A stretch of 64,000 nt of DNA, from sequence record PZ445524.1; one strand, 5' to 3'. Origin of the DNA: a phage. The notes beneath the pieces are model-generated. The model was not told the DNA's origin. It searched no databases and saw only the letters and a program-made list of their open reading frames with translations. A program made the position numbers and the translations under genes. This document shows, in pieces, positions 1-64,000 of the stretch; within the stretch, counting starts at the first letter, position 1; each line of letters opens with the position of its first letter.

Positions 1-510
1 GTTCATATGAATTTTATATTGTTCAATAGGAAAATATTCAAATTCAATAACATTATCAACTTTCTTATGCGCAGCCTTAGCAATGTCTAAATTTATACCT
101 TGGGAAATCACTTTAATTGGTGATTTAATTAATAGCTCTTCTTCAGTGTACAAATATGCCCATGGTCTATTTTTAACATTTGGCCAAGACTGCGAAAACG
201 GCAAACGTATATCTGTAAATAAATAATAAATTTTACTTTTGTATTTTGCCATAAATTTTTGCGCAGATAAAATTGCTAAATTAGGTTTACCACCAAAAAA
301 GTTAATAGAAGAATTAACAACTATCAAACGGTCATAATCATTAACATCTACTTCATCAAAAGATTTAGTGTAAACACCATTTTTAAGAGAAATAATGTCG
401 ACATTAAGACCCATTTCAGAAATAACTTTAAAAAGATAAATAGTTTCAGAAGATGGAACAGTTTTAAAATTAATAACATTATTACCCATATTAATTATAG
501 CAATTTTCAT
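1..510 (-). CDS. bgt: DNA beta-glucosyltransferase, N-terminal ~170 aa; 3' end lies beyond window start
   Basis: Reverse-strand ATG at 508-510 gives MKIAIINMGNNVINFK..., matching the T4 Bgt N-terminus as recalled; sits downstream of gene 42 as in T4. Confidence 0.85.
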   Translation of the reverse strand, partial: MKIAIINMGNNVINFKTVPSSETIYLFKVISEMGLNVDIISLKNGVYTKSFDEVDVNDYDRLIVVNSSINFFGGKPNLAILSAQKFMAKYKSKIYYLFTDIRLPFSQSWPNVKNRPWAYLYTEEELLIKSPIKVISQGINLDIAKAAHKKVDNVIEFEYFPIEQYKIHMN

Positions 511-533
511 ATTATTCCTTTTATGTTAAACGA

Positions 534-1274
534 TTAAGCGTATTTTCCTACATAATCTTTTTTCGAAATATGTGTTTCGCCAGTATTCCACCAATGATCA
601 ACCAAGTAAAAATGACGAGAATACACATGTAGGCTTCCAACATTCCATATAATGGAACCTGCTTTATACTGGCGAGTTGAATCACCTGCATTCAAATCAG
701 ATACTAATTTATCTAATACGTATTTTTGCCATGCATAATCATTACGGAATCCGAAGACCACGTCATTTGAGCGCATGTTAACAACCGCATTGATTTTCTT
801 GTCACGAATCAGGTATTGTACTGTATTCGTGCACATAAAATCTGACATACCATCTTTATTATAGTCAAACTGCATAGATGGACGAGTATAAATCATGATA
901 CCACGTCGAGAATCAGGATTTTGACCAAGTTCAGCTAAACACATATCATACTGGGCATAGTTATCTTCTGACCAAATAGCCCAACCATAATTCGAGTTAA
1001 TTTCGCCTTTAGAAGATGCTACTTGTTGCCAAATCTTCGGTGTTTCACCCGGAATATCTTTAACGAACAAGCTCTTAGATTTATACCATTCAAGTTCACG
1101 CTGAATGTATTCATCATTAAGAGCGCCAAAAATAAACGGTTCATCTGCTACAAATGATGCGCCAATAATTTCAATAGTTTTAACACCAGTTTTATCAACT
1201 ACGAAATCTTTTTCTTTTAATGCAAGCCCCAAATGAAGACGGATTTCTTCAACTGTCATAGAGTCACTAATCAT
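534..1274 (-). CDS. 42: dCMP hydroxymethylase (gp42)
   Basis: 246-aa ORF, thymidylate-synthase-like fold, same length as T4 gp42; ATG at 1272-1274. Confidence 0.93.
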   Translation of the reverse strand: MISDSMTVEEIRLHLGLALKEKDFVVDKTGVKTIEIIGASFVADEPFIFGALNDEYIQRELEWYKSKSLFVKDIPGETPKIWQQVASSKGEINSNYGWAIWSEDNYAQYDMCLAELGQNPDSRRGIMIYTRPSMQFDYNKDGMSDFMCTNTVQYLIRDKKINAVVNMRSNDVVFGFRNDYAWQKYVLDKLVSDLNAGDSTRQYKAGSIIWNVGSLHVYSRHFYLVDHWWNTGETHISKKDYVGKYA

Positions 1275-1427
1275 TTAAACCTCAATTGATACATTCATAT
1301 TTAACTTGTAACAGTAATAAACCCCAACCTAAAATAATAGTTGGAATCATAAGAGGAACCGTTACACTATAGTATATACTTATTATAACCATCAAGATTA
1401 AAAGCAATGCTGCTATAATTTTGCTTT

Positions 1428-1679
1428 TCATTCCTTCTCTCTGATGATAATTACCTGATTTGGCTGTGCAGACTTTTTAGTTTCACCGGCAATTGACCAA
1501 ATAAATGTAATAAACCAACCAATAATTGACCAGTTAAACAGTAAAGATGTGAAAAAGATTCCTACTGTCGATTTTGACCCACGCATCAAGGCAATGAACC
1601 ATGGAAGCATGTATATAATAATAGCCAACACGCCTGAAACTAAAACCATAAAAATTGAACCTGCTACTAAAGTTTCCAT
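1428..1679 (-). CDS. imm: Superinfection immunity protein Imm
   Basis: 83-aa hydrophobic membrane protein in the T4 imm position between 43 and 42. Confidence 0.8.
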   Translation of the reverse strand: METLVAGSIFMVLVSGVLAIIIYMLPWFIALMRGSKSTVGIFFTSLLFNWSIIGWFITFIWSIAGETKKSAQPNQVIIIREKE

Positions 1680-1686
1680 GTTTTCC

Positions 1687-2067
1687 TCACTTAGTCAAAT
1701 TTTTTACACATGAATTATAAGAATTCACTACATACTCCATCGGAGCATTTTTACCGGTACGCCACTGGTAATTATTAGCCCAATTTGCCCAAAGCACAGC
1801 ACAGTAGTTTTCAATTTTTTCTTCGCGTGTAATTACATCCGAATTACGATATGCTTGAGCAGATTCATCTGGACGAATAGCTTCGTCAAAATTCGCCTGC
1901 ATTTGTTCTACTGTCTGTTTTGGAGCTTCTTTATAACACTTGACATTAGGATTATAAAATTTGCTTGAACAGTTTACAATTTTTCCTACATCAGACTGAT
2001 TTACTACCGGTCCTTGAGCTACACAACCAGCAAGACCTAATGCAATAACCAAAATAGCGATTTTCAT
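1687..2067 (-). CDS. Small lipoprotein (imm.1 position)
   Basis: Track start 2079 is TTG; in-frame ATG at 2065-2067 with GGAG 6 nt upstream gives MKIAILVIALGLAGC..., a signal peptide plus lipobox. Confidence 0.6.
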   Translation of the reverse strand: MKIAILVIALGLAGCVAQGPVVNQSDVGKIVNCSSKFYNPNVKCYKEAPKQTVEQMQANFDEAIRPDESAQAYRNSDVITREEKIENYCAVLWANWANNYQWRTGKNAPMEYVVNSYNSCVKNLTK

Positions 2068-2099
2068 TTCATTCTCCAAATCCGTATCAGTAGTTGATA

Positions 2100-2136
2100 G
2101 TTGTATAGTACCATAGAAGAACAGGGATGTAAACAG
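2100..2136 (-). promoter_or_regulatory. T4-type early sigma70 promoter (-35 GTTTAC, extended -10 TGGTACTAT)
   Basis: Minus-strand reading ctGTTTACatccctgttcttctaTGGTACTATac upstream of imm.1; the same cassette recurs near 27920 and 42064. Confidence 0.5.
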
Positions 2137-2221
2137 TTTTATGAAAAAAAATTTTTAGGGAATCCAAAGGGTCCAGAATCATCTCTTTTTCATAAGTATA
2201 GATTTATATTACTTGTATGAA

Positions 2222-2243
2222 AAAGGGACCTGGAGGTCCCTAG
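2222..2243 (-). terminator. Stem-loop gggacc-tgga-ggtccc followed by T-run, downstream of gene 43
   Basis: Perfect 6-bp GC-rich inverted repeat; minus-strand RNA has UUUUU after the stem. Confidence 0.5.
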
Positions 2244-2253
2244 ATTTATTCTA

Positions 2254-4950
2254 TCAGCCAAACAGGAAGTCTAACGAAGCTTTTTCTTCATAGTCCATGC
2301 CAGCCGATTCACACATACCCGCAAGCGGTTTAACAAACGATTTTTGGAACAAAGTTGAGTGGTCAATCCAAGATAGTACATCAGAACGAATTTCTTTTGG
2401 AAGTTCTGTACCCGATGGCCAAGCAATGCACTTGTCACCAAATGGATTTCCTTCACGTAATGGAAGAACCATTACCTTATTTCCATCCAAAATTGGAGCT
2501 ACACCCAGACCACTAACAGCTCGACGATAAGTTAGCACACCGCGAATATGGAACGGGCATTTAAATCCTGGCCAACCTTTATCATCATATTTCGCTATAT
2601 CGTTCGCAGTTTTTACTTCAGCAATAACTTTATAGTCAAGTTGACGATATTCTTTCTCGAAGTTCTTGTAGTATTCTTGGACAGACTCTTCACCTTCCTG
2701 AAGAATACGACGAATACTTTCTTCGAGAGCTTCTTGCACTGCTTTTGGTGTTGAACTCTGCTGAGTTTCCATACCCATGATTTTTAGATGCGGTTCAGCA
2801 AATCGTTTATCTTCCATATCATAAACGTTCAGAGCATAACGCTTTTTCGCTTTCCAAAATCCACCAACACCCTTTGAACCAAGTGGAGGGCAAGAAATAG
2901 CTTCACGGTCCATATGCATCAGATGCTCGCGGTTATTCATATAATCACATAACTCACGATATGCAACATCAATCATAGGTTCCATCTTTTTCTTACCGAA
3001 CTGATTCATAAATTCAACCAAATCGTTCTGCTCTTTGAATCGGTCAAGACCTACTTTTTCAATAACTTTATCTACACAAACATATACAGAATCAGTATCA
3101 CCTGCTGCAATGAAATCTTCGCCATTAGTTCCGCATACTTTATTCAGATATTCATTAATTTTACGAGCAATCCACTGAATACCGACTTGACCAAAAATTG
3201 TGATAGCAGTAGCATTTCGCAAATCATAGTAACGGAAATGAATATTACCAAGAGCACCATAAAGACTGTTAATGAGAATTTTACGGTTTAGCTGATTTGT
3301 ATTAGCAAGTGTAGCCGCTTTTTCACATTCTTCAATCAGACTATTGAGAACAGATTCGGTGTAATTCGATAGTTCATTTAAGAAATCATCACTGAACTTA
3401 ACATATCGTTCAACTTCTGGTTTAGTTGAACAAGACCCTGCGCCTTTCATAATAATCTTTTTAATAGCTTCGGCATTCATTTCTTCAGCGAACATTTTCT
3501 TTTTCCAATCTTTACGCTGGAAAAATACTTTAGCGATTTCCTTTGGAATGATACCTTCTTGATGCTTATCATACATCCATCCATTCGGAGAACAAGAATA
3601 TTCATCACTCGGTTTAGGAGCTGTTCCTGCGATATATTCATGAATTGGATGAACTTTAAACTGACCACGAATAGTCTCAGGACTAATGTTAACCTGACGA
3701 ATAATGCTCGGATACAGAGACGTCAAGTCAAAACTCATAATATATCGACGAGCAATTGGTTTAGGTTCAAATACAAATGCACCCGGAAAACTTTGTTTAA
3801 CGTGCGAACCTTGCTGAGGAATAACCTTATGTTCACCTTTCAATGAGTTAAAAATAATAGCATCCCAAGTTTTAATAGGACTCATTACGCCAGAAAAAGG
3901 CATTTTAGCGTAATAAGACATACTTAAAACTAGATCGATAAACCCGCGAATTTTATCGATTGCTTGAACTGATTCTACGTCAATGATGTTATAACTAATG
4001 TATCGTTGATGATTAGTCTCACGAAGTTTATTAATAGGACCGTCGTATGGTAATTTACCTTTTTTGGTTTCATGCTGAGCAACTGATTCCAAAGAGAATG
4101 ACGGCAAATTAGTAAAAGCGAATTTCTTGTACAAATCTAAATAATCAAGAATAGATACGCCATCAATAGAATAAATTTCTTTGCTACCGTACATATTTTG
4201 AATTAGTTTAGATTTTACCCGACCGATTGGAGAGAAGCGTTTCATACTGCGTTCACCCAGAATCATTTTAACGCGATTCATGATATACGGAACGTCAAAT
4301 CCCTCAATATTCCAACCAGTAAAAATAGCAGGTCGTTTCTGTTCCCAGAGATTGATATATTCCATGAGCATATCACGCTCATTATCGAATGGCATATAAA
4401 TTACTCGGTCAAGAATTTCTTGAGGAACTTCATCACCACCTTCACAGTCAAGCTTAGCAGCTAACTTTGCATCCCATTTTGATACTGAACCATACATTGA
4501 ATTCAAAAGGTCGAAAACATAAAAACGGTCATCAATTGAATCGTAATGAGTGATAGCATCAATTTCATATTCAGCTTTCATTGGGTCAGGAAATTTATCA
4601 CCAGTAACCTCAATGTCACAGTTAGCTACACGAACAAATTTTCGGTCATAAACAATTTCTGAACCATACGTATCACTGATATAAGCGAGTTTAAAATCGT
4701 TCATACCGAGAGCTTCGAGACCGATGTCTTCCATTCGCTTCATCCAATCTCGAGCATCTTTCATTGATGGAAATTTTTGAGGAGCGCAATTTTTACCATA
4801 GATGTCTTTGTACTTTGACTCTTCCTTACAATGCCTAAACATAGTCGGAAGATATTCTACTTCACGAGTACGTTCCTTTCCGTTTTCATCAATATAACGT
4901 TCAACAATGTTATTTCCGACTGTTTCAATAGAGATATAAAATTCTTTCAT
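2254..4950 (-). CDS. 43: DNA polymerase (gp43), family B
   Basis: 898-aa ORF, same length as T4 gp43; DTDS polymerase motif; exonuclease motifs; ATG at 4948-4950. Confidence 0.97.
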   Translation of the reverse strand: MKEFYISIETVGNNIVERYIDENGKERTREVEYLPTMFRHCKEESKYKDIYGKNCAPQKFPSMKDARDWMKRMEDIGLEALGMNDFKLAYISDTYGSEIVYDRKFVRVANCDIEVTGDKFPDPMKAEYEIDAITHYDSIDDRFYVFDLLNSMYGSVSKWDAKLAAKLDCEGGDEVPQEILDRVIYMPFDNERDMLMEYINLWEQKRPAIFTGWNIEGFDVPYIMNRVKMILGERSMKRFSPIGRVKSKLIQNMYGSKEIYSIDGVSILDYLDLYKKFAFTNLPSFSLESVAQHETKKGKLPYDGPINKLRETNHQRYISYNIIDVESVQAIDKIRGFIDLVLSMSYYAKMPFSGVMSPIKTWDAIIFNSLKGEHKVIPQQGSHVKQSFPGAFVFEPKPIARRYIMSFDLTSLYPSIIRQVNISPETIRGQFKVHPIHEYIAGTAPKPSDEYSCSPNGWMYDKHQEGIIPKEIAKVFFQRKDWKKKMFAEEMNAEAIKKIIMKGAGSCSTKPEVERYVKFSDDFLNELSNYTESVLNSLIEECEKAATLANTNQLNRKILINSLYGALGNIHFRYYDLRNATAITIFGQVGIQWIARKINEYLNKVCGTNGEDFIAAGDTDSVYVCVDKVIEKVGLDRFKEQNDLVEFMNQFGKKKMEPMIDVAYRELCDYMNNREHLMHMDREAISCPPLGSKGVGGFWKAKKRYALNVYDMEDKRFAEPHLKIMGMETQQSSTPKAVQEALEESIRRILQEGEESVQEYYKNFEKEYRQLDYKVIAEVKTANDIAKYDDKGWPGFKCPFHIRGVLTYRRAVSGLGVAPILDGNKVMVLPLREGNPFGDKCIAWPSGTELPKEIRSDVLSWIDHSTLFQKSFVKPLAGMCESAGMDYEEKASLDFLFG

Positions 4951-4968
4951 AGATATTCCTTAGTTTAT

Positions 4969-4987
4969 AGCCCGAGTTATTAGGCTC
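4969..4987 (-). promoter_or_regulatory. Probable gp43 translational operator hairpin
   Basis: mRNA reads GAGCCUAAUAACUCGGGCU then AAGGA and AUG; matches my recollection of the T4 gene 43 autoregulatory operator. Confidence 0.4.
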
Positions 4988-5008
4988 TTGATATATTATA
5001 CTCCAAAT

Positions 5009-5026
5009 AAGGGGCCGAAGCCCCTT
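5009..5026 (-). terminator. Intercistronic hairpin ggggc-cgaa-gcccc (UUCG loop in mRNA) after regA
   Basis: mRNA GGGGCUUCGGCCCC then U-rich tract, 5 nt after the regA stop. Confidence 0.5.
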
Positions 5027-5028
5027 GC

Positions 5029-5397
5029 TTAATTACCAATCGTATATTTAGGAACGAGTTTCCATTCATGTTTTTGTTTAAAAGAAATAACTCGGAAGTT
5101 ATTAGTTAAATCTTTCATAAAAGTTCTTTGACCAGGAACGATTTCAATCAGTCCCCAATCTTCTAACAGCCATGCAATCGAATCACGACGAACTTCATCT
5201 TCTTCTGTCATTTCAACTTGGCGACCATCCATACGAAGCATTTCTTTAAAATGAACGATATAGTATAGTCCTTTTTTCTGAAGAATATGACAGGACTGAT
5301 ACAGAACTTTATCTTTATTATTAGCAATTCCCATACGAGTCAAAGTTTCTTTTACTTTCAGAAAATCTTCAGGTTTTTTAAGAGTAATTTCAATCAT
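5029..5397 (-). CDS. regA: Translational repressor RegA
   Basis: 122-aa ORF, same length and position as T4 RegA (between 43 and 62). Confidence 0.9.
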   Translation of the reverse strand: MIEITLKKPEDFLKVKETLTRMGIANNKDKVLYQSCHILQKKGLYYIVHFKEMLRMDGRQVEMTEEDEVRRDSIAWLLEDWGLIEIVPGQRTFMKDLTNNFRVISFKQKHEWKLVPKYTIGN

Positions 5398-5398
5398 T

Positions 5399-5962
5399 TT
5401 ACCATTCCAATGCTAGTTTTTTGAGTTGTTTCTGTTCTTTTACGTTCTTAGTCACTTCTTTCAAAAAATCATCCGTGACTAAACCTTTTAGTTCTTTTAA
5501 TACTAAAGGAAGTTTTCCATTTTTAGTAAGAATTGATTTATAGTTAATTGCATCATTTGTATTAACTTGATACCGCTTAGCAAGTAACTTAATAATCAAT
5601 ACTTCGGTGGAATCTTCAACCAGTTTTGCCCATTTACCATATCTTTTACCACGAGGAACTGCAGCCATTAGATAATTAAAATGAGCTTCATCACTTAAGC
5701 CTGATCCAATTAAATTCATAGCATATACAGCTGGCATGCACTCTGGAAATTGTGATAATGCATTCTCAACCATGAATTTTGAATAATCTTTTTGAGCAAT
5801 AGAACATTTAGTTTTATTATTGATAGCTCCAATTATTTCAAAAAATTCATTTTCAGCTTTTTCTTTAAAAGAATCAGCAGCGGATTGGACAGCTGTCCAA
5901 TCTTTTGAATACCAAGCAACTTGATGCTCGTTTAATTGAATATCATCTTCAAATAAGCTCAT
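5399..5962 (-). CDS. 62: Clamp-loader small subunit (gp62)
   Basis: ATG at 5960-5962 gives 187 aa MSLFEDDIQ...; start overlaps gene 44 stop. Confidence 0.92.
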
Positions 5963-5963
5963 A

Positions 5964-6923
5964 TCACTTCCACTGCATTTCACATGCTAATTGAATGAAA
6001 AGATAAGCTAGATGCAATTCAGTATTAGCTGCAATACCATGATACTGATTATTTTCGCCGACAATTTCGTACATACGAATAATACTTTGTGGAGTTACAC
6101 GTGAATAGATTTCTTCGGCAAGTTTACCCACGAACCACGAATAATCAGCTGCATATTTTGGTGCTAAAGCTCTGAGTTGTTTAACATCTTTATTTTTGAG
6201 AGACTCAAGAACATCATCAATAGCACCACGATCGTTAGTAACCAGTGATAAAATACCAGCATCCAAAACACCTTTAGATGAATAACTATCGAGCTCGCCA
6301 ATAGTTTTACGAAAATCAGGAAAATTCTTTTTAACCAAAGCTGCTACAACTTTCATATCAGCTATAGCAATTCCTTCATGCTTACAGATTTCAGTCAATC
6401 GACGAATCATCTGCTTCATCATTTCAATTTTATCTTCATCGGTCGGTTGACCGAATGTAATAACTCGACAGCGTGACTGAAGTGGTTTAATAATACCATC
6501 AATATTGTTAGCAGTAATAATAATACTACAGTTTGAACTATAAGCTTCCATAAAGGAACGAAGATGTCGCTGAGACTCTGCTAACCCTGAGCGGTCAAAT
6601 TCATCAATAACGATTACTTTTTGACGACCATCAAATGAAGCGGCGCTGGCAAAATTAGTCAAAGGACCGCGAACGAAATCAATTTTACAGTCTGATCCAT
6701 TTACAAACATCATATCAGCATTTACATCATGACACAATGCTTTTGCTACAGTTGTTTTACCTGTTCCTGGAGAAGGAGAATGAAGAATAATATGTGGAAT
6801 CTTACCTTTACTTGTAATAGATTTAAAGGTTTCTTTATCAAAGGCGGGAAGAATACATTCATCGATAGTAGATGGACGATATTTCTGTTCAAGAATGTGT
6901 TCTTTTTCATTTACGGTAATCAT
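5964..6923 (-). CDS. 44: Clamp-loader ATPase subunit (gp44)
   Basis: ATG at 6921-6923 with GAGG SD gives 319 aa MITVNEKEH...; Walker A SPGTGKT. Confidence 0.95.
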
Positions 6924-6957
6924 AATTTCCTCATTCAAGTTTTAGTGTAAATTATAA

Positions 6958-6971
6958 AGGGCCGAAGCCCT
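6958..6971 (-). terminator. Intercistronic hairpin agggc-cgaa-gccct between genes 45 and 44
   Basis: UUCG-loop hairpin in mRNA; weak U-tract, so may be a stability or processing element rather than a terminator. Confidence 0.35.
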
Positions 6972-6974
6972 CTA

Positions 6975-7661
6975 TTAAAAATCGTGGGTAGAATCAGCTT
7001 CAAGAGCTACTACATAATTCGCATGTTCACCTTCAAATTTAGCAGCACCTTGTTTACCTTTTGCCCAGAGCAGAAGTTTATAATTTCCTGGTTGCATTTT
7101 CATATTTGCCATATTGATAATGAAATTAAATGTATTTTCACCATCATAATCACCAAGAGTCAAAGAATATTTAACACGGGTCAAAGCAGAATCTTCTACT
7201 TTATTAAAACCGTTAATTACGATTTTACCTTCTTTTACCGTGATAGCAATTGTATCAATTTGCAGACCACGAGATACACGCAACAGTTGTTGAAGGTCTT
7301 CAGCTTTAATTTCAGTAACAACAGATGCTACCGGGAATGGAATTGGTTTATTAGGAGCAACTACTGTACTCGGATCGGCTGCTGGCCAAAAAATTGTTGA
7401 ACGAGCATCAGCAATTTTAATATTTCCATCTTCTGACTGGGAAATTTCTGCATCATCATTAACTAGAGACAGAATACCGAGAAAACCGTTCAAATCGTAA
7501 ATTGCTACATCAAAATCAATAACGTCAGAAATATTTGCTTCCGCATAAGTTGTACCATTAACTGCACGAGTCATAATAAATTGACCTGATTTAAGCATAA
7601 TGCCAGAGTTAATAGTAGCGAAATTTTTAAGCAGAGCAGTAGTATCTTTAGACAGTTTCAT
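6975..7661 (-). CDS. 45: Sliding clamp (gp45)
   Basis: 228-aa ORF, same length and position as T4 gp45. Confidence 0.95.
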   Translation of the reverse strand: MKLSKDTTALLKNFATINSGIMLKSGQFIMTRAVNGTTYAEANISDVIDFDVAIYDLNGFLGILSLVNDDAEISQSEDGNIKIADARSTIFWPAADPSTVVAPNKPIPFPVASVVTEIKAEDLQQLLRVSRGLQIDTIAITVKEGKIVINGFNKVEDSALTRVKYSLTLGDYDGENTFNFIINMANMKMQPGNYKLLLWAKGKQGAAKFEGEHANYVVALEADSTHDF

Positions 7662-7716
7662 GTAATTTCCTTCAATTCAAATGAGATTTAATTTTATAAC
7701 TAATTTAATAAAGCAA

Positions 7717-8106
7717 TTAACGATTAAAATCAGCCGCAATTGTTTCCGCAACAATTTGAGCAGCAACAATTAGACGTTCATCTGCGTTACCGCAATAATC
7801 ATCTTCAAGACGTTCACCACATGAAGTCATAATAAATTTAGCACCGGCGTTTAGGGATTCTGTAGTATGTTTGCGCATCAGTTCAATCCATTTATTACTC
7901 ACTTCACAATCGATAGCTTCATAATATGCATGACGAGCAGGTGCAGATTTAATTTTGTTCTGAATAACTTCCATCGCGTTATCAGAAAGAGACAAAACCC
8001 ATGCTCGACGAATTTTATTTTGGTTTTGTGGATTTGATTCAGAACGCACGTGTTTTGGCTGAATATCTTTTACGTCAACAGTATAATTCACAGTAATTTT
8101 AGTCAT
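7717..8106 (-). CDS. rpbA: RNA polymerase-binding protein RpbA
   Basis: 129-aa ORF in the T4 rpbA position between 45 and 46. Confidence 0.8.
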
Positions 8107-8115
8107 AATACACCT

Positions 8116-8304
8116 TTAGTCATAATAATCAGTAACAGTCCAAGCTTCATTTCTATTGGACATTATTTTTGTATATTCTGCTTTAAATGCATTCCTAAGC
8201 ATAGATTCAGTAACTATATGCTCTTCATTAGAAAAATTATTTCTCAGAATATATCGTTTTATTTCAGGAATAGTTAATAGATGCTGTCCAGTTGAATATT
8301 CCAT
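8116..8304 (-). CDS. Hypothetical protein (45.2 position)
   Basis: 62-aa ORF between rpbA and gene 46. Confidence 0.55.
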   Translation of the reverse strand: MEYSTGQHLLTIPEIKRYILRNNFSNEEHIVTESMLRNAFKAEYTKIMSNRNEAWTVTDYYD

Positions 8305-8359
8305 GTTTTTCCTCCATAGAGATTATACTCTAATAAATTAAAGCATAATCTCTTATAAA

Positions 8360-10042
8360 TTAAACCATTACAGTAAATCGACCAACTTTCTTCATTTGAA
8401 GATGCTGACCATATTCTTGCGGGTCATGGTCTTTATGCGAAATTATAAAAACATTAGTGTTTTTCATTGAATTTATAATATTAGCTACACCTTTAATACC
8501 TTCGGCATCAAATGACCCATCAAACACTTCATCGAGTATTAATGTACTAATACTAACACCAGATACAGTAGAAGCAATATCACGCCAAGTAAATAAAAGA
8601 GCAATATCAATTCTTGCTTTTTCACCTTCACTAAATGAAGCATAACTAAAATCTTCGCGACCACGGGATTTAATTGTCTCATTAAATTCTTCATCTAATG
8701 TAAACACATAATCCGCTTCCATTATTTTAAGATAATGGTTAATCTGCTTATTAAATAATGGAATGTACTTTTTAATAATAGCACCTTTAATACCAGAATC
8801 TTTGAGCATATCAGTCAAAATTCCTCGGTGGTATTTTTCCATTACTAAATTAGTTTTTGTCTTAACAATTTTATCAAGTTCTTCTTGAAGCAGTGCTATT
8901 TCATCAGCATGGTCAATAAACTCAGAAGATGCTTTTTCTATAGCCGCTTTAACCTTTTTAGCTTTATCTACTGCTGCGATCAGAGATTGCTTTTTATTGC
9001 GAATATCATTTGCCAACGACTGCTGGGTTTTAATATTATCTCGGTATTCATCAACAAGAACTTTTAAATTATCACGATGTGTTGAAAGCTGTTCAAACGA
9101 ATGCGTACATTCAGAAACTTTATCTTTAATTTTAGAAACAACTTTATCACCGGAACTCAATTGCGACAAACAGGTTGGACATAATCCACCTTCGTGATAC
9201 ATATTAATGACTTTATTATATGAGTCAATTTTTGATTTAATTAAAACTGCTTCTTGACCGATTTTATTAAATGCATCAGTCGGGTCTTCATCTAAAACAA
9301 TATTAACTAATCTTTCATTAGCTTCTTCTATTTCCGATTTTAGCGTTCTAGCTTCTTTTGCCAAATCATCATACATATTTTGCAGACGAGTAAGGTTGTC
9401 ACCCGTTAATTTTTTCTGGCGTTCAACGTTATCATTATATATTTTAATTTGTTGGATAATACTATCTTTTTTAACATCAAGCACTTGGTTTTGTGAATTT
9501 AATTCGCGTATTAGTGCTTTATTAAGCTTATCCATTTCAGCTAATGTTCCTACCTCGAGCAGGTCTTCCACAAGCTTTCTTCGCGCAGGGGTCGACAAAC
9601 CCATGAAAGGGGTATACCCTGCTGTACCAAGGACAACAATCTGCTTGAAACTGGCATATGACATTCCGATAAGCTGTTCAAATTCTGCTTGGAAATCTTT
9701 ACTGCTGGCAGATTCATTAAGACGTGTACCGTTAACGGTGATTTCGAAAACGTTTGGTTTTTGTCCTCTTTTGATATAATACTTTTTCTCATCATATTCC
9801 ATCCACAGTTCAACTAAAAGTTCTTTCTTATTTGTGCTGTTTATTAATTGACCTTTCTTTACATCGCGAAATGGCTTGCCAAAAAGCCCAAATGTGATGG
9901 CTTCTAGCATAGTAGACTTACCACCGCCATTTCGTCCAGTAATAAGAGTTTTTTGAACCTTATCTAATTGAATGTCAACTCCATTTTGACCAACTGACAT
10001 TATATTTTTATATTTTACTCTATTAAGTTTAAAATTCTTCAC
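8360..10042 (-). CDS. 46: Recombination endonuclease subunit gp46 (Rad50/SbcC-like)
   Basis: 560-aa ORF; Walker A GRNGGGKST; long central coiled coil; CPTC zinc hook. Start is GTG at 10040-10042 with AAGGAA SD. Confidence 0.95.
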   Translation of the reverse strand: MKNFKLNRVKYKNIMSVGQNGVDIQLDKVQKTLITGRNGGGKSTMLEAITFGLFGKPFRDVKKGQLINSTNKKELLVELWMEYDEKKYYIKRGQKPNVFEITVNGTRLNESASSKDFQAEFEQLIGMSYASFKQIVVLGTAGYTPFMGLSTPARRKLVEDLLEVGTLAEMDKLNKALIRELNSQNQVLDVKKDSIIQQIKIYNDNVERQKKLTGDNLTRLQNMYDDLAKEARTLKSEIEEANERLVNIVLDEDPTDAFNKIGQEAVLIKSKIDSYNKVINMYHEGGLCPTCLSQLSSGDKVVSKIKDKVSECTHSFEQLSTHRDNLKVLVDEYRDNIKTQQSLANDIRNKKQSLIAAVDKAKKVKAAIEKASSEFIDHADEIALLQEELDKIVKTKTNLVMEKYHRGILTDMLKDSGIKGAIIKKYIPLFNKQINHYLKIMEADYVFTLDEEFNETIKSRGREDFSYASFSEGEKARIDIALLFTWRDIASTVSGVSISTLILDEVFDGSFDAEGIKGVANIINSMKNTNVFIISHKDHDPQEYGQHLQMKKVGRFTVMV

Positions 10043-10254
10043 AAAAGATTCCTTTTAATGTATCTTTTAGACCATTCTATCATATCATCATAATCTAAAA
10101 AGTATTCATCAAATTCAGCCATGCAAACAACACCTTGTGCTGTTTTTGATGTAATATAAATTATTCCAACATATCTAGAATCTTCTTCGATATAATCAAT
10201 ATTTGCTATGAATTCATCATTAATGTCAAATGTCGAAAACTTCACAGTATGCAT
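10039..10254 (-). CDS. Hypothetical small protein (46.1 position)
   Basis: Track ORF 10039-10302; likely start is the in-frame ATG at 10252-10254 (MHTVKF...), limiting overlap with the upstream ORF. Confidence 0.4.
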   Translation of the reverse strand: MHTVKFSTFDINDEFIANIDYIEEDSRYVGIIYITSKTAQGVVCMAEFDEYFLDYDDMIEWSKRYIKRNLL

Positions 10255-10489
10255 CCTTAATACAAGATACAGCCATATCTTGTAGTGATTTAGGTGTGTC
10301 ATTATCTAAAATGTTGAAGTTAAAAGATACAGCCCAGTCAGTGCAGACTGTAACCTTTTTAATACAATTATCTTCAACTTCTAGCGGTTCAAACCAGTAT
10401 TCAATAATTTCTTTATGCCCAATATCATCTTTTACTTCGCATTCAAAATGCTGACTCATCATAACATTTTTAAATTCATCAAAAGTCAT
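10226..10489 (-). CDS. Hypothetical small protein (46.2 position)
   Basis: 87-aa ORF between 47 and 46. Confidence 0.45.
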   Translation of the reverse strand: MTFDEFKNVMMSQHFECEVKDDIGHKEIIEYWFEPLEVEDNCIKKVTVCTDWAVSFNFNILDNDTPKSLQDMAVSCIKDAYCEVFDI

Positions 10490-11505
10490 TGTGTTGCCTC
10501 TACATATAGCTGATTTGCATATTGAATAAGTGCTTCACGGTCAGAATCAGTGATGTCTGGAATTGCATTAATATACTCTTCCATTAATGTCTGAAGCGAT
10601 TGAACTTCAACTTCTTCACTGTCATCTGACTCGACAGAGTTATCAATCTTTGACACAACTCGTAACGAATGCACAACTTTTTCTAGTTCAGATTCGAACT
10701 TCGTCAGATTTTTGTCTACTTCAGTTACTATAACACGTACTGATAGATTTGTAAAATCTTTATAGTCAATTTTTCCTTTAAATGGATAATGAATTCTACG
10801 ATGCCAGGTAGTATTGTTTGGAATAAATTCCATTCGTTCTGTTTCTGTATCAAACATCCAGAACCCACGAGGGTCATTCTCGTCACCTGCAGTTAGTGTC
10901 CATGGTGTCCCAATATATCTGACGTTTGCAGCCTCAGAAATAGTATGGAAGTGACCAGACCACACTTCTTTATAAGTCTTAAGGAAATCAGGTTCAAGAC
11001 CGTGAGATTTCATTCCTTTATAAAAATAAAATCCATTCAGTTCCCAGTGACCAACACAAAAAGAAGCAGATGAAGTTTTGATGTGCTCAAGAATTTCACC
11101 AGTATTTTCTTCGCACATCCAAGGAATCAAATCAATCAAACATCCGTCAAAATCTACTGTAGTAGGCTTATCATATACTTTAACATTAGGATATTTAGCC
11201 AAAAGCTCAGTAGAAGCATTTGGAGTTAAAGTATTTTTAAAGTGCATATCATGGTTTCCTACAACAGTATGCAGGGTAATACCAGCATCATCAAGCATTT
11301 GAACTATTTCACGAGCAAACTCCATAGTTTTATGCGTGATTGCTTTTCGCACATCAAAAATATCGCCGTATTGAATCCAGGTAGTAATTCCATTTTTCTT
11401 AGAATATTCTATCGCTTGCTTAATTCCATCCAACTGAATGGATTGAACCCACTCATCATCGGCTTTAACGCCTAAATGCCAATCACCTAAATTTAAAATT
11501 TTCAT
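10486..11505 (-). CDS. 47: Recombination endonuclease subunit gp47 (Mre11/SbcD-like)
   Basis: 339-aa ORF; calcineurin-like phosphoesterase motifs (GDWH, GNHD); same length as T4 gp47. Confidence 0.95.
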   Translation of the reverse strand: MKILNLGDWHLGVKADDEWVQSIQLDGIKQAIEYSKKNGITTWIQYGDIFDVRKAITHKTMEFAREIVQMLDDAGITLHTVVGNHDMHFKNTLTPNASTELLAKYPNVKVYDKPTTVDFDGCLIDLIPWMCEENTGEILEHIKTSSASFCVGHWELNGFYFYKGMKSHGLEPDFLKTYKEVWSGHFHTISEAANVRYIGTPWTLTAGDENDPRGFWMFDTETERMEFIPNNTTWHRRIHYPFKGKIDYKDFTNLSVRVIVTEVDKNLTKFESELEKVVHSLRVVSKIDNSVESDDSEEVEVQSLQTLMEEYINAIPDITDSDREALIQYANQLYVEATQ

Positions 11506-11666
11506 ATATCAAGAACCGTCATTGAAATGCAAAATAAAATTATTGAAATAAATCCATCTGGAGTGCTAAAGAACCCAATCCAACATGCTCTAGTGAATAG
11601 ATAAAATGCAAGAAAAAGTATCACATATCCAAGAAATATCATTATATCAAACTCCGTATAAAGCTA

Positions 11667-11683
11667 AAGGGCCGAAGCCCTTT
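11667..11683 (-). terminator. Hairpin aagggc-cgaa-gccctt overlapping the agt stop
   Basis: mRNA UAA then AGGGCUUCGGCCCUU then U-rich sequence. Confidence 0.45.
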
Positions 11684-12884
11684 ATTTTGTAATAATGTCA
11701 AACTGTTCTTTAAAGCAGAAGCTTGAATCTTGATGCTGATACAAAAATTCATATGCTTTTTCTCGCTCACGGTCATAAAGAGCTCGGTCAGATGACAGTT
11801 CTTTAATACGTTCAAATGTTGATTCCATGTCATTTTCATCAAACCAAATGATACCGCTATCATGCGAGGTCAAAGGAGTATTATCAACACGGAATTTTAA
11901 ATTTTCGCCAGTAGATTTCCAGAAAACAGGAATTGTACCGCAAGCACCTAATTCAAGATGAGTATATTCGAGTGAGCGTTGTAAGTATTTCTGGTTAAGT
12001 TTACTCAACTGATATCCAAAGCCAGATTTACTCATTCGTTCAAGCATTTCACTATTAATATAACAATCTAGGATTTGTGCCGGTTGATTCGGCGCGAGAT
12101 TCATTTTATCAATCTCACGATTACCGTAATATTCATACGGAATACCTTTTTCCTTAATTGCAATAAAAGCAGGGGAACGTTCAAGACCTTCCATTACAGT
12201 GGATTTACCAGAAGGTTTTAAGAATTTTTCGTGAAAATCAAACATCTGATAAAAACCTTTCCATGTAGTCGTACGACCAATCCAACGGTTGATGTTCATG
12301 TTAATTTCAGAAACATCTTTCCAATAAGTTGACCGAACCTTCGCAATATCCATAGGAGGCTGAAAGTTATATACTGTCGGTGCTTCTTCAATATCATCAA
12401 ACAGAGAAACAGTTTCTGGATACCATTCTTTCATCAGAACTTTATTAAAATCACCATTATCAGAATGGCTAAAAATAACATCAGCTCGACGAACAGTTTC
12501 TTCTAATCCCAAATTTCGACGCAAAGAAAGAACAGAATGATCATGCTGATAAACTACAACACGAATAGAAGGTTTAATATTATCTAAAAGTTTTTTATAG
12601 TTATTAATCGTGGCTTCTTGAACGGAAGTAGCAGGAACAGAATTAATAATTAGAATATCACAATCATTAATCAGTTTAAGTGCTTTATCGTATTCTTTAG
12701 CTAAAATAACTGGAATTGAAAATGATTTGTGGTCATGAGAACTTGTACGAGTAAATGATTTATCTTTAGCATAAACCAAAGTTACTTCATGACCATTTTT
12801 AATAAACCAATCACGTTGCTCGAGTGAGAATTTTGTTACACCACAACCTTCAAGACCCCGAGCCAGAAAAATGCATACTTTCAT
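11682..12884 (-). CDS. agt: DNA alpha-glucosyltransferase
   Basis: 400-aa ORF matching T4 Agt as recalled (MKVCIFLARGLEGCGVTKF...). Confidence 0.93.
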   Translation of the reverse strand: MKVCIFLARGLEGCGVTKFSLEQRDWFIKNGHEVTLVYAKDKSFTRTSSHDHKSFSIPVILAKEYDKALKLINDCDILIINSVPATSVQEATINNYKKLLDNIKPSIRVVVYQHDHSVLSLRRNLGLEETVRRADVIFSHSDNGDFNKVLMKEWYPETVSLFDDIEEAPTVYNFQPPMDIAKVRSTYWKDVSEINMNINRWIGRTTTWKGFYQMFDFHEKFLKPSGKSTVMEGLERSPAFIAIKEKGIPYEYYGNREIDKMNLAPNQPAQILDCYINSEMLERMSKSGFGYQLSKLNQKYLQRSLEYTHLELGACGTIPVFWKSTGENLKFRVDNTPLTSHDSGIIWFDENDMESTFERIKELSSDRALYDREREKAYEFLYQHQDSSFCFKEQFDIITK

Positions 12885-12938
12885 TTAATATCCTCTTTGT
12901 TTTGGTTCATTTTACCAAAAAATTTATAAAGCAATATA

Positions 12939-12952
12939 GGAGCCGAAGCTCC
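12939..12952 (-). terminator. Hairpin ggagc-cgaa-gctcc upstream of agt
   Basis: UUCG-loop hairpin in the intergenic region before agt. Confidence 0.35.
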
Positions 12953-13128
12953 TATCCACATAATACGCCATACAGAGGCTCGTTAGAACTTTTAAATTTT
13001 ATGCGCTTATATGTTATAGTTCCTTCTGCTTTAGCTTTATCATGAGACTCTTTAAAGCGTCTCATCATTTCCTCTTTAGAGGAACGAATTTTATTATAAT
13101 CTATTTCAGAAGTCTGGGTGTTCATCTT

Positions 13129-13335
13129 TCACAGTTGCCACCATTTTTTGACTTGATAAGAATCAACCCACACTTTCATATTAGGGTCTGCTCTTACAAT
13201 AGGAGGATTAACTTCTTTAATTGAACTATTACGGTATTCTTTTTCAGAAATTTTCACACAAAGATGACCATTCAAAGATTCAGTAAATCCTGCATTAATT
13301 TTAAGACGCTTGAATTTTACGCGTGTAAGCATCAA
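13129..13335 (-). CDS. Hypothetical small protein
   Basis: 68-aa ORF between 55 and agt; overlaps the upstream ORF, start uncertain. Confidence 0.35.
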   Translation of the reverse strand: MMLTRVKFKRLKINAGFTESLNGHLCVKISEKEYRNSSIKEVNPPIVRADPNMKVWVDSYQVKKWWQL

Positions 13336-13618
13336 TCATATCCTCAATCTGCGATCTAGTAGTCTTCCAAAGAATACTAATGAGTTCATCGTTATATGGC
13401 TGTTTTAGAATATCCCGACTTTTCTTGATAGCATATTCGTATTGAGCAAAATTATTATTTTCAGCTGCAATCTGAGCGTGCTTATAAAGACGATTCAGTT
13501 CGCGTTTGTTTTTAGACAATAACTTATTTGCTTTTCTTTCTGCTTCAAGACGGTTCTTTTCTTCAATAGAAGAAATAAGCTTTTCCACTTCATCATTAAT
13601 TTCGGGTTTATCAGTCAT
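13301..13618 (-). CDS. Hypothetical protein, helical
   Basis: 105-aa ORF, charged and helical; no recognised motif. Confidence 0.5.
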   Translation of the reverse strand: MTDKPEINDEVEKLISSIEEKNRLEAERKANKLLSKNKRELNRLYKHAQIAAENNNFAQYEYAIKKSRDILKQPYNDELISILWKTTRSQIEDMIDAYTRKIQAS

Positions 13619-13619
13619 A

Positions 13620-13838
13620 TTATTTCTCTAATATAAAATAAAAATCATCATCTGTTAAATGATACCGATAGTTTAATTCTACACCATTAGATTTAAAAGC
13701 GGTATCATACGGATTTTCTGGATCAATATCAATGTCAAGAGCTAAAACTTCCCTGAGATACATTTTAAGTAAATAGGGAATAGCTTCAACTTCAGGTATT
13801 TCTTCCAAGAATCCGGAGAGGTTAATCGTTAGCCTCAT
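13620..13838 (-). CDS. Hypothetical acidic small protein
   Basis: 72-aa ORF with ATG at 13836-13838; start overlaps the 3' end of gene 55. Confidence 0.45.
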
Positions 13839-14379
13839 ATAAAAAATCCAAACTAGGAGAATCGTCTACAACACTTTTCTTTTCAGCCCCCGGTGTTCTA
13901 TAGGTTGATTCTTCGTAATGCGTCATTTTATCGTAGATGTCTTGAATAAAAGTTTCATCTACTAACGCAACCATATCGTCGTCACGACTGTCATAGACAT
14001 TGTGAACGAAGTAACTATATTTCTTTGCAACTTCCTTACGTTCTTTTTTAATACGTTGGACGAATGCATTAAAACAAGCTTGAGTTATATACGCATGTGG
14101 GTTTTTATATTTCGTTTCATCAAAATTATGAAGCCCCTTAATAGAAGCTTCTATACCATCTGCAATCATTTCTTGTTTCCAAGACTGGGTGTATCCTGAA
14201 AAGTTGAAACGTTTAGATAAGCCTTCTGCAATAAGCATAATGGCTAATCCGATAGTATCATTCTGACGAACTACTTTATTTGGGTCTTTATTATTTGCTA
14301 ATTCTGTTTTCCAATCAATAATAGCTTGTAAAAGCTCTTTATTGTTTACGTAATTATATTTAGGCTTAGTTTCTGACAT
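13822..14379 (-). CDS. 55: Late-transcription sigma factor gp55
   Basis: ATG at 14377-14379 with GAGGTG SD gives 185 aa [11 protein letters not shown]..., matching T4 gp55 as recalled. Confidence 0.92.
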
Positions 14380-14457
14380 TTTCACCTCTTAGCTCAATTC
14401 ATAGATCTATTATATCATAATATTTGAAGATCTATCTTAAAGCATAGAGGATATCAG

Positions 14458-14727
14458 TTATCTAAGTAAGCAGTATGCTTGGAACACTTTCTCCATCATC
14501 TTTTTAAATTCATGAATATCTATATAATGACTAGTTAAATCAGCATGATATAAAAAGTCTAAAAACTTTTCATGTGTGCTAACATATTCACTTTCATTTA
14601 ATTCAGAAACATGACTTTCCCAATATCCAACACCAGTCTTATTTGGGAAAAATGAAATTTTCATGTATTGGTCAACATAGAAAATGCCATAATTTTCAAT
14701 AGTAATAGAAATATTAATAAATTTCAT
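14458..14727 (-). CDS. Hypothetical protein
   Basis: 89-aa ORF in the block between 55 and nrdH (T4 55.x positions). Confidence 0.45.
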   Translation of the reverse strand: MKFINISITIENYGIFYVDQYMKISFFPNKTGVGYWESHVSELNESEYVSTHEKFLDFLYHADLTSHYIDIHEFKKMMEKVFQAYCLLR

Positions 14728-14945
14728 ACATTCATCAACTTAGCCGCTTCAAGAGCTGCATCTAGTGAATCAAATTGATCGACATATTCAATCAGTTCGC
14801 CGTAATTAGCATATAACCACCATTGGCTAAATTCATACTCAAGGATGAATCCGTTTCCTTCAATTTGAGTTAAACCAATGCCATTTGTATTTACTTCATA
14901 TCCAGCAAGACGCAAATCGTTAATAAGAGCTTCGTTCATATTCAT
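14724..14945 (-). CDS. Hypothetical protein
   Basis: 73-aa ORF, start overlaps upstream stop. Confidence 0.45.
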   Translation of the reverse strand: MNMNEALINDLRLAGYEVNTNGIGLTQIEGNGFILEYEFSQWWLYANYGELIEYVDQFDSLDAALEAAKLMNV

Positions 14946-15268
14946 ACCTTAGTAATTTTCAGGTCTGCAAATTTTTTCTTGCGTTGATTTTTCATGCGAC
15001 GAATAGTTTTATCGGAAATTTCATGCTTTTGATAAGCTTTAGATTCTACACCAAAAGCTTTAACATCAAATTCTGACAAGATATATTGAACCAACAATTC
15101 ACGGACAGTATTGCGTCCAATCTTCTGATCATTCTGTTTCATCGTCTGATGAAGCTCTTTTTCCCATTTATCCAAAATTTGAGGAGTTACAATATCGCCT
15201 TTTTCTAGCAAAGAAACTACTTTATCATATGCGTAAGAATTAATGACGTTTTTAATTTGAATAGTCAT
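14942..15268 (-). CDS. Hypothetical protein
   Basis: 108-aa ORF with a basic C-terminal tail. Confidence 0.5.
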   Translation of the reverse strand: MTIQIKNVINSYAYDKVVSLLEKGDIVTPQILDKWEKELHQTMKQNDQKIGRNTVRELLVQYILSEFDVKAFGVESKAYQKHEISDKTIRRMKNQRKKKFADLKITKV

Positions 15269-15308
15269 ACATTATCCTCAATTACGTTAAAATTTTATCA
15301 TCCAAAAA

Positions 15309-15320
15309 GGGCCGAAGCCC
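15309..15320 (-). terminator. Hairpin gggc-cgaa-gccc after the 66-aa ORF
   Basis: mRNA GGGCUUCGGCCC directly after the stop codon. Confidence 0.4.
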
Positions 15321-15521
15321 TTAGCTAAACTTTTTGGCACCCTTCCAGCCTTCGTACATCATTGCGGCTGATATTAATATTGCTCCTGAGCAACTTGAAT
15401 ATTTGTGGTTCCAAAACCAATTCAGAAAAACTTCGTCATCAATACCTTGGGCTATCATATTTTCAAAGAACTGACGACGAGCTTCGGCAATTCGCTGCGA
15501 TAATTTAGATTCAGGATTCAT
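15321..15521 (-). CDS. Hypothetical small protein
   Basis: 66-aa ORF. Confidence 0.45.
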   Translation of the reverse strand: MNPESKLSQRIAEARRQFFENMIAQGIDDEVFLNWFWNHKYSSCSGAILISAAMMYEGWKGAKKFS

Positions 15522-15653
15522 TTAAATTTCCCAATTACCATTTTCATCAATAAATTTAATCCAGTCATTTACTGACCACTTAGTTGTATCGCCTTTTGGA
15601 GTAACATTTAAAGTATATAGTCCTTGCTTAAAAAGCATTCGTTTGATATTCAT
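15522..15653 (-). CDS. Hypothetical small protein (43 aa)
   Basis: Track ORF 15522-15737 overlaps the upstream gene; in-frame ATG at 15651-15653 (MNIKRMLF...) avoids the overlap. Confidence 0.3.
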   Translation of the reverse strand: MNIKRMLFKQGLYTLNVTPKGDTTKWSVNDWIKFIDENGNWEI

Positions 15654-15660
15654 ATTTTCC

Positions 15661-15954
15661 TCAGCTATAACGATAACACTCGTTTGATTTACGCTTAGCA
15701 ACCCGTTGAGAAGTATTATAATCAAAATCATCGTCAATGTAAACTGATTTTTTCAACTTTCTTACTTCACCGCGTAATTGACGATTTAACTCATCTTTAA
15801 CTTCTGAATCAATGCCTTTCATTCTACGCCATTTATCTGAGCGAAAAATGTTTTCAACCATATCTTTATGACTTACCCCATCAGGAGCTTTACGCTTTCC
15901 GAAATAGTCATAATCACGAACTTTCAAGTCTTTACGACGATACGTTTTACCCAT
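15661..15954 (-). CDS. Highly basic small protein
   Basis: Start moved to ATG 15952-15954 (MGKTYRRKDLKV...); 97 aa, very Lys/Arg rich. Confidence 0.45.
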   Translation of the reverse strand: MGKTYRRKDLKVRDYDYFGKRKAPDGVSHKDMVENIFRSDKWRRMKGIDSEVKDELNRQLRGEVRKLKKSVYIDDDFDYNTSQRVAKRKSNECYRYS

Positions 15955-16123
15955 GGAGTTTAATTTCCTTAGCAACTGAACTAAATACAGCACGATCACA
16001 AACCATGCGTTTGTTCCATTTAATCACAGTATAATGAACATCTAGATCATCGACTGCTGTAACAATAACGATATGTCCGTTAACACGATAATACTGATCA
16101 ATTTTAATCTCTTTATCAACCAT
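15947..16123 (-). CDS. Hypothetical small protein (58 aa)
   Basis: Found by hand, below the track cutoff: ATG 16121-16123 gives MVDKEIKIDQYYRVNGHIVIV...; stop overlaps the next ATG. Confidence 0.3.
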   Translation of the reverse strand: MVDKEIKIDQYYRVNGHIVIVTAVDDLDVHYTVIKWNKRMVCDRAVFSSVAKEIKLHG

Positions 16124-16151
16124 ATCAATTCCTCAAAGGCAATTCATGTGT

Positions 16152-16185
16152 TAATAATACCACAGTTTGAGCTCGTTGTAAACAA
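16152..16185 (-). promoter_or_regulatory. T4-type early promoter
   Basis: Minus strand GTTTAC, 18-nt spacer, TGGTATTAT. Confidence 0.45.
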
Positions 16186-16264
16186 CTTTGTGAAAATTAT
16201 TTTAGGGAATGATAAGAAGGGAACGATAGCTTAGAATGGTAATATACAGAATGTGAGAAAGAAA

Positions 16265-16277
16265 GGCCCAGAGGGCC
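16265..16277 (-). terminator. Hairpin ggccc-aga-gggcc after nrdH-like gene
   Basis: GC-rich inverted repeat directly after the stop. Confidence 0.35.
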
Positions 16278-16281
16278 CGTC

Positions 16282-16590
16282 TTAATCTTCTATGATATCT
16301 CTATCATATCCAAGTGAAATGAGAGTTTCTTTGAAGTGTTTAATGTTCTTTTGTCTAGAATCATTAATGAAAATGACTGGATAACGAATGTTAAGAGATG
16401 TGAATCCAGCGCGTTTAGCAAGAGATACAATCAGTGGACGATCATACTCAATCTTACCATTATTTGTAAGAACTTTATAGAAAGTAAAAGGAGCATTGAG
16501 CTCCTTTAGAAGTTTTGTAACTGATTGACATCCAGGACAACGACCTACTTCATCTGGAATTCCATAGACTTCAATCTTATTTTGTTTCAC
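16282..16590 (-). CDS. nrdH: Glutaredoxin/thioredoxin-like redox protein (NrdH-like)
   Basis: 102 aa with CPGC redox motif; GTG start at 16588-16590 with AAGGAA SD; T4 nrdH position. Confidence 0.65.
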   Translation of the reverse strand: MKQNKIEVYGIPDEVGRCPGCQSVTKLLKELNAPFTFYKVLTNNGKIEYDRPLIVSLAKRAGFTSLNIRYPVIFINDSRQKNIKHFKETLISLGYDRDIIED

Positions 16591-16592
16591 AA

Positions 16593-16805
16593 CTATTCCT
16601 TACTAAGAGCAGCATTCAGCTTGTTAGTAATTTTATCCAGACGCTCATTGAACTCACTAGAAGATAAGCCCTTTTCTGGAGAAATCAAACTAATCACGAA
16701 AAATATAGCAATAAAAGGAATAAGGAAAATAGCTCCAACTGCCATAAACAGAAAGAATGTTACAGTTGTAAGAAAATCAGCTAAACCTTTACGAAATTTA
16801 TACAT
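16593..16805 (-). CDS. Small membrane protein
   Basis: 70 aa with one long hydrophobic segment. Confidence 0.5.
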   Translation of the reverse strand: MYKFRKGLADFLTTVTFFLFMAVGAIFLIPFIAIFFVISLISPEKGLSSSEFNERLDKITNKLNAALSKE

Positions 16806-16923
16806 TTACCTTTACCTTTAATTAATTAACCAAGCATTGATAAGCACTAAACTATACTGGGAATAAAATTCTGGACCAAAATGAAAAATCATATCATTTA
16901 TAGTATCCATAATATAATTCAAT

Positions 16924-17394
16924 TTAATCATGTTTCCACACCCCATCGGTATTTGACCAAAGCCGCTGATTATCTGATCCTCGCCACAGCTTTTTAGTCG
17001 GAAGATTTTTCTCATACTTCCCATCAATAATAACATCAACATATTTAAGCATTTCTAGTTGTTTAATATCTTCAAACTTATATCCAGTCCACAACCAAAT
17101 GCTTTTATTGGGATAAAGATTTTTTACTGTTTGAACAATGCAATGAATAACATCTCGGTTATCAGGATAGAGAGGGTCACCTCCGGTTATAGTCAATCCT
17201 TCTATATAATCATTATTCAAACATTCAATTAATTGTTCTAGTGTTTCACCAGTGAATGGAACGCCATTTCTAGCATTCCATGTTGATTTATTATAACACC
17301 CTTCACATTTATGCAAACAGCCTGTAACGAAAAGAACGGTCCTGCAGCCAGGACCATTAATAAAATCGCAAGGATAAAATCTATCATAATTCAT
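16924..17394 (-). CDS. nrdG: Anaerobic ribonucleotide reductase activating protein NrdG (radical SAM)
   Basis: 156 aa with a radical-SAM-type cysteine cluster (CLHKCEGC); same length as T4 NrdG. Confidence 0.93.
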   Translation of the reverse strand: MNYDRFYPCDFINGPGCRTVLFVTGCLHKCEGCYNKSTWNARNGVPFTGETLEQLIECLNNDYIEGLTITGGDPLYPDNRDVIHCIVQTVKNLYPNKSIWLWTGYKFEDIKQLEMLKYVDVIIDGKYEKNLPTKKLWRGSDNQRLWSNTDGVWKHD

Positions 17395-19208
17395 TGGTGT
17401 TTAACCCTATGCATGATTTCTTTATTTTTGCCGAGATTAAATCCGCGTTCGTTCGGATTTCCCAAATAACCACACGTTCTTCTTATTGTGTTCATCTTTT
17501 TAGGATCAGTTTCTCCACAAATAGAACAAACAAATCCGTTTTCAGTAGGAGTCATTTCATGGGTACTTCCACATGTAAAACATTTATCTACTGGCATATT
17601 AACACCAAAATAATCTAAATGTTGTGCAGCATAATCCCACACGGCCTCAAGACCTTTCAAGTTATTTTTCATATCAGGAAGTTCAACATAAGAAATGTGA
17701 CCACCTGTCGCAATGAAATGATATGGCGCTTCACGAGAAATCTTTTCAAACGGAGTAATATTTTCTTCTACTGAAACATGGAAACTGTTAGTGTACCAAC
17801 CTTTATCGGTAACATCTTTTACGCTTCCATATTTTTCTGTATCGAGTTTACAGAAGCGATAACAAAGGTTTTCAGCAGGAGTCGAATATAAACTAAAAGC
17901 AAATCCAGTTCTTTCAGTCCACTGTTTAAGACGAGCATTCATTTTAGTTAAAATTTCTCGTCCAATATCACGACCGGCAAGAATATTCAATTCGTGAATA
18001 CCAATGTATCCTAAAGACACTGAACTTCTACCGTTTTTAAATAACTCAATTATGTCGTCATCAGGTTTAAGACGAACCCCGAATGCACCTTCTTGGTAAA
18101 GAATAGGAGCAACAGTAGCTTTAACTCCTTTTAAGGAACTAATTCTACACATCAAAGCTTCAAAACATAAATCCATTCGTTCATTAAATAGCTCAACAAA
18201 TTTCTGTTCATTGAACTGTGTTCCAATATAAGAATCTAACGCGATGCGAGGAAGATTCAGTGTTACAACACCAAGATTATTACGTCCATCAAGAATTTCA
18301 TTACCAGTCGAATCTTTCCATACGCTCAAGAAACTACGGCATCCCATCGGAGAAACAGGAACAGATGAACCAGTGATAGCTTTATTGTTCTTAGCTGAAA
18401 TAATATCAGGATACATCCTTTTGCTTGCACACTCTAGAGCAAGCTGCTTAATATCATAGTTCGGATCATCTTTATAAAGATTAACACCTTCTTCGACGAA
18501 CATAACAAGCTTAGGGAAAATAGGAGTTATCCCATCACGACCAAGACCTTTAATACGATTTTTCAGAATTGCTTTCTGAATCATTCGTTCAGTCCAGTCA
18601 GTTCCCGTACCAAATGTAATTGTTACAAAAGGTGTTTGCCCGTTTGAACTAAAGAGAGTATTTACTTCATATTCATAAGCTTGGAATGCATCGTATACGT
18701 CTTTTTCTGTTTTAGATTGAGCATAATTCAACGCATCAGCGATTTGCCATTTTTCTGCATCTTCAATATGTTTTGCATAGGTGCGTTTAACATAAGGAGA
18801 AAGTACTTTATCTACATTCGCAAAAGTCGTTCCGCCGTATTGGTGAGAAGCAACCTGTGCAGTAATTTGTGCCATAATTGCAGTAGCAACACCGATTGAT
18901 TTAGGAGTTTCAATCTGCGCATTACCAAGCTTAAATCCGTTCTCAAGCATTCCTTTTAAATCTACTAAACAGCAATTAGTAAATGGAAGAGCAGGGGAAT
19001 AATCAATATCATGGAAATGAATAATTCCGCTTTCATGCGCTTTCATAATAAAAGACGGGACCATATTTTTGGCAATGTGTTTAGACACAATACCAGCCAT
19101 AAGGTCCCGTTGAGTTGGAAAAACACGAGAATCTTTATTAGCATTCTCGTTTAAAAGGTCTTTATTAGTTTTATGAATCAATCCTTCAATTTCTTTTTCA
19201 ATTGTCAT
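17391..19208 (-). CDS. nrdD: Anaerobic ribonucleoside-triphosphate reductase NrdD, uninterrupted
   Basis: 605-aa continuous ORF; C-terminal glycyl-radical region (RRTCGYLGNP) and zinc-ribbon cysteines. Confidence 0.95.
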   Translation of the reverse strand: MTIEKEIEGLIHKTNKDLLNENANKDSRVFPTQRDLMAGIVSKHIAKNMVPSFIMKAHESGIIHFHDIDYSPALPFTNCCLVDLKGMLENGFKLGNAQIETPKSIGVATAIMAQITAQVASHQYGGTTFANVDKVLSPYVKRTYAKHIEDAEKWQIADALNYAQSKTEKDVYDAFQAYEYEVNTLFSSNGQTPFVTITFGTGTDWTERMIQKAILKNRIKGLGRDGITPIFPKLVMFVEEGVNLYKDDPNYDIKQLALECASKRMYPDIISAKNNKAITGSSVPVSPMGCRSFLSVWKDSTGNEILDGRNNLGVVTLNLPRIALDSYIGTQFNEQKFVELFNERMDLCFEALMCRISSLKGVKATVAPILYQEGAFGVRLKPDDDIIELFKNGRSSVSLGYIGIHELNILAGRDIGREILTKMNARLKQWTERTGFAFSLYSTPAENLCYRFCKLDTEKYGSVKDVTDKGWYTNSFHVSVEENITPFEKISREAPYHFIATGGHISYVELPDMKNNLKGLEAVWDYAAQHLDYFGVNMPVDKCFTCGSTHEMTPTENGFVCSICGETDPKKMNTIRRTCGYLGNPNERGFNLGKNKEIMHRVKHQ

Positions 19209-19678
19209 TTTAAACTCTTTCTAAGCTGCTTCTTGAATGAAGCTATTAATTGTGTTTTGGTGTCAGATTCATTATATTCAAATCCTCTTTGAAGCATCTC
19301 GGCCATCATTTCCTCTTTTCCTAAACGAGAAAATTCCTTTGATTTATCTCCAACAAAGTTAGGGTGAATATTATTTTGGGTGTAATCGGATTTTAAATAA
19401 GTAAGTAAATTTTCTAACCATTCAAGATAATCAACACCTTGTCCCTTTAAGCCAGAACGATTAAATTTATGCTTCATTTGACCTTCTGCGGCATTGCATA
19501 GATTACAAAGCAATCCACGTACCTTTCCTGCTTTTGGTCCATTTAATTCATGGTCATGATCGAGGTGATTAGCTTGAACATCAGGATTTAGTTCTCGTTG
19601 GCAAATTAAGCATTTACCGTTTTGTGCATCATAAAATTTCTGTTTTTCTTCTTTATATAATTTGCCAGTCAATAACAT
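19205..19678 (-). CDS. 49: Endonuclease VII (gp49), Holliday-junction resolvase
   Basis: 157 aa with CxxC zinc-binding cysteines and DHDH motif; stop overlaps nrdD start. Confidence 0.9.
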   Translation of the reverse strand: MLLTGKLYKEEKQKFYDAQNGKCLICQRELNPDVQANHLDHDHELNGPKAGKVRGLLCNLCNAAEGQMKHKFNRSGLKGQGVDYLEWLENLLTYLKSDYTQNNIHPNFVGDKSKEFSRLGKEEMMAEMLQRGFEYNESDTKTQLIASFKKQLRKSLK

Positions 19679-19719
19679 AATAAACCCTTACCTTAAATAG
19701 ATAAGGGTATTTATTATTT

Positions 19720-20205
19720 TCAAGTATTGTAAAACATTTGATGCAATCGCTTATATTGCCGAATCTTTTGGTCAGAAAAAGAAATTTGAGTTTCAAGCCA
19801 TTCAATATATTCTGCCGCAGCTTGCATCAAATTTCCTTCGTAATCATCAATATCTTTTTTCAACGCCGATTTAGCTAATGCGTATGAAATACGTTCACCT
19901 TGAAAACCGGCTTTAGGCTTCTGAATAACTTGATTAGTTCGCTCTACAACTTCTTCAATTTCGCCATTTTCGACTGATTCAGTATTCCACAAGCACCAAT
20001 ACGTAATTGGCTTATCATAGATGTTAATAATCTTTCCATCAGAAAGTTCAATTTCAATAATTCCAGTATCAGGTTCTATATCATCTTCACATTCTTTTGC
20101 AAGTTCACGAACTTTAAAGACAGTACCTGCACTAAGTTCCGGCCAGTAATTACACAGCCCTATATCAGCACGATTAATTCTAAACCACTTATCTACTGTA
20201 ATCAT
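19720..20205 (-). CDS. pin: Probable PinA-like protein (Lon protease inhibitor)
   Basis: Track start is TTG; ATG at 20203-20205 gives 161 aa, the recalled T4 PinA length, in the expected position after gene 49. Confidence 0.5.
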   Translation of the reverse strand: MITVDKWFRINRADIGLCNYWPELSAGTVFKVRELAKECEDDIEPDTGIIEIELSDGKIINIYDKPITYWCLWNTESVENGEIEEVVERTNQVIQKPKAGFQGERISYALAKSALKKDIDDYEGNLMQAAAEYIEWLETQISFSDQKIRQYKRLHQMFYNT

Positions 20206-20327
20206 GTCCCATCTCCATATCAATTAAGTCATTTATTGTAGGTTCATTGTATACTGTTTCTTCATCAGTGTAAACCGGTTCTTCCGGCTCTGGCTCTACA
20301 GTTTCCCATCTAGCCGCCCACCAGGGT

Positions 20328-20537
20328 TTAACCCCGAAGCTTATTAAGTTCTTCATAATCAATCCAGGATTCTAATCCTGATGGCAAATCAGATTCAATT
20401 TCCCAAAGAAGTTCTTCAATTTTATGAAGACGATCTAATTCTTCAGCTGGAATAGTAACCATTGATGGAGTTCTTGATACACTAATATCGTAAATCATAT
20501 TTACCCCAGTTTGACCATGCAATCGCCGTATTTCCAC
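20328..20537 (-). CDS. Hypothetical acidic small protein
   Basis: 69-aa ORF. Confidence 0.4.
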   Translation of the reverse strand: MEIRRLHGQTGVNMIYDISVSRTPSMVTIPAEELDRLHKIEELLWEIESDLPSGLESWIDYEELNKLRG

Positions 20538-20716
20538 TTAGAAATAGACTTTTCGCCATTAGAATAATAAACTTCGAGTTTAGCACGATTATTTTTAATT
20601 TGAATAACCTTGGCTGTCATCAAAGTTCCATATCCATAGTAAACTGCAACTTCATCACCTACATATACCGCGCTTCCGCGGTAATCATGGATATAATCAG
20701 TTCCTTCGAGCATCAT
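20501..20716 (-). CDS. Hypothetical small protein
   Basis: 71-aa ORF; overlaps neighbours, start uncertain. Confidence 0.4.
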   Translation of the reverse strand: MMLEGTDYIHDYRGSAVYVGDEVAVYYGYGTLMTAKVIQIKNNRAKLEVYYSNGEKSISKWKYGDCMVKLG

Positions 20717-20976
20717 TTAAAGTATTCCCGCAATTGGTCAAATCCACCAATATGACTTCCATCAGGAGCAAATACCTGAGGCATTGTCAAGCCGATTTGA
20801 GTATCACGACCTAGTTTAGTCAGAAGCTCAGCAATTTTCTCATCATCAAAAACACCTTTTTCCGGCATAATGTTGATAAATTCAAACGGCTGTTTCTTCA
20901 CAGTCAAAAGACGTTTTGCATTATCGCAATACACACATTTATGGATGTTGCTATCATAACCATATACTTTAAACAT
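20713..20976 (-). CDS. nrdC: Thioredoxin/glutaredoxin NrdC
   Basis: 87 aa with CVYC active site; matches T4 NrdC as recalled. Confidence 0.9.
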   Translation of the reverse strand: MFKVYGYDSNIHKCVYCDNAKRLLTVKKQPFEFINIMPEKGVFDDEKIAELLTKLGRDTQIGLTMPQVFAPDGSHIGGFDQLREYFK

Positions 20977-20977
20977 A

Positions 20978-21220
20978 TTATTCCTTAATTCCTAGTACTT
21001 GTTTAAAAGTCTCGTCGTAATCAAGACTTTGGCCCGTTTGTTCTTTATGTTTGTATATAATATCACTTACTTCTGATAGCATATTTTTATATGAACGAGT
21101 TAAAGCTGATTTAAGCACGCTGTATCTATCAGGAAATTTACCGTGTTCATTATAATAAGCTATTGCTAATTCACGGACTGCCTTTTCGGCAGTCTCCATA
21201 TATTCTTTACGCTTGGTCAT
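20978..21220 (-). CDS. Hypothetical protein (nrdC.1 position)
   Basis: Track ORF runs to 21379 inside the upstream gene; in-frame ATG at 21218-21220 ([10 protein letters not shown]...) gives 80 aa. Confidence 0.4.
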
Positions 21221-21503
21221 TTTCTTCTCGGTCAAATCGGTGTTTACAATGGCGACATTTATAACGAAGATTATTAGTCTGCCAATGGACCAATTGCACC
21301 TGTTCAGTTCCACATTCAGGGCAATTAGGAACGTATTTAGAAGCCCTTTCGCGACGTTTAACCATAGCCATAATGGCATCCCATGCTGGAGGTTTAAAAT
21401 CTAAATCGTCAGTAACTAGCAGTCCTTTATCAAACCCAGCGCATGGAGTCCATTCAGGAAAATCTGAAGCTTCGGCAATATCTTCTAATAGACGCTTTTT
21501 CAT
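21207..21503 (-). CDS. Zinc-ribbon protein
   Basis: 98 aa with CPEC...CRHC four-cysteine zinc-ribbon signature. Confidence 0.5.
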
Positions 21504-22426
21504 TTCAATACCTCAATAGCATTACGTAAACCATTTGCTTTTGCATTAAGAGCTTTTAACAATTTGGTGTGTTCTGCAATTTGGGCTTCAACTTCAATCA
21601 AACGAGCATTGAGATATTCGCGTTCTTCTTTCATAGTATCATTCCCATGATTGGATTTTGGTGTAGGTTTAAATTCACTAGGGTCCTTTAATTTAATAAC
21701 AAATTTAGTTTCAAACAGTGAAAGACCATAATTCATATTATCATCAAAGGATTTGACTACATCCATATCAGATAATAACACGCGTAAATTATAAGCCAAA
21801 GAACTAATAGTTTCATTGTGTTTATTAGCTTCGCGTGGTTTCATATACGGAAGATTTTTATATATCTCGTGCGGAGCACAAATGATAATTGACAATTCAA
21901 ATTGCCCATTCTGGGACGATGGAGTGAATTTAGCCGTAACCCAGTCTTTTACATTTACATTAATAGTACGGTTATCACCATGACAAAACAGTCTACGAGA
22001 ATGCTTAAAAAGCATATTCACATTATTATTAAATTCGTGTGAAAATTCACTAGCAAATTTTTCTTTACTATCTTTAGAAAACCATTCTTCTAAATAAGTT
22101 CTTTTCACGTCGTTAATAATATTAAATGTAACAACACTAGCATTTGATACATTAGTCTCAATGTAGCTTGGATACATAAATTTTTTAACATTATTAACAG
22201 CTATCACAGAAGATAGTAATCGGGAACGTTTGAACCACTCGAGCAAAGAACCAAGAGAATGTGAATATGCATTTTGTGTATCTTTACAAATATGGTTTTC
22301 CCATCCAATATAGTCTAAAAAATCACGAAGAATATTATTGATTACTGCTCTGTGTCCTATCTGATAATTACGATGTTTAGTAATAAGACTGTCAAAATAA
22401 TCAATATAATGTTTACGAGTTTTCAT
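21500..22426 (-). CDS. Hypothetical protein with C-terminal coiled coil (member 1 of 4)
   Basis: 308 aa; last ~40 residues heptad-like ([37 protein letters not shown]). Confidence 0.55.
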   Translation of the reverse strand: MKTRKHYIDYFDSLITKHRNYQIGHRAVINNILRDFLDYIGWENHICKDTQNAYSHSLGSLLEWFKRSRLLSSVIAVNNVKKFMYPSYIETNVSNASVVTFNIINDVKRTYLEEWFSKDSKEKFASEFSHEFNNNVNMLFKHSRRLFCHGDNRTINVNVKDWVTAKFTPSSQNGQFELSIIICAPHEIYKNLPYMKPREANKHNETISSLAYNLRVLLSDMDVVKSFDDNMNYGLSLFETKFVIKLKDPSEFKPTPKSNHGNDTMKEEREYLNARLIEVEAQIAEHTKLLKALNAKANGLRNAIEVLK

Positions 22427-22478
22427 GTTCTTCTCACTTGGTTAATGATTTATACTCCGAGCCATCCTTGGCTTTAAA

Positions 22479-23480
22479 TTACTTAATTAACTGTAAAGCT
22501 TGTTCCAGACGATCAAGACGATTAACAGATTCTTCCCAAATCCTTTTAGCCTGCTCATATTCTTTCTGCGCTTTATTAGAAATTTCTAGAACTTCTTTAT
22601 AAGCTTTTTCTAGTGCAATAACTTCTGGACGAATTTCTATCGGTTCAGGTGAATCATCAAGACATTCCATTAGTTCCTCAAGGGTAGTTTCTTCTTTAGG
22701 AGTATTCACAATTTCATCACATTTTTGTTGATAAATTTCTTTATCAGTAGGTGAGTACGCGCACTTTACTTCACGAAGACTAATTACAATTTTATATCCT
22801 TCCCAACCGCATATATTCTTAAAAGGATAAGTATGAATATTTTCTACTGTTTCCATACAAAGTAATGCGGTCTCTAATTGACGAGTTATAGTGCTAGCAA
22901 TTGAGAAAAATTTATTAATGTTCTTTTGGTTAGTTTCTGGTGTAAAAAATCCATAATTCACAAAAATAGATACTTTATTTTTATCAAGTTCATATTCTTT
23001 TATGATAATCATATCAGAAGCCAAAGGATGAATTTGACGATAATCGCCATAACATAATTTAGAAGCTGATTTTAGAATCTGTCCTTTGAAAAGTCTGAAA
23101 TTACTAATCCAACGACGAGTAAAAATATTCTCAGGGTCTTCTTTATTATTAAGATGATAAGAATTAACATCACCGAACCAATTATATCCTACTACATCTT
23201 TGGTTCGTTTAATTTCTTTCCCAAAATTACCAAGAATATCCCGATTAACCAAATATGAAAGAAGACGAGACTCTTTAAAGGTTTTCTTGATAAGATCTTT
23301 ATCTACACGGCTAGAAATTTTACGAATTTCATGAATAAATTTAGTAGAAGAAACAATACCTGCATCAACACTATTGAGCCATTGATTGATAATAGAAAGA
23401 ACGCTATTTTGGCCAAACATCGGTATAGCTTTATCATCAATAACGCTATTGAATGATTTGATATATTCGTTACGAGTCAT
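22479..23480 (-). CDS. Hypothetical protein with C-terminal coiled coil (member 2 of 4)
   Basis: Track start is TTG; ATG at 23478-23480 with GAGGAG SD gives 333 aa; C-terminal coiled coil. Confidence 0.55.
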   Translation of the reverse strand: MTRNEYIKSFNSVIDDKAIPMFGQNSVLSIINQWLNSVDAGIVSSTKFIHEIRKISSRVDKDLIKKTFKESRLLSYLVNRDILGNFGKEIKRTKDVVGYNWFGDVNSYHLNNKEDPENIFTRRWISNFRLFKGQILKSASKLCYGDYRQIHPLASDMIIIKEYELDKNKVSIFVNYGFFTPETNQKNINKFFSIASTITRQLETALLCMETVENIHTYPFKNICGWEGYKIVISLREVKCAYSPTDKEIYQQKCDEIVNTPKEETTLEELMECLDDSPEPIEIRPEVIALEKAYKEVLEISNKAQKEYEQAKRIWEESVNRLDRLEQALQLIK

Positions 23481-23506
23481 ATTAATCTCCTCAGTAGAAA
23501 GTAAGA

Positions 23507-23540
23507 ACATTATACCACATCCTTGTGGCAAAGTAAACTA
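23507..23540 (-). promoter_or_regulatory. T4-type early promoter (GTTTAC ... TGGTATAAT)
   Basis: Near-consensus -35 and extended -10 just upstream of the 22479-23480 gene. Confidence 0.5.
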
Positions 23541-24563
23541 GTTCAGTGCATTTAGTGCATTGTTCAGTTTAGAACGTTGCTTTGTCAGATTTTGAACCCT
23601 TGACTGAGCTTGTTTTAACACCTTTTCAGCTTCTAGCACTTCATTGGTCGCTTTAACGAGTTCAGCATCTACTGCTTTAAGAGACTTCTCAATCGCATCT
23701 GCATGCCATTTTTCAACAGGTTTAAGACTCGGATTTTCAACAGGAAGAAAATTCACTTTATTGAATTTCCATGCATCTTTATTACCTGAACTATACATCC
23801 AAAATTTAGGATCGTTTGATAAGTAATTGGATAAATTTAAATTTAAGTTATCTTGCACTTCCTGCTTTTTCTCTTGCGGGACTTCGTCCTTTCTCAAAAA
23901 TTCATATTTAAATGAAACGATCATATCAAGTTCATATGATGTTGTATCTAACTTAAATCGTTCAAAACGAGGTAAAATCTTAGATTGAACAGCAGCAACA
24001 ACATCCATATACTTAAATGCTTCTGTCAACTGTGATTTAAGGCATTCACAAATTGAAAGAGAATTTTTTGTATTAGGTTTAAAGCTAATTCGTGCAGTTC
24101 TATTATTTTCTTTTAACGGTCTTACTTCCATCTGAAGAGTATAACCATCAAATTTCAGATTCTTTAAGTTAATATCAGAGCCTTTTAATCGACTAGCAGT
24201 AGACAAAATTTGCTTTAATTGTCTACGGAATAGAGCAATAAATCTCCATTCAAGACGATAATGATTTGGATTGAAAAATCCAGATGATAAATCGACCTTA
24301 CTTTGACCAACGCCTTGAACAAATAGAGGATTTTTATAATCAATAGTTTTACAGAAATCGGTGAGCTGCTCACGAGCAGTCATTTGTGTAATATACCCCG
24401 CTTTACTAAAATGACGTAACCATTCACTGCTATTCATATATTTAAAGTGAATATCACGATTAACTTTATCAGGGTCTAAATTATTTTGGCACAAAAATGT
24501 CATAACATCACGAGTATAGCTGGCATTACGAACCATATCTTCAATTTGAGAACGAGTTTTCAT
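23538..24563 (-). CDS. Hypothetical protein with C-terminal coiled coil (member 3 of 4)
   Basis: 341 aa; C-terminal coiled coil. Confidence 0.55.
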   Translation of the reverse strand: MKTRSQIEDMVRNASYTRDVMTFLCQNNLDPDKVNRDIHFKYMNSSEWLRHFSKAGYITQMTAREQLTDFCKTIDYKNPLFVQGVGQSKVDLSSGFFNPNHYRLEWRFIALFRRQLKQILSTASRLKGSDINLKNLKFDGYTLQMEVRPLKENNRTARISFKPNTKNSLSICECLKSQLTEAFKYMDVVAAVQSKILPRFERFKLDTTSYELDMIVSFKYEFLRKDEVPQEKKQEVQDNLNLNLSNYLSNDPKFWMYSSGNKDAWKFNKVNFLPVENPSLKPVEKWHADAIEKSLKAVDAELVKATNEVLEAEKVLKQAQSRVQNLTKQRSKLNNALNALN

Positions 24564-24571
24564 GGTGTTCC

Positions 24572-25459
24572 TTAAGATTTAAGTAAATCAACAATTTTAA
24601 TTAACTTTTCACGCTCAGATTTAGCTTTACTACTCAATCCAGATAGTCTGAAAATTTCATCATCATATTGTTGAATAGAAATATTCAGCTCTTCAATCTG
24701 TTTATTAAAATAATCAATTTGTTCAGAATGTTTTTCGTTACTACGAAATGGTACAAGTTTTGTAGGCAATTTAGTTGAACTGGATTCATTCGGGCGATAA
24801 ATTAAAATGCAATTTGAACCAATCGGGCATTTAGCACCAGATGAATATTCTAACGTTCCAGCTTCTTTTAAAACTTCAAAAGCTAAACAGAGATGATGCC
24901 CCATATTAACATAATCTGTAGAGCGAGCTCTGATGTAATAATCATCTCCACGAGTACTAAATTTAAAGCATTTAAGGTCTTCTGTATTATTGGTCTTAAA
25001 AATCATTTGTTTATCTAGACCTTTAGCTAATCGAGCACCTAATGCTAATAATCGTCGTTGATTTTCCCACAAATCTGCGATCATTTGGTCGAATGATAAT
25101 TTCGGCATTAGTCGGCCATAAAGGTCATATCCTTTATTATAATTACGAAGGATTTCACTCGCGTTAATACGAGACAATGCTCCAATTTTATTAAGGGCTT
25201 TCATAATGCGATTAGATAAACTCATTCCAGACCCGTTTGTTCGCTGTAAATGTTTATCTAATCCAAACCCAATATCAACTTTAAATTTATCTAAAATTTC
25301 TGCATGAACATCTTTATCAATAACATTCAAATCCAAAGTTGGGTTAAATCTATGAAAAAATTTATCTGGCTCTCCACGACGAAGTACAGTCCATTCATTC
25401 AATTTTTTATTAACTAAAGATTTAATTACTGCATTGACATTATTAATTACTACTGACAT
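24572..25459 (-). CDS. Hypothetical protein with C-terminal coiled coil (member 4 of 4)
   Basis: Track start is TTG; ATG at 25457-25459 with GAGGAAAAT SD gives 295 aa; C-terminal coiled coil. Confidence 0.55.
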   Translation of the reverse strand: MSVVINNVNAVIKSLVNKKLNEWTVLRRGEPDKFFHRFNPTLDLNVIDKDVHAEILDKFKVDIGFGLDKHLQRTNGSGMSLSNRIMKALNKIGALSRINASEILRNYNKGYDLYGRLMPKLSFDQMIADLWENQRRLLALGARLAKGLDKQMIFKTNNTEDLKCFKFSTRGDDYYIRARSTDYVNMGHHLCLAFEVLKEAGTLEYSSGAKCPIGSNCILIYRPNESSSTKLPTKLVPFRSNEKHSEQIDYFNKQIEELNISIQQYDDEIFRLSGLSSKAKSEREKLIKIVDLLKS

Positions 25460-25466
25460 ATTTTCC

Positions 25467-25874
25467 TCACTCAATTTCAATTTTACTAAATATACAGAAT
25501 AAGATAGAACAGACTATATAAGCACCACACACAGATTGAACTAATACCATTCCAAAGAACCAAACAATATTATCAAACCATGTCTGTTTTACGTCGAAAG
25601 GACGTAAACTTACAGTAATATTATCACCTTTTTCTATTGAAGAATACATCTCCGGTGAAATATATTCGCTAAATCTATAACCGTCTTTGAGTTCATATAC
25701 AGCAATAAACGATAAACTAGACCCCTTTCCTTGAGTTCCTGTAAGGGTATTAACTACAGTAACATCATAATCTTTATAATGCATATAATCATTAATTGCG
25801 TAATAACCATATGCAATTACTATACATAAACAACATATCAATAAATTCAATCTTTTAATTATCAACTGTTTCAT
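25467..25874 (-). CDS. Membrane protein
   Basis: 135 aa with N-terminal and C-terminal hydrophobic helices. Confidence 0.5.
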   Translation of the reverse strand: MKQLIIKRLNLLICCLCIVIAYGYYAINDYMHYKDYDVTVVNTLTGTQGKGSSLSFIAVYELKDGYRFSEYISPEMYSSIEKGDNITVSLRPFDVKQTWFDNIVWFFGMVLVQSVCGAYIVCSILFCIFSKIEIE

Positions 25875-25904
25875 AATAATCTCAATTAAAAGGGCTTAGA
25901 ACCA

Positions 25905-25924
25905 TTATACCATCCTTGGTATAA
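25905..25924 (-). terminator. Hairpin ttatacca-tcct-tggtataa after the 175-aa ORF
   Basis: 8-bp inverted repeat a few nt after the stop. Confidence 0.3.
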
Positions 25925-25929
25925 AGCGG

Positions 25930-26457
25930 TTATGCGAGTACCGTCTTTAACCGTTCTTCAAACTTCCGAAGAGTGTTCTGGCGTTCAGCTCTTTGCTTTT
26001 TGTAAGTTTCAATACGCTCTGAAATGAGAGTGTATCGTTCATTTACTGATTCTTTCATAAAATCAGGAATTTCACGAGAAGCTTTAATCTCATCAAATTT
26101 ATCAATAACAGCTTGCTCTTCAGCAATTAAGTTATCATACATCAAAATATCTTTCTTGATGAACTCAATATCTTCTTGAGTTACACGAGATAATTTAGAT
26201 GCTTTATCCTTTTTGTACTGTTCATTAGTATCACGAGACCAGTGTAATGTACGATTTTTATTCGTATTTTTGTAAATTTCTACAATACCAATCTCATCGA
26301 TAATAACGATCCAATTCCAACGAGATTTGTAAATTTGCCCTCCGTCAACCGTGATTTCACCTCCGATTGAGATGTCATTAAAGAACTTGCTTTGTGCTTC
26401 AGATTTAAATTTACCATCGTTGTAATTTACCAGGTTGAAAATATCTTTAGCGTTCAT
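25930..26457 (-). CDS. Hypothetical protein
   Basis: 175-aa ORF with charged helical C-terminus. Confidence 0.5.
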   Translation of the reverse strand: MNAKDIFNLVNYNDGKFKSEAQSKFFNDISIGGEITVDGGQIYKSRWNWIVIIDEIGIVEIYKNTNKNRTLHWSRDTNEQYKKDKASKLSRVTQEDIEFIKKDILMYDNLIAEEQAVIDKFDEIKASREIPDFMKESVNERYTLISERIETYKKQRAERQNTLRKFEERLKTVLA

Positions 26458-26517
26458 TTTGTGTTCCTCCGTAGTTGATAGTTGTATAGTACCACAGAGG
26501 AACAGTCTTGTAAACCA

Positions 26518-26820
26518 CTAAAAGAAACTTCTTTCACAATTTTTTCCACTGAACCACGCGCTCACTGCTTTCTTAGTCTCAGGAGCAGTGTTATCCATAA
26601 ACCATTCAAAGGCAGCCTTTTTATGATTCTGGAGGGCTTCTCGGGCTTTAATCTGCTCACGGTCTATTAACACTAACATATGAGCCTTTCTTGTCACCAG
26701 GGGCTTCTTATGATTTTTTGAATACTCCCAATCATTTGTCCATCGCATCGTTGTTGCGAATTGAAGTACAGCTTCTTTAATCTTAGTTTCGTAAATTTCA
26801 CGAGCCTTTGAGTATAACAT
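26518..26820 (-). CDS. Hypothetical protein
   Basis: Track start 26832; ATGs also at 26823 and 26820; GGAGGT lies between the first and later ATGs, so 26820 is favoured. Confidence 0.4.
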   Translation of the reverse strand: MLYSKAREIYETKIKEAVLQFATTMRWTNDWEYSKNHKKPLVTRKAHMLVLIDREQIKAREALQNHKKAAFEWFMDNTAPETKKAVSAWFSGKNCERSFF

Positions 26821-26921
26821 CATTACCTCCATTTACCAGTTTAATTCTAGTCATCTTTTTGATGGCAGTCCATATAATCTATTTCTGAACTGCCTTTTTG
26901 TCACAGAAGGCCTCTTATGAA

Positions 26922-27890
26922 TTATTTCAGAAGAGTAACCTCAGCGATTTCTTCCCAACCGTTTTTGTCGGTCATAATAAAGTCAGCAAGATAAAGAGCA
27001 GTACGCAGTGAAACATTGCGTAAACGGTTAACATTGACTTTCATCCATGATAATGCTTTATAAGTTTCTTCATCAGAAAGACCGCGCTTTTGCATCATGT
27101 CAGTTGAAAGAATAACATCTTCAACCCTGACCATAATTTCTTCATTAGTGTGAACACCCAAATCCAAATAAACTGAGCGGGACACTAATGCTTGTAAATG
27201 TGGAGCAAGTTTAGTACCACGGTCTAATTCGCGGTCAATGTCAACGTTTGTGATAAAAACAATCGTTCCTTTAAATTCAAACTCACGCTCAATGCCTTTT
27301 TCTTCTAAATAAGAAGATGCAGTGCTCCAGCAGACTTTACGGGTCTCTCCAGTGTCCAGAGCAGCTTTCAGAAGATTAAGAATGTCCATATCAGAGAAAA
27401 CATCCACATCATCAATCAAAAGGACAGAATTCTCTTCACGATTATTCCAGAGCTGTTCATAAAGACCGATACCAGAGATTTTACCGTTAATGCTTTTATA
27501 TTCAATGTATCCAATATCATTTGCTTTATTTAAAGCTTTATCTAAAGAATACGTTTTACCAATACCTGCTGCTCCCGAGATAATTAATGAACGAATATTT
27601 CCGTTAATAATACCATTCGTCATCATTCCCATAACATTAAATCTTTTATTAATGCGGGTTTTCATATCTTCATATGATTCTTTAACTTCTTCAACTTTTA
27701 CACCATCATATGAAATGTCTGATTTGTAAACCCAAACACCACGACGTTTACCGTCAATTTCAACAAAAACTTTACCATCTCCTTGTGCATCTACTGGTGC
27801 ATTATCTGGGAACCATTCGCCTAAGAGCTCAAAAGTTCCAGAGATTTCTTTACCGAAGTAGATACCCTTATTGATAGTTACAGTTTTCAT
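26922..27890 (-). CDS. P-loop ATPase
   Basis: Track start is TTG; ATG at 27888-27890 with GGAG SD gives 322 aa; Walker A GAAGIGKT and Walker B LLIDDVD. Confidence 0.6.
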   Translation of the reverse strand: MKTVTINKGIYFGKEISGTFELLGEWFPDNAPVDAQGDGKVFVEIDGKRRGVWVYKSDISYDGVKVEEVKESYEDMKTRINKRFNVMGMMTNGIINGNIRSLIISGAAGIGKTYSLDKALNKANDIGYIEYKSINGKISGIGLYEQLWNNREENSVLLIDDVDVFSDMDILNLLKAALDTGETRKVCWSTASSYLEEKGIEREFEFKGTIVFITNVDIDRELDRGTKLAPHLQALVSRSVYLDLGVHTNEEIMVRVEDVILSTDMMQKRGLSDEETYKALSWMKVNVNRLRNVSLRTALYLADFIMTDKNGWEEIAEVTLLK

Positions 27891-27919
27891 TTTATTCTCC
27901 AAATCCGTATCAGTTGATA

Positions 27920-27956
27920 GTTGTATAGTACCATAAAGCTTTATGCTTGTAAACAG
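27920..27956 (-). promoter_or_regulatory. T4-type early promoter cassette (copy of the 2100-2136 element)
   Basis: Shares the leader ccgtatcag...ttgatagttgtatagtaccat...gtaaacagtttt with the elements at 2081-2165 and 42041-42127. Confidence 0.45.
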
Positions 27957-27984
27957 TTTTGTGAAAAATTTTTGAAATAAAAAA

Positions 27985-28002
27985 GGGAGCCCGAAGGCTC
28001 CC
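27985..28002 (-). terminator. Hairpin gggagcc-cgaa-ggctccc after the nucleotidyltransferase gene
   Basis: 7-bp GC stem with UUCG loop in mRNA, 2 nt after the stop, followed by U-rich tract. Confidence 0.5.
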
Positions 28003-28004
28003 TA

Positions 28005-29015
28005 TCATTTATAATAACTTCGGTGGTTTTCAAGATAGACCTTCTCAAGGAAGTCATCCCAGAAACCCATGTCTACTTTTTGCTGCATACCGTTCTTAGA
28101 AGCTTCAGTAGATGCTGCTTCTACTTGATCGACCACATCTTCCAAAAACTCTTGAACCGTTTTAAATGGATGTTTACCCAACTTCACGTCGAGAATAAAT
28201 GGAGCGTCTTTGAGTGGATAGACTAAGTCGCCAGTTTTGTAAATTTCCAATAGTTGAAGTCCACCACGACAAGCATGGCTCAGAGCTTTCCAGTCAATGC
28301 CTTCGTTGGCTTCGGCCTTACGAGCGCGTTCACCATATTCAGCATCTAATTTGTTCAGTGACTGCTTAAGCTCAATAAGAGAAAGAGTTGTCTGATATTT
28401 ACGACCCAACACAGTGTAGAACGTTTGTGGGCCTGTTTTCTCATGATTATGAAATACCCATTCACAGAACTCGTTCTCTGGAAGACGATGCTTAATATCT
28501 TCAACTTTAGTGCGACGCTGCTTAATAGAACCATCTTCTTGGTAATCAACCCATTGCTCAGGGATTTGATTAACTACTTTCAATACATCGCGTAATGCAG
28601 CCAAACGAGAACCCTTGACACCGTATTTAGAAGCTTGCTTGCGAACATATCCTAAATATGATTTCATGTTAGTCGTATAAAAACGAGAACGGTTGTCTTG
28701 AATAAACTTCCACACATCAGGCAAATCAGATTTAACCACTAGCTCAGGTGGAGTGTGAAGCATATCTAATGCTACAGTTTCACCATCTGCTGCTAATTTA
28801 AAGAAATACTTAAGACTGTATAGTTCATGGTCAATATCATCTTTAGTGTTTTTAGATGATGTGTTGTTAGTGTTTTTACTCATATGCTCTTTGACGTTTC
28901 CGATAAGAATATCGCGAGCAGGAGGAACAAAAATTTCTTTAAAATCTACATCAGATTCTGGGGTAGAAGTTCCATAAAGATGACTACCAAAATAAGACTT
29001 AACTACAGTTTTCAT
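28005..29015 (-). CDS. Polymerase-beta-superfamily nucleotidyltransferase-like protein
   Basis: N-terminal motif GSHLYGTSTPESDVDF (GS-x10-DxD) plus a later acidic residue (VALDMLH). Start ambiguous: track 29051 is TTG, ATGs at 29039, 29030, 29015; the start region overlaps the 3' end of the HNH gene. Confidence 0.55.
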   Translation of the reverse strand: MKTVVKSYFGSHLYGTSTPESDVDFKEIFVPPARDILIGNVKEHMSKNTNNTSSKNTKDDIDHELYSLKYFFKLAADGETVALDMLHTPPELVVKSDLPDVWKFIQDNRSRFYTTNMKSYLGYVRKQASKYGVKGSRLAALRDVLKVVNQIPEQWVDYQEDGSIKQRRTKVEDIKHRLPENEFCEWVFHNHEKTGPQTFYTVLGRKYQTTLSLIELKQSLNKLDAEYGERARKAEANEGIDWKALSHACRGGLQLLEIYKTGDLVYPLKDAPFILDVKLGKHPFKTVQEFLEDVVDQVEAASTEASKNGMQQKVDMGFWDDFLEKVYLENHRSYYK

Positions 29016-29778
29016 TATTAGACCTTTCATAATCTTCATTAAATTGTACAATCAATCGATGATAATTAGATTTTGGATATCCTAATTTACTTATATAAGT
29101 TCCGAATGACCCACGTTTAGGTCTATTTAATTTAATCCATAACTTATAAAGTAAGTCATAGTCTTGCCAATGTTTACCAGTTCTTTGTCTAATTTTAGAT
29201 GAATTTGATTGTTTCTTTTTAGTTTCAAAATTATTCAAAGATTTTTTGACTGCAGCAGAGTGTTTTTCTTTAACTCCCGGTCGTTTAAAAGCAGCTTTCA
29301 CCCCTTTAGATATTTTTTCTTTAACTTCCGGTTTGTTTTGTGCTTCTAACTGGGATTCTGAAATTTTAGCCCTTATTTCAGGAAGACTTAATGTTATCGA
29401 ACGTTTTTCTCTGTATTCATTAGACTTCCACATTTCTTTCATTGTATTAGAATGTATTTTTGAAAATTTTTCTCTAACTAACTGATATCCTCTTGAAGTT
29501 AATTTGAGATTTCTTCCTAAAGAATCTTCTCCAAAATTATAAAATGACCACCATGCATAAATTAATCCAGGCGAATTATAATGAATTTTAGCTAAAAGCC
29601 AATGGGCTATAAAATGCTCTCTAGCTGTTAATAAAACTAGATTATCAGAATCATCATTACCACCAATACAAGATGGAATAATATGATGCTTTTCCGTATA
29701 AAAATTTAATTTAGATTTATCTAATTTTCTGAGTTTTCCTTTCTTAATTAAATTATTATATACTTTAGTATAATTCAT
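28999..29778 (-). CDS. mobD: HNH homing endonuclease (MobD-like)
   Basis: 259 aa; HNH core EKHHIIPSCIGGNDDSDNLVLLTAREHFIAHW; repeated basic C-terminal modules (PEVKEKISKGVKAAFKRPGVKEKHSAAVKKS). Confidence 0.75.
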   Translation of the reverse strand: MNYTKVYNNLIKKGKLRKLDKSKLNFYTEKHHIIPSCIGGNDDSDNLVLLTAREHFIAHWLLAKIHYNSPGLIYAWWSFYNFGEDSLGRNLKLTSRGYQLVREKFSKIHSNTMKEMWKSNEYREKRSITLSLPEIRAKISESQLEAQNKPEVKEKISKGVKAAFKRPGVKEKHSAAVKKSLNNFETKKKQSNSSKIRQRTGKHWQDYDLLYKLWIKLNRPKRGSFGTYISKLGYPKSNYHRLIVQFNEDYERSNNENCS

Positions 29779-29852
29779 TGGTTCTTCGTCTCATTTAATT
29801 TTGCTTTGCATTTATAACACATGTCTGTTCCACTTGAAATAAACATATTTCC

Positions 29853-30410
29853 TCACTTTGAAATCATAGTTGGAATAACAGAATCAAGATAAGTCTTTAG
29901 TGCAATAGCTTCGTCTTTGTTTAATGTAATGATATGTGATCGAAAATCGTCAATTTGACGAATAGATACTATATCTCCCTCTTCATAGCATTTTGACACA
30001 TTTAAAATAGTTTCATCATTATGATTACAGGAGTTAGTAATAATAGCATTACATTTTTTAAACCATTTTAAATTATGTTTTCTTTTAGTAGAATCATAAA
30101 AATATTTAATGTTAGTTATAAAATTATCCCAATTATTAATTGATAAGCACATTGACTCGCTTTTAATATTAAATCCTGGGCATGAAGAATAAAAATGAAT
30201 TTTATGCTCATCATTAATGCTTACAATTTTATCAGTGTAAGCATATTCAATTTGGGTTAAACGAACAATTTCGCTAGGCGTAAAATATAACATGTCATCT
30301 TCTTGCGTCAAACGATACATGTTATTTACTTTTTCTATAGCCAATTCACCAAAAAGCGGACTAACTTCTAATACTAATCGTTTCATATTGATTCTCTTCG
30401 ACTCACTCAC
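29853..30410 (-). CDS. Hypothetical Cys-rich protein
   Basis: 185 aa with scattered cysteines; start may be GTG at 30410 or ATG at 30386. Confidence 0.45.
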   Translation of the reverse strand: MSESKRINMKRLVLEVSPLFGELAIEKVNNMYRLTQEDDMLYFTPSEIVRLTQIEYAYTDKIVSINDEHKIHFYSSCPGFNIKSESMCLSINNWDNFITNIKYFYDSTKRKHNLKWFKKCNAIITNSCNHNDETILNVSKCYEEGDIVSIRQIDDFRSHIITLNKDEAIALKTYLDSVIPTMISK

Positions 30411-30543
30411 AATTACATACTCCTTTGAATAATATCAATAATGTTGTTCACCAGATTATAAGTAAACATTGGGTAATTATATTGAATCATCACATACACA
30501 ACAAACAAAATTTTCATTCTCTTCTCCTTGACAGTTGACAAGA

Positions 30544-30577
30544 TTACTATACCATAACCTTGCCAACTTGTAAACCA
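30544..30577 (-). promoter_or_regulatory. T4-type early promoter (GTTTAC ... TGGTATAGT)
   Basis: Minus strand GTTTAC, 18 nt, TGGTATAGT. Confidence 0.45.
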
Positions 30578-30751
30578 TTAAATGACGTTTTCAATAAAAT
30601 TCTGAAGCTTTGTGTGAGCATCAACCATGATTTTCATTTCTTCCTTTGCGAAAGCTGTACCTCTTTCCCGAGAAGAACATTCATAGTCAGAAACTGCATT
30701 AGCATATTCTTCAATTAGCTTCATTAAAAACATCTGCTTTTCAGTTTTCAT
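30578..30751 (-). CDS. Hypothetical small protein (57 aa)
   Basis: Found by hand: ATG 30749-30751 with GGTGGAAT SD gives MKTEKQMFLMKLIEEYANAV... Confidence 0.3.
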   Translation of the reverse strand: MKTEKQMFLMKLIEEYANAVSDYECSSRERGTAFAKEEMKIMVDAHTKLQNFIENVI

Positions 30752-30935
30752 TATTCCACCTAATCATTTCAAGATATTGAACTAACTTAGCTTTAGATTT
30801 ATCCAAATCCTTTTTAGCTGCTTCTATACCGTCGTATGAATATCCTTCACAATGCTCAACTGCTAATTGGTATGAATCTATTTCAATATCACGTGCTAAT
30901 TTAATGATTTTTTCAAACTGTTCACGTGTTAGCAT
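30741..30935 (-). CDS. Hypothetical small protein
   Basis: 64-aa ORF. Confidence 0.4.
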   Translation of the reverse strand: MLTREQFEKIIKLARDIEIDSYQLAVEHCEGYSYDGIEAAKKDLDKSKAKLVQYLEMIRWNNEN

Positions 30936-30937
30936 AA

Positions 30938-31120
30938 TTAAACTCTCGTATTATGATCGATAATTTCATCAAGAAACATATCTAACGCTTCTAAAGCATT
31001 ATCAACTTTAGCTTCAAGTTCTTCAATACCTGATAAGGCAAAGTTAATGCGTTCCTCATCTGCTTTACGAATTAAAGCTACCAATTCCTTAATTTTATCA
31101 GCTTGTTCGATACTAATCAT
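30938..31120 (-). CDS. Hypothetical small acidic protein
   Basis: ATG at 31118-31120 (MISIEQADK...) overlaps the upstream stop by 1 nt. Confidence 0.4.
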   Translation of the reverse strand: MISIEQADKIKELVALIRKADEERINFALSGIEELEAKVDNALEALDMFLDEIIDHNTRV

Positions 31121-31308
31121 TATTCCACCACATATGAAAGAGAGAATATTGCACACGCCATGTGAGTTGCAACTTCATCACACATATTATAACGTTTCTT
31201 AAGAAGTTCTACAAGTTCTTCACTAGTAACTTCATCCATGTCGACGAAAAAATCACCATTAATGATGACGTAGATATTTCCTTCTTGATTGAGTGCTTCA
31301 ATTTTCAT
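31120..31308 (-). CDS. Hypothetical small protein
   Basis: ATG at 31306-31308 with AGAGGAGAA SD ([10 protein letters not shown]...). Confidence 0.4.
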
Positions 31309-31332
31309 GATGTTCTCCTCTTTATCCGATGG

Positions 31333-31368
31333 TTGTATAGTACCACAGCTCAAACGGAAAGTAAACCG
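31333..31368 (-). promoter_or_regulatory. T4-type early promoter
   Basis: Minus strand GTTTAC and TGGTACTAT, upstream of the 31120-31308 gene. Confidence 0.45.
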
Positions 31369-31382
31369 GTAAAATGAAAAAA

Positions 31383-31398
31383 GTCTCCCGAAGGAGAC
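31383..31398 (-). terminator. Hairpin gtctcc-cgaa-ggagac
   Basis: mRNA GUCUCCUUCGGGAGAC, 5 nt after the stop of the 128-aa ORF. Confidence 0.45.
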
Positions 31399-31403
31399 TA
31401 ATG

Positions 31404-31790
31404 TTATTCGAGGGAAAGAAGATACTTACTCTGGTAAAACATTCCAGTAATATCATCTATCGTGCTTTGGATGGCTGGAGGCATTTCTTTATAAATGCTG
31501 TTAGATTGGTCTAGTATGCGATCAATCATTTTAATTGTGTCGGTAGGAAGTTTACTAGCATCTGGAATTGAAGGTGTGTATTTTCTACCAGAATACCCCA
31601 AATATTGCTCACCAAATTTATCAATCAAATCTGGCAACTCGGAGAAAATAAAATCGTATGCTTTGTGTCTAGCATAACTTTTAGTTTCAAAATGTGCAGA
31701 ATGAAAATAAGCTTGTGCAGCCATTAATAAACCTAAGTATTCATCTGCCTTTGAAGGTTTTCCACTTTGTGAAAAGTCGCTGAATTTCAT
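31404..31790 (-). CDS. Hypothetical protein (immediately downstream of rI)
   Basis: 128-aa ORF; start overlaps rI stop. Confidence 0.5.
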
Positions 31791-32080
31791 TCAGTCTCCA
31801 ATTTAATGTTCATAATTCTAGCGTATGATTGTGCCATCTCCGCGCCTCGTTCTATACATTCAAAATCAGAAGAGCACGGGTCATTTTTATAGGTCGTTCT
31901 CATAAAACTATAGAATTGTTCAGACGATTCTACGCTTTTATTTTCAAAAAGCATATAAACGTGCCTAATACCAGATTCCATAAATTTATCAAAATGAGGA
32001 TCGACATTCGCTTCAATCGATGGAGATAAAACAAATGACAATCCTAGCATGGCAAATAGTGCCGTTGCTTTTAAGGCCAT
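31787..32080 (-). CDS. rI: Lysis-inhibition regulator RI (antiholin)
   Basis: 97 aa with signal-anchor MALKATALFAMLGLSFVLSPSIEA; matches T4 RI as recalled. Confidence 0.8.
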   Translation of the reverse strand: MALKATALFAMLGLSFVLSPSIEANVDPHFDKFMESGIRHVYMLFENKSVESSEQFYSFMRTTYKNDPCSSDFECIERGAEMAQSYARIMNIKLETE

Positions 32081-32092
32081 AAAGGCCTCCTA

Positions 32093-32305
32093 TCATTTTT
32101 GCCCTGTATTTACTTTATGCCGATGCACGGCCTTAACTTTATCAAGGTATTTTTCAAAATTTCGCAATCTAGTATAGTCTGCCGGAGATTGGTTGAGTGA
32201 TACTTCTCGACGCAAAGCTGAAATGATATTTCCAACTTCCCTACGAATTTCATCTAATTGAAGCACAGTAAGATTGCGAAGTTGCTTTTCAGTTAATTGT
32301 AGCAT
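32093..32305 (-). CDS. Hypothetical basic small protein
   Basis: 70-aa ORF between tk and rI. Confidence 0.45.
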
Positions 32306-32347
32306 ATATACCCCTTTAGTTAGATAAACCTATTTATAACTTTTGCA

Positions 32348-32929
32348 CTAACCGAGCTTTTTAGTTAATTCATTCCAATGTTTTCTACACAAAGAAACAT
32401 AAATTTCATCACCAATACAGATTTGATTACCTTCTTTAACGGGTGTTCCATCTTCCATTAATCGAGCTGTCATAATAGCTTTTTTACCACAATGACAAAC
32501 TGCCTTTAGTTCAATAAGTTTATCTGCAATCGCCAAAAGTTCTTTAGAACCTTCAAACAATTTTCCAGCGAAATCAGTCCTTAATCCATAAGCCATAACA
32601 GGAACATTATATGTATCAACAATTCGACTCAATTGATGCACCTGTTCAGTTTTTAAAAACTGGGCTTCATCTACAAATACGCAATGAATATCTTTTTGTG
32701 CTTCAGCCCATTTATAGAACTCGAAAATATCCATATCATCTGTAATAATATTTGCTTCCTGCCTAATTCCAATGCGAGAAACGACTTCACAGACAGAATC
32801 GCGAGTATCAATAGCAGGCTTAAGAACTAATACACTCATTCCACGTTCTTTATAATTATGTGCAGCAGTCAAAAGAGAAGCAGATTTTCCAGCATTCATT
32901 GCTGCATAAGTAAAAATTAAACTCGCCAT
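32348..32929 (-). CDS. tk: Thymidine kinase
   Basis: 193 aa; P-loop AAMNAGKS and C-terminal zinc-ribbon cysteines; same length as T4 Tk. Confidence 0.95.
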   Translation of the reverse strand: MASLIFTYAAMNAGKSASLLTAAHNYKERGMSVLVLKPAIDTRDSVCEVVSRIGIRQEANIITDDMDIFEFYKWAEAQKDIHCVFVDEAQFLKTEQVHQLSRIVDTYNVPVMAYGLRTDFAGKLFEGSKELLAIADKLIELKAVCHCGKKAIMTARLMEDGTPVKEGNQICIGDEIYVSLCRKHWNELTKKLG

Positions 32930-32930
32930 T

Positions 32931-33119
32931 TTAATCCTTAGTTAAATTTTCTAAATATGTTTTTAAATCATTTTCAGCTTTATCGATAGATTTTACTAAT
33001 TCGTAATATGTTTCGGCATCTCCATATTCAGAAGATATTTCAAAAGACAAATCCTTTTCTAAACTAATAATTTCACCAACTAAAAATAATATTTCGTTCT
33101 TTTGTTCGCGAGTAATCAT
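32931..33119 (-). CDS. Hypothetical small acidic protein
   Basis: 62-aa ORF (tk.1 position). Confidence 0.4.
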   Translation of the reverse strand: MITREQKNEILFLVGEIISLEKDLSFEISSEYGDAETYYELVKSIDKAENDLKTYLENLTKD

Positions 33120-33307
33120 AAGGAATTTATATAATCAATGAGTTCTTGTTCTTTATTATCGAATTCTTTAGAAAGTTCTTCGTACTCGTTTGCACTAAAA
33201 GGACCGCATTCATTACAAACTTTTTCCAATTCACTATTTTTATCCATAACTTCGTGGATAAGAGAAAAGAGTTTGTCTTTTTGTTCTTTACTTAAACTCA
33301 TAACCAT
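33116..33307 (-). CDS. Hypothetical small acidic protein
   Basis: 63-aa ORF. Confidence 0.4.
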   Translation of the reverse strand: MVMSLSKEQKDKLFSLIHEVMDKNSELEKVCNECGPFSANEYEELSKEFDNKEQELIDYINSL

Positions 33308-33525
33308 GTCACCTTTAAGCAGTATTCTTCTACATGCTGTTTACGACCTTTCTTATCAATAAAGGTATATTCAACGAATGTTCCAATGTAGTCTTTATCT
33401 ACATCATGTGGACTATTAATTGGACATTTAGTACGGCAAATGCGTTCCCATTGACGAATAATTACTGCCTTATTCTTTGGGTCATATGGATGTGGATAAT
33501 GTATATTCATAATAATGGTTCCCAA
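33298..33525 (-). CDS. Hypothetical small protein
   Basis: 75-aa ORF. Confidence 0.4.
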   Translation of the reverse strand: MGTIIMNIHYPHPYDPKNKAVIIRQWERICRTKCPINSPHDVDKDYIGTFVEYTFIDKKGRKQHVEEYCLKVTWL

Positions 33526-33974
33526 TCAACAATCACAATTTCTAATTTAGAGGAATATGTATCTAAAATCCCCTCAATAATATCCCAGTTCCCTTTACCT
33601 ATGCCTGCACCAATCCTAGGCATATAGATTGTAGGTTTAATCAGTTTATTTTCACCAAACTCATTTAATTCTAACATACAATTCATTAAAGCGGAATATT
33701 CAAAATTTGGCCCTGGTTGAAATTGAGTATAAAGATTAAAGCAGTAAGCTTTATGAGTCCTAAAGTATTTTTCATAGACTGAATAAGAACCAAGTTTAGT
33801 TACATCACCCCATTCAGTCTGTAATTTATCAGCTTCCAAAATTTTAGGGAAAGCTTTGGTTAATTGACCTGCGACTCCAGCTTTCATCGTATGAAAACAA
33901 TTGCATCCATGCGCAATATTTTTACCTTCAGTGAAAAGGGCGACAATATCGCCCTTGATATATTTTACAATCAT
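33507..33974 (-). CDS. Macro-domain-like protein (putative ADP-ribose binding or processing)
   Basis: 155 aa; N-terminal GDIVALFTEGKNIAHGCNCFHTMKAGVAGQL and later IGAGIGKG resemble the two Gly-rich macro-domain loops. Confidence 0.6.
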   Translation of the reverse strand: MIVKYIKGDIVALFTEGKNIAHGCNCFHTMKAGVAGQLTKAFPKILEADKLQTEWGDVTKLGSYSVYEKYFRTHKAYCFNLYTQFQPGPNFEYSALMNCMLELNEFGENKLIKPTIYMPRIGAGIGKGNWDIIEGILDTYSSKLEIVIVDWEPLL

Positions 33975-34318
33975 TTAGTACTCAATCCTCGATTATAAGA
34001 ATCTACCAAACGGTCAACCATTGAATGACAAGCGGCTTTATCTTTCTCCTCCGCAACTGAACATTCTAAGGTATTCCACTTTTTAGCATATCGTTTTAAT
34101 AATGTATCGTTTTTGTATCTGCTTGATTTATCTCTTTCTCCGTCTTTATATGCATATATTAATTTCTGTGCAAATTCAGCTTGGCATGCTTTATTTTTCC
34201 CACAATAATCTGCCGCAGTGCGGTTTACATATTCTCTAATTTCAGTATATGATGTATCTGCTGACGCAGAAGCAGAAAATGAAATTAATCCTATACATAA
34301 AACCAAAATTTTAGTCAT
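33971..34318 (-). CDS. Secreted small protein (vs position)
   Basis: 115 aa with signal peptide MTKILVLCIGLISFSASASA; lies immediately downstream of the SLT-like gene. Confidence 0.45.
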   Translation of the reverse strand: MTKILVLCIGLISFSASASADTSYTEIREYVNRTAADYCGKNKACQAEFAQKLIYAYKDGERDKSSRYKNDTLLKRYAKKWNTLECSVAEEKDKAACHSMVDRLVDSYNRGLSTK

Positions 34319-34856
34319 TTACTATTTCCAAAAGTTTATTATTTTTAAGGTAATTAGCCTTTTCTAGGACTTCAGAAGCATATTTAGAACCAGCTTTAAC
34401 ATTCCATCCCGAATTATAAGAGGATATTGCTTTTCTTATATCGCCCTTATGTATATTTAACCAATAAGAAAGTTCAATGTACGCCCAGGAAGCTGAATTG
34501 GATCGTTTATTCAACATTCTTTTTATTTCAGCATCGGTCATATTATAACCAAGTTCCTTAACTCTTGCTCGCATAGTAGGCAAATAATTTTGGAACATTC
34601 CGTAGGCGTGATGCTTTGGTTTAGATTTTAAATTAACTCCGCCAGAGCTTTCTTGCCATAAAATAGCAGCCATTATATGACCTAATCCGCTCTTGTGGAT
34701 ATTTTTGTGTGTTTTATATTTTCCATCCTTAGAAAATTGTTCCCCGAATTGATACGCGTAACGCATGTTATCGAGTTGGACATTACTGAAAGTATGCTCG
34801 GAGCTATGTGCCATCATTGAAATGGCCAATAGACCAGCGAGTAGTGCTTTTCTCAT
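34311..34856 (-). CDS. Secreted protein with lytic-transglycosylase-like motif
   Basis: 181 aa with signal peptide; ILWQESSGG resembles the SLT-domain E-S catalytic motif. Confidence 0.4.
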   Translation of the reverse strand: MRKALLAGLLAISMMAHSSEHTFSNVQLDNMRYAYQFGEQFSKDGKYKTHKNIHKSGLGHIMAAILWQESSGGVNLKSKPKHHAYGMFQNYLPTMRARVKELGYNMTDAEIKRMLNKRSNSASWAYIELSYWLNIHKGDIRKAISSYNSGWNVKAGSKYASEVLEKANYLKNNKLLEIVND

Positions 34857-34863
34857 GCTTACC

Positions 34864-35325
34864 TCATTGAGTTTTAATTACTGCTTTAGAAGCCTTTCCT
34901 GGTAAACGACGACTGTTGATAATTGCCATCCTACATTGAAGTGACGGGTCTTTGAACTTCGCGTTAGGTTTACAAACTGTAAATCCAAGCCAAAGATTTC
35001 CATCTGTGATTTCTAAACGTCCAGGACGATATTCAACCCCATCAATAAAATCCTCGTCAATGTCAGGACGCGGAGGCATACTCAGGAATTCATTAACTTC
35101 TAAAACATGGTCTTTTATTTTATGGAATAATTCAAAAACGTATGTCTCATCAATCTCCCGTTGAATTGCGCGATCAAGAAGATGCTGAGAATATTTTAGA
35201 TGAAACGATGAGACTCCTGCTGCTTTTGATGCCTCACGAATCTCATTGTTAATTTGACGAAACTCCGACTCAAAGTGACGACGAAGCTTATTTCGACGGA
35301 TAAAAACTTCTGTATTGATAGTCAT
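34864..35325 (-). CDS. regB: Endoribonuclease RegB
   Basis: 153 aa; matches T4 RegB as recalled (MTINTEVFIRRNKLRRHFE...). Confidence 0.9.
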   Translation of the reverse strand: MTINTEVFIRRNKLRRHFESEFRQINNEIREASKAAGVSSFHLKYSQHLLDRAIQREIDETYVFELFHKIKDHVLEVNEFLSMPPRPDIDEDFIDGVEYRPGRLEITDGNLWLGFTVCKPNAKFKDPSLQCRMAIINSRRLPGKASKAVIKTQ

Positions 35326-35384
35326 GTTATTCTCCTCTTAACTGATAGAAAAATTATACCACAGTCAAGAGGAAAAGTAAACAG

Positions 35385-35663
35385 TTATTCTTTAAATCTA
35401 ATCAATTTATTCATAGACTTTGAAACTTCTGCACGAACCTCATGTAGATTTTTGAGCTGTTCAAGACGCTGCGTATAGTAAGCAATTTCATCTTCTTCGA
35501 GACAGTCCTGTGAATCTTCTTTAAGATAACGTGCATAGTCCTGGAAAGCGTTACGAACTACTTCCTGGAAATCATCAAGACTTTGAATTTTCTTAGGAGC
35601 AGCAGATACACGACGAGGGGCAGTATAATACTCATAACCAAACCCTGCGCTTAATTGAGCCAT
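35385..35663 (-). CDS. Hypothetical protein
   Basis: Start moved to ATG 35661-35663 ([10 protein letters not shown]...), overlapping the upstream stop. Confidence 0.4.
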
Positions 35664-35959
35664 TAGTATTTTTCCTCTGGTTGGAACACTGCACGACAAG
35701 CCCACATACTGGCTTCTTTGAGTTTCGTTTTAGCAATAGTTAACTGATCGAGGCTTTCGGCGTAATTCTTCGCGAGTTCATCATCTTCACAGCTATCAAA
35801 TGCTTCCCAAAATTCATCGTATAAAGCATCAAAGATAAGTCCTAAACGAACTTCAGCGTCTTTAATAGCATTTACTTTACCGATTTTTTCGTCGGTGTGT
35901 GGCTTATAACCTTTAATATCTTCAATCATATTTGACTTCCTCACCAGTGCATAAATCAT
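35663..35959 (-). CDS. Hypothetical protein in the T4 vs.4 (Acb2) position
   Basis: Position-based only (vs.4 slot after regB). Track start is TTG; ATG at 35957-35959, or ATG at 35927-35929 which has a GAGGA SD. Confidence 0.4.
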
Positions 35960-36143
35960 ATTCAACTAAACGAATAGGTTCATGAATGCCATATCCCTGA
36001 ACAGAAATTTCTGTCGTAGGATAAATTCCATCAATATCGCCCATATTCCACGCTTCATTAAATTGCTGTTCGCCTGAATTACTAAACCACTCGGCGAAAG
36101 CATTTAGAACATCTTTAGAACCTTCAATAATTATCTTTGCCAT
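35922..36143 (-). CDS. Hypothetical acidic small protein
   Basis: 73-aa ORF; start overlaps the grcA-like stop. Confidence 0.4.
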   Translation of the reverse strand: MAKIIIEGSKDVLNAFAEWFSNSGEQQFNEAWNMGDIDGIYPTTEISVQGYGIHEPIRLVEYDLCTGEEVKYD

Positions 36144-36505
36144 TACAAACTCTCGGTGAAGGTACGAGCGATAACGTCGCGCTGCTGTTCCGGAGTCAGA
36201 GAGTTAAAGCGAACTGCATAACCGGATACACGGATGGTCAGCTGCGGATATTTTTCCGGATGCTTAACTGCATCTTCCAGAGTTTCACGACGCAGAACGT
36301 TAACGTTCAGGTGCTGACCACCTTCAATTTTAACTGTAGGCTGTGACTCAATTTCAATTTCACGGGCATGCAAACCATAGAAAATTTCTGGGTCTACAAA
36401 AGAGTCCTCTTTAAAGGTTTTAGAGACAATAATTCGTGCTTGAATACCATCTTCAAAATAAATAGTACCTTTATGTGTGCCTTCAAGAATTTGATATGCT
36501 TTCAT
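36143..36505 (-). CDS. grcA: Autonomous glycyl-radical cofactor (GrcA/YfiD-like; T4 Y06I homolog)
   Basis: 120 aa; the C-terminal ~59 residues ([60 protein letters not shown]) match E. coli GrcA as I remember it; the 3' half is visibly more GC-rich than its surroundings. Confidence 0.88.
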
Positions 36506-36512
36506 ATAAACC

Positions 36513-36839
36513 TCAATTAGAAAATAAATTTATCCAAGATTGTTCTTTAATTAAAAATGGCTCAGAATCATATGCCATTAAACTTTGCGTAATTAGTCCT
36601 TTAAAAGGCCCATCAATAAATTCCATGGTAAAATATGGAATTTTATTCATTAGCCGTGCATTAGGAGCAGTACACAAAACTCTGCATCCTTTGAATACGC
36701 CTTTTTGCAATTTGTATTGCTTAGGATAAAATTCGCTTAAAATGTTATTTTTTGCCAAAATTTCAAAATGATTCACCAATTTATTTTTAATAGTTTTTGG
36801 CGAAAAATAAAGATATTCGAAAAGCTGAGTGTCTGTCAT
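36513..36839 (-). CDS. Hypothetical protein
   Basis: Start moved to ATG 36837-36839 (MTDTQLFEY...), overlapping the upstream stop. Confidence 0.4.
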
Positions 36840-37378
36840 CATTGCATTCCGATTACGAAAAACTGTGGACGAGTAATACCACCAATACAACATTTAATAT
36901 TACAGCAGCAGTGTACAGTGTCAATATGGACACTATAAATTTTATCCATATCAGGAGATTTAACAGGCTCATCAATTATATACAAAATTCGCGAAAGCTT
37001 TAAACCTCTGAACTTGCTTCCTTTATTACCGATAAAACTGCGCACAGAATCAGTAAATAAACGAAAACGTATATCATCATTAGAATAACGCGAAAATTCC
37101 TTTTTGATGCTATTTGCAGAAATTTTAGCGTAAGCTGAAGTATTAGAAAGAACAATAACTGTTCCGCCATCATACAACCAATTAGCGGCAAAATTAGTTA
37201 CTGCAGTTGATTTACCGGATTGACGTCCACCATCTAGTCGAAGTGTGCAATACTGCTTAAGTAAGTCTTCAAATGGTGGGATATAATCGTTTTTACAAAT
37301 TTCTTCTACTCTAGCATCAGAATGGTGTGTAAAAGCATTCATCAGGGATAGATAAGGACCAGTTAAAAATGTTCTCAT
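36839..37378 (-). CDS. P-loop NTPase-like protein
   Basis: Walker A GGRQSGKST and Walker B ILYIIDE; start ambiguous (ATGs at 37426, 37408, 37378; only the last has a weak SD). Confidence 0.45.
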   Translation of the reverse strand: MRTFLTGPYLSLMNAFTHHSDARVEEICKNDYIPPFEDLLKQYCTLRLDGGRQSGKSTAVTNFAANWLYDGGTVIVLSNTSAYAKISANSIKKEFSRYSNDDIRFRLFTDSVRSFIGNKGSKFRGLKLSRILYIIDEPVKSPDMDKIYSVHIDTVHCCCNIKCCIGGITRPQFFVIGMQ

Positions 37379-37555
37379 TTTATTCTCTCTAAATTTGGGC
37401 CATTCCATGGCGCATGAATTGTCCATTTCTGTATTTACCCATTACCGCACTTGGGCTTGACCTTATTACAGGTTGGCGGGAATCCCTCACAAAATCATGA
37501 GGTCCAGGTTGTTCCCATGTTATTTAAATGTAAATAGGTCTGAGTATTCGCTTTA

Positions 37556-38134
37556 TTAGGAATTACGGGCTGCATTAGCAACGGCATACGCGTACTGAAT
37601 ATTAGCGTCTTTAAACTTACCTTTAGAGGTATCTATTTCTGCCTTAAAGCCGCCTTTAGTCATAACATCGGCAAATTCTTTACGGAAAGCCATTGCATCA
37701 AGACCTTTCCATGATGATTTATGCTTAGCAAATTCAAGACCTGCGAAGTTAACAGCCTTAGCTAATTTATTATCAATAACCCATTTACCGGCTTTAGGCA
37801 CAAACTTCGGGCCTTTCTGTTTAGAGAACAGTTTTAAATTCCAGCGGCGAAGGTCTGCATCAGCTTTAACAAATTCTGAGTCTAAGTTACTAGCAACAAC
37901 ATCTTCAATATGAGCAAATTTAAGTCCGTCAACTTCAATATTTAAATCGGTACGCCAGCGAAGTCCTTCCCATGCGAAGGCTTTAAAGTCGGAAGCCTTT
38001 GTAGCTAAGTACCGTTCAATAGGAGCTGTTTTAGGGTCAAAGCCGTTTCCCGATCGGTAGGTCCACTCATCTTTGTTAATGCCTTTGGCCTTTACTACAG
38101 AAGCTTCGGCAATAAATTCTTGATATGTTTTCAT
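37556..38134 (-). CDS. ipIII: Internal protein III
   Basis: 192 aa beginning with the capsid-targeting leader MKTYQEFIAEA. Confidence 0.8.
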   Translation of the reverse strand: MKTYQEFIAEASVVKAKGINKDEWTYRSGNGFDPKTAPIERYLATKASDFKAFAWEGLRWRTDLNIEVDGLKFAHIEDVVASNLDSEFVKADADLRRWNLKLFSKQKGPKFVPKAGKWVIDNKLAKAVNFAGLEFAKHKSSWKGLDAMAFRKEFADVMTKGGFKAEIDTSKGKFKDANIQYAYAVANAARNS

Positions 38135-38150
38135 GCGTTTCCTTTAATTT

Positions 38151-38468
38151 TTATTCTTTAGGGAAGTTTTTAGAATATGCATCATAAAGCTTATTTCCAA
38201 TACGGCGGAAAACTCTAGCCGCAAAACGATTTTCTGGGTTTTTAATCATGATTTGCATCATATAAGTACCCGCGTCAGAAAGAGCTTCTTCATAGTACCC
38301 GTTAATTTCTTTAAGAGTCCTACGTTTACCACCAGGACCATCAACAGTGATTTTCCATTTACCTGTAGAAGTGCGACTTGGCGGCTCAACTTGTTCAATC
38401 CAAATATAACCGCCTTCTACACGTTGTCCTGCAGCAGATTCTGCAATAAATTCTTGATATGTTTTCAT
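38151..38468 (-). CDS. ipII: Internal protein II
   Basis: 105 aa beginning MKTYQEFIAES. Confidence 0.75.
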   Translation of the reverse strand: MKTYQEFIAESAAGQRVEGGYIWIEQVEPPSRTSTGKWKITVDGPGGKRRTLKEINGYYEEALSDAGTYMMQIMIKNPENRFAARVFRRIGNKLYDAYSKNFPKE

Positions 38469-38556
38469 GTGTTTCCTTTAAATATTTTAATTAGTAATTT
38501 GTCTCTTCAAGCAACTGTGAATATACTATCACAATTCTAGGAGAAAGTAAACAACT

Positions 38557-39087
<531 letters not shown>

Positions 39088-39528
39088 TTAAAAGAGGTTG
39101 TTCATTATTCGGTAAAGTGAAGGACCCATCACATATTGCCACTGAGTACGAGGAATAAGAGCAAAAGCGTCCATCTCTGGAATCATAACGCCATCTTTAT
39201 TTTCAAAATAAGACTCGCAACGGCAATTTCTAAACATCTCATGCTCTACTGGAATCGTATAATAAAATAACTGTAGGTCTTTATTACTAGAATATTTAAA
39301 TACACCTAGGTCTTCTAGAAGGTCTGGATTATAATTGCTAAAACCAGTCTCTTCTAAGCATTCTCTTCGTGCTGCATCTAATGCGCTTAAATCAGAACAT
39401 TCTACACGACCTTTTGGAATATCCCAACGATGTGCCATCATTCCAGGCTTACGAGAACCAGTAACCCGACCCATAAATAAATCTTTATCTTCTGTCATAA
39501 AGATAATACCAGCTGATAATGTTTTCAT
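39088..39528 (-). CDS. nudE: Nudix hydrolase NudE
   Basis: Nudix box (RECLEETGF); ATG at 39526-39528 with AGGAA SD; track extends to a TTG at 39543. Confidence 0.85.
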   Translation of the reverse strand: MKTLSAGIIFMTEDKDLFMGRVTGSRKPGMMAHRWDIPKGRVECSDLSALDAARRECLEETGFSNYNPDLLEDLGVFKYSSNKDLQLFYYTIPVEHEMFRNCRCESYFENKDGVMIPEMDAFALIPRTQWQYVMGPSLYRIMNNLF

Positions 39529-39887
39529 TTTAATTTCCTGCAATCACTCACAAACTCTTTCATTGATTCATTTTCAATATAAGACATGTAGCTATTATAT
39601 TCCTTTAATTGTATTTTGTAATCCTTTTTTCTTTGCCAATTTATTTTAAAATTATCATAATGAAAATATAGCATGATACCAAAGAATGAAAATAATGAAA
39701 TCGCTATAGTAAAACGAAGTTCACTCCAAACCTCTGTTATAATTACTGTGCCGTCGATGTTTAAAATAAGACAGTCAATTAACAATCCAAAAAGACTACC
39801 TGCAAGAGCTGCAGCCAACGCCACAGCAAAAATTAAAAATGACTCAGGAAACGAATATTTGACTTTATTTAATTTTGGCTTTTGCAT
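39525..39887 (-). CDS. Small membrane protein
   Basis: 120 aa with two predicted transmembrane helices. Confidence 0.5.
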   Translation of the reverse strand: MQKPKLNKVKYSFPESFLIFAVALAAALAGSLFGLLIDCLILNIDGTVIITEVWSELRFTIAISLFSFFGIMLYFHYDNFKINWQRKKDYKIQLKEYNSYMSYIENESMKEFVSDCRKLK

Positions 39888-40261
39888 CGTGATTCCTTAA
39901 CAAATTTCATAATTTCATTAAATTCATACATATCAAGTTTAAGCTGATGTTCCCTTTTAATCTTTTTACATTGGGCTTTCCAATCGCGTACACGTTTACG
40001 ATAATGTCTTCCTTGATACCAATATCCTATCCAGTTTACAGGTACTAATAAAAATGGAACTATTAATGGAAGAATTAGCATTAACACAAGTATTTCGCCA
40101 GAATCAATATCAGTCATAACATCTAAAACACCTCCAATAATCAATAGAATTACAAATGATATGAGTATCACAGGACCTATTAATACATCAGTAGAAATTA
40201 TCTGACGCTTTAATTCATACTTCAACGGTTTACTTGGAAGGTATAGTGATGGTTTTGACAT
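39869..40261 (-). CDS. Small membrane protein
   Basis: Track start is TTG; ATG at 40259-40261; two hydrophobic helices. Confidence 0.45.
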   Translation of the reverse strand: MSKPSLYLPSKPLKYELKRQIISTDVLIGPVILISFVILLIIGGVLDVMTDIDSGEILVLMLILPLIVPFLLVPVNWIGYWYQGRHYRKRVRDWKAQCKKIKREHQLKLDMYEFNEIMKFVKESRCKSQN

Positions 40262-40838
40262 ATTCTCTACATTCCTTAACAAATTTTTCTAGTAATAAAT
40301 CACTTTCAAAATTAGGATTTTCCACTAATTTATCAAAAAGACCATCAACAATATTCAAGATATTTCTTTTACTAAGAATACGTTTATTTTCATGCTTCGT
40401 TTCAGAATCAACTATAAGAGTAAAGAAATATTTCTTTCCCTGAAATTTTACTGTAGTATCAATATAGAATAAATTTGACTTTTGTAAGTTACGTTTAAAC
40501 CATGCGTCACTTAAACTATAAACACCGAGATAATCAAAATCGTCGTTTAAATAACAAACTGTCCATTCAGGGGAAATGAAATCAGTAAATTCAACATCAA
40601 AATCACATGTCAATAAATGAATTGATTCAATGCTGTTAATAAGTATTCCAGGACGTATTAAAGACTTTTTACCTCTGGAAAATCTTCCAGAAAGACTTTC
40701 ATCAGTTTCATATGAAGAACCCCAATAATAATTACGTCCTTCTGCCATACGTTTAAGAGCATTTAGCAATTGGTCTGGAACATCAACTTGCCTTTGGAAC
40801 TCTTCAAACATTGAATTGAAATCACTTTGCATTTTCAT
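40230..40838 (-). CDS. Hypothetical protein
   Basis: 202-aa ORF. Confidence 0.5.
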   Translation of the reverse strand: MKMQSDFNSMFEEFQRQVDVPDQLLNALKRMAEGRNYYWGSSYETDESLSGRFSRGKKSLIRPGILINSIESIHLLTCDFDVEFTDFISPEWTVCYLNDDFDYLGVYSLSDAWFKRNLQKSNLFYIDTTVKFQGKKYFFTLIVDSETKHENKRILSKRNILNIVDGLFDKLVENPNFESDLLLEKFVKECREYVKTITIPSK

Positions 40839-40859
40839 TCCTATTTACTCCAAGTAATA

Positions 40860-40873
40860 GGGGCCGAAGCCCC
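40860..40873 (-). terminator. Hairpin ggggc-cgaa-gcccc
   Basis: UUCG-loop hairpin 7 nt after the stop of the 197-aa gene. Confidence 0.45.
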
Positions 40874-40879
40874 TTATCA

Positions 40880-41473
40880 TTATTTCAGAGAATTAATATA
40901 TTCCTGAACATCGGCAGAGGTAGTTTCAACCCCAGAAATATTGCCATTAAATGTTTCAACTCGAGCAAGAGTATCTTCAATATCAACCTTAGTCAGTGCT
41001 GCAATTTCAACTACATCATCAGCAGTACTAATTCCAAGTGCATTCGCTGCACGAGTTTCACGGATATATTCCAATTTAACTGCAAGTTCTTGGCGAGCAT
41101 CATCTAACTCAACTACTTTCTTAGCGATTTCAATTCGCATTTCAGCATAACCATCAGCTTTAGTAGTCAGCTGTTCAGCTGTTCGACGATATAGCAAACC
41201 GAGTTTAGCATGCATTGTTACATCTTGACCTTCGGAAAGAAGCTTGCGAATTTCACGCTCTTTTGATTCAGCCTGCTTATTCTTTTCGACAATAAGTTCA
41301 CGAATACGCTTTTCTTCATTAATAGATTTAACAGAAGCAGTTTTTAGATCTTTAATTTTATCAAGCAGTTTTGCTGCTGCGGCAGTATACTGTTCTTCAA
41401 CAGATAAATTTTTAGCCATAGCAGAACCAAGTTTAGTGCGAATAAACTCAACAATTTTCTTCAGTGTGTTCAT
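40880..41473 (-). CDS. All-alpha coiled-coil protein
   Basis: 197 aa, heptad-rich and charged throughout. Confidence 0.5.
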
Positions 41474-41516
41474 AGTATTTCCTTAGGTTAATTAAGATTT
41501 AAAATCCATGAGAGTA

Positions 41517-41693
41517 TTATACTCCGGATAGGTTGTAAACTATTTCAACATCGCCTTTTGCTGCTTTATAACCTTCAGCCCAAGATACAACCGAGTTTTT
41601 ATCCGAAGATTCAAATTCTGGCATTGGGCTTTCGCCAATGTTCACGCAGTATGTTTCTTCATTTTCGTCAAACCAAATAATTAAAGTAGTCAT
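41517..41693 (-). CDS. Hypothetical small protein (58 aa)
   Basis: Found by hand: MTTLIIWFDENEETYCVNIGESPMPEF... Confidence 0.3.
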   Translation of the reverse strand: MTTLIIWFDENEETYCVNIGESPMPEFESSDKNSVVSWAEGYKAAKGDVEIVYNLSGV

Positions 41694-41762
41694 TTATTTC
41701 TCCGTTTTCTGTATTTGTTTTGATAAGTCTATAATAACACCGTCCTTGGCGTTTGTACACAA

Positions 41763-42026
41763 TTATTTCATATTATTGAAATATTCTTCTGCGATTTCAT
41801 CGTTATCATGGTAAACTTTAGAAGACAGTTTAACATAACCTTCAGCAGTGAACATGTTAATCACAACCTTTACAGTATACCACTGACCATCTTCATTACC
41901 CATTACTGCGTAAGTTTCAAACATCGGATGGTCAGGACCGATAACTTTAATATCATTCACTGTACGACCAAAATCTTCTGAAACACATTTCATAAAGAAG
42001 TTGAACAGTTCACCGTAATTATCCAT
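41763..42026 (-). CDS. Hypothetical protein
   Basis: Track start is TTG; ATG at 42024-42026 preceded by the same GGAGAATAAA leader seen at 27890 and 2067. Confidence 0.45.
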   Translation of the reverse strand: MDNYGELFNFFMKCVSEDFGRTVNDIKVIGPDHPMFETYAVMGNEDGQWYTVKVVINMFTAEGYVKLSSKVYHDNDEIAEEYFNNMK

Positions 42027-42063
42027 TTTATTCTCCAAGTTGTTTTCTGTATCAGTAGTTGAT

Positions 42064-42100
42064 AGTTGTATAGTACCATGGAAGAACAGGGATGTAAACA
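42064..42100 (-). promoter_or_regulatory. T4-type early promoter cassette (near-identical copy of 2100-2136)
   Basis: About 80 bp nearly identical to 2088-2165. Confidence 0.5.
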
Positions 42101-42227
42101 GTTTTGTGAAAAATTTTTAGGGAATTCTAGGGCGGGGAGGGGCAATTAAAAGATAGGATAATATATTATAAAGGGTATAAACTAAATGACGCCTAGAGAG
42201 GTCTGGAAAGGCCTAGATACCAAAAAG

Positions 42228-42246
42228 CCCTATCATTTAGATAGGG
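42228..42246 (-). terminator. Intrinsic terminator ccctatc-loop-gataggg with U-tract
   Basis: 7-bp stem then CUUUUUG on the minus strand, 9 nt after the stop of the 187-aa gene. Confidence 0.5.
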
Positions 42247-42254
42247 ATTTAAAA

Positions 42255-42818
42255 TTATTTACCTAGTTTAGCTATTATAGCTTCGGCAGCAGCTTTTAGC
42301 TTAGATGCAGTGTTAATACGATTTTTAATTTCAGTATAAGCATCGCCAAGAACATCAAGGCTATCAGAATAAACACTTACACTATTGCGTTCGCTATTTG
42401 AAATAGAACCTTTAGTTTTACGATCAAAATCGGTATACACGTCTTGAAGATCGCGGGCTGCCTTCTTTGCATCATCCAATGCATCAAGAGCTTTATTCAA
42501 AGCATTAACATATTTTTTAGTGTCAAACATATTCTTAGAAATTTTGACAGGTGCGCGTTCAGGAGTAGCTAAGGCAGATTTAGGAACCTGTTTACCAGAT
42601 GCCAGTTTCTTAGAAATTTTGAAAAATGCTTTATTGAAATTATTTTCTTGACTCATCGTAAAAGAACTATTATCGATGTTATACATTTCAATAGCTTTAG
42701 CTTTCCACTTAAGAAAATCGCCCCGGTCTTTTGGGTCCAAGTGGAAGAATACTTTAGTAAGATCTGCTTCAGATGGTAATTTTGCTGCTTCGGTTAAAAA
42801 TTCTGCATAGGTTTTCAT
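42255..42818 (-). CDS. Internal-protein-like protein with capsid-targeting leader (187 aa)
   Basis: N-terminus MKTYAEFLTEAAK follows the MKT(Y/F)xEF(I/L)xE leader pattern of T4 internal proteins. Confidence 0.55.
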   Translation of the reverse strand: MKTYAEFLTEAAKLPSEADLTKVFFHLDPKDRGDFLKWKAKAIEMYNIDNSSFTMSQENNFNKAFFKISKKLASGKQVPKSALATPERAPVKISKNMFDTKKYVNALNKALDALDDAKKAARDLQDVYTDFDRKTKGSISNSERNSVSVYSDSLDVLGDAYTEIKNRINTASKLKAAAEAIIAKLGK

Positions 42819-42897
42819 TTAAAATCCTTGAAATAATTTATTGGTTATTAATTATTTATTATTGTAACAGCATTCTCCGAGTGATTCAAACTAAAAA

Positions 42898-42919
42898 GCC
42901 CCAACCTTTCGGTCGGGGC
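42898..42919 (-). terminator. Intrinsic terminator closing the tRNA/stable-RNA operon
   Basis: mRNA GCCCCGACC-GAAA-GGUUGGGGC then UUUUU. Confidence 0.55.
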
Positions 42920-42925
42920 TAAGCC

Positions 42926-43236
42926 TTGCGGCAACCTTGTCGGGGTTCCACCTGCTAAGGCAAGTGTTTGTACGAAACGCCGGGACTTGAACCCGGTTAT
43001 TGAGTAGTTGACGCTACTCAATATTTTTAAAAGGCCATATCTCGACCATATCCGAACGTTCCGTCAAAAACGCTACTCGGCTTATGGCAAAGATATTTCC
43101 TCGAATCGATAATTCGGTGCGCCGTTTCTGCTGTGATGTAAGGGGATATTAACAAATCGTAAAGATTTATTAAGACCAGTCCTTACTCAGGGAACATCAG
43201 TCCGACGACTTACCGGTAGCGACCCGGTTTCTTGTC
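42926..43236 (-). ncRNA. Stable small RNA region downstream of tRNA-Arg (T4 rnaC/rnaD equivalent), boundaries unresolved
   Basis: No ORF; lies between tRNA-Arg and the terminator; contains a 9-bp hairpin and a T-arm-like GGGTTCAAGTCCC element. Confidence 0.4.
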
Positions 43237-43313
43237 TGGTCGAGGCAGAAGGATTCTAACCTTCAACCTACGGATTAGAAATCCGTTGCTCTATACAATT
43301 GAGCTATGCCCCG
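43237..43313 (-). tRNA. tRNA-Arg (anticodon UCU), CCA encoded
   Basis: Cloverleaf built by hand: acceptor CGGGGCA/TGCCTCG, anticodon loop TTTCTAA, T-loop GTTAGAATCC. Confidence 0.85.
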
Positions 43314-43316
43314 TAA

Positions 43317-43982
43317 TTAAAATTTCATTTTTCGACCTTTAAACCATCCTTCTGGAATTGGGTCAGTTTTCTTAATACGTTTAGAAACTTTTTCATCTAA
43401 TGAATGAATCCACATCATACCAAATTGGGAATTCTTTTCGCCCTGTTGATGTTTATTTCTGGCGTGAGATTCTTTCATTTTATTAATAGTTTCAGGAGTA
43501 TGATGCTTATTTAAAAATCTGCTATTATTTAAAAATTTTTCCCTGTATTCAGGAGTTGACCACAAGCGTTTAAATACATTTGAACCATGTTTACGATATT
43601 TTTCTTGAAGTAAAATATCATTTTTAAAACGTGACTTAAACGATTTAGCTCCTTTTAAGCTAGCATCTTTCTTCTGGTTTAGCATCCCAGGAATATTTAC
43701 ATGATCCCATCCACCTTCACCACCAAGTTTTAAATTATACACATCTGGTCTATTTAAAAACTCTTCTGTGACAATATTTTTCTCGGCTTCAAGCATAGAT
43801 TCTTTATCATCAAAATACTCTAATATTTCTTTAGAAAAATTTTCTATACCATATTTATCTTGGGCTCTTTTTAATAATTTACCAGAACCCATATATCCAT
43901 CATCTAAATTTTCGGTAGAATGCGCACCAATATAAATTTTATTATTAATTTTATTTGTTATTTTATAAGTGTAATGGAACAT
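43317..43982 (-). CDS. segB: GIY-YIG homing endonuclease SegB
   Basis: 221 aa; GIY-YIG motif (YTYKITNKINNKIYIGAHST); sits between tRNA subclusters as in T4. Confidence 0.85.
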   Translation of the reverse strand: MFHYTYKITNKINNKIYIGAHSTENLDDGYMGSGKLLKRAQDKYGIENFSKEILEYFDDKESMLEAEKNIVTEEFLNRPDVYNLKLGGEGGWDHVNIPGMLNQKKDASLKGAKSFKSRFKNDILLQEKYRKHGSNVFKRLWSTPEYREKFLNNSRFLNKHHTPETINKMKESHARNKHQQGEKNSQFGMMWIHSLDEKVSKRIKKTDPIPEGWFKGRKMKF

Positions 43983-44023
43983 AAATATCTCCTATTTCTA
44001 AGAGTATTTATGTTCCCAAAATA

Positions 44024-44095
44024 TGGCCCTGGGTGGAATTGAACCACCATCTGGCGATTATGAGTCGCTTGCTTGAACCTTCCAGCTACAGGGCC
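44024..44095 (-). tRNA. tRNA-Ile (anticodon CAU), CCA not encoded
   Basis: Acceptor GGCCCTG/CAGGGCC; anticodon loop CTCATAA; T-loop GGTTCAATTCC. Confidence 0.8.
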
Positions 44096-44096
44096 T

Positions 44097-44172
44097 TGGT
44101 GCTGATTGACGGAATCGAACCGCCGACCTTCTCATTACAAGTGAGTTGCTCTACCTACTGAGCTAAATCAGC
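44097..44172 (-). tRNA. tRNA-Thr (anticodon UGU), CCA encoded
   Basis: Acceptor GCTGATT/AATCAGC; anticodon loop CTTGTAA; T-loop GGTTCGATTCC. Confidence 0.85.
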
Positions 44173-44174
44173 AA

Positions 44175-44261
44175 CGGAGGCGATAGGATTTGAACCTATG
44201 AGTCGCCGGAGCGACTGCCGGTTTTCAAGACCGGTGCATTAAACCACTCTGCCACGCCTCC
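44175..44261 (-). tRNA. tRNA-Ser (anticodon UGA), long variable arm, CCA not encoded
   Basis: Acceptor GGAGGCG/CGCCTCC with G discriminator; anticodon loop CTTGAAA; long extra arm. Confidence 0.85.
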
Positions 44262-44263
44262 AG

Positions 44264-44337
44264 TCTCCGCGGCAGGATTTGAACCTGCGACATTCTGCTC
44301 CCAAAGCAGACGCTCTACCAAACTGAGCTACACGGAG
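44264..44337 (-). tRNA. tRNA-Pro (anticodon UGG), CCA not encoded
   Basis: Anticodon stem TCTGC/GCAGA with loop TTTGGGA; T-loop GGTTCAAATCC. Confidence 0.85.
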
Positions 44338-44347
44338 TAAATTAAAT

Positions 44348-44421
<74 letters not shown>

Positions 44422-44426
44422 AAATT

Positions 44427-44513
44427 TGGTGCGAGAAGTGGGACTCGAACCCACAAGGAAATCATTCCGCAGCATTTTAAGTGCTGTGCCTTTACCAATT
44501 TGACCATTCTCGC
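44427..44513 (-). tRNA. tRNA-Leu (anticodon UAA), long variable arm, CCA encoded
   Basis: Acceptor GCGAGAA/TTCTCGC; anticodon loop CTTAAAA; long extra arm. Confidence 0.85.
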
Positions 44514-44514
44514 G

Positions 44515-44587
44515 CTGGGAATAAAGGACTCGAACCTTTGCATCCTGGAATCAAAATCCAGTGCCTTACCAACTTGGCTAATTCCCA
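44515..44587 (-). tRNA. tRNA-Gln (anticodon UUG), CCA not encoded
   Basis: Acceptor TGGGAAT/ATTCCCA; anticodon loop TTTTGAT; only 1 nt separates it from tRNA-Leu. Confidence 0.85.
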
Positions 44588-44656
44588 ATTATTAACAAAG
44601 GCTCTCTAACAAGAACCCTTGATGATAGAGGGTATTAATCAGTGCGGTATGAGTTA

Positions 44657-44681
44657 ATAATAACAAATAATTCTTAAAGCA
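44657..44681 (-). promoter_or_regulatory. Candidate MotA-dependent middle promoter for the tRNA operon
   Basis: Minus strand aTGCTTTAa (MotA-box-like), 12 nt, TATTAT, about 70 nt upstream of tRNA-Gln. Confidence 0.4.
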
Positions 44682-44684
44682 TAT

Positions 44685-44972
44685 TTACCATTTATGATGA
44701 TATGTATTTACGATACATTCAAGACCCAAAGGATTCTTGAAAATATCATATTCAAGAGGACCTTTTTCCGTTTCAATAAAGAAATCAAAATTTACTGTAT
44801 TAAATTTACGGTCTTCCTTTACTAATTTAACTTGAGAAGATGAACGGTCAATGTAAACCTTTTCAACTTCAAAACATGTTAAAATTCCATAATCATCAAT
44901 CAAGGCTTTAGCTGCGTCTTGATCATATTTATATCCATTTTCAATGGACGATACTTTCGCATAAAGAATCAT
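44685..44972 (-). CDS. Hypothetical protein
   Basis: 95-aa ORF upstream of the tRNA cluster. Confidence 0.45.
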   Translation of the reverse strand: MILYAKVSSIENGYKYDQDAAKALIDDYGILTCFEVEKVYIDRSSSQVKLVKEDRKFNTVNFDFFIETEKGPLEYDIFKNPLGLECIVNTYHHKW

Positions 44973-44974
44973 TA

Positions 44975-45385
44975 TCAGCCTCTATCAACAATAGCATGAG
45001 TATGGGCATTTACAATTTGCCACCAATCGAAACGATTGGAACCATAATCTGGTTTATTTTCATTTTCTTTAATGATATCACGCAGTTTATCTTCTGTTTC
45101 AGCATACGCAATTAAATCATCATATCCGCCACAAGGATAATAATTATCACCTGCGAATAAAAGAAAATTTACCTTAGATGGATTTACGTAATAATGGTCT
45201 TTAGGATATTTAGTTCCTCTCCAATCAGTTACTTCAACATAACGGTAAGAAAATCCATTTTTACTTTCAATCCAACTCCACGCTTCAAAAGGAGTATTAA
45301 AAACTTTATCAGGTATTAAATTACCTTCAAAATGAGAAGGATTTGCATAATCCCCAGCATAAACATAGTATTCGTTAATACTCAT
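44975..45385 (-). CDS. Hypothetical aromatic-rich protein
   Basis: 136-aa ORF rich in Tyr and Trp. Confidence 0.5.
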   Translation of the reverse strand: MSINEYYVYAGDYANPSHFEGNLIPDKVFNTPFEAWSWIESKNGFSYRYVEVTDWRGTKYPKDHYYVNPSKVNFLLFAGDNYYPCGGYDDLIAYAETEDKLRDIIKENENKPDYGSNRFDWWQIVNAHTHAIVDRG

Positions 45386-45571
45386 CTATTCACCTTTAGA
45401 AATTTTATCCATAACAATAGCGATTAAACCAATTAAAAATGCTACTACAAGTGAAAACACATTTTCTGATGTAGTTAATAATCCGCATATAAATCCAACA
45501 AACATTGAAAAACTAAAAGCGGAAGCAGAAATTGCAATAGCAACATTTCGAATTAATTCACAACGTTTCAT
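45386..45571 (-). CDS. Small two-helix membrane protein (61 aa)
   Basis: ATG at 45569-45571 with GAGGAG SD (MKRCELIRNVAIAISASAFSF...); two hydrophobic segments. Confidence 0.45.
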   Translation of the reverse strand: MKRCELIRNVAIAISASAFSFSMFVGFICGLLTTSENVFSLVVAFLIGLIAIVMDKISKGE

Positions 45572-45632
45572 TTTATTCTCCTCAGTAGTTGATAGGGTAA
45601 TAATATCACTATTAAAACCCAATGTAAACAAT

Positions 45633-45857
45633 TTATTCAACACCAGCGGCTTTCAAAAGTTTTTTAAGATTGGCAACACCTTGAGCAGAAAATGTGACCT
45701 TGCCACCTTTTTCACTGATAGAACCAACCAATTTAGCAAGTTTATCATTAGGAATTTTTTTAAAATCAGCCAATGTTCCATCAAAGGTTTTTGAAACAAA
45801 AGGCAGTTCGTCTTCATGTCTTTTAGCTTCTGCAATAAATTCTTGATATGTTTTCAT
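45633..45857 (-). CDS. ipI: Internal protein I-like (capsid-targeted, 74 aa)
   Basis: Starts MKTYQEFIAEAKRH (ATG 45855-45857); in the T4 ipI position upstream of 57B. Body not verified against T4 IPI. Confidence 0.6.
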   Translation of the reverse strand: MKTYQEFIAEAKRHEDELPFVSKTFDGTLADFKKIPNDKLAKLVGSISEKGGKVTFSAQGVANLKKLLKAAGVE

Positions 45858-45892
45858 TTTAGTTTCCATTTGGATGTTTTGTTTTGATAGGG

Positions 45893-45926
45893 TAATAATA
45901 TCACCACCCTATCTAAAAGTAAACAG
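45893..45926 (-). promoter_or_regulatory. T4-type early promoter of the ipI-like gene
   Basis: Minus strand GTTTAC, about 18 nt, TGATATTAT within the conserved ttttgatagggtaata element. Confidence 0.45.
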
Positions 45927-45934
45927 TTTATAAA

Positions 45935-46243
45935 CTATTTTATTCCGCGTGATGCAATTGTGTTCTGTCGTTTAACACCAGTTTGTTTAAAGTCATGATT
46001 GTCGATTTGATCGGTACGAGCAACTCCGAATGATGATTTGATTTTAGCTTTAGATCCTTTAGTTATAGAAATAAACATCTCGGAAGCCCCTTTCTTAAAG
46101 TCCGAGGCGATTACTTCAACGCCGTTCTTAGCAAGTGACTTCAGAATTGCCTCTGCATACTCATCGTCAAGACTCGTCTGAGTATTAATAACGAATGTCT
46201 TTGGCGCAGCCGCTTCATTGATAAATTCTTTAAATGTTTTCAT
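45935..46243 (-). CDS. Internal-protein-like protein with capsid-targeting leader (102 aa)
   Basis: Starts MKTFKEFINEAAA; basic body. Confidence 0.55.
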   Translation of the reverse strand: MKTFKEFINEAAAPKTFVINTQTSLDDEYAEAILKSLAKNGVEVIASDFKKGASEMFISITKGSKAKIKSSFGVARTDQIDNHDFKQTGVKRQNTIASRGIK

Positions 46244-46271
46244 TTTATTTTCCTAATTAATTTTGATAGGG

Positions 46272-46305
46272 TAATAGTATCACTACTAAAACCACATGTA
46301 AACAA
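46272..46305 (-). promoter_or_regulatory. T4-type early promoter (IP cassette)
   Basis: Minus strand GTTTAC, 18 nt, TGATACTAT; the 5' leader is nearly identical to that of the next gene. Confidence 0.45.
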
Positions 46306-46315
46306 CTTTGTGAAA

Positions 46316-46573
46316 TTATTTTAAATCTTCTAATCGTTTCTTCATCTTAGAACCGTTCTTAGCGATTTCGCCTGCATCAGAGCATAATGCTAAAAGCGCT
46401 TTAACTTTAGTTTGGTCTCCTTTAAAAGATGAAGGATCCACAGCAGCAGCAAGTTCTTTAATACGAGAGAAAAGACGCTCAGCTTCAGCTAAAGCCATTC
46501 CAAGCTTTACTTCCATACCGTGGGAAGATTCAGTGATAGTAGTTTTTGTAGCAAACTCTTTGAAAGTTTTCAT
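46316..46573 (-). CDS. Internal-protein-like protein with capsid-targeting leader (85 aa)
   Basis: Starts MKTFKEFATKTTITE. Confidence 0.55.
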   Translation of the reverse strand: MKTFKEFATKTTITESSHGMEVKLGMALAEAERLFSRIKELAAAVDPSSFKGDQTKVKALLALCSDAGEIAKNGSKMKKRLEDLK

Positions 46574-46601
46574 TTTATTTTCCTAATTAATTTTGATGAG
46601 G

Positions 46602-46635
46602 TAATAGTATCACTACCTCATCAGTATGTAAACAA
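46602..46635 (-). promoter_or_regulatory. T4-type early promoter (IP cassette)
   Basis: Same element as 46272-46305 with a few substitutions. Confidence 0.45.
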
Positions 46636-46645
46636 CTTTGTGAAA

Positions 46646-47342
<697 letters not shown>

Positions 47343-47343
<1 letters not shown>

Positions 47344-48068
47344 TATAGTACCTTTAGTGTATTTTTAATTTTAGAAAAAAGTTCTTCAAGAGAACCATCG
47401 TTTGTAATTACTAAATCGCCATCACGAATTGGCAATCCAGCTTCTGTAATATGTGTATCATTGGATTTTTGACCAGGACGAACTACATGAATTACTGTAG
47501 CACCCATCGCCCTAGCCGCATCCATTTCATGATCTTGACGGGTATCAGGAACGATATAATAATCATAACCTGAGTTAAATTTATCAAGATAATCTAAAGC
47601 AAATAATTTTACCCAGTACATGCGGTCGAAGTTATTAACAATCAAATCCGTACCTAGGGCTTGCATCAGACGACGGACTGACCATTGATCTTCAATATTA
47701 TTTATAACGTCAATAATCTTGTTAAATGCTACGGAATTAACTGATTCTTGTCCTTCGTCATCAAAAACAAACACACCTTTAATTGGGCTTTTACCATTAA
47801 GATAGCAAAATGCTTGTTCCATAATCGTGATTACTTCTGATTTAGTCAGATTTAAATTAGTCTCACGATCATAGTCAATTCCTTCAAACTCTTTACGAGT
47901 TAAGCAAGGATAGTCAGTGTTTGCTGCAAATACTCCCCATGCATAAGCCAATGCATCCTTAATAGGACCAGCAAGTTGGTATTTAACTGCAGAATAATTG
48001 CTCATGATAAAATCAGCAGTAGTATCTTTTCCACTACGCTTTACACCGCTTAAAAAGATTAGTTTCAT
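47343..48068 (-). CDS. 1: Deoxynucleoside monophosphate kinase (gp1)
   Basis: ATG at 48066-48068 with GAGGAG SD gives 241 aa; P-loop GVKRSGKDT. Confidence 0.93.
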
Positions 48069-48117
48069 GTGTTTCTCCTCAAATTTAATTAAGATTATAA
48101 CACACAAAACTGAAGCA

Positions 48118-48648
48118 TTAAACTTCTGCTATAATTTTTCCATCTTTTTCTACTTGAAAATAGGTGTAAGGAATCGTTGCTGTACATACTAAAGCCGGGT
48201 CTGAATCTTCCGTATAGCTAAATTCTACTTCAGATAGGTCAGAAACCCAAGGCTTATAAAAATTTATTGACATCACGATTTCAGTTTTGCTATTATCTAA
48301 GATGTAAAGCGTAATGTACTCAGGACCTGTTTTTTGGGCAGTATTTTCACCTGTAAGATAGTTGCTAGTTCCTAGCATCCATTCATACATTCCTATCCAC
48401 GACTTAAGCTCTTCATCAACTATAAATCTCACGATGAGTGGATCATACTCGAATGTAGCACCTGGACGTTGTGCTCGGCCCAGTCCAAACGGCCCAGTCA
48501 CGGTATCAGTAACAGGTATTCTAATTCCTGGAATAGGAACTGACTGAGCATTTAAAGTAAAAGCAGATGTAGTATTACTATGTGGTATTGATACTACAAA
48601 GTTAGTTGTATTTGCTTGGTTAAAAATTTGTTGCAGAGCTTGCGACAT
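48118..48648 (-). CDS. 3: Tail completion/sheath stabiliser gp3
   Basis: ATG at 48646-48648 with GAGG SD gives 176 aa MSQALQQIFNQ... Confidence 0.9.
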   Translation of the reverse strand: MSQALQQIFNQANTTNFVVSIPHSNTTSAFTLNAQSVPIPGIRIPVTDTVTGPFGLGRAQRPGATFEYDPLIVRFIVDEELKSWIGMYEWMLGTSNYLTGENTAQKTGPEYITLYILDNSKTEIVMSINFYKPWVSDLSEVEFSYTEDSDPALVCTATIPYTYFQVEKDGKIIAEV

Positions 48649-48754
48649 ATATTCCTCATAATGCTTTATAATTGTTGGTGGTATAATGGGTCTAAGTCCC
48701 TTCCATTCAATTCCATTTAGAACAAACAACAGAAAAGAATGGAAGATAATAGAA

Positions 48755-49579
48755 TTAAATATTTGACCAGACTTTGTTTGCAGAGAAACGTTTTCCTTTT
48801 GAAACGAACTGCTGAAGTGGCATCAACACAACGTTCGCCCAGTCTTTCGGGGCGATTTCAACAAGGCTACCCATAATATTACCAGGTATATATGCCTTAA
48901 TCATTTGGTCTGCACCCCTAAATCCTTTCACTTGACTCCAATCAATTTTTAATTTCGTTTTATTAGTAATAGTAGGTGTATTTGCATATTGCTTTAAAAG
49001 CTCTTCTAGAAATTGCTGACGAGCTTTAGGTGGAATATAGTGCAAGTTTAATCCGTACATTAAATTATGCTTACCTAAACCAAGGTAAATTATCAAAGGA
49101 AATTTATCCCAGTAAGGAAGAGTTTCCTTGTGTTTAGCATCATAAGCAAAAGCATATATTCGTCCCGGTTGCGGGCGAACAACTTTATGTCCTTTTACTT
49201 GCTTAATAGTTTCAGCAAACCACTTTCTTGTTTTATTATTAATTGCTGCACCTTCATTACGAATTTTATCACGCAATGTTTGTCTGAATGAATTTATCAT
49301 AAGCAGTTGTCTTTCTTGCTTATTGAGTTTATTCATTGGTTTTGATTCAAGCTTTTGAATCTTTTCAGCCGTTTTAATTCCTGAAGCATATTTTGACATT
49401 GCTGAAGTAAACGTAGAGTATTTGATTCCTCTTTCTTCAGCAAATTGCTTTCCTGTCATTCCTTTTGCTTTGGCCTTTTTATATTCAAGACCTATCTGAA
49501 TCCATTTCTTTTCGTTTAATGATTGCTTAACCTTTGGAACTTGGGGAGTGCTTTCATTAATTATTTGAAAAATAGCCAT
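48755..49579 (-). CDS. 2: DNA end-protector protein gp2
   Basis: 274-aa basic protein in the T4 gene 2 position. Confidence 0.9.
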
Positions 49580-50031
49580 TATGCCCCCTTAAAGCCAAGA
49601 GCTCGTAATCCATCTTCTGTTAGAATTCTAAATTTTATTCCACGCTTTTCAGCTAAAGATTGTGCTGCTTTCCATTTGTCGGTATTAACAGAATATGTAT
49701 AAATTTCATTCATAAATCTTTTTTTCGCTGCGGTTGTTAGATGTGCTGGTTTAACTGGTGGTTGTGTTTCTTTTTTAGGTTTTATTTCAATAAAAAATTC
49801 TTGCCCAGAAGAATCTTTCATCCAAATATCCATGAAGTATCTACGTTTTTTCCCTTCTGCATTACAAAAATAAGGAATTACTGCTGTTTCACTACCCCAT
49901 GCAATAATTTCTGGATTTTTATCTAACCATTCAAAAAAGAATTTTTCCCAATTTGATCTATACGTAATTTTTTTAGGGTCACCTCTATACTTTGATATAT
50001 TTTTAGGAACCCATTTTCCAGAATATGCCAT
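49579..50031 (-). CDS. 4: Head completion protein gp4
   Basis: 150-aa ORF; stop overlaps gene 2 start. Confidence 0.9.
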
Positions 50032-50042
50032 TGGATTCTCCT

Positions 50043-50050
50043 TATAAATA
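50043..50050 (+). promoter_or_regulatory. T4 late promoter TATAAATA for gene 53
   Basis: Exact TATAAATA about 29 nt upstream of the gene 53 ATG. Confidence 0.7.
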
Positions 50051-50057
50051 GATAATA

Positions 50058-50065
50058 TATTTATA
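50058..50065 (-). promoter_or_regulatory. T4 late promoter TATAAATA (minus strand) for gene 4
   Basis: Plus strand TATTTATA is the reverse complement of TATAAATA, about 27 nt upstream of the gene 4 ATG. Confidence 0.65.
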
Positions 50066-50078
50066 AACAGGAGGGCCC

Positions 50079-50669
50079 ATGCTCTTTACATTTTTTGATC
50101 CGATTGAATATGCGGCCAAAACGGTGAATAAAAACGCGCCGACTATTCCTATGACAGATATTTTTAGAAACTATAAAGACTATTTTAAACGCGCTCTTGC
50201 GGGATACCGCTTACGTACTTATTATATCAAAGGTTCACCACGCCCGGAAGAATTAGCAAATGCTATATACGGAAATCCACAGCTGTATTGGGTTTTATTG
50301 ATGTGTAATGATAATTATGACCCGTATTATGGATGGATTACTTCACAAGAAGCTGCTTATCAGGCATCTATACAAAAATACAAAAATGTAGGTGGAGACC
50401 AAATAGTATATCATGTGAATGAGAACGGTGAAAAATTTTATAATTTAATATCATACGATGATAATCCATATGTTTGGTATGATAAAGGCGATAAAGCTAG
50501 AAAATATCCTCAATACGAAGGAGCACTTGCTGCGGTCGATACGTATGAAGCTGCTGTTCTTGAAAATGAAAAACTTCGTCAAATAAAAATAATAGCAAAA
50601 TCAGACATCAATTCATTTATGAACGACCTTATACGTATAATGGAGAAATCTTATGGAAATGATAAGTAA
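50079..50669 (+). CDS. 53: Baseplate wedge protein gp53
   Basis: 196-aa ORF, same length and position as T4 gp53. Confidence 0.92.
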   Translation: MLFTFFDPIEYAAKTVNKNAPTIPMTDIFRNYKDYFKRALAGYRLRTYYIKGSPRPEELANAIYGNPQLYWVLLMCNDNYDPYYGWITSQEAAYQASIQKYKNVGGDQIVYHVNENGEKFYNLISYDDNPYVWYDKGDKARKYPQYEGALAAVDTYEAAVLENEKLRQIKIIAKSDINSFMNDLIRIMEKSYGNDK

Positions 50670-52380
50670 TAACCTTAATTGGTTTGTTGGTGTTGTTGAA
50701 GATAGAATGGACCCATTAAAATTAGGTCGTGTTCGTGTTCGTGTGGTTGGTCTGCATCCACCTCAAAGAGCACAAGGTGATGTAATGGGTATTCCAACTG
50801 AAAAATTACCATGGATGTCAGTTATTCAACCTATAACTTCTGCAGCAATGTCAGGAATTGGAGGTTCTGTTACAGGGCCAGTAGAAGGAACTAGAGTTTA
50901 TGGTCATTTTTTAGACAAATGGAAAACTAACGGAATTGTCCTTGGTACGTATGGTGGAATAGTTCGCGAAAAACCGAATAGACTTGAAGGATTTTCTGAC
51001 CCAACTGGGCAGTATCCTAGACGTTTAGGAAATGATACTAACGTACTAAACCAAGGCGGAGAAGTAGGATATGATTCGTCTTCTAACGTTATCCAAGATA
51101 GTAACTTAGACACTGCAATAAATCCCGATGATAGACCACTATCAGAAATTCCAACTGATGATAATCCAAATATGTCAATGGCTGAAATGCTTCGCCGTGA
51201 TGAAGGATTAAGACTAAAAGTTTATTGGGATACTGAAGGATATCCGACAATTGGTATTGGTCATCTTATCATGAAGCAGCCAGTTCGTGATATGGCTCAA
51301 ATTAATAAAGTTTTATCAAAACAAGTTGGTCGTGAAATTACTGGAAACCCAGGTTCTATTACAATGAAAGAAGCGACGACTTTATTTGAACGTGATTTGG
51401 CTGATATGCAACGGGACATTAAATCACATTCTAAAGTAGGACCAGTCTGGAAAGCTGTCAACCGTTCTCGTCAAATGGCGTTAGAAAATATGGCATTTCA
51501 GATGGGTGTTGGTGGTGTAGCTAAATTTAACACAATGTTAACTGCTATGTTAGCAGGAGATTGGGAAAAAGCATATAAAGCCGGTCGTGATTCATTGTGG
51601 TATCAACAAACAAAAGGCCGTGCATCCCGTGTTACCATGATTATTCTTACGGGGAATTTGGAATCATATGGTGTTGAAGTGAAAACACCAGCTAGGTCTT
51701 TATCTGCAATGGCTGCTACTGTAGCTAAATCTTCTGACCCTGCTGACCCTCCTATTCCAAATGACTCGAGAATTTTATTCAAAGAACCAGTTTCTTCATA
51801 TAAAGGTGAATATCCTTATGTGCATACAATGGAAACTGAAAGCGGACATATTCAGGAATTTGATGATACCCCTGGGCAAGAACGATACAGATTAGTTCAT
51901 CCAACTGGAACTTATGAAGAAGTATCACCGTCAGGAAGAAGAACAAGAAAAACTGTTGATAATTTGTATGATATAACCAACGCTGATGGTAATTTTTTGG
52001 TAGCCGGTGATAAAAAGACTAACGTCGGTGGATCAGAAATTTATTATAACATGGATAATCGTCTTCATCAAATAGATGGAAGTAATACAATATTTGTACG
52101 TGGCGATGAAACTAAGACAGTTGAAGGTAATGGAACTATCCTAGTCAAAGGTAATGTTACTATTGTAGTTGAAGGCAATGCTGACATTACAGTTAAAGGA
52201 GATGCTACCACTTTAGTTGAAGGAAATCAAACTAATACAGTAAATGGAAACCTTTCTTGGAAAGTTGCCGGGACAGTTGATTGGGACGTTGGTGGTGATT
52301 GGACAGAAAAAATGGCATCTATGAGTTCTATTTCATCTGGTCAATACACAATTGATGGATCGAGGATTGACATTGGCTAA
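50653..52380 (+). CDS. 5: Baseplate hub spike and tail lysozyme gp5
   Basis: 575 aa; lysozyme domain (MAEMLRRDEGLRLKVYWDTEGYPTIGIGHL) and C-terminal VxGxxxxx beta-helix repeats. Confidence 0.97.
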   Translation: MEMISNNLNWFVGVVEDRMDPLKLGRVRVRVVGLHPPQRAQGDVMGIPTEKLPWMSVIQPITSAAMSGIGGSVTGPVEGTRVYGHFLDKWKTNGIVLGTYGGIVREKPNRLEGFSDPTGQYPRRLGNDTNVLNQGGEVGYDSSSNVIQDSNLDTAINPDDRPLSEIPTDDNPNMSMAEMLRRDEGLRLKVYWDTEGYPTIGIGHLIMKQPVRDMAQINKVLSKQVGREITGNPGSITMKEATTLFERDLADMQRDIKSHSKVGPVWKAVNRSRQMALENMAFQMGVGGVAKFNTMLTAMLAGDWEKAYKAGRDSLWYQQTKGRASRVTMIILTGNLESYGVEVKTPARSLSAMAATVAKSSDPADPPIPNDSRILFKEPVSSYKGEYPYVHTMETESGHIQEFDDTPGQERYRLVHPTGTYEEVSPSGRRTRKTVDNLYDITNADGNFLVAGDKKTNVGGSEIYYNMDNRLHQIDGSNTIFVRGDETKTVEGNGTILVKGNVTIVVEGNADITVKGDATTLVEGNQTNTVNGNLSWKVAGTVDWDVGGDWTEKMASMSSISSGQYTIDGSRIDIG

Positions 52381-52414
52381 TATACTTCCAATGAGCGCTG
52401 ATTTAGGAGAATCC

Positions 52415-52909
52415 ATGGAAGGTTCTTCTATCGACGTCACCTTTACCGCTCAATTAGAAACAGGTGAAACGTTAGTATCTATAAATATAACTAGTTACGA
52501 AGAAACTCCTGGGGTTTTAGTAGAAGAAAATCGCTTATATGGAACATATGAATCTGTGTTTGGATTTGGAAATGACGCGTTGAAATATCGACTAGGCGAT
52601 GAATTTAAAACTGCTGCTTCATGGGAAGAACTTCCTACTGATTCTGACACTCAGTTGTATTTGTGGAAAGCTCCTCAGAATCTCCAGAAGACATTCACTT
52701 ACGAAGTAACATTAATATATGACTACCAAGAACAAAGTGAATCTGGGGGTTCTGGCAGTAATTCTAGGTCATCTTCTGATACTACTGAACCGACAGATCC
52801 TCCTGCTCCAGTAAGAAAAACTCTCGTTAAAAATTATACTAAAACTATAGTTGGAAATTGGAGTCGTTGGGCTAATAAACTGAGAAGCTATGTGTATGAG
52901 AGGCCATAA
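52415..52909 (+). CDS. 5.1: Baseplate-associated protein gp5.1
   Basis: ATG at 52415 with AGGAG SD; track ORF begins at 52352 inside gene 5. Confidence 0.7.
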
Positions 52910-53203
52910 ATGTCAGGATTAAGTTATGATAAGTGTGTTACTGCTGGCCATGAAGCGTGGCCTCCAACAGTTGTGAATGCTACACAAAGTAAAGTATTCA
53001 CTGGAGGAATTGCTGTTCTAGTAGCAGGCGATCCAATTACAGAACATACAGAAATTAAAAAGCCATATGAAACACATGGCGGAGTGACACAACCCAGAAC
53101 TTCTAAGGTATATGTCACTGGAAAGAAAGCTGTTCAAATGGCTGATCCAATATCATGTGGTGATACTGTGGCTCAGGCATCATCTAAAGTATTCATTAAA
53201 TAG
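52910..53203 (+). CDS. 5.4: PAAR-repeat spike-tip protein gp5.4
   Basis: 97-aa ORF immediately after 5.1, same length and position as T4 gp5.4. Confidence 0.85.
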
Positions 53204-53211
53204 GATTTAAA

Positions 53212-55194
53212 ATGGCAAATACCCCTGTAAATTATCAATTAACAAGAACAGCAAATGCTATTCCCGAGATATTCGTCGGGGGTACGTTTGCTGAAATAAA
53301 ACAAAACCTCATTGAATGGCTTAATGGCCAAAATGAATTTTTGGATTATGATTTTGAAGGCTCAAGATTAAACGTTCTGTGTGACCTTTTGGCTTATAAT
53401 ACACTGTACATTCAGCAGTTTGGTAATGCTGCTGTGTATGAAAGCTTTATGCGTACTGCTAACTTACGAAGTTCAGTTGTTCAAGCTGCACAAGATAACG
53501 GATATTTACCTACTTCAAAATCCGCTGCGCAGACCGAAATTATGTTAACATGCACTGACGCATTGAATAGGAATTACATTACTATTCCTCGCGGAACTCG
53601 CTTTTTAGCATATGCAAAAGATACTTCTGTTAATCCATATAACTTCGTTTCTACCGAAGACGTTATTGCTATTCGTGATAAAAATAACCAATATTTTCCG
53701 CGTTTAAAATTGGCCCAGGGGCGTATAGTAAGAACTGAAATCATTTATGATAAATTAACACCTATTATCATTTATGATAAAAATATTGATAGAAACCAGG
53801 TTAAATTATATGTTGATGGAGCGGAATGGATTAACTGGACGAGAAAGTCAATGGTTCATGCTGGTTCAACATCAACGATTTACTATATGCGTGAAACTAT
53901 TGATGGAAACACTGAATTCTATTTTGGTGAAGGTGAAATTTCTGTTAATGCTTCTGAAGGAGCTTTGACCGCTAATTATATCGGAGGTCTTAAACCTACT
54001 CAGAACTCTACGATTGTTATTGAGTACATCAGTACTAATGGCGCTGACGCGAACGGAGCAGTCGGATTTTCATACGCAGATACATTAACAAATATAACTG
54101 TCATCAATATTAATGAAAATCCAAACGATGACCCAGATTTTGTTGGGGCAGATGGAGGCGGTGATCCAGAAGATATTGAGCGTATTCGCGAATTGGGTAC
54201 TATTAAACGCGAAACCCAACAACGATGCGTAACTGCGACTGACTATGATACATTCGTTTCAGAGAGATTTGGTTCTATTATTCAGGCAGTTCAAACTTTC
54301 ACTGATTCTACTAAACCTGGGTATGCATTTATTGCTGCTAAACCTAAATCAGGATTGTATTTAACTACTGTGCAACGTGAAGATATTAAAAATTATCTCA
54401 AAGACTATAATTTAGCTCCTATTACGCCATCAATTATTTCTCCTAATTATCTTTTTATTAAGACTAATTTAAAAGTCACATATGCTTTAAATAAGCTGCA
54501 AGAATCCGAACAGTGGCTCGAAGGTCAAATAATTGATAAAATTGATCGTTATTATACCGAAGATGTAGAAATTTTTAACTCGTCTTTCGCCAAGTCTAAG
54601 ATGTTGACATATGTAGATGATGCAGATCATTCTATCATTGGTTCATCAGCGACAATTCAAATTGTTCGTGAAGTACAAAACTTCTATAAAACACCTGAAG
54701 CAGGTATTAAATACAATAATCAAATAAAAGATCGTTCTATGGAATCTAATACGTTTTCATTTAATTCTGGACGAAAGGTTGTAAATCCTGATACTGGTTT
54801 AGAAGAAGATGTATTATATGACGTTCGCATAGTATCAACAGACCGAGATTCTAAAGGAATTGGTAAAGTTATTATTGGTCCATTTGCTTCTGGCGATGTT
54901 ACAGAAAATGAAAACATTCAGCCGTATACAGGCAACGATTTTAACAAATTAGCAAATTCTGATGGACGCGACAAATACTATGTTATCGGTGAAATAAATT
55001 ATCCAGCTGATGTGATTTATTGGAATATCGCTAAAATTAATTTAACATCTGAAAAATTTGAAGTTCAAACTATTGAATTATATTCTGACCCAACCGATGA
55101 TGTTATCTTTACTCGCGATGGTTCACTGATTGTATTTGAAAATGACTTACGTCCACAATACTTAACTATCGATTTGGAGCCTATATCACAATGA
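53212..55194 (+). CDS. 6: Baseplate wedge protein gp6
   Basis: 660-aa ORF, T4 gp6 length and position. Confidence 0.95.
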   Translation: MANTPVNYQLTRTANAIPEIFVGGTFAEIKQNLIEWLNGQNEFLDYDFEGSRLNVLCDLLAYNTLYIQQFGNAAVYESFMRTANLRSSVVQAAQDNGYLPTSKSAAQTEIMLTCTDALNRNYITIPRGTRFLAYAKDTSVNPYNFVSTEDVIAIRDKNNQYFPRLKLAQGRIVRTEIIYDKLTPIIIYDKNIDRNQVKLYVDGAEWINWTRKSMVHAGSTSTIYYMRETIDGNTEFYFGEGEISVNASEGALTANYIGGLKPTQNSTIVIEYISTNGADANGAVGFSYADTLTNITVININENPNDDPDFVGADGGGDPEDIERIRELGTIKRETQQRCVTATDYDTFVSERFGSIIQAVQTFTDSTKPGYAFIAAKPKSGLYLTTVQREDIKNYLKDYNLAPITPSIISPNYLFIKTNLKVTYALNKLQESEQWLEGQIIDKIDRYYTEDVEIFNSSFAKSKMLTYVDDADHSIIGSSATIQIVREVQNFYKTPEAGIKYNNQIKDRSMESNTFSFNSGRKVVNPDTGLEEDVLYDVRIVSTDRDSKGIGKVIIGPFASGDVTENENIQPYTGNDFNKLANSDGRDKYYVIGEINYPADVIYWNIAKINLTSEKFEVQTIELYSDPTDDVIFTRDGSLIVFENDLRPQYLTIDLEPISQ

Positions 55195-58100
55195 CAGTAA
55201 AAGCACCTTCAGTCACTAGTCTCAGAATTTCCAAGTTATCCGCAAATCAGGTGCAAGTACGCTGGGATGACGTTGGTGCTAATTTCTACTATTTTGTAGA
55301 AATCGCTGAGACAAAAACAGACTCGGGGGAAAATCTCCCGAGTAATCAATACAAATGGATTAACTTAGGATATACAGCAAATAATAGTTTCTTTTTTGAT
55401 GATGCTGATCCATTAACAACATACATTATTAGAGTAGCCACAGCTGCGCAAGATTTTGAGCAGTCTGATTGGATTTATACCGAAGAGTTTGAAACTTTTG
55501 CTACAAATGCTTATACATTTCAAAACATGATTGAAATGCAATTAGCCAATAAATTCATTCAGGAAAAATTTACTCTTAATAATTCTGATTATGTTAATTT
55601 TAATAATGATACTATAATGGCTGCATTGATGAATGAATCGTTCCAATTCAGCCCATCATATGTTGATGTTTCATCAATAAGTAATTTTATTATTGGTGAA
55701 AATGAGTATCATGAAATACAAGGTTCCATTCAGCAAGTATGTAAGGATATTAATCGAGTTTATTTGATGGAATCAGAAGGGATTCTATATCTTTTTGAGC
55801 GCTATCAGCCTGTAGTTAAAGTATCCAATGATAAAGGACAAACCTGGAAAGCTGTGAAGCTCTTCAATGACCGTGTAGGATATCCTTTATCTAAGACAGT
55901 ATATTACCAATCTGCGAACACAACATACGTTCTAGGATACGACAAGGTCTTCTATGGCCGTAAATCGACTGACGTTAGATGGTCAGCAGATGATGTCAGA
56001 TTCAGTTCACAGGATATAACATTTGCTAAATTAGGAGACCAACTTCATTTAGGATTCGATGTTGAAATCTTCGCTACTTATGCTACTTTACCAGCGAATG
56101 TATACCGTATAGCTGAGGCTATTACTTGCACGGATGATTATATCTATGTTGTTGCCAGAGATAAAGTTAGATACATAAAAACGAGTAATGCACCTATAGA
56201 TTCTGATCCATTATCCCCAACATATTCGGAAAGACTTTTTGAACCTGACACAATGACTATAACCGGAAATCCTAAAGCAGTATGCTATAAAATGGATTCT
56301 GTTGGTGATAAAGTTTTTGCTCTTATTATTGGTGAAGTTGAAACATTAAATGCCAATCCGAGAACATCAAAAATAATTGATTCCGCTGATAAAGGAATAT
56401 ATGTTTTAAACCATGATACGAAAACGTGGAAAAGAGTTTTTGGTAATACTGAAGAAGAAAGAAGACGTATTCAACCCGGATATGCGAATATGTCAACTGA
56501 CGGTAAATTAGTTTCTCTGTCTTCGAGTAATTTTAAATTTTTAAGTGATAATGTTGTTAATGACCCTGAAACTGCAGCAAAATATCAGTTAATTGGTGCT
56601 GTCAAATATGAATTTCCTCGTGAATGGTTAGCTGATAAGCATTATCATATGATGGCATTTATAGCGGATGAAAAATCTGATTGGGAGACTTTTACTCCTC
56701 AACCAATGAAATACTACGCAGAACCGTTCTTTAACTGGTCTAAAAAATCTAACACACGCTGTTGGATAAACAACTCTGATAGAGCTGTAGTAGTTTATGC
56801 GGATTTAAAATACACCAAAGTTATAGAAAATATTCCGGAAACATCACCAGATAGATTAGTACATGAATACTGGGATGATGGCGATTGCACTATAGTAATG
56901 CCAAATGTTAAATTCACTGGATTTAAAAAATACGCATCAGGAATGCTTTTCTATAAAGCCTCCGGTGAAATAATTTCTTACTATGATTTTAACTATCGTG
57001 TGAGAGATACAGTAGAAATTATTTGGAAGCCAACTGAAGTATTTTTAAAAGCATTTTTACAAAACCAAGAGCATGAGACTCCTTGGTCACCAGAAGAAGA
57101 GCGTGGATTAGCTGACCCCGATTTAAGGCCATTAATTGGCACAATGATGCCTGATTCTTATTTGTTACAGGATTCGAATTTTGAGGCATTTTGCGAAGCA
57201 TATATTCAATATCTTTCTGATGGATATGGAACTCAGTATAACAATTTACGAAATTTAATTCGTAATCAGTATCCTAGAGAAGAGCATGCATGGGAATATT
57301 TGTGGTCAGAGATATATAAAAGAAACATTTATTTAAATGCTGATAAACGCGATGCTGTTGCGAGATTCTTTGAATCACGTAGCTATGATTTTTATTCTAC
57401 TAAAGGAATTGAAGCATCATACAAGTTTCTTTTTAAAGTTCTTTATAATGAAGAAGTTGAAATTGAAATTGAATCTGGGGCTGGTACTGAATATGACATA
57501 ATCGTTCAATCTGATTCTTTGACTGAAGATTTAGTAGGACAAACGATTTATACGGCAACAGGAAGATGTAATGTTACTTATATAGAAAGAAGCTATTCTA
57601 ATGGTAAATTGCAATGGACCGTAACTATTCATAATCTTTTGGGAAGATTAATTGCTGGTCAAGAAGTTAAAGCAGAAAGACTCCCTAGTTTTGAAGGCGA
57701 AATTATTCGTGGCGTTAAAGGAAAGGATTTGCTTCAAAACAATATAGACTATATTAATAGAAGTAGATCATACTATGTAATGAAAATTAAATCCAATTTA
57801 CCTTCTTCCCGCTGGAAATCTGACGTTATTCGTTTTGTTCATCCAGTAGGATTTGGATTTATAGCAATTACCCTTTTAACAATGTTTATTAATGTTGGTT
57901 TAACTCTTAAACATACAGAGACTATAATTAATAAATACAAAAACTATAAATGGGATTCTGGATTGCCTACTGAATATGCCGACAGAATAGCTAAATTAAC
58001 TCCAACCGGTGAAATTGAGCATGATTCAGTAACAGGCGAAGCAATTTATGAGCCTGGCCCAATGGCTGGTGTAAAATATCCTCTTCCTGATGACTATAAT

Positions 58101-58289
58101 GCTGAAAATAATAATTCAATATTTCAAGGTCAATTGCCGTCTGAACGACGTAAATTAATGAGTCCTTTATTTGATGCATCTGGAACAACATTTGCGCAAT
58201 TTAGAGATTTAGTTGATAAACGTCTAAAAGATAATATAGGAAATCCAAGAGACCCTGAAAATCCAACACAGGTTAAAATAGATGAATGA
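55191..58289 (+). CDS. 7: Baseplate wedge protein gp7
   Basis: 1032-aa ORF, T4 gp7 length and position. Confidence 0.95.
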   Translation: MTVKAPSVTSLRISKLSANQVQVRWDDVGANFYYFVEIAETKTDSGENLPSNQYKWINLGYTANNSFFFDDADPLTTYIIRVATAAQDFEQSDWIYTEEFETFATNAYTFQNMIEMQLANKFIQEKFTLNNSDYVNFNNDTIMAALMNESFQFSPSYVDVSSISNFIIGENEYHEIQGSIQQVCKDINRVYLMESEGILYLFERYQPVVKVSNDKGQTWKAVKLFNDRVGYPLSKTVYYQSANTTYVLGYDKVFYGRKSTDVRWSADDVRFSSQDITFAKLGDQLHLGFDVEIFATYATLPANVYRIAEAITCTDDYIYVVARDKVRYIKTSNAPIDSDPLSPTYSERLFEPDTMTITGNPKAVCYKMDSVGDKVFALIIGEVETLNANPRTSKIIDSADKGIYVLNHDTKTWKRVFGNTEEERRRIQPGYANMSTDGKLVSLSSSNFKFLSDNVVNDPETAAKYQLIGAVKYEFPREWLADKHYHMMAFIADEKSDWETFTPQPMKYYAEPFFNWSKKSNTRCWINNSDRAVVVYADLKYTKVIENIPETSPDRLVHEYWDDGDCTIVMPNVKFTGFKKYASGMLFYKASGEIISYYDFNYRVRDTVEIIWKPTEVFLKAFLQNQEHETPWSPEEERGLADPDLRPLIGTMMPDSYLLQDSNFEAFCEAYIQYLSDGYGTQYNNLRNLIRNQYPREEHAWEYLWSEIYKRNIYLNADKRDAVARFFESRSYDFYSTKGIEASYKFLFKVLYNEEVEIEIESGAGTEYDIIVQSDSLTEDLVGQTIYTATGRCNVTYIERSYSNGKLQWTVTIHNLLGRLIAGQEVKAERLPSFEGEIIRGVKGKDLLQNNIDYINRSRSYYVMKIKSNLPSSRWKSDVIRFVHPVGFGFIAITLLTMFINVGLTLKHTETIINKYKNYKWDSGLPTEYADRIAKLTPTGEIEHDSVTGEAIYEPGPMAGVKYPLPDDYNAENNNSIFQGQLPSERRKLMSPLFDASGTTFAQFRDLVDKRLKDNIGNPRDPENPTQVKIDE

Positions 58290-59286
58290 TTCAAGTGTTA
58301 TCTATCGTGCGATAGTTACTTCAAAATTTAGAACAGAAAAAATGTTGAATTTTTATAATTCAATTGGAAGTGGTCCAGATAAAAACACTATCTTTATCAC
58401 ATTTGGAAGATCAGAACCATGGTCATCAAATGAAAATGAGGTGGGCTTTGCCCCACCTTATCCAACCGATTCTGTATTAGGCGTAACTGACATGTGGACG
58501 CATATGATGGGAACAGTAAAAGTTCTTCCATCAATGCTTGATGCAGTTATTCCTCGTCGAGATTGGGGAGATACTAGATATCCGGATCCATACACATTTA
58601 GAATTAACGATATTGTAGTGTGTAACTCAGCTCCTTACAATGCTACTGAATCAGGCGCAGGCTGGTTAGTATATCGTTGTTTAGATGTTCCTGATACCGG
58701 AATGTGTTCAATCGCATCTTTAACTGATAAAGATGAATGCCTTAAGTTAGGTGGAAAATGGACTCCTTCTGCTAGGTCAATGACTCCGCCTGAAGGCCGA
58801 GGAGATGCTGAAGGAACAATTGAACCTGGAGACGGATATGTTTGGGAATATCTATTTGAGATTCCGCCTGATGTATCTATAAATAGATGTACGAATGAAT
58901 ATATCGTGGTTCCTTGGCCTGAGGAATTAAAAGAAGACCCGACTAGATGGGGGTATGAAGATAATCTCACTTGGCAACAAGATGATTTTGGATTAATTTA
59001 CCGTGTTAAGGCAAATACTATCCGTTTTAAAGCATATTTAGATTCAGTTTATTTTCCTGAAGCTGCATTGCCAGGAAATAAAGGATTTAGACAAATATCA
59101 ATAATCACGAATCCTCTTGAAGCTAAAGCTCATCCAAATGACCCAAACGTTAAAGCTGAAAAGGATTATTATGACCCAGAAGATTTAATGAGGCATTCGG
59201 GTGAAATGATTTACATGGAAAATAGGCCACCTATTATTATGGCAATGGATCAAACAGAAGAAATCAATATTCTGTTTACATTTTAA
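58282..59286 (+). CDS. 8: Baseplate wedge protein gp8
   Basis: 334-aa ORF, T4 gp8 length and position. Confidence 0.95.
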   Translation: MNDSSVIYRAIVTSKFRTEKMLNFYNSIGSGPDKNTIFITFGRSEPWSSNENEVGFAPPYPTDSVLGVTDMWTHMMGTVKVLPSMLDAVIPRRDWGDTRYPDPYTFRINDIVVCNSAPYNATESGAGWLVYRCLDVPDTGMCSIASLTDKDECLKLGGKWTPSARSMTPPEGRGDAEGTIEPGDGYVWEYLFEIPPDVSINRCTNEYIVVPWPEELKEDPTRWGYEDNLTWQQDDFGLIYRVKANTIRFKAYLDSVYFPEAALPGNKGFRQISIITNPLEAKAHPNDPNVKAEKDYYDPEDLMRHSGEMIYMENRPPIIMAMDQTEEINILFTF

Positions 59287-59291
59287 ATTAA

Positions 59292-59316
59292 GGGAGCCCA
59301 TGGGCTCCCTTTTTCT
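59292..59316 (+). terminator. Intrinsic terminator after gene 8
   Basis: Palindrome gggagccc-a-tgggctccc followed by TTTTTC. Confidence 0.6.
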
Positions 59317-59317
59317 T

Positions 59318-59325
59318 TATAAATA
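59318..59325 (+). promoter_or_regulatory. T4 late promoter TATAAATA for gene 9
   Basis: Exact TATAAATA about 25 nt upstream of the gene 9 ATG. Confidence 0.7.
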
Positions 59326-59349
59326 CTATAAACTCATAAGGAAACCGCT

Positions 59350-60216
59350 ATGTTCATTCAAGAACCAAAGAAATTGATTGATACCGGCGAAATTGGTAAC
59401 GCTTCTACTGGTGATATCTTATTCGACGGTGGTAATAAAATTAATAGTGATTTTAACGCAATTTATAATGCGTTTGGCGATCAGCGTAAAATGGCAGTAG
59501 CAAACGGCACTGGAGCAGATGGTCAAATTATTCATGCTACTGGATATTATCAAAAACACTCTATTGCAGAGTACGCAACTCCAGTAAAAGTTGGCACTAG
59601 GCATGATATTGATACCTCTACTGTAGGTGTTAAAGTTATCATTGAAAGAGGCGAACTCGGCGATTGTGTTGAATTCATTAACTCTAATGGATCAATATCA
59701 GTTACTAATCCTTTGACAATTCAAGCTATTGATTCAATTAAAGGTGTTTCAGGTAATTTAGTAGTAACTAGCCCATATAGTAAAGTAACTTTACGCTGTA
59801 TTTCATCTGATAATTCTACGTCGGTTTGGAATTATTCTATTGAAAGTATGTTTGGACAAAAGGAATCACCAGCTGAAGGTACATGGAATATTTCTACATC
59901 TGGATCAGTTGACATTCCATTATTTCATCGTACTGAATACAATATGGCTAAATTGCTAGTTACGTGCCAATCGGTAGATGGAAGAAAAATTAAAACAGCA
60001 GAAATAAATATTCTTGTGGATACTGTTAATTCAGAGGTAATTTCTTCTGAATATGTTGTCATGCGAGTTGGGAATGAAACCGAAGAAGACGAAATCGCTA
60101 ATATTGCATTTAGTATTAAAGAAAACTATGTAACGGCGACTATAAGTTCTTCAACTGTCGGTATGAGAGCAGCAGTTAAAGTTATCGCTACGCAGAAAAT
60201 CGGGGTGGCTCAATAA
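59350..60216 (+). CDS. 9: Baseplate protein gp9 (long tail fibre socket)
   Basis: 288-aa ORF, T4 gp9 length and position. Confidence 0.95.
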   Translation: MFIQEPKKLIDTGEIGNASTGDILFDGGNKINSDFNAIYNAFGDQRKMAVANGTGADGQIIHATGYYQKHSIAEYATPVKVGTRHDIDTSTVGVKVIIERGELGDCVEFINSNGSISVTNPLTIQAIDSIKGVSGNLVVTSPYSKVTLRCISSDNSTSVWNYSIESMFGQKESPAEGTWNISTSGSVDIPLFHRTEYNMAKLLVTCQSVDGRKIKTAEINILVDTVNSEVISSEYVVMRVGNETEEDEIANIAFSIKENYVTATISSSTVGMRAAVKVIATQKIGVAQ

Positions 60217-62024
60217 TGAAACAAAATATTAATATCGGTAATGTTGTAGATGATGGTACCGGTGACTACCTGCGTAAAGGTGGTATAAAAATAAATGAAA
60301 ACTTTGATGAGCTTTATTATGAACTTGGTGATGGTGATGTTCCATATTCAGCCGGTGCCTGGAAAACTTATGATGCTTCATCTGGGCAAACACTAAAAGC
60401 TGAATGGGGAAAATCATACGCTATTAATACCTCTTCTGGAAGAGTGACTATAAATCTTCCAAAAGGAACAGTTAATGATTACAACAAGGTAATTAGAGCT
60501 AGAGACGTATTTGCTACATGGAACATCAACCCAGTTACTTTAGTAGCTGCTTCCGGTGATACGATTAAAGGGTCTGCAGTACCAGTTGAAATTAATGTTC
60601 AATTCAGTGATTTAGAACTAGTGTATTGTGCCCCAGGACGTTGGGAATATGTCAAAAATAAACAAATTGACAAAATTACCAGTTCAGACATTAGTAATGT
60701 AGCTCGTAAAGAATTTTTAGTCGAAGTCCAAGGACAAACGGACTTTTTAGATGTTTTCCGTGGAACTAGTTATAATGTAAATAACATCAGAGTAAAACAT
60801 CGCGGTAACGAATTGTATTACGGTGATGTGTTTAGCGAAAACAGCGATTTTGGCTCTCCGTGCGAAAATGAAGGAGAACTAGTTCCTCTTGATGGATTTA
60901 ATATTCGATTAAGACAGCCTTGTAATATTGGTGACACTGTTCAAATTGAAACATTTATGGATGGTGTATCGCAGTGGAGAAGTTCATATACAAGACGTCA
61001 AATTAGATTGTTAGATTCAAAATTAACGTCAAAAACTTCTTTAGAAGGAAGCATTTACGTTACTGATTTATCAACAATGAAATCAATTCCATTTTCTGCT
61101 TTTGGATTAATTCCAGGAGAACCTATTAATCCTAACTCTCTTGAGGTTCGTTTTAATGGAATTTTACAAGAATTGGCTGGAACAGTTGGAATGCCATTAT
61201 TTCATTGTGTTGGTGCCGATTCAGACGATGAAGTAGAATGCTCTGTTTTAGGTGGAACTTGGGAACAATCTCATACCGATTATTCAATTGAAACTGATGA
61301 AAACGGCATACCGGAAATTTTACATTTCGATAGAGCATTTGAGCATGGTGACATTATCAATATCACCTGGTTTAATAATGATTTGGGTACATTATTAACA
61401 AAAGACGAGATTATTGATGAAACTGATAATCTCTATGTATCGCAAGGACCGGGAGTAGATATTTCTGGTGATGTAAATTTAACAGACTTCGATAAAATTG
61501 GTTGGCCAAATGTAGAAGCAGTTCAATCTTATCAACGCGAATTTAATGCTGTTTCAAATATCTTTGATACGATTTATCCTATTGGAACTATATATGAAAA
61601 CGCTGTTAATCCAAATAACCCTGTTACATATATGGGATTCGGCTCATGGAAATTATTTGGGCAAGGAAAAGTTTTAGTTGGATGGAATGAAGATATTTCG
61701 GATCCGAATTTTGCTCTAAATAACAACGATTTAGATTCTGGTGGAAATCCTTCGCATACTGCAGGTGGAACAGGTGGTTCTACTTCGGTTACATTGGAAA
61801 ATGCTAATCTTCCTGCAACTGAAACAGATGAAGAAGTTCTAATAGTTGATGAAAATGGATCAGTCATTGTTGGTGGGTGTCAATACGATCCAGATGAATC
61901 CGGTCCAATTTACACTAAATACCGTGAAGCTAAAGCATCTACTAACTCTACTCACACTCCGCCAACATCAATAACTAACATTCAACCATATATTACAGTT
62001 TATCGTTGGATAAGGATTGCATAA
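60216..62024 (+). CDS. 10: Baseplate protein gp10
   Basis: 602-aa ORF, T4 gp10 length and position. Confidence 0.95.
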
Positions 62025-62683
62025 TGAGTTTACTTAATAATAAAGCGGGAGTTATTTCCCGCTTAGCCGATTTTCTTGGTTTTAGACCTAAAGCTGGTAA
62101 TATAGATGTAATGAATCGTCAATCAGTTGGGTCAGTGACAATTTCTCAATTAGCGAAAGGATTTTATGAACCAAACGTAGAATCAGCTATTAATGACGTT
62201 CATAATTTTTCTATAAAAGACGTTGGTACAATTATTACTAATAAAACTGGTGTTTCTCCTGAGGGTGTTTCTCAAACTGATTATTGGGCATTTTCTGGAA
62301 CTGTAACAGACGATTCTCTTCCTCCGGGTTCTCCTGTTACGGTATTAGTATTTGGTCTTCCAGTTTCAGCAACAACTGGAATGACGGCAATTGAGTTTGT
62401 TGCAAAAGTTCGTGTTGCCCTTCAAGAAGCTATTGCGTCATTTACTGCTATCAACTCATATAAAGACCATCCAACAGATGGTAGTAAATTAGAAGTTACT
62501 TATTTAGATAATCAAAAACATGTATTAAGCACATATTCTACATATGGAATAACTATTTCGCAGGAAATTATTTCTGAGTCTAAACCTGGCTATGGTACAT
62601 GGAATTTATTAGGCGCACAAACTGTAACTTTAGATAATCAGCAGACTCCTACAGTATTTTATCATTTTGAGAGAACAGCATGA
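62024..62683 (+). CDS. 11: Baseplate protein gp11
   Basis: ATG at 62024 overlapping the gene 10 stop gives 219 aa [10 protein letters not shown]... Confidence 0.93.
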
Positions 62684-64000
62684 GTAATAATACATATCAA
62701 CACGTTTCTAATGAATCTCGTTATGTAAAATTTGATCCTACCGATACGAATTTTCCACCAGAGATTACTGATGTTCAGGCTGCTATAGCAGCCATTTCTC
62801 CTGCTGGCGTAAATGGAGTTCCTGATGCATCGTCAACAACAAAGGGAATTTTATTTCTTGCCACTGAACAGGAAGTTATAGATGGAACTAATAATACCAA
62901 AGCAGTTACACCAGCAACGTTGGCAACAAGATTATCATATCCAAACGCAACTGAAACTGTTTACGGATTAACAAGATATTCAACCAATGATGAAGCCATT
63001 GCCGGAGTTAATAATGAATCTTCTATAACTCCAGCTAAATTTACTGTTGCTCTTAATAATGCGTTTGAAACACGAGTTTCAACTGAATCCTCTAATGGTG
63101 TTATTAAAATTTCATCTCTACCGCAAGCATTAGCTGGTGCAGATGATACTACTGCAATGACTCCATTAAAAACACAGCAGTTAGCTATTAAATTAATTGC
63201 GCAAATTGCTCCTTCTGAAACTACAGCTACAGAGTCTGACCAGGGTGTTGTTCAATTAGCAACAGTAGCACAGGTTCGTCAGGGAACTTTAAGAGAAGGC
63301 TATGCAATTTCTCCTTATACGTTTATGAATTCATCTGCTACTGAAGAATATAAAGGCGTAATTAAATTAGGAACACAGTCAGAAGTTAACTCGAATAATG
63401 CTTCCGTTGCAGTTACTGGCGCAACTCTTAATGGTCGTGGTTCTACAACGTCAATGAGAGGCGTAGTTAGATTAACAACAACGGCTGGTTCACAGAGTGG
63501 AGGCGATGCTTCATCAGCCTTAGCTTGGAATGCTGATGTTATCCACCAAAGAGGCGGTCAAACGATTAATGGAACACTTCGCATTAATAATACGCTCACG
63601 ATAGCTTCAGGTGGAGCAAATATTACCGGAACAGTTAACATGACCGGTGGTTATATTCAAGGTAAGCGTGTCGTAACACAAAATGAAATTGATAGAACTA
63701 TTCCTGTCGGAGCTATTATGATGTGGGCCGCTGATAGTCTTCCTAGTGATGCTTGGCGTTTTTGCCACGGTGGAACCGTTTCAGCGTCAGATTGTCCATT
63801 ATATGCTTCTAGAATTGGAACAAGATATGGCGGAAGCTCATCAAATCCTGGATTACCTGATATGCGTGGTCTTTTTGTTCGTGGCTCTGGTCGTGGCTCT
63901 CACTTAACAAATCCAAATGTTAATGGTAATGACCAGTTTGGTAAACCTAGATTAGGTGTAGGTTGTACTGGTGGATATGTTGGTGAAGTACAGAAACAAC
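62680..64000 (+). CDS. 12: Short tail fibre protein gp12, N-terminal ~440 aa; continues beyond window end
   Basis: ATG at 62680 overlapping the gene 11 stop; [31 protein letters not shown]... matches the T4 gp12 N-terminus as recalled. Confidence 0.93.

Follow-up and report, generated by a model that had tools for sequence, protein, structure and literature searches.

The ip5, ip7, and ip8 Internal Protein Cassettes at the Hyperplastic ipI Locus of a Tequatrovirus Phage

The Three Genes and Their Neighbors

The stretch of phage DNA analyzed here (the window, 64,000 nucleotides of record PZ445524.1) carries three consecutive small genes on the minus strand, ip5 (46316-46573, 85 aa), ip7 (45935-46243, 102 aa), and ip8 (45633-45857, 74 aa), each identified as an open reading frame (ORF) and by homology as encoding an internal head protein (Ip5, Ip7, and Ip8). 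The array is anchored by two genes on the same strand. Upstream lies 57B (46646-47101), which matches the Pfam family Acb1 (anti-CBASS nuclease; PF23474, E 2.6e-60) and whose position shows synteny with T4, T2, and RB32. Downstream lies tRNA.4 (45386-45571), encoding a hydrophobic 61-aa protein that belongs to phrog_1692, bears no capsid-targeting leader, and is 98% identical to the tRNA.4 product of RB32 and T2. The same flanks are found in T4, T2, RB32, and RB15, and in T4 the interval reads 57B-ipI-tRNA.4.

Ip5 is 100% identical to Ip5 of RB15 and RB32, Ip7 is 99% identical to Ip7 of T2 and RB15, and Ip8 is 97% identical to Ip8 of RB15 (CAA84465.1). In PHROGs, Ip5 matches phrog_3499 ('internal head protein', E 1e-49), Ip7 matches phrog_2667 (E 5e-41), annotated as an internal head/virion protein, and Ip8 matches phrog_8765 ('internal virion protein', E 2e-26). 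The RefSeq annotations of RB32 and T2 agree with these identities, as does GenBank entry Z35082.1, titled 'Bacteriophage RB15 DNA for Ip5, Ip9, Ip7, Ip8'. Read mechanically, the ip8 ORF runs on to an in-frame ATG at 45869; two things favor a start at 45857, namely how RB15 is annotated and a GGA that lies 8 nt ahead of the ATG there. An earlier note on this DNA had placed three minus-strand genes at these coordinates, where the ORFs are indeed present, and had allowed that the additional genes might simply be known internal protein (IP) alleles of described function. They are the already named ip5, ip7, and ip8, and neither the naming nor the layout of the locus is new, but a described function does not come with the names.

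The three families are extremely narrow. Ip5 falls into only five clusters among 5.8 billion proteins, and the body of Ip7 into only three representative clusters among 1.84 billion, the match beginning at residue 11 in both full-length ones. An exhaustive HMMER search of those 1.84 billion representatives with the Ip7 body found no leaderless relatives, all three clusters being Ip7 itself. On sequence comparison the three bodies have no detectable homology to one another: the best BLASTP match among mature bodies has an E of 1.6, and profile alignment (hhalign) of the Ip7 and Ip8 bodies yields a probability of 0.25%, residues 1-13 alone aligning when the leaders are kept. The protein bodies had been called unrelated in the earlier note, and these comparisons agree. 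BLASTP of the bodies against those of IPI and IpIII returned E values of 1.4 or more. Scans of the three proteins with Pfam, NCBIfam, and PADLOC found nothing above threshold and thus no known domain, defense family, or anti-defense family; sub-threshold matches to DUF4479, Mur_ligase_M, DUF7890, and Csn2 were dismissed as chance. The earlier note had also suggested searching structure databases with the mature bodies, and these searches gave no informative match: PDB sequence searches with all three proteins at E <= 10 returned only noise, the T4 IPI structure 2JUB not being among the matches, and Foldseek searches of the PDB with models of Ip7 and Ip8 found nothing at E <= 1e-3.

The Shared Leader

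All three proteins begin with the leader MKT(Y/F)(Q/K)EF described in the earlier note, their N-termini reading MKTFKEFATKTTITE in Ip5, MKTFKEFINE in Ip7, and MKTYQEFIAE in Ip8. Six-frame translation of the window yields five matches to this strict motif against 1.7e-4 expected (and none in 200 shuffles), namely ip5, ip7, ip8, and two genes at a second IP locus (37556-38468) that holds IpIII and an Ip10-like gene; the motif occurs nowhere else in the window. In IPIII, mutagenesis has assigned residues 4 and 7 of the capsid-targeting sequence (CTS) to targeting and residues 8 and 10 to processing, the cleavage motif being L/I-x-E and the propeptides 10-19 residues long, and the first 10 residues are enough to package foreign proteins (PMC9026906). 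An aromatic residue 4 and Phe 7 are present in all three leaders. Each also has an (L/I)-x-E site, ITE15 in Ip5, INE10 in Ip7, and IAE10 in Ip8, with propeptide lengths inside the 10-19 range. Cleavage before S16 of Ip5 would leave a mature protein of 70 aa (7.5 kDa, pI 9.2), cleavage before A11 of Ip7 one of 92 aa (9.9 kDa, pI 9.65), and cleavage before A11 of Ip8 one of 64 aa (6.8 kDa, pI 9.6), all values calculated from sequence. The Ip5 leader, with its predicted cut after ITE15, is of the long IPI type and not the 10-residue type of IPII and IPIII; it resembles the IPI leader, structure 2JUB beginning at residue 20, after ITE19. Over their first 7 codons ip5 and ip7 differ by three synonymous and no non-synonymous substitutions, which points to constraint on the leader at the protein level. 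A literature search found no relevant virion proteomics on Ip5, Ip7, or Ip8 and no direct evidence on their presence in virions or their cleavage.

Promoters, Stem-Loops, and Repeated Junctions

Promoter-like sites of the form TTTAC(A/T)-17 nt-TA(C/T)TAT, with TG before the -10 element, lie on the minus strand upstream of each of the three genes and of tRNA.4. Those before ip5 (46604-46632) and ip7 (46274-46302) read TTTACA and TACTAT, and that before ip8 (45895-45923) reads TTTACT and TATTAT; the site before tRNA.4 (45600-45628) closes the cassette array on its downstream side. In the 64 kb, exact matches to an extended form of the module, GTTTAC-N14-GTGATAYTATTA, occur at these four sites only; allowing up to three mismatches gives 11 matches against 0.27 expected. 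From their resemblance to T4 early promoters the four sites are probably active as such. The earlier note had given each gene its own early promoter, and a T4-early-type site does stand before each of the three; its notion of a shared IP promoter holds insofar as all three genes have it, but the module is not specific to IP genes, since it also precedes tRNA.4. There the promoter and Shine-Dalgarno (SD) sequence come without the leader, which the expression module therefore does not require. The late-promoter motif TATAAATA adjoins none of the three genes, the nearest copy on the same strand lying at 47699-47706, inside gene 1. With only early-type promoters adjoining the genes, the supply of protein for prohead assembly is not accounted for by the sequence.

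Two of the four promoters are overlapped by stable stem-loops on the same strand, each enclosing the -10 element. The stem-loop at the ip5 promoter (46594-46623) has 13 bp (dG -18.7 kcal/mol, z -4.0; 0 of 200 shuffles equally stable) and that at the ip8 promoter (45886-45913) 12 bp (dG -21.7 kcal/mol, z -3.7). The equivalent stems before ip7 and tRNA.4 are degenerate and no better than shuffles (z -0.5 and -0.3).

The junctions are themselves repeated. A direct repeat of 109 nt with 88% identity, interrupted by a divergent patch of about 10 nt, accounts for the near-identical upstream regions of some 95 bp that had been reported for two of the genes. One copy (46553-46661, minus strand) forms the 57B>ip5 junction, in which promoter and SD stand between the end of 57B and codons 1-7 of ip5; in the other (46223-46331, minus strand), the ip5>ip7 junction, they stand between the end of ip5 and codons 1-7 of ip7. 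At the 3' ends of 57B and ip5 the repeat takes in 13 coding nt and the stop; the two genes share their last codons, both ending DLK-stop.

Cassette Exchange

The order ip5-ip7-ip8 is found in none of the eight comparison phages (T4, T2, RB32, RB15, G4498, ZCEC14, T4_ev240, and KIT06), and these together with the window present nine cassette orders in nine phages; T2 has ip5-ip7, RB32 has ip5-ip9-ip7, and RB15 has ip5-ip9-ip7-ip8. A query with the locus matches 807 phage records, none of them covering more than 80% of it. The two halves of a junction follow different genes, the left one tracking the gene upstream and the right one the gene downstream; they cross over within a shared 12-nt promoter core, GTGATACTATTA. 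The ip5>ip7 junction is chimeric, its left half matching RB15 ip5>ip9 at 91% and its right half RB15 ip9>ip7 at 94%. The right half of the tRNA.4 junction is 100% identical to ip7>tRNA.4 of T2 and RB32, and the 57B>ip5 junction is nearly identical to 57B>ipI of T4 as far as the SD. Chimeric junctions that cross over in the promoter core indicate that cassettes come, go, and change their order through homologous recombination of one junction copy with another.

The nine orders and the chimeric junctions support the earlier proposal of a conserved leader module with swappable payloads, which is also the standard published view. According to later papers, Repoila et al. (1994) described the 57B-tRNA.4 interval as a variable ipI locus, with its layout of shared promoters and leaders and unrelated bodies, and Arbiol et al. 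(2010) credit them with the promoter/stem-loop elements at the two variable IP loci. More than 30 IP variants are cited (Arbiol et al., 2010). The closest known systems are the Ip5, Ip7, Ip8, and Ip9 arrays of RB15, T2, T6, RB70, K3, and RB32 (Repoila, Tetart, Bouet, and Krisch, EMBO J 1994; Z35082.1), with which the window shares the genes (97-100% aa identity), the 57B-tRNA.4 locus, and the junctions. Compared with the RB15, T2, and RB32 arrays, the window differs only in its combination of genes.

Two further systems invite comparison. The PeSL (promoter-early stem-loop) cassettes of RB49/phi1-type phages (Arbiol et al., 2010; Comeau et al., 2014), which the window resembles in part, have a promoter and stem-loop flanking small accessory ORFs and providing homology for shuffling. 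A PeSL cassette is recognized by an early promoter and a stable stem-loop at both flanks of the shuffled ORF; the window has the promoter at four of four junctions and a stable hairpin at two of four, its stem-loops overlap the -10 element, and the crossovers lie in the promoter core. PeSL and T-even IP elements are analogues, not homologues, the latter having T4-early-type and not sigma70-like promoters and AT-rich stems of variable size (Arbiol et al., 2010). Integron gene-cassette arrays offer an analogy only: they too hold small, unrelated, exchangeable adaptive genes between fixed boundaries, with content that varies among relatives. The window array, however, has no integrase or attC sites and relies on general homologous recombination between repeated promoter/leader sequences, and each IP cassette has its own promoter and a delivery tag at the protein level.

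Proposed Function and Its Alternatives

We read the array as the hyperplastic ipI locus of Tequatrovirus, with three named IP cassettes, ip5, ip7, and ip8, between 57B and tRNA.4, and assign the explanation as a whole a joint probability of roughly 85%. Each cassette consists of one small ORF whose first 10 to 15 codons encode the CTS, and each junction supplies an SD and a T4-early-type promoter, in several cases with a stem-loop across it; the cassettes are gained, lost, and re-ordered through homologous recombination between the junction copies. By analogy with T4 IPI, IPII, and IPIII, the leader would attach its protein to the prohead's scaffolding core, the prohead protease gp21 would probably cut after ITE15 (Ip5), INE10 (Ip7), and IAE10 (Ip8), and the basic products of 7-10 kDa would remain in the head with the DNA and be injected together with it. 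More speculatively, each protein, on entering the cell, might stoichiometrically block a single variant of some host nuclease active against glucosyl-hmC DNA, or else a different early-acting defense.

The T4 proteins provide the precedent. IPI (mature form IPI*, 2JUB), an injected inhibitor of the GmrS/GmrD type IV enzyme, occupies the same genomic slot behind the same upstream junction module; like Ip5 it has a leader of the form MKTFKEF...ITE followed by a cut, and its mature protein is of similar size, but the IPI* body has no sequence similarity to those of Ip5, Ip7, or Ip8. T4 Ip2 and Ip3 (IPII and IPIII), inhibitors of GmrSD-ECOR21 and GmrSD-ECOR17 (Silas et al., 2025; PMC12373910), have a CTS, MKTYQEFIAE, identical to that of Ip8 and embody the same idea, an injected inhibitor for each nuclease variant; they differ in being encoded at the second IP locus and, from the comparison with IpIII, in having unrelated bodies. 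Each of T4 Ip1, Ip2, and Ip3 inhibits one distinct GmrSD type IV restriction enzyme (Silas et al., 2025; PMC12373910), and IPs have been described as diverse injected defense proteins with the CTS alone in common (PMC3012670). The suggestion that the payloads are candidate injected anti-defense effectors matches this published view of the locus and is supported at that level, as candidates. Challenging them with restriction systems, as had also been suggested, has been done in part: ip4-10 were expressed against a panel of GmrSD enzymes (some variants) and no reproducible target was found, apparent effects of ip7 on CLS_011 and of ip8 on CLS_018-019 having failed to reproduce (Silas et al., 2025; PMC12373910). 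A literature search by the names Ip5 and Ip7 returned only papers on inositol phosphates.

That negative panel lends some weight to the view that the payloads are packaged, yet serve mainly as structural or physico-chemical components of the condensed genome (neutralizing DNA charge, packaging, ejection, or head assembly) and not as specific inhibitors. So does composition, each predicted mature protein being basic (pI 9.2-9.7) and rich in lysine (10-12 Lys in 64-92 residues); IP lysines touch DNA phosphates by NMR (PMC3012670), and IPIII mutants are slower in head assembly (PMC9026906). A structural role nevertheless leaves unexplained both the frequent exchange of unrelated bodies among close relatives and the narrowness of the families; all three T4 IPs, basic ones included, are specific GmrSD inhibitors (PMC12373910), and on laboratory hosts T4 can do without its IP genes (PMC9026906). 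We regard it as unlikely.

Also to be considered is whether the bodies are far-diverged paralogues of one ancestral IP with a common small alpha/beta fold, the array having grown by duplication and divergence and not by foreign capture. AlphaFold2 models of Ip7 (pLDDT 69, from a 12-sequence alignment) and Ip8 (pLDDT 79, from a 14-sequence alignment) do place the same elements after the leader helix, in the order strand, helix, strand, strand, helix; the 109-nt repeat demonstrates that junctions have been duplicated, and Ip5 and 57B have their last codons in common. These models, of Ip7 and Ip8 only, are however of moderate confidence, with a C-terminal tail in Ip7 below pLDDT 50, and beta-alpha-beta-beta-alpha is among the commonest small folds: Foldseek with the Ip7 model brings up generic ferredoxin-like ACT or RRM domains at a TM of about 0.5, uninformative as to function, and IPI* (2JUB) is absent from the matches listed for Ip7 and Ip8. 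Body-versus-body BLASTP remains at E >= 0.2 throughout and the Ip7/Ip8 profile probability is as low as noted above, so that common descent of the bodies appears decidedly improbable.

That the N-terminus merely hitch-hikes with a mobile module of promoter, ribosome-binding site, and initiation region, without a working CTS, being kept because it makes translation start efficiently and offers homology for recombination, with the proteins acting only as ordinary early proteins after infection, would fit the early-type promoters with no late motif adjoining and the occurrence of the heptapeptide on proteins unlikely to be packaged (see below), but is very hard to credit given the confinement of the strict motif to the two IP loci of the window, the synonymous-only leader substitutions, the retention of residues 4, 7, 8, and 10 and of the L/I-x-E site in every leader, the leaderless module of tRNA.4, and the sufficiency of 10 IPIII residues for packaging foreign proteins (PMC9026906).

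The reading of ip5, ip7, and ip8 as exchangeable cassettes for injected proteins can be extended, tentatively and at less than even odds: at least one of the three may be an injected inhibitor of a defense so far unlinked to IPs, and, more broadly, the T4 CTS leader may be a delivery tag by which phages throughout the T4 superfamily load enzymes into the head in advance. For such a defense, one candidate would be a GmrSD subtype that the published panel did not include, another some different system that acts early.

The Leader Beyond the IP Loci

Elsewhere in the window, a 187-aa gene annotated as hypothetical (42255-42818) has a CTS-like leader outside the classical IP loci. An exact-pattern scan of IMG/VR for the leader DNA returned at least 120 loci, with at least 107 distinct ORFs that begin MKT(F/Y)(Q/K)EF. 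Among the matches listed, 48 of 107 ORFs have L, I, M, or V followed by x-E at residues 8-10, T4 core genes flank 32 of 120 loci, and up to four leader-bearing ORFs lie within 4 kb. The bodies behind the leader include S-adenosylmethionine lyase domains, a known class of anti-restriction enzyme, in at least seven ORFs from uncultured T4-like phages and, among the matches listed, an ART-PolyVal ADP-ribosyltransferase. The same heptapeptide heads an RNase H-like 5'-3' exonuclease and a protein with a HAD-like N-terminus (judged by eye) in uncultured T4-like phages, both unlikely to be packaged; the leader-bearing lyases and ADP-ribosyltransferase are therefore a hint, to be taken as a lead only. 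A literature search for the CTS in cyanophages returned nothing relevant.

Significance of the Locus

Publications from 1994 onward already contain the locus, its gene names, the leader and promoter common to the genes, and the concept of swappable injected defense proteins, all of which recent reviews and a 2025 experimental paper repeat. Ip5, Ip7, and Ip8 are widespread in Tequatrovirus, as the 807 phage records matching the locus query attest. With the crossover pinned to the 12-nt promoter core, the junctions are useful for engineering cassette swaps, and Ip5, Ip7, and Ip8 are worth considering as candidate determinants of host range in T4-like phages used for therapy.

Organization of the locus

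In order of transcription, the region at 45386-47343 begins with 57A (47101-47343, minus strand) and ends with tRNA.4 (45386-45571, minus strand), which encodes a 61-residue hydrophobic protein without a capsid-targeting sequence (CTS). 57B (46646-47101, minus strand) matches the Pfam family Acb1, an anti-CBASS nuclease, over its full length (E 2.6e-60) and lies directly upstream of the internal protein (IP) genes, so that a proven anti-defence gene adjoins the array. Despite this match, 57B is named "RNA ligase" in RefSeq records and "distal tail protein" in one GenBank record. Then follow ip5 (46316-46573), ip7 (45935-46243), and ip8 (45633-45857), all on the minus strand. Their N-termini (MKTFKEFATKTTITE, MKTFKEFINE, and MKTYQEFIAE, respectively) agree with the earlier note, which described three consecutive minus-strand genes with the leader MKT(Y/F)(Q/K)EF. 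Translating the 64-kb window in all six frames gives five instances of the strict motif MKT[YF][QK]EF, against 1.7e-4 expected and none in 200 shuffles; the two remaining copies are at 37556-38134 and 38151-38468. Another in-frame ATG lies 12 nt ahead of the ip8 start (45858-45869, minus strand) and would give METKMKTYQEF, burying the leader; the annotated Ip8 start in phage G4498 (L004:2786) is ATGGAA, giving METYQKF (Lys2 to Glu).

The window phage is a Tequatrovirus. Of 50,697 phage records searched with the locus by megablast, 807 matched, nearly all from T4-like phages of enterobacteria, and the closest match to 20 kb of the window has 93% coverage and 95% identity. The three proteins are 100% (Ip5), 99% (Ip7), and 97% (Ip8) identical to named proteins, and fall in three separate PHROGs families, each labelled internal head or internal virion protein.

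The capsid-targeting leader

Experiments on T4 IPIII showed that its first 10 residues are enough for packaging, that targeting depends on residues 4 and 7, and that processing depends on residues 8 and 10; the prohead protease gp21 cleaves behind L/I-x-E, and the propeptides of IPs have 10-19 residues (PMC9026906). Ip5, Ip7, and Ip8 all follow these leader rules, with predicted cleavage sites at ITE15, INE10, and IAE10. The leader of Ip5 is similar to the T4 IPI leader; the IPI structure (2JUB) begins at residue 20, directly after ITE19. Within their first seven codons ip5 and ip7 differ by three synonymous and no non-synonymous changes, which argues for constraint on the peptide and not on the DNA alone. 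The predicted mature proteins are of 6.8-9.9 kDa with pI values of 9.2-9.7. Going by the T4 IPs, Ip5, Ip7, and Ip8 would most likely be loaded into the prohead core and trimmed in the prohead, and the trimmed proteins would stay with the DNA in the head and be injected with it.

Leader-bearing genes are also found outside the array. The second IP locus (37556-38468, minus strand) comprises IpIII (192 aa, phrog_5341) and a 105-aa protein that occupies the ipII position and carries the leader MKTYQEFIAE followed by S. The latter is approximately 71% identical to Ip10 of SP18 and VR25; its PHROGs family is phrog_3966 ("unknown function"), and most annotations call it hypothetical. One more ORF, of 187 aa (42255-42818, minus strand) and starting MKTYAEFLTEAAKL, is a candidate for a seventh gene with the leader. 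It maps outside the two classical IP loci, in the interval from e.8 to the tRNA cluster. Its leader is CTS-like (Tyr4, Phe7, Leu8-x-Glu10, then Ala), and immediately upstream, at about 42893-42918, is a strong hairpin with a T-run. This ORF is RB14ncORF136c, which occurs in 165 phage records; all 40 of those listed call it "hypothetical protein". It belongs to phrog_2280 (labelled function unknown) and has no Pfam match above threshold. Its product may be packaged or injected and have gone unrecognised as such.

When IMG/VR was scanned for exact matches to the leader DNA ATGAAAACNTWYMAAGARTTT, at least 120 loci from uncultured phages were found. Among the matches listed, at least 107 distinct complete ORFs with very diverse bodies open with MKT(F/Y)(Q/K)EF, and in 48 of these 107 [LIMV]-x-E occupies residues 8-10. 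The window's T4 core genes (gp43, gp44, gp45, gp46, gp47, gp55, gp3, gp4, and gp6, assigned from ORF size and T4 gene order and not by family scan) have homologues beside the leader in 32 of the 120 loci, again among the matches listed. Seven of the listed leader ORFs match S-AdoMet_lyase (PF23780) at E <= 0.001, with 5/5 above the gathering score on re-scanning (up to 59 bits, cutoff 28), and one matches an ART-PolyVal ADP-ribosyltransferase (85 bits). Examples of leader loci are L025:1640-2170, L121:6568-7077, L129:11575-12084, L078:5183-5959, and L010:5090-5323, the last on a contig syntenic with the 57B-gene 5 region of the window. The same heptapeptide also opens an RNase H-like 5'-3' exonuclease and a protein with, by eye, a HAD-like N-terminus; thus in distant phages the heptapeptide alone is no proof of capsid targeting.

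Payloads and a possible anti-defence role

Behind the shared leader the protein bodies are unrelated as far as sequence homology can be detected, as had been proposed. BLASTP among the mature bodies of Ip5, Ip7, Ip8, T4 IPI, IpIII, the Ip10-like protein, and the 187-aa ORF gives no match at E < 0.2. Aligned profile against profile, the families of Ip7 and Ip8 score a probability of 0.25% with leaders removed, and with leaders retained residues 1-13 alone align. Ip5, Ip7, and Ip8 have no match above threshold in Pfam, NCBIfam, or PADLOC and none among PDB sequences. The payload families are very narrow, with 14, 16, and 5 clusters (the 5 being Ip5) among 5.8 billion proteins. The Ip7 body is found in three representative clusters only among 1.84 billion proteins; in both full-length clusters the match begins at residue 11, after the 10-residue leader, and so no leaderless relatives were found. 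A common origin of the payloads is unlikely, though slightly favored by the moderate AlphaFold2 models of Ip7 (pLDDT 69) and Ip8 (pLDDT 79), both of which have a predicted strand-helix-strand-strand-helix topology past the leader helix. Foldseek finds no PDB match to either model at E <= 1e-3, and for Ip7 only generic ACT or RRM-like similarities.

T-even IPs have already been called diverse defence proteins with only the CTS in common (Rao and Black, 2010), and each of T4 Ip1, Ip2, and Ip3 is an inhibitor of a different GmrSD type IV restriction enzyme (PMC12373910). When Silas et al. tested ip4-10 on a panel of GmrSD variants, no new interaction emerged; apparent ip7/CLS_011 and ip8/CLS_018/019 signals were not reproducible (PMC12373910).

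Promoters and the junction repeat

Early-type promoter sequences lie upstream of all three genes, consistent with the proposal that each has its own early promoter. TTTAC(A/T), a 17-nt spacer, and TA(C/T)TAT with TG ahead of the -10 element are found before ip5, ip7, and ip8, and also before tRNA.4. Within the window, exact matches to the longer module GTTTAC-N14-GTGATAYTATTA are confined to these four sites; when looser matches, which fall at other early-type promoters, are counted as well, there are 11 in all (0.27 expected). The -10 element sits within an inverted repeat predicted to fold stably at ip5 (-18.7 kcal/mol, z -4.0) and ip8 (-21.7 kcal/mol, z -3.7) and degenerate upstream of ip7 and tRNA.4. 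The stretch containing tRNA.4 (45386-45628, minus strand) shares its promoter module with the ip genes and has an SD region, ACTACTGAGGAGAATAAAATG, identical to that preceding ip9 in RB15 and RB32. Promoter, SD, and leader, the last absent from tRNA.4, are therefore separable sub-modules. The late-promoter motif TATAAATA adjoins none of ip5, ip7, and ip8, which have only early-type promoters beside them, and its nearest occurrence on this strand is at 47699-47706 (minus), inside gene 1 and upstream of 57A. Late supply of Ip5, Ip7, and Ip8 would therefore need read-through transcription or stable early mRNA.

The near-identity of some 95 bp upstream of ip5 and ip7 reported earlier corresponds to a direct repeat of 109 nt (46223-46331 and 46553-46661; 88% identity, with a divergent patch of about 10 nt). 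Each copy begins within the preceding gene (ip5 or 57B) and stops after codon 7 of the next. Because the repeat reaches 13 coding nt and the stop codon into both, Ip5 and 57B share a C-terminal Asp-Leu-Lys-stop (46316-46331 and 46646-46661, minus strand). Apparently, a past junction duplication rewrote the C-terminus of one or the other.

Cassette order and recombination

Nine phages, the window included, have nine different cassette orders between the anchor genes 57B and tRNA.4: ipI in T4, ip5-ip7 in T2 (both named in its record), ip5-ip9-ip7 in RB32, ip5-ip9-ip7-ip8 in RB15, ip9-ip7-ip8 in G4498, ip7-ip8 in ZCEC14, ip5-ipI-ip8 in T4_ev240, ipI-ip9-ip7-truncated ip8 in KIT06, and ip5-ip7-ip8 in the window. 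The RB32 record notes "replaces ipI" and "flanked by 43 bp direct repeat", and GenBank Z35082.1 (1994) is titled "Bacteriophage RB15 DNA for Ip5, Ip9, Ip7, Ip8". A junction here runs from the end of one gene through promoter and SD into the start of the next. Across 21 aligned junctions, with the halves on either side of the core GTGATACTATTA scored separately, the left half tracks the upstream gene and the right half the downstream gene. The left half of the window ip5>ip7 junction is 91% identical to RB15 ip5>ip9 and only 44% to ip9>ip7, while its right half is 94% identical to RB15 ip9>ip7 and 78% to ip5>ip9. The ZCEC14 57B>ip7 junction joins a left half from 57B (99%) to a right half from ip7 (95%), and T2 ip7>tRNA.4 an ip7 left half (86%) to a tRNA.4 right half (100%). 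Such chimeras are what one would expect if junction copies recombine homologously and cross over within the promoter core. "PeSL-like" promoter/stem-loop elements were already seen at both variable IP loci by Repoila et al. (1994), as cited in Arbiol et al. (2010), where IP shuffling is suggested to be driven by them.

The earlier observation holds in every respect that can be checked from sequence, and its interpretation was correct. The array, whose genes already have names, is textbook material for T-even genomes, and what is specific to the window is only one more combination of known cassettes.
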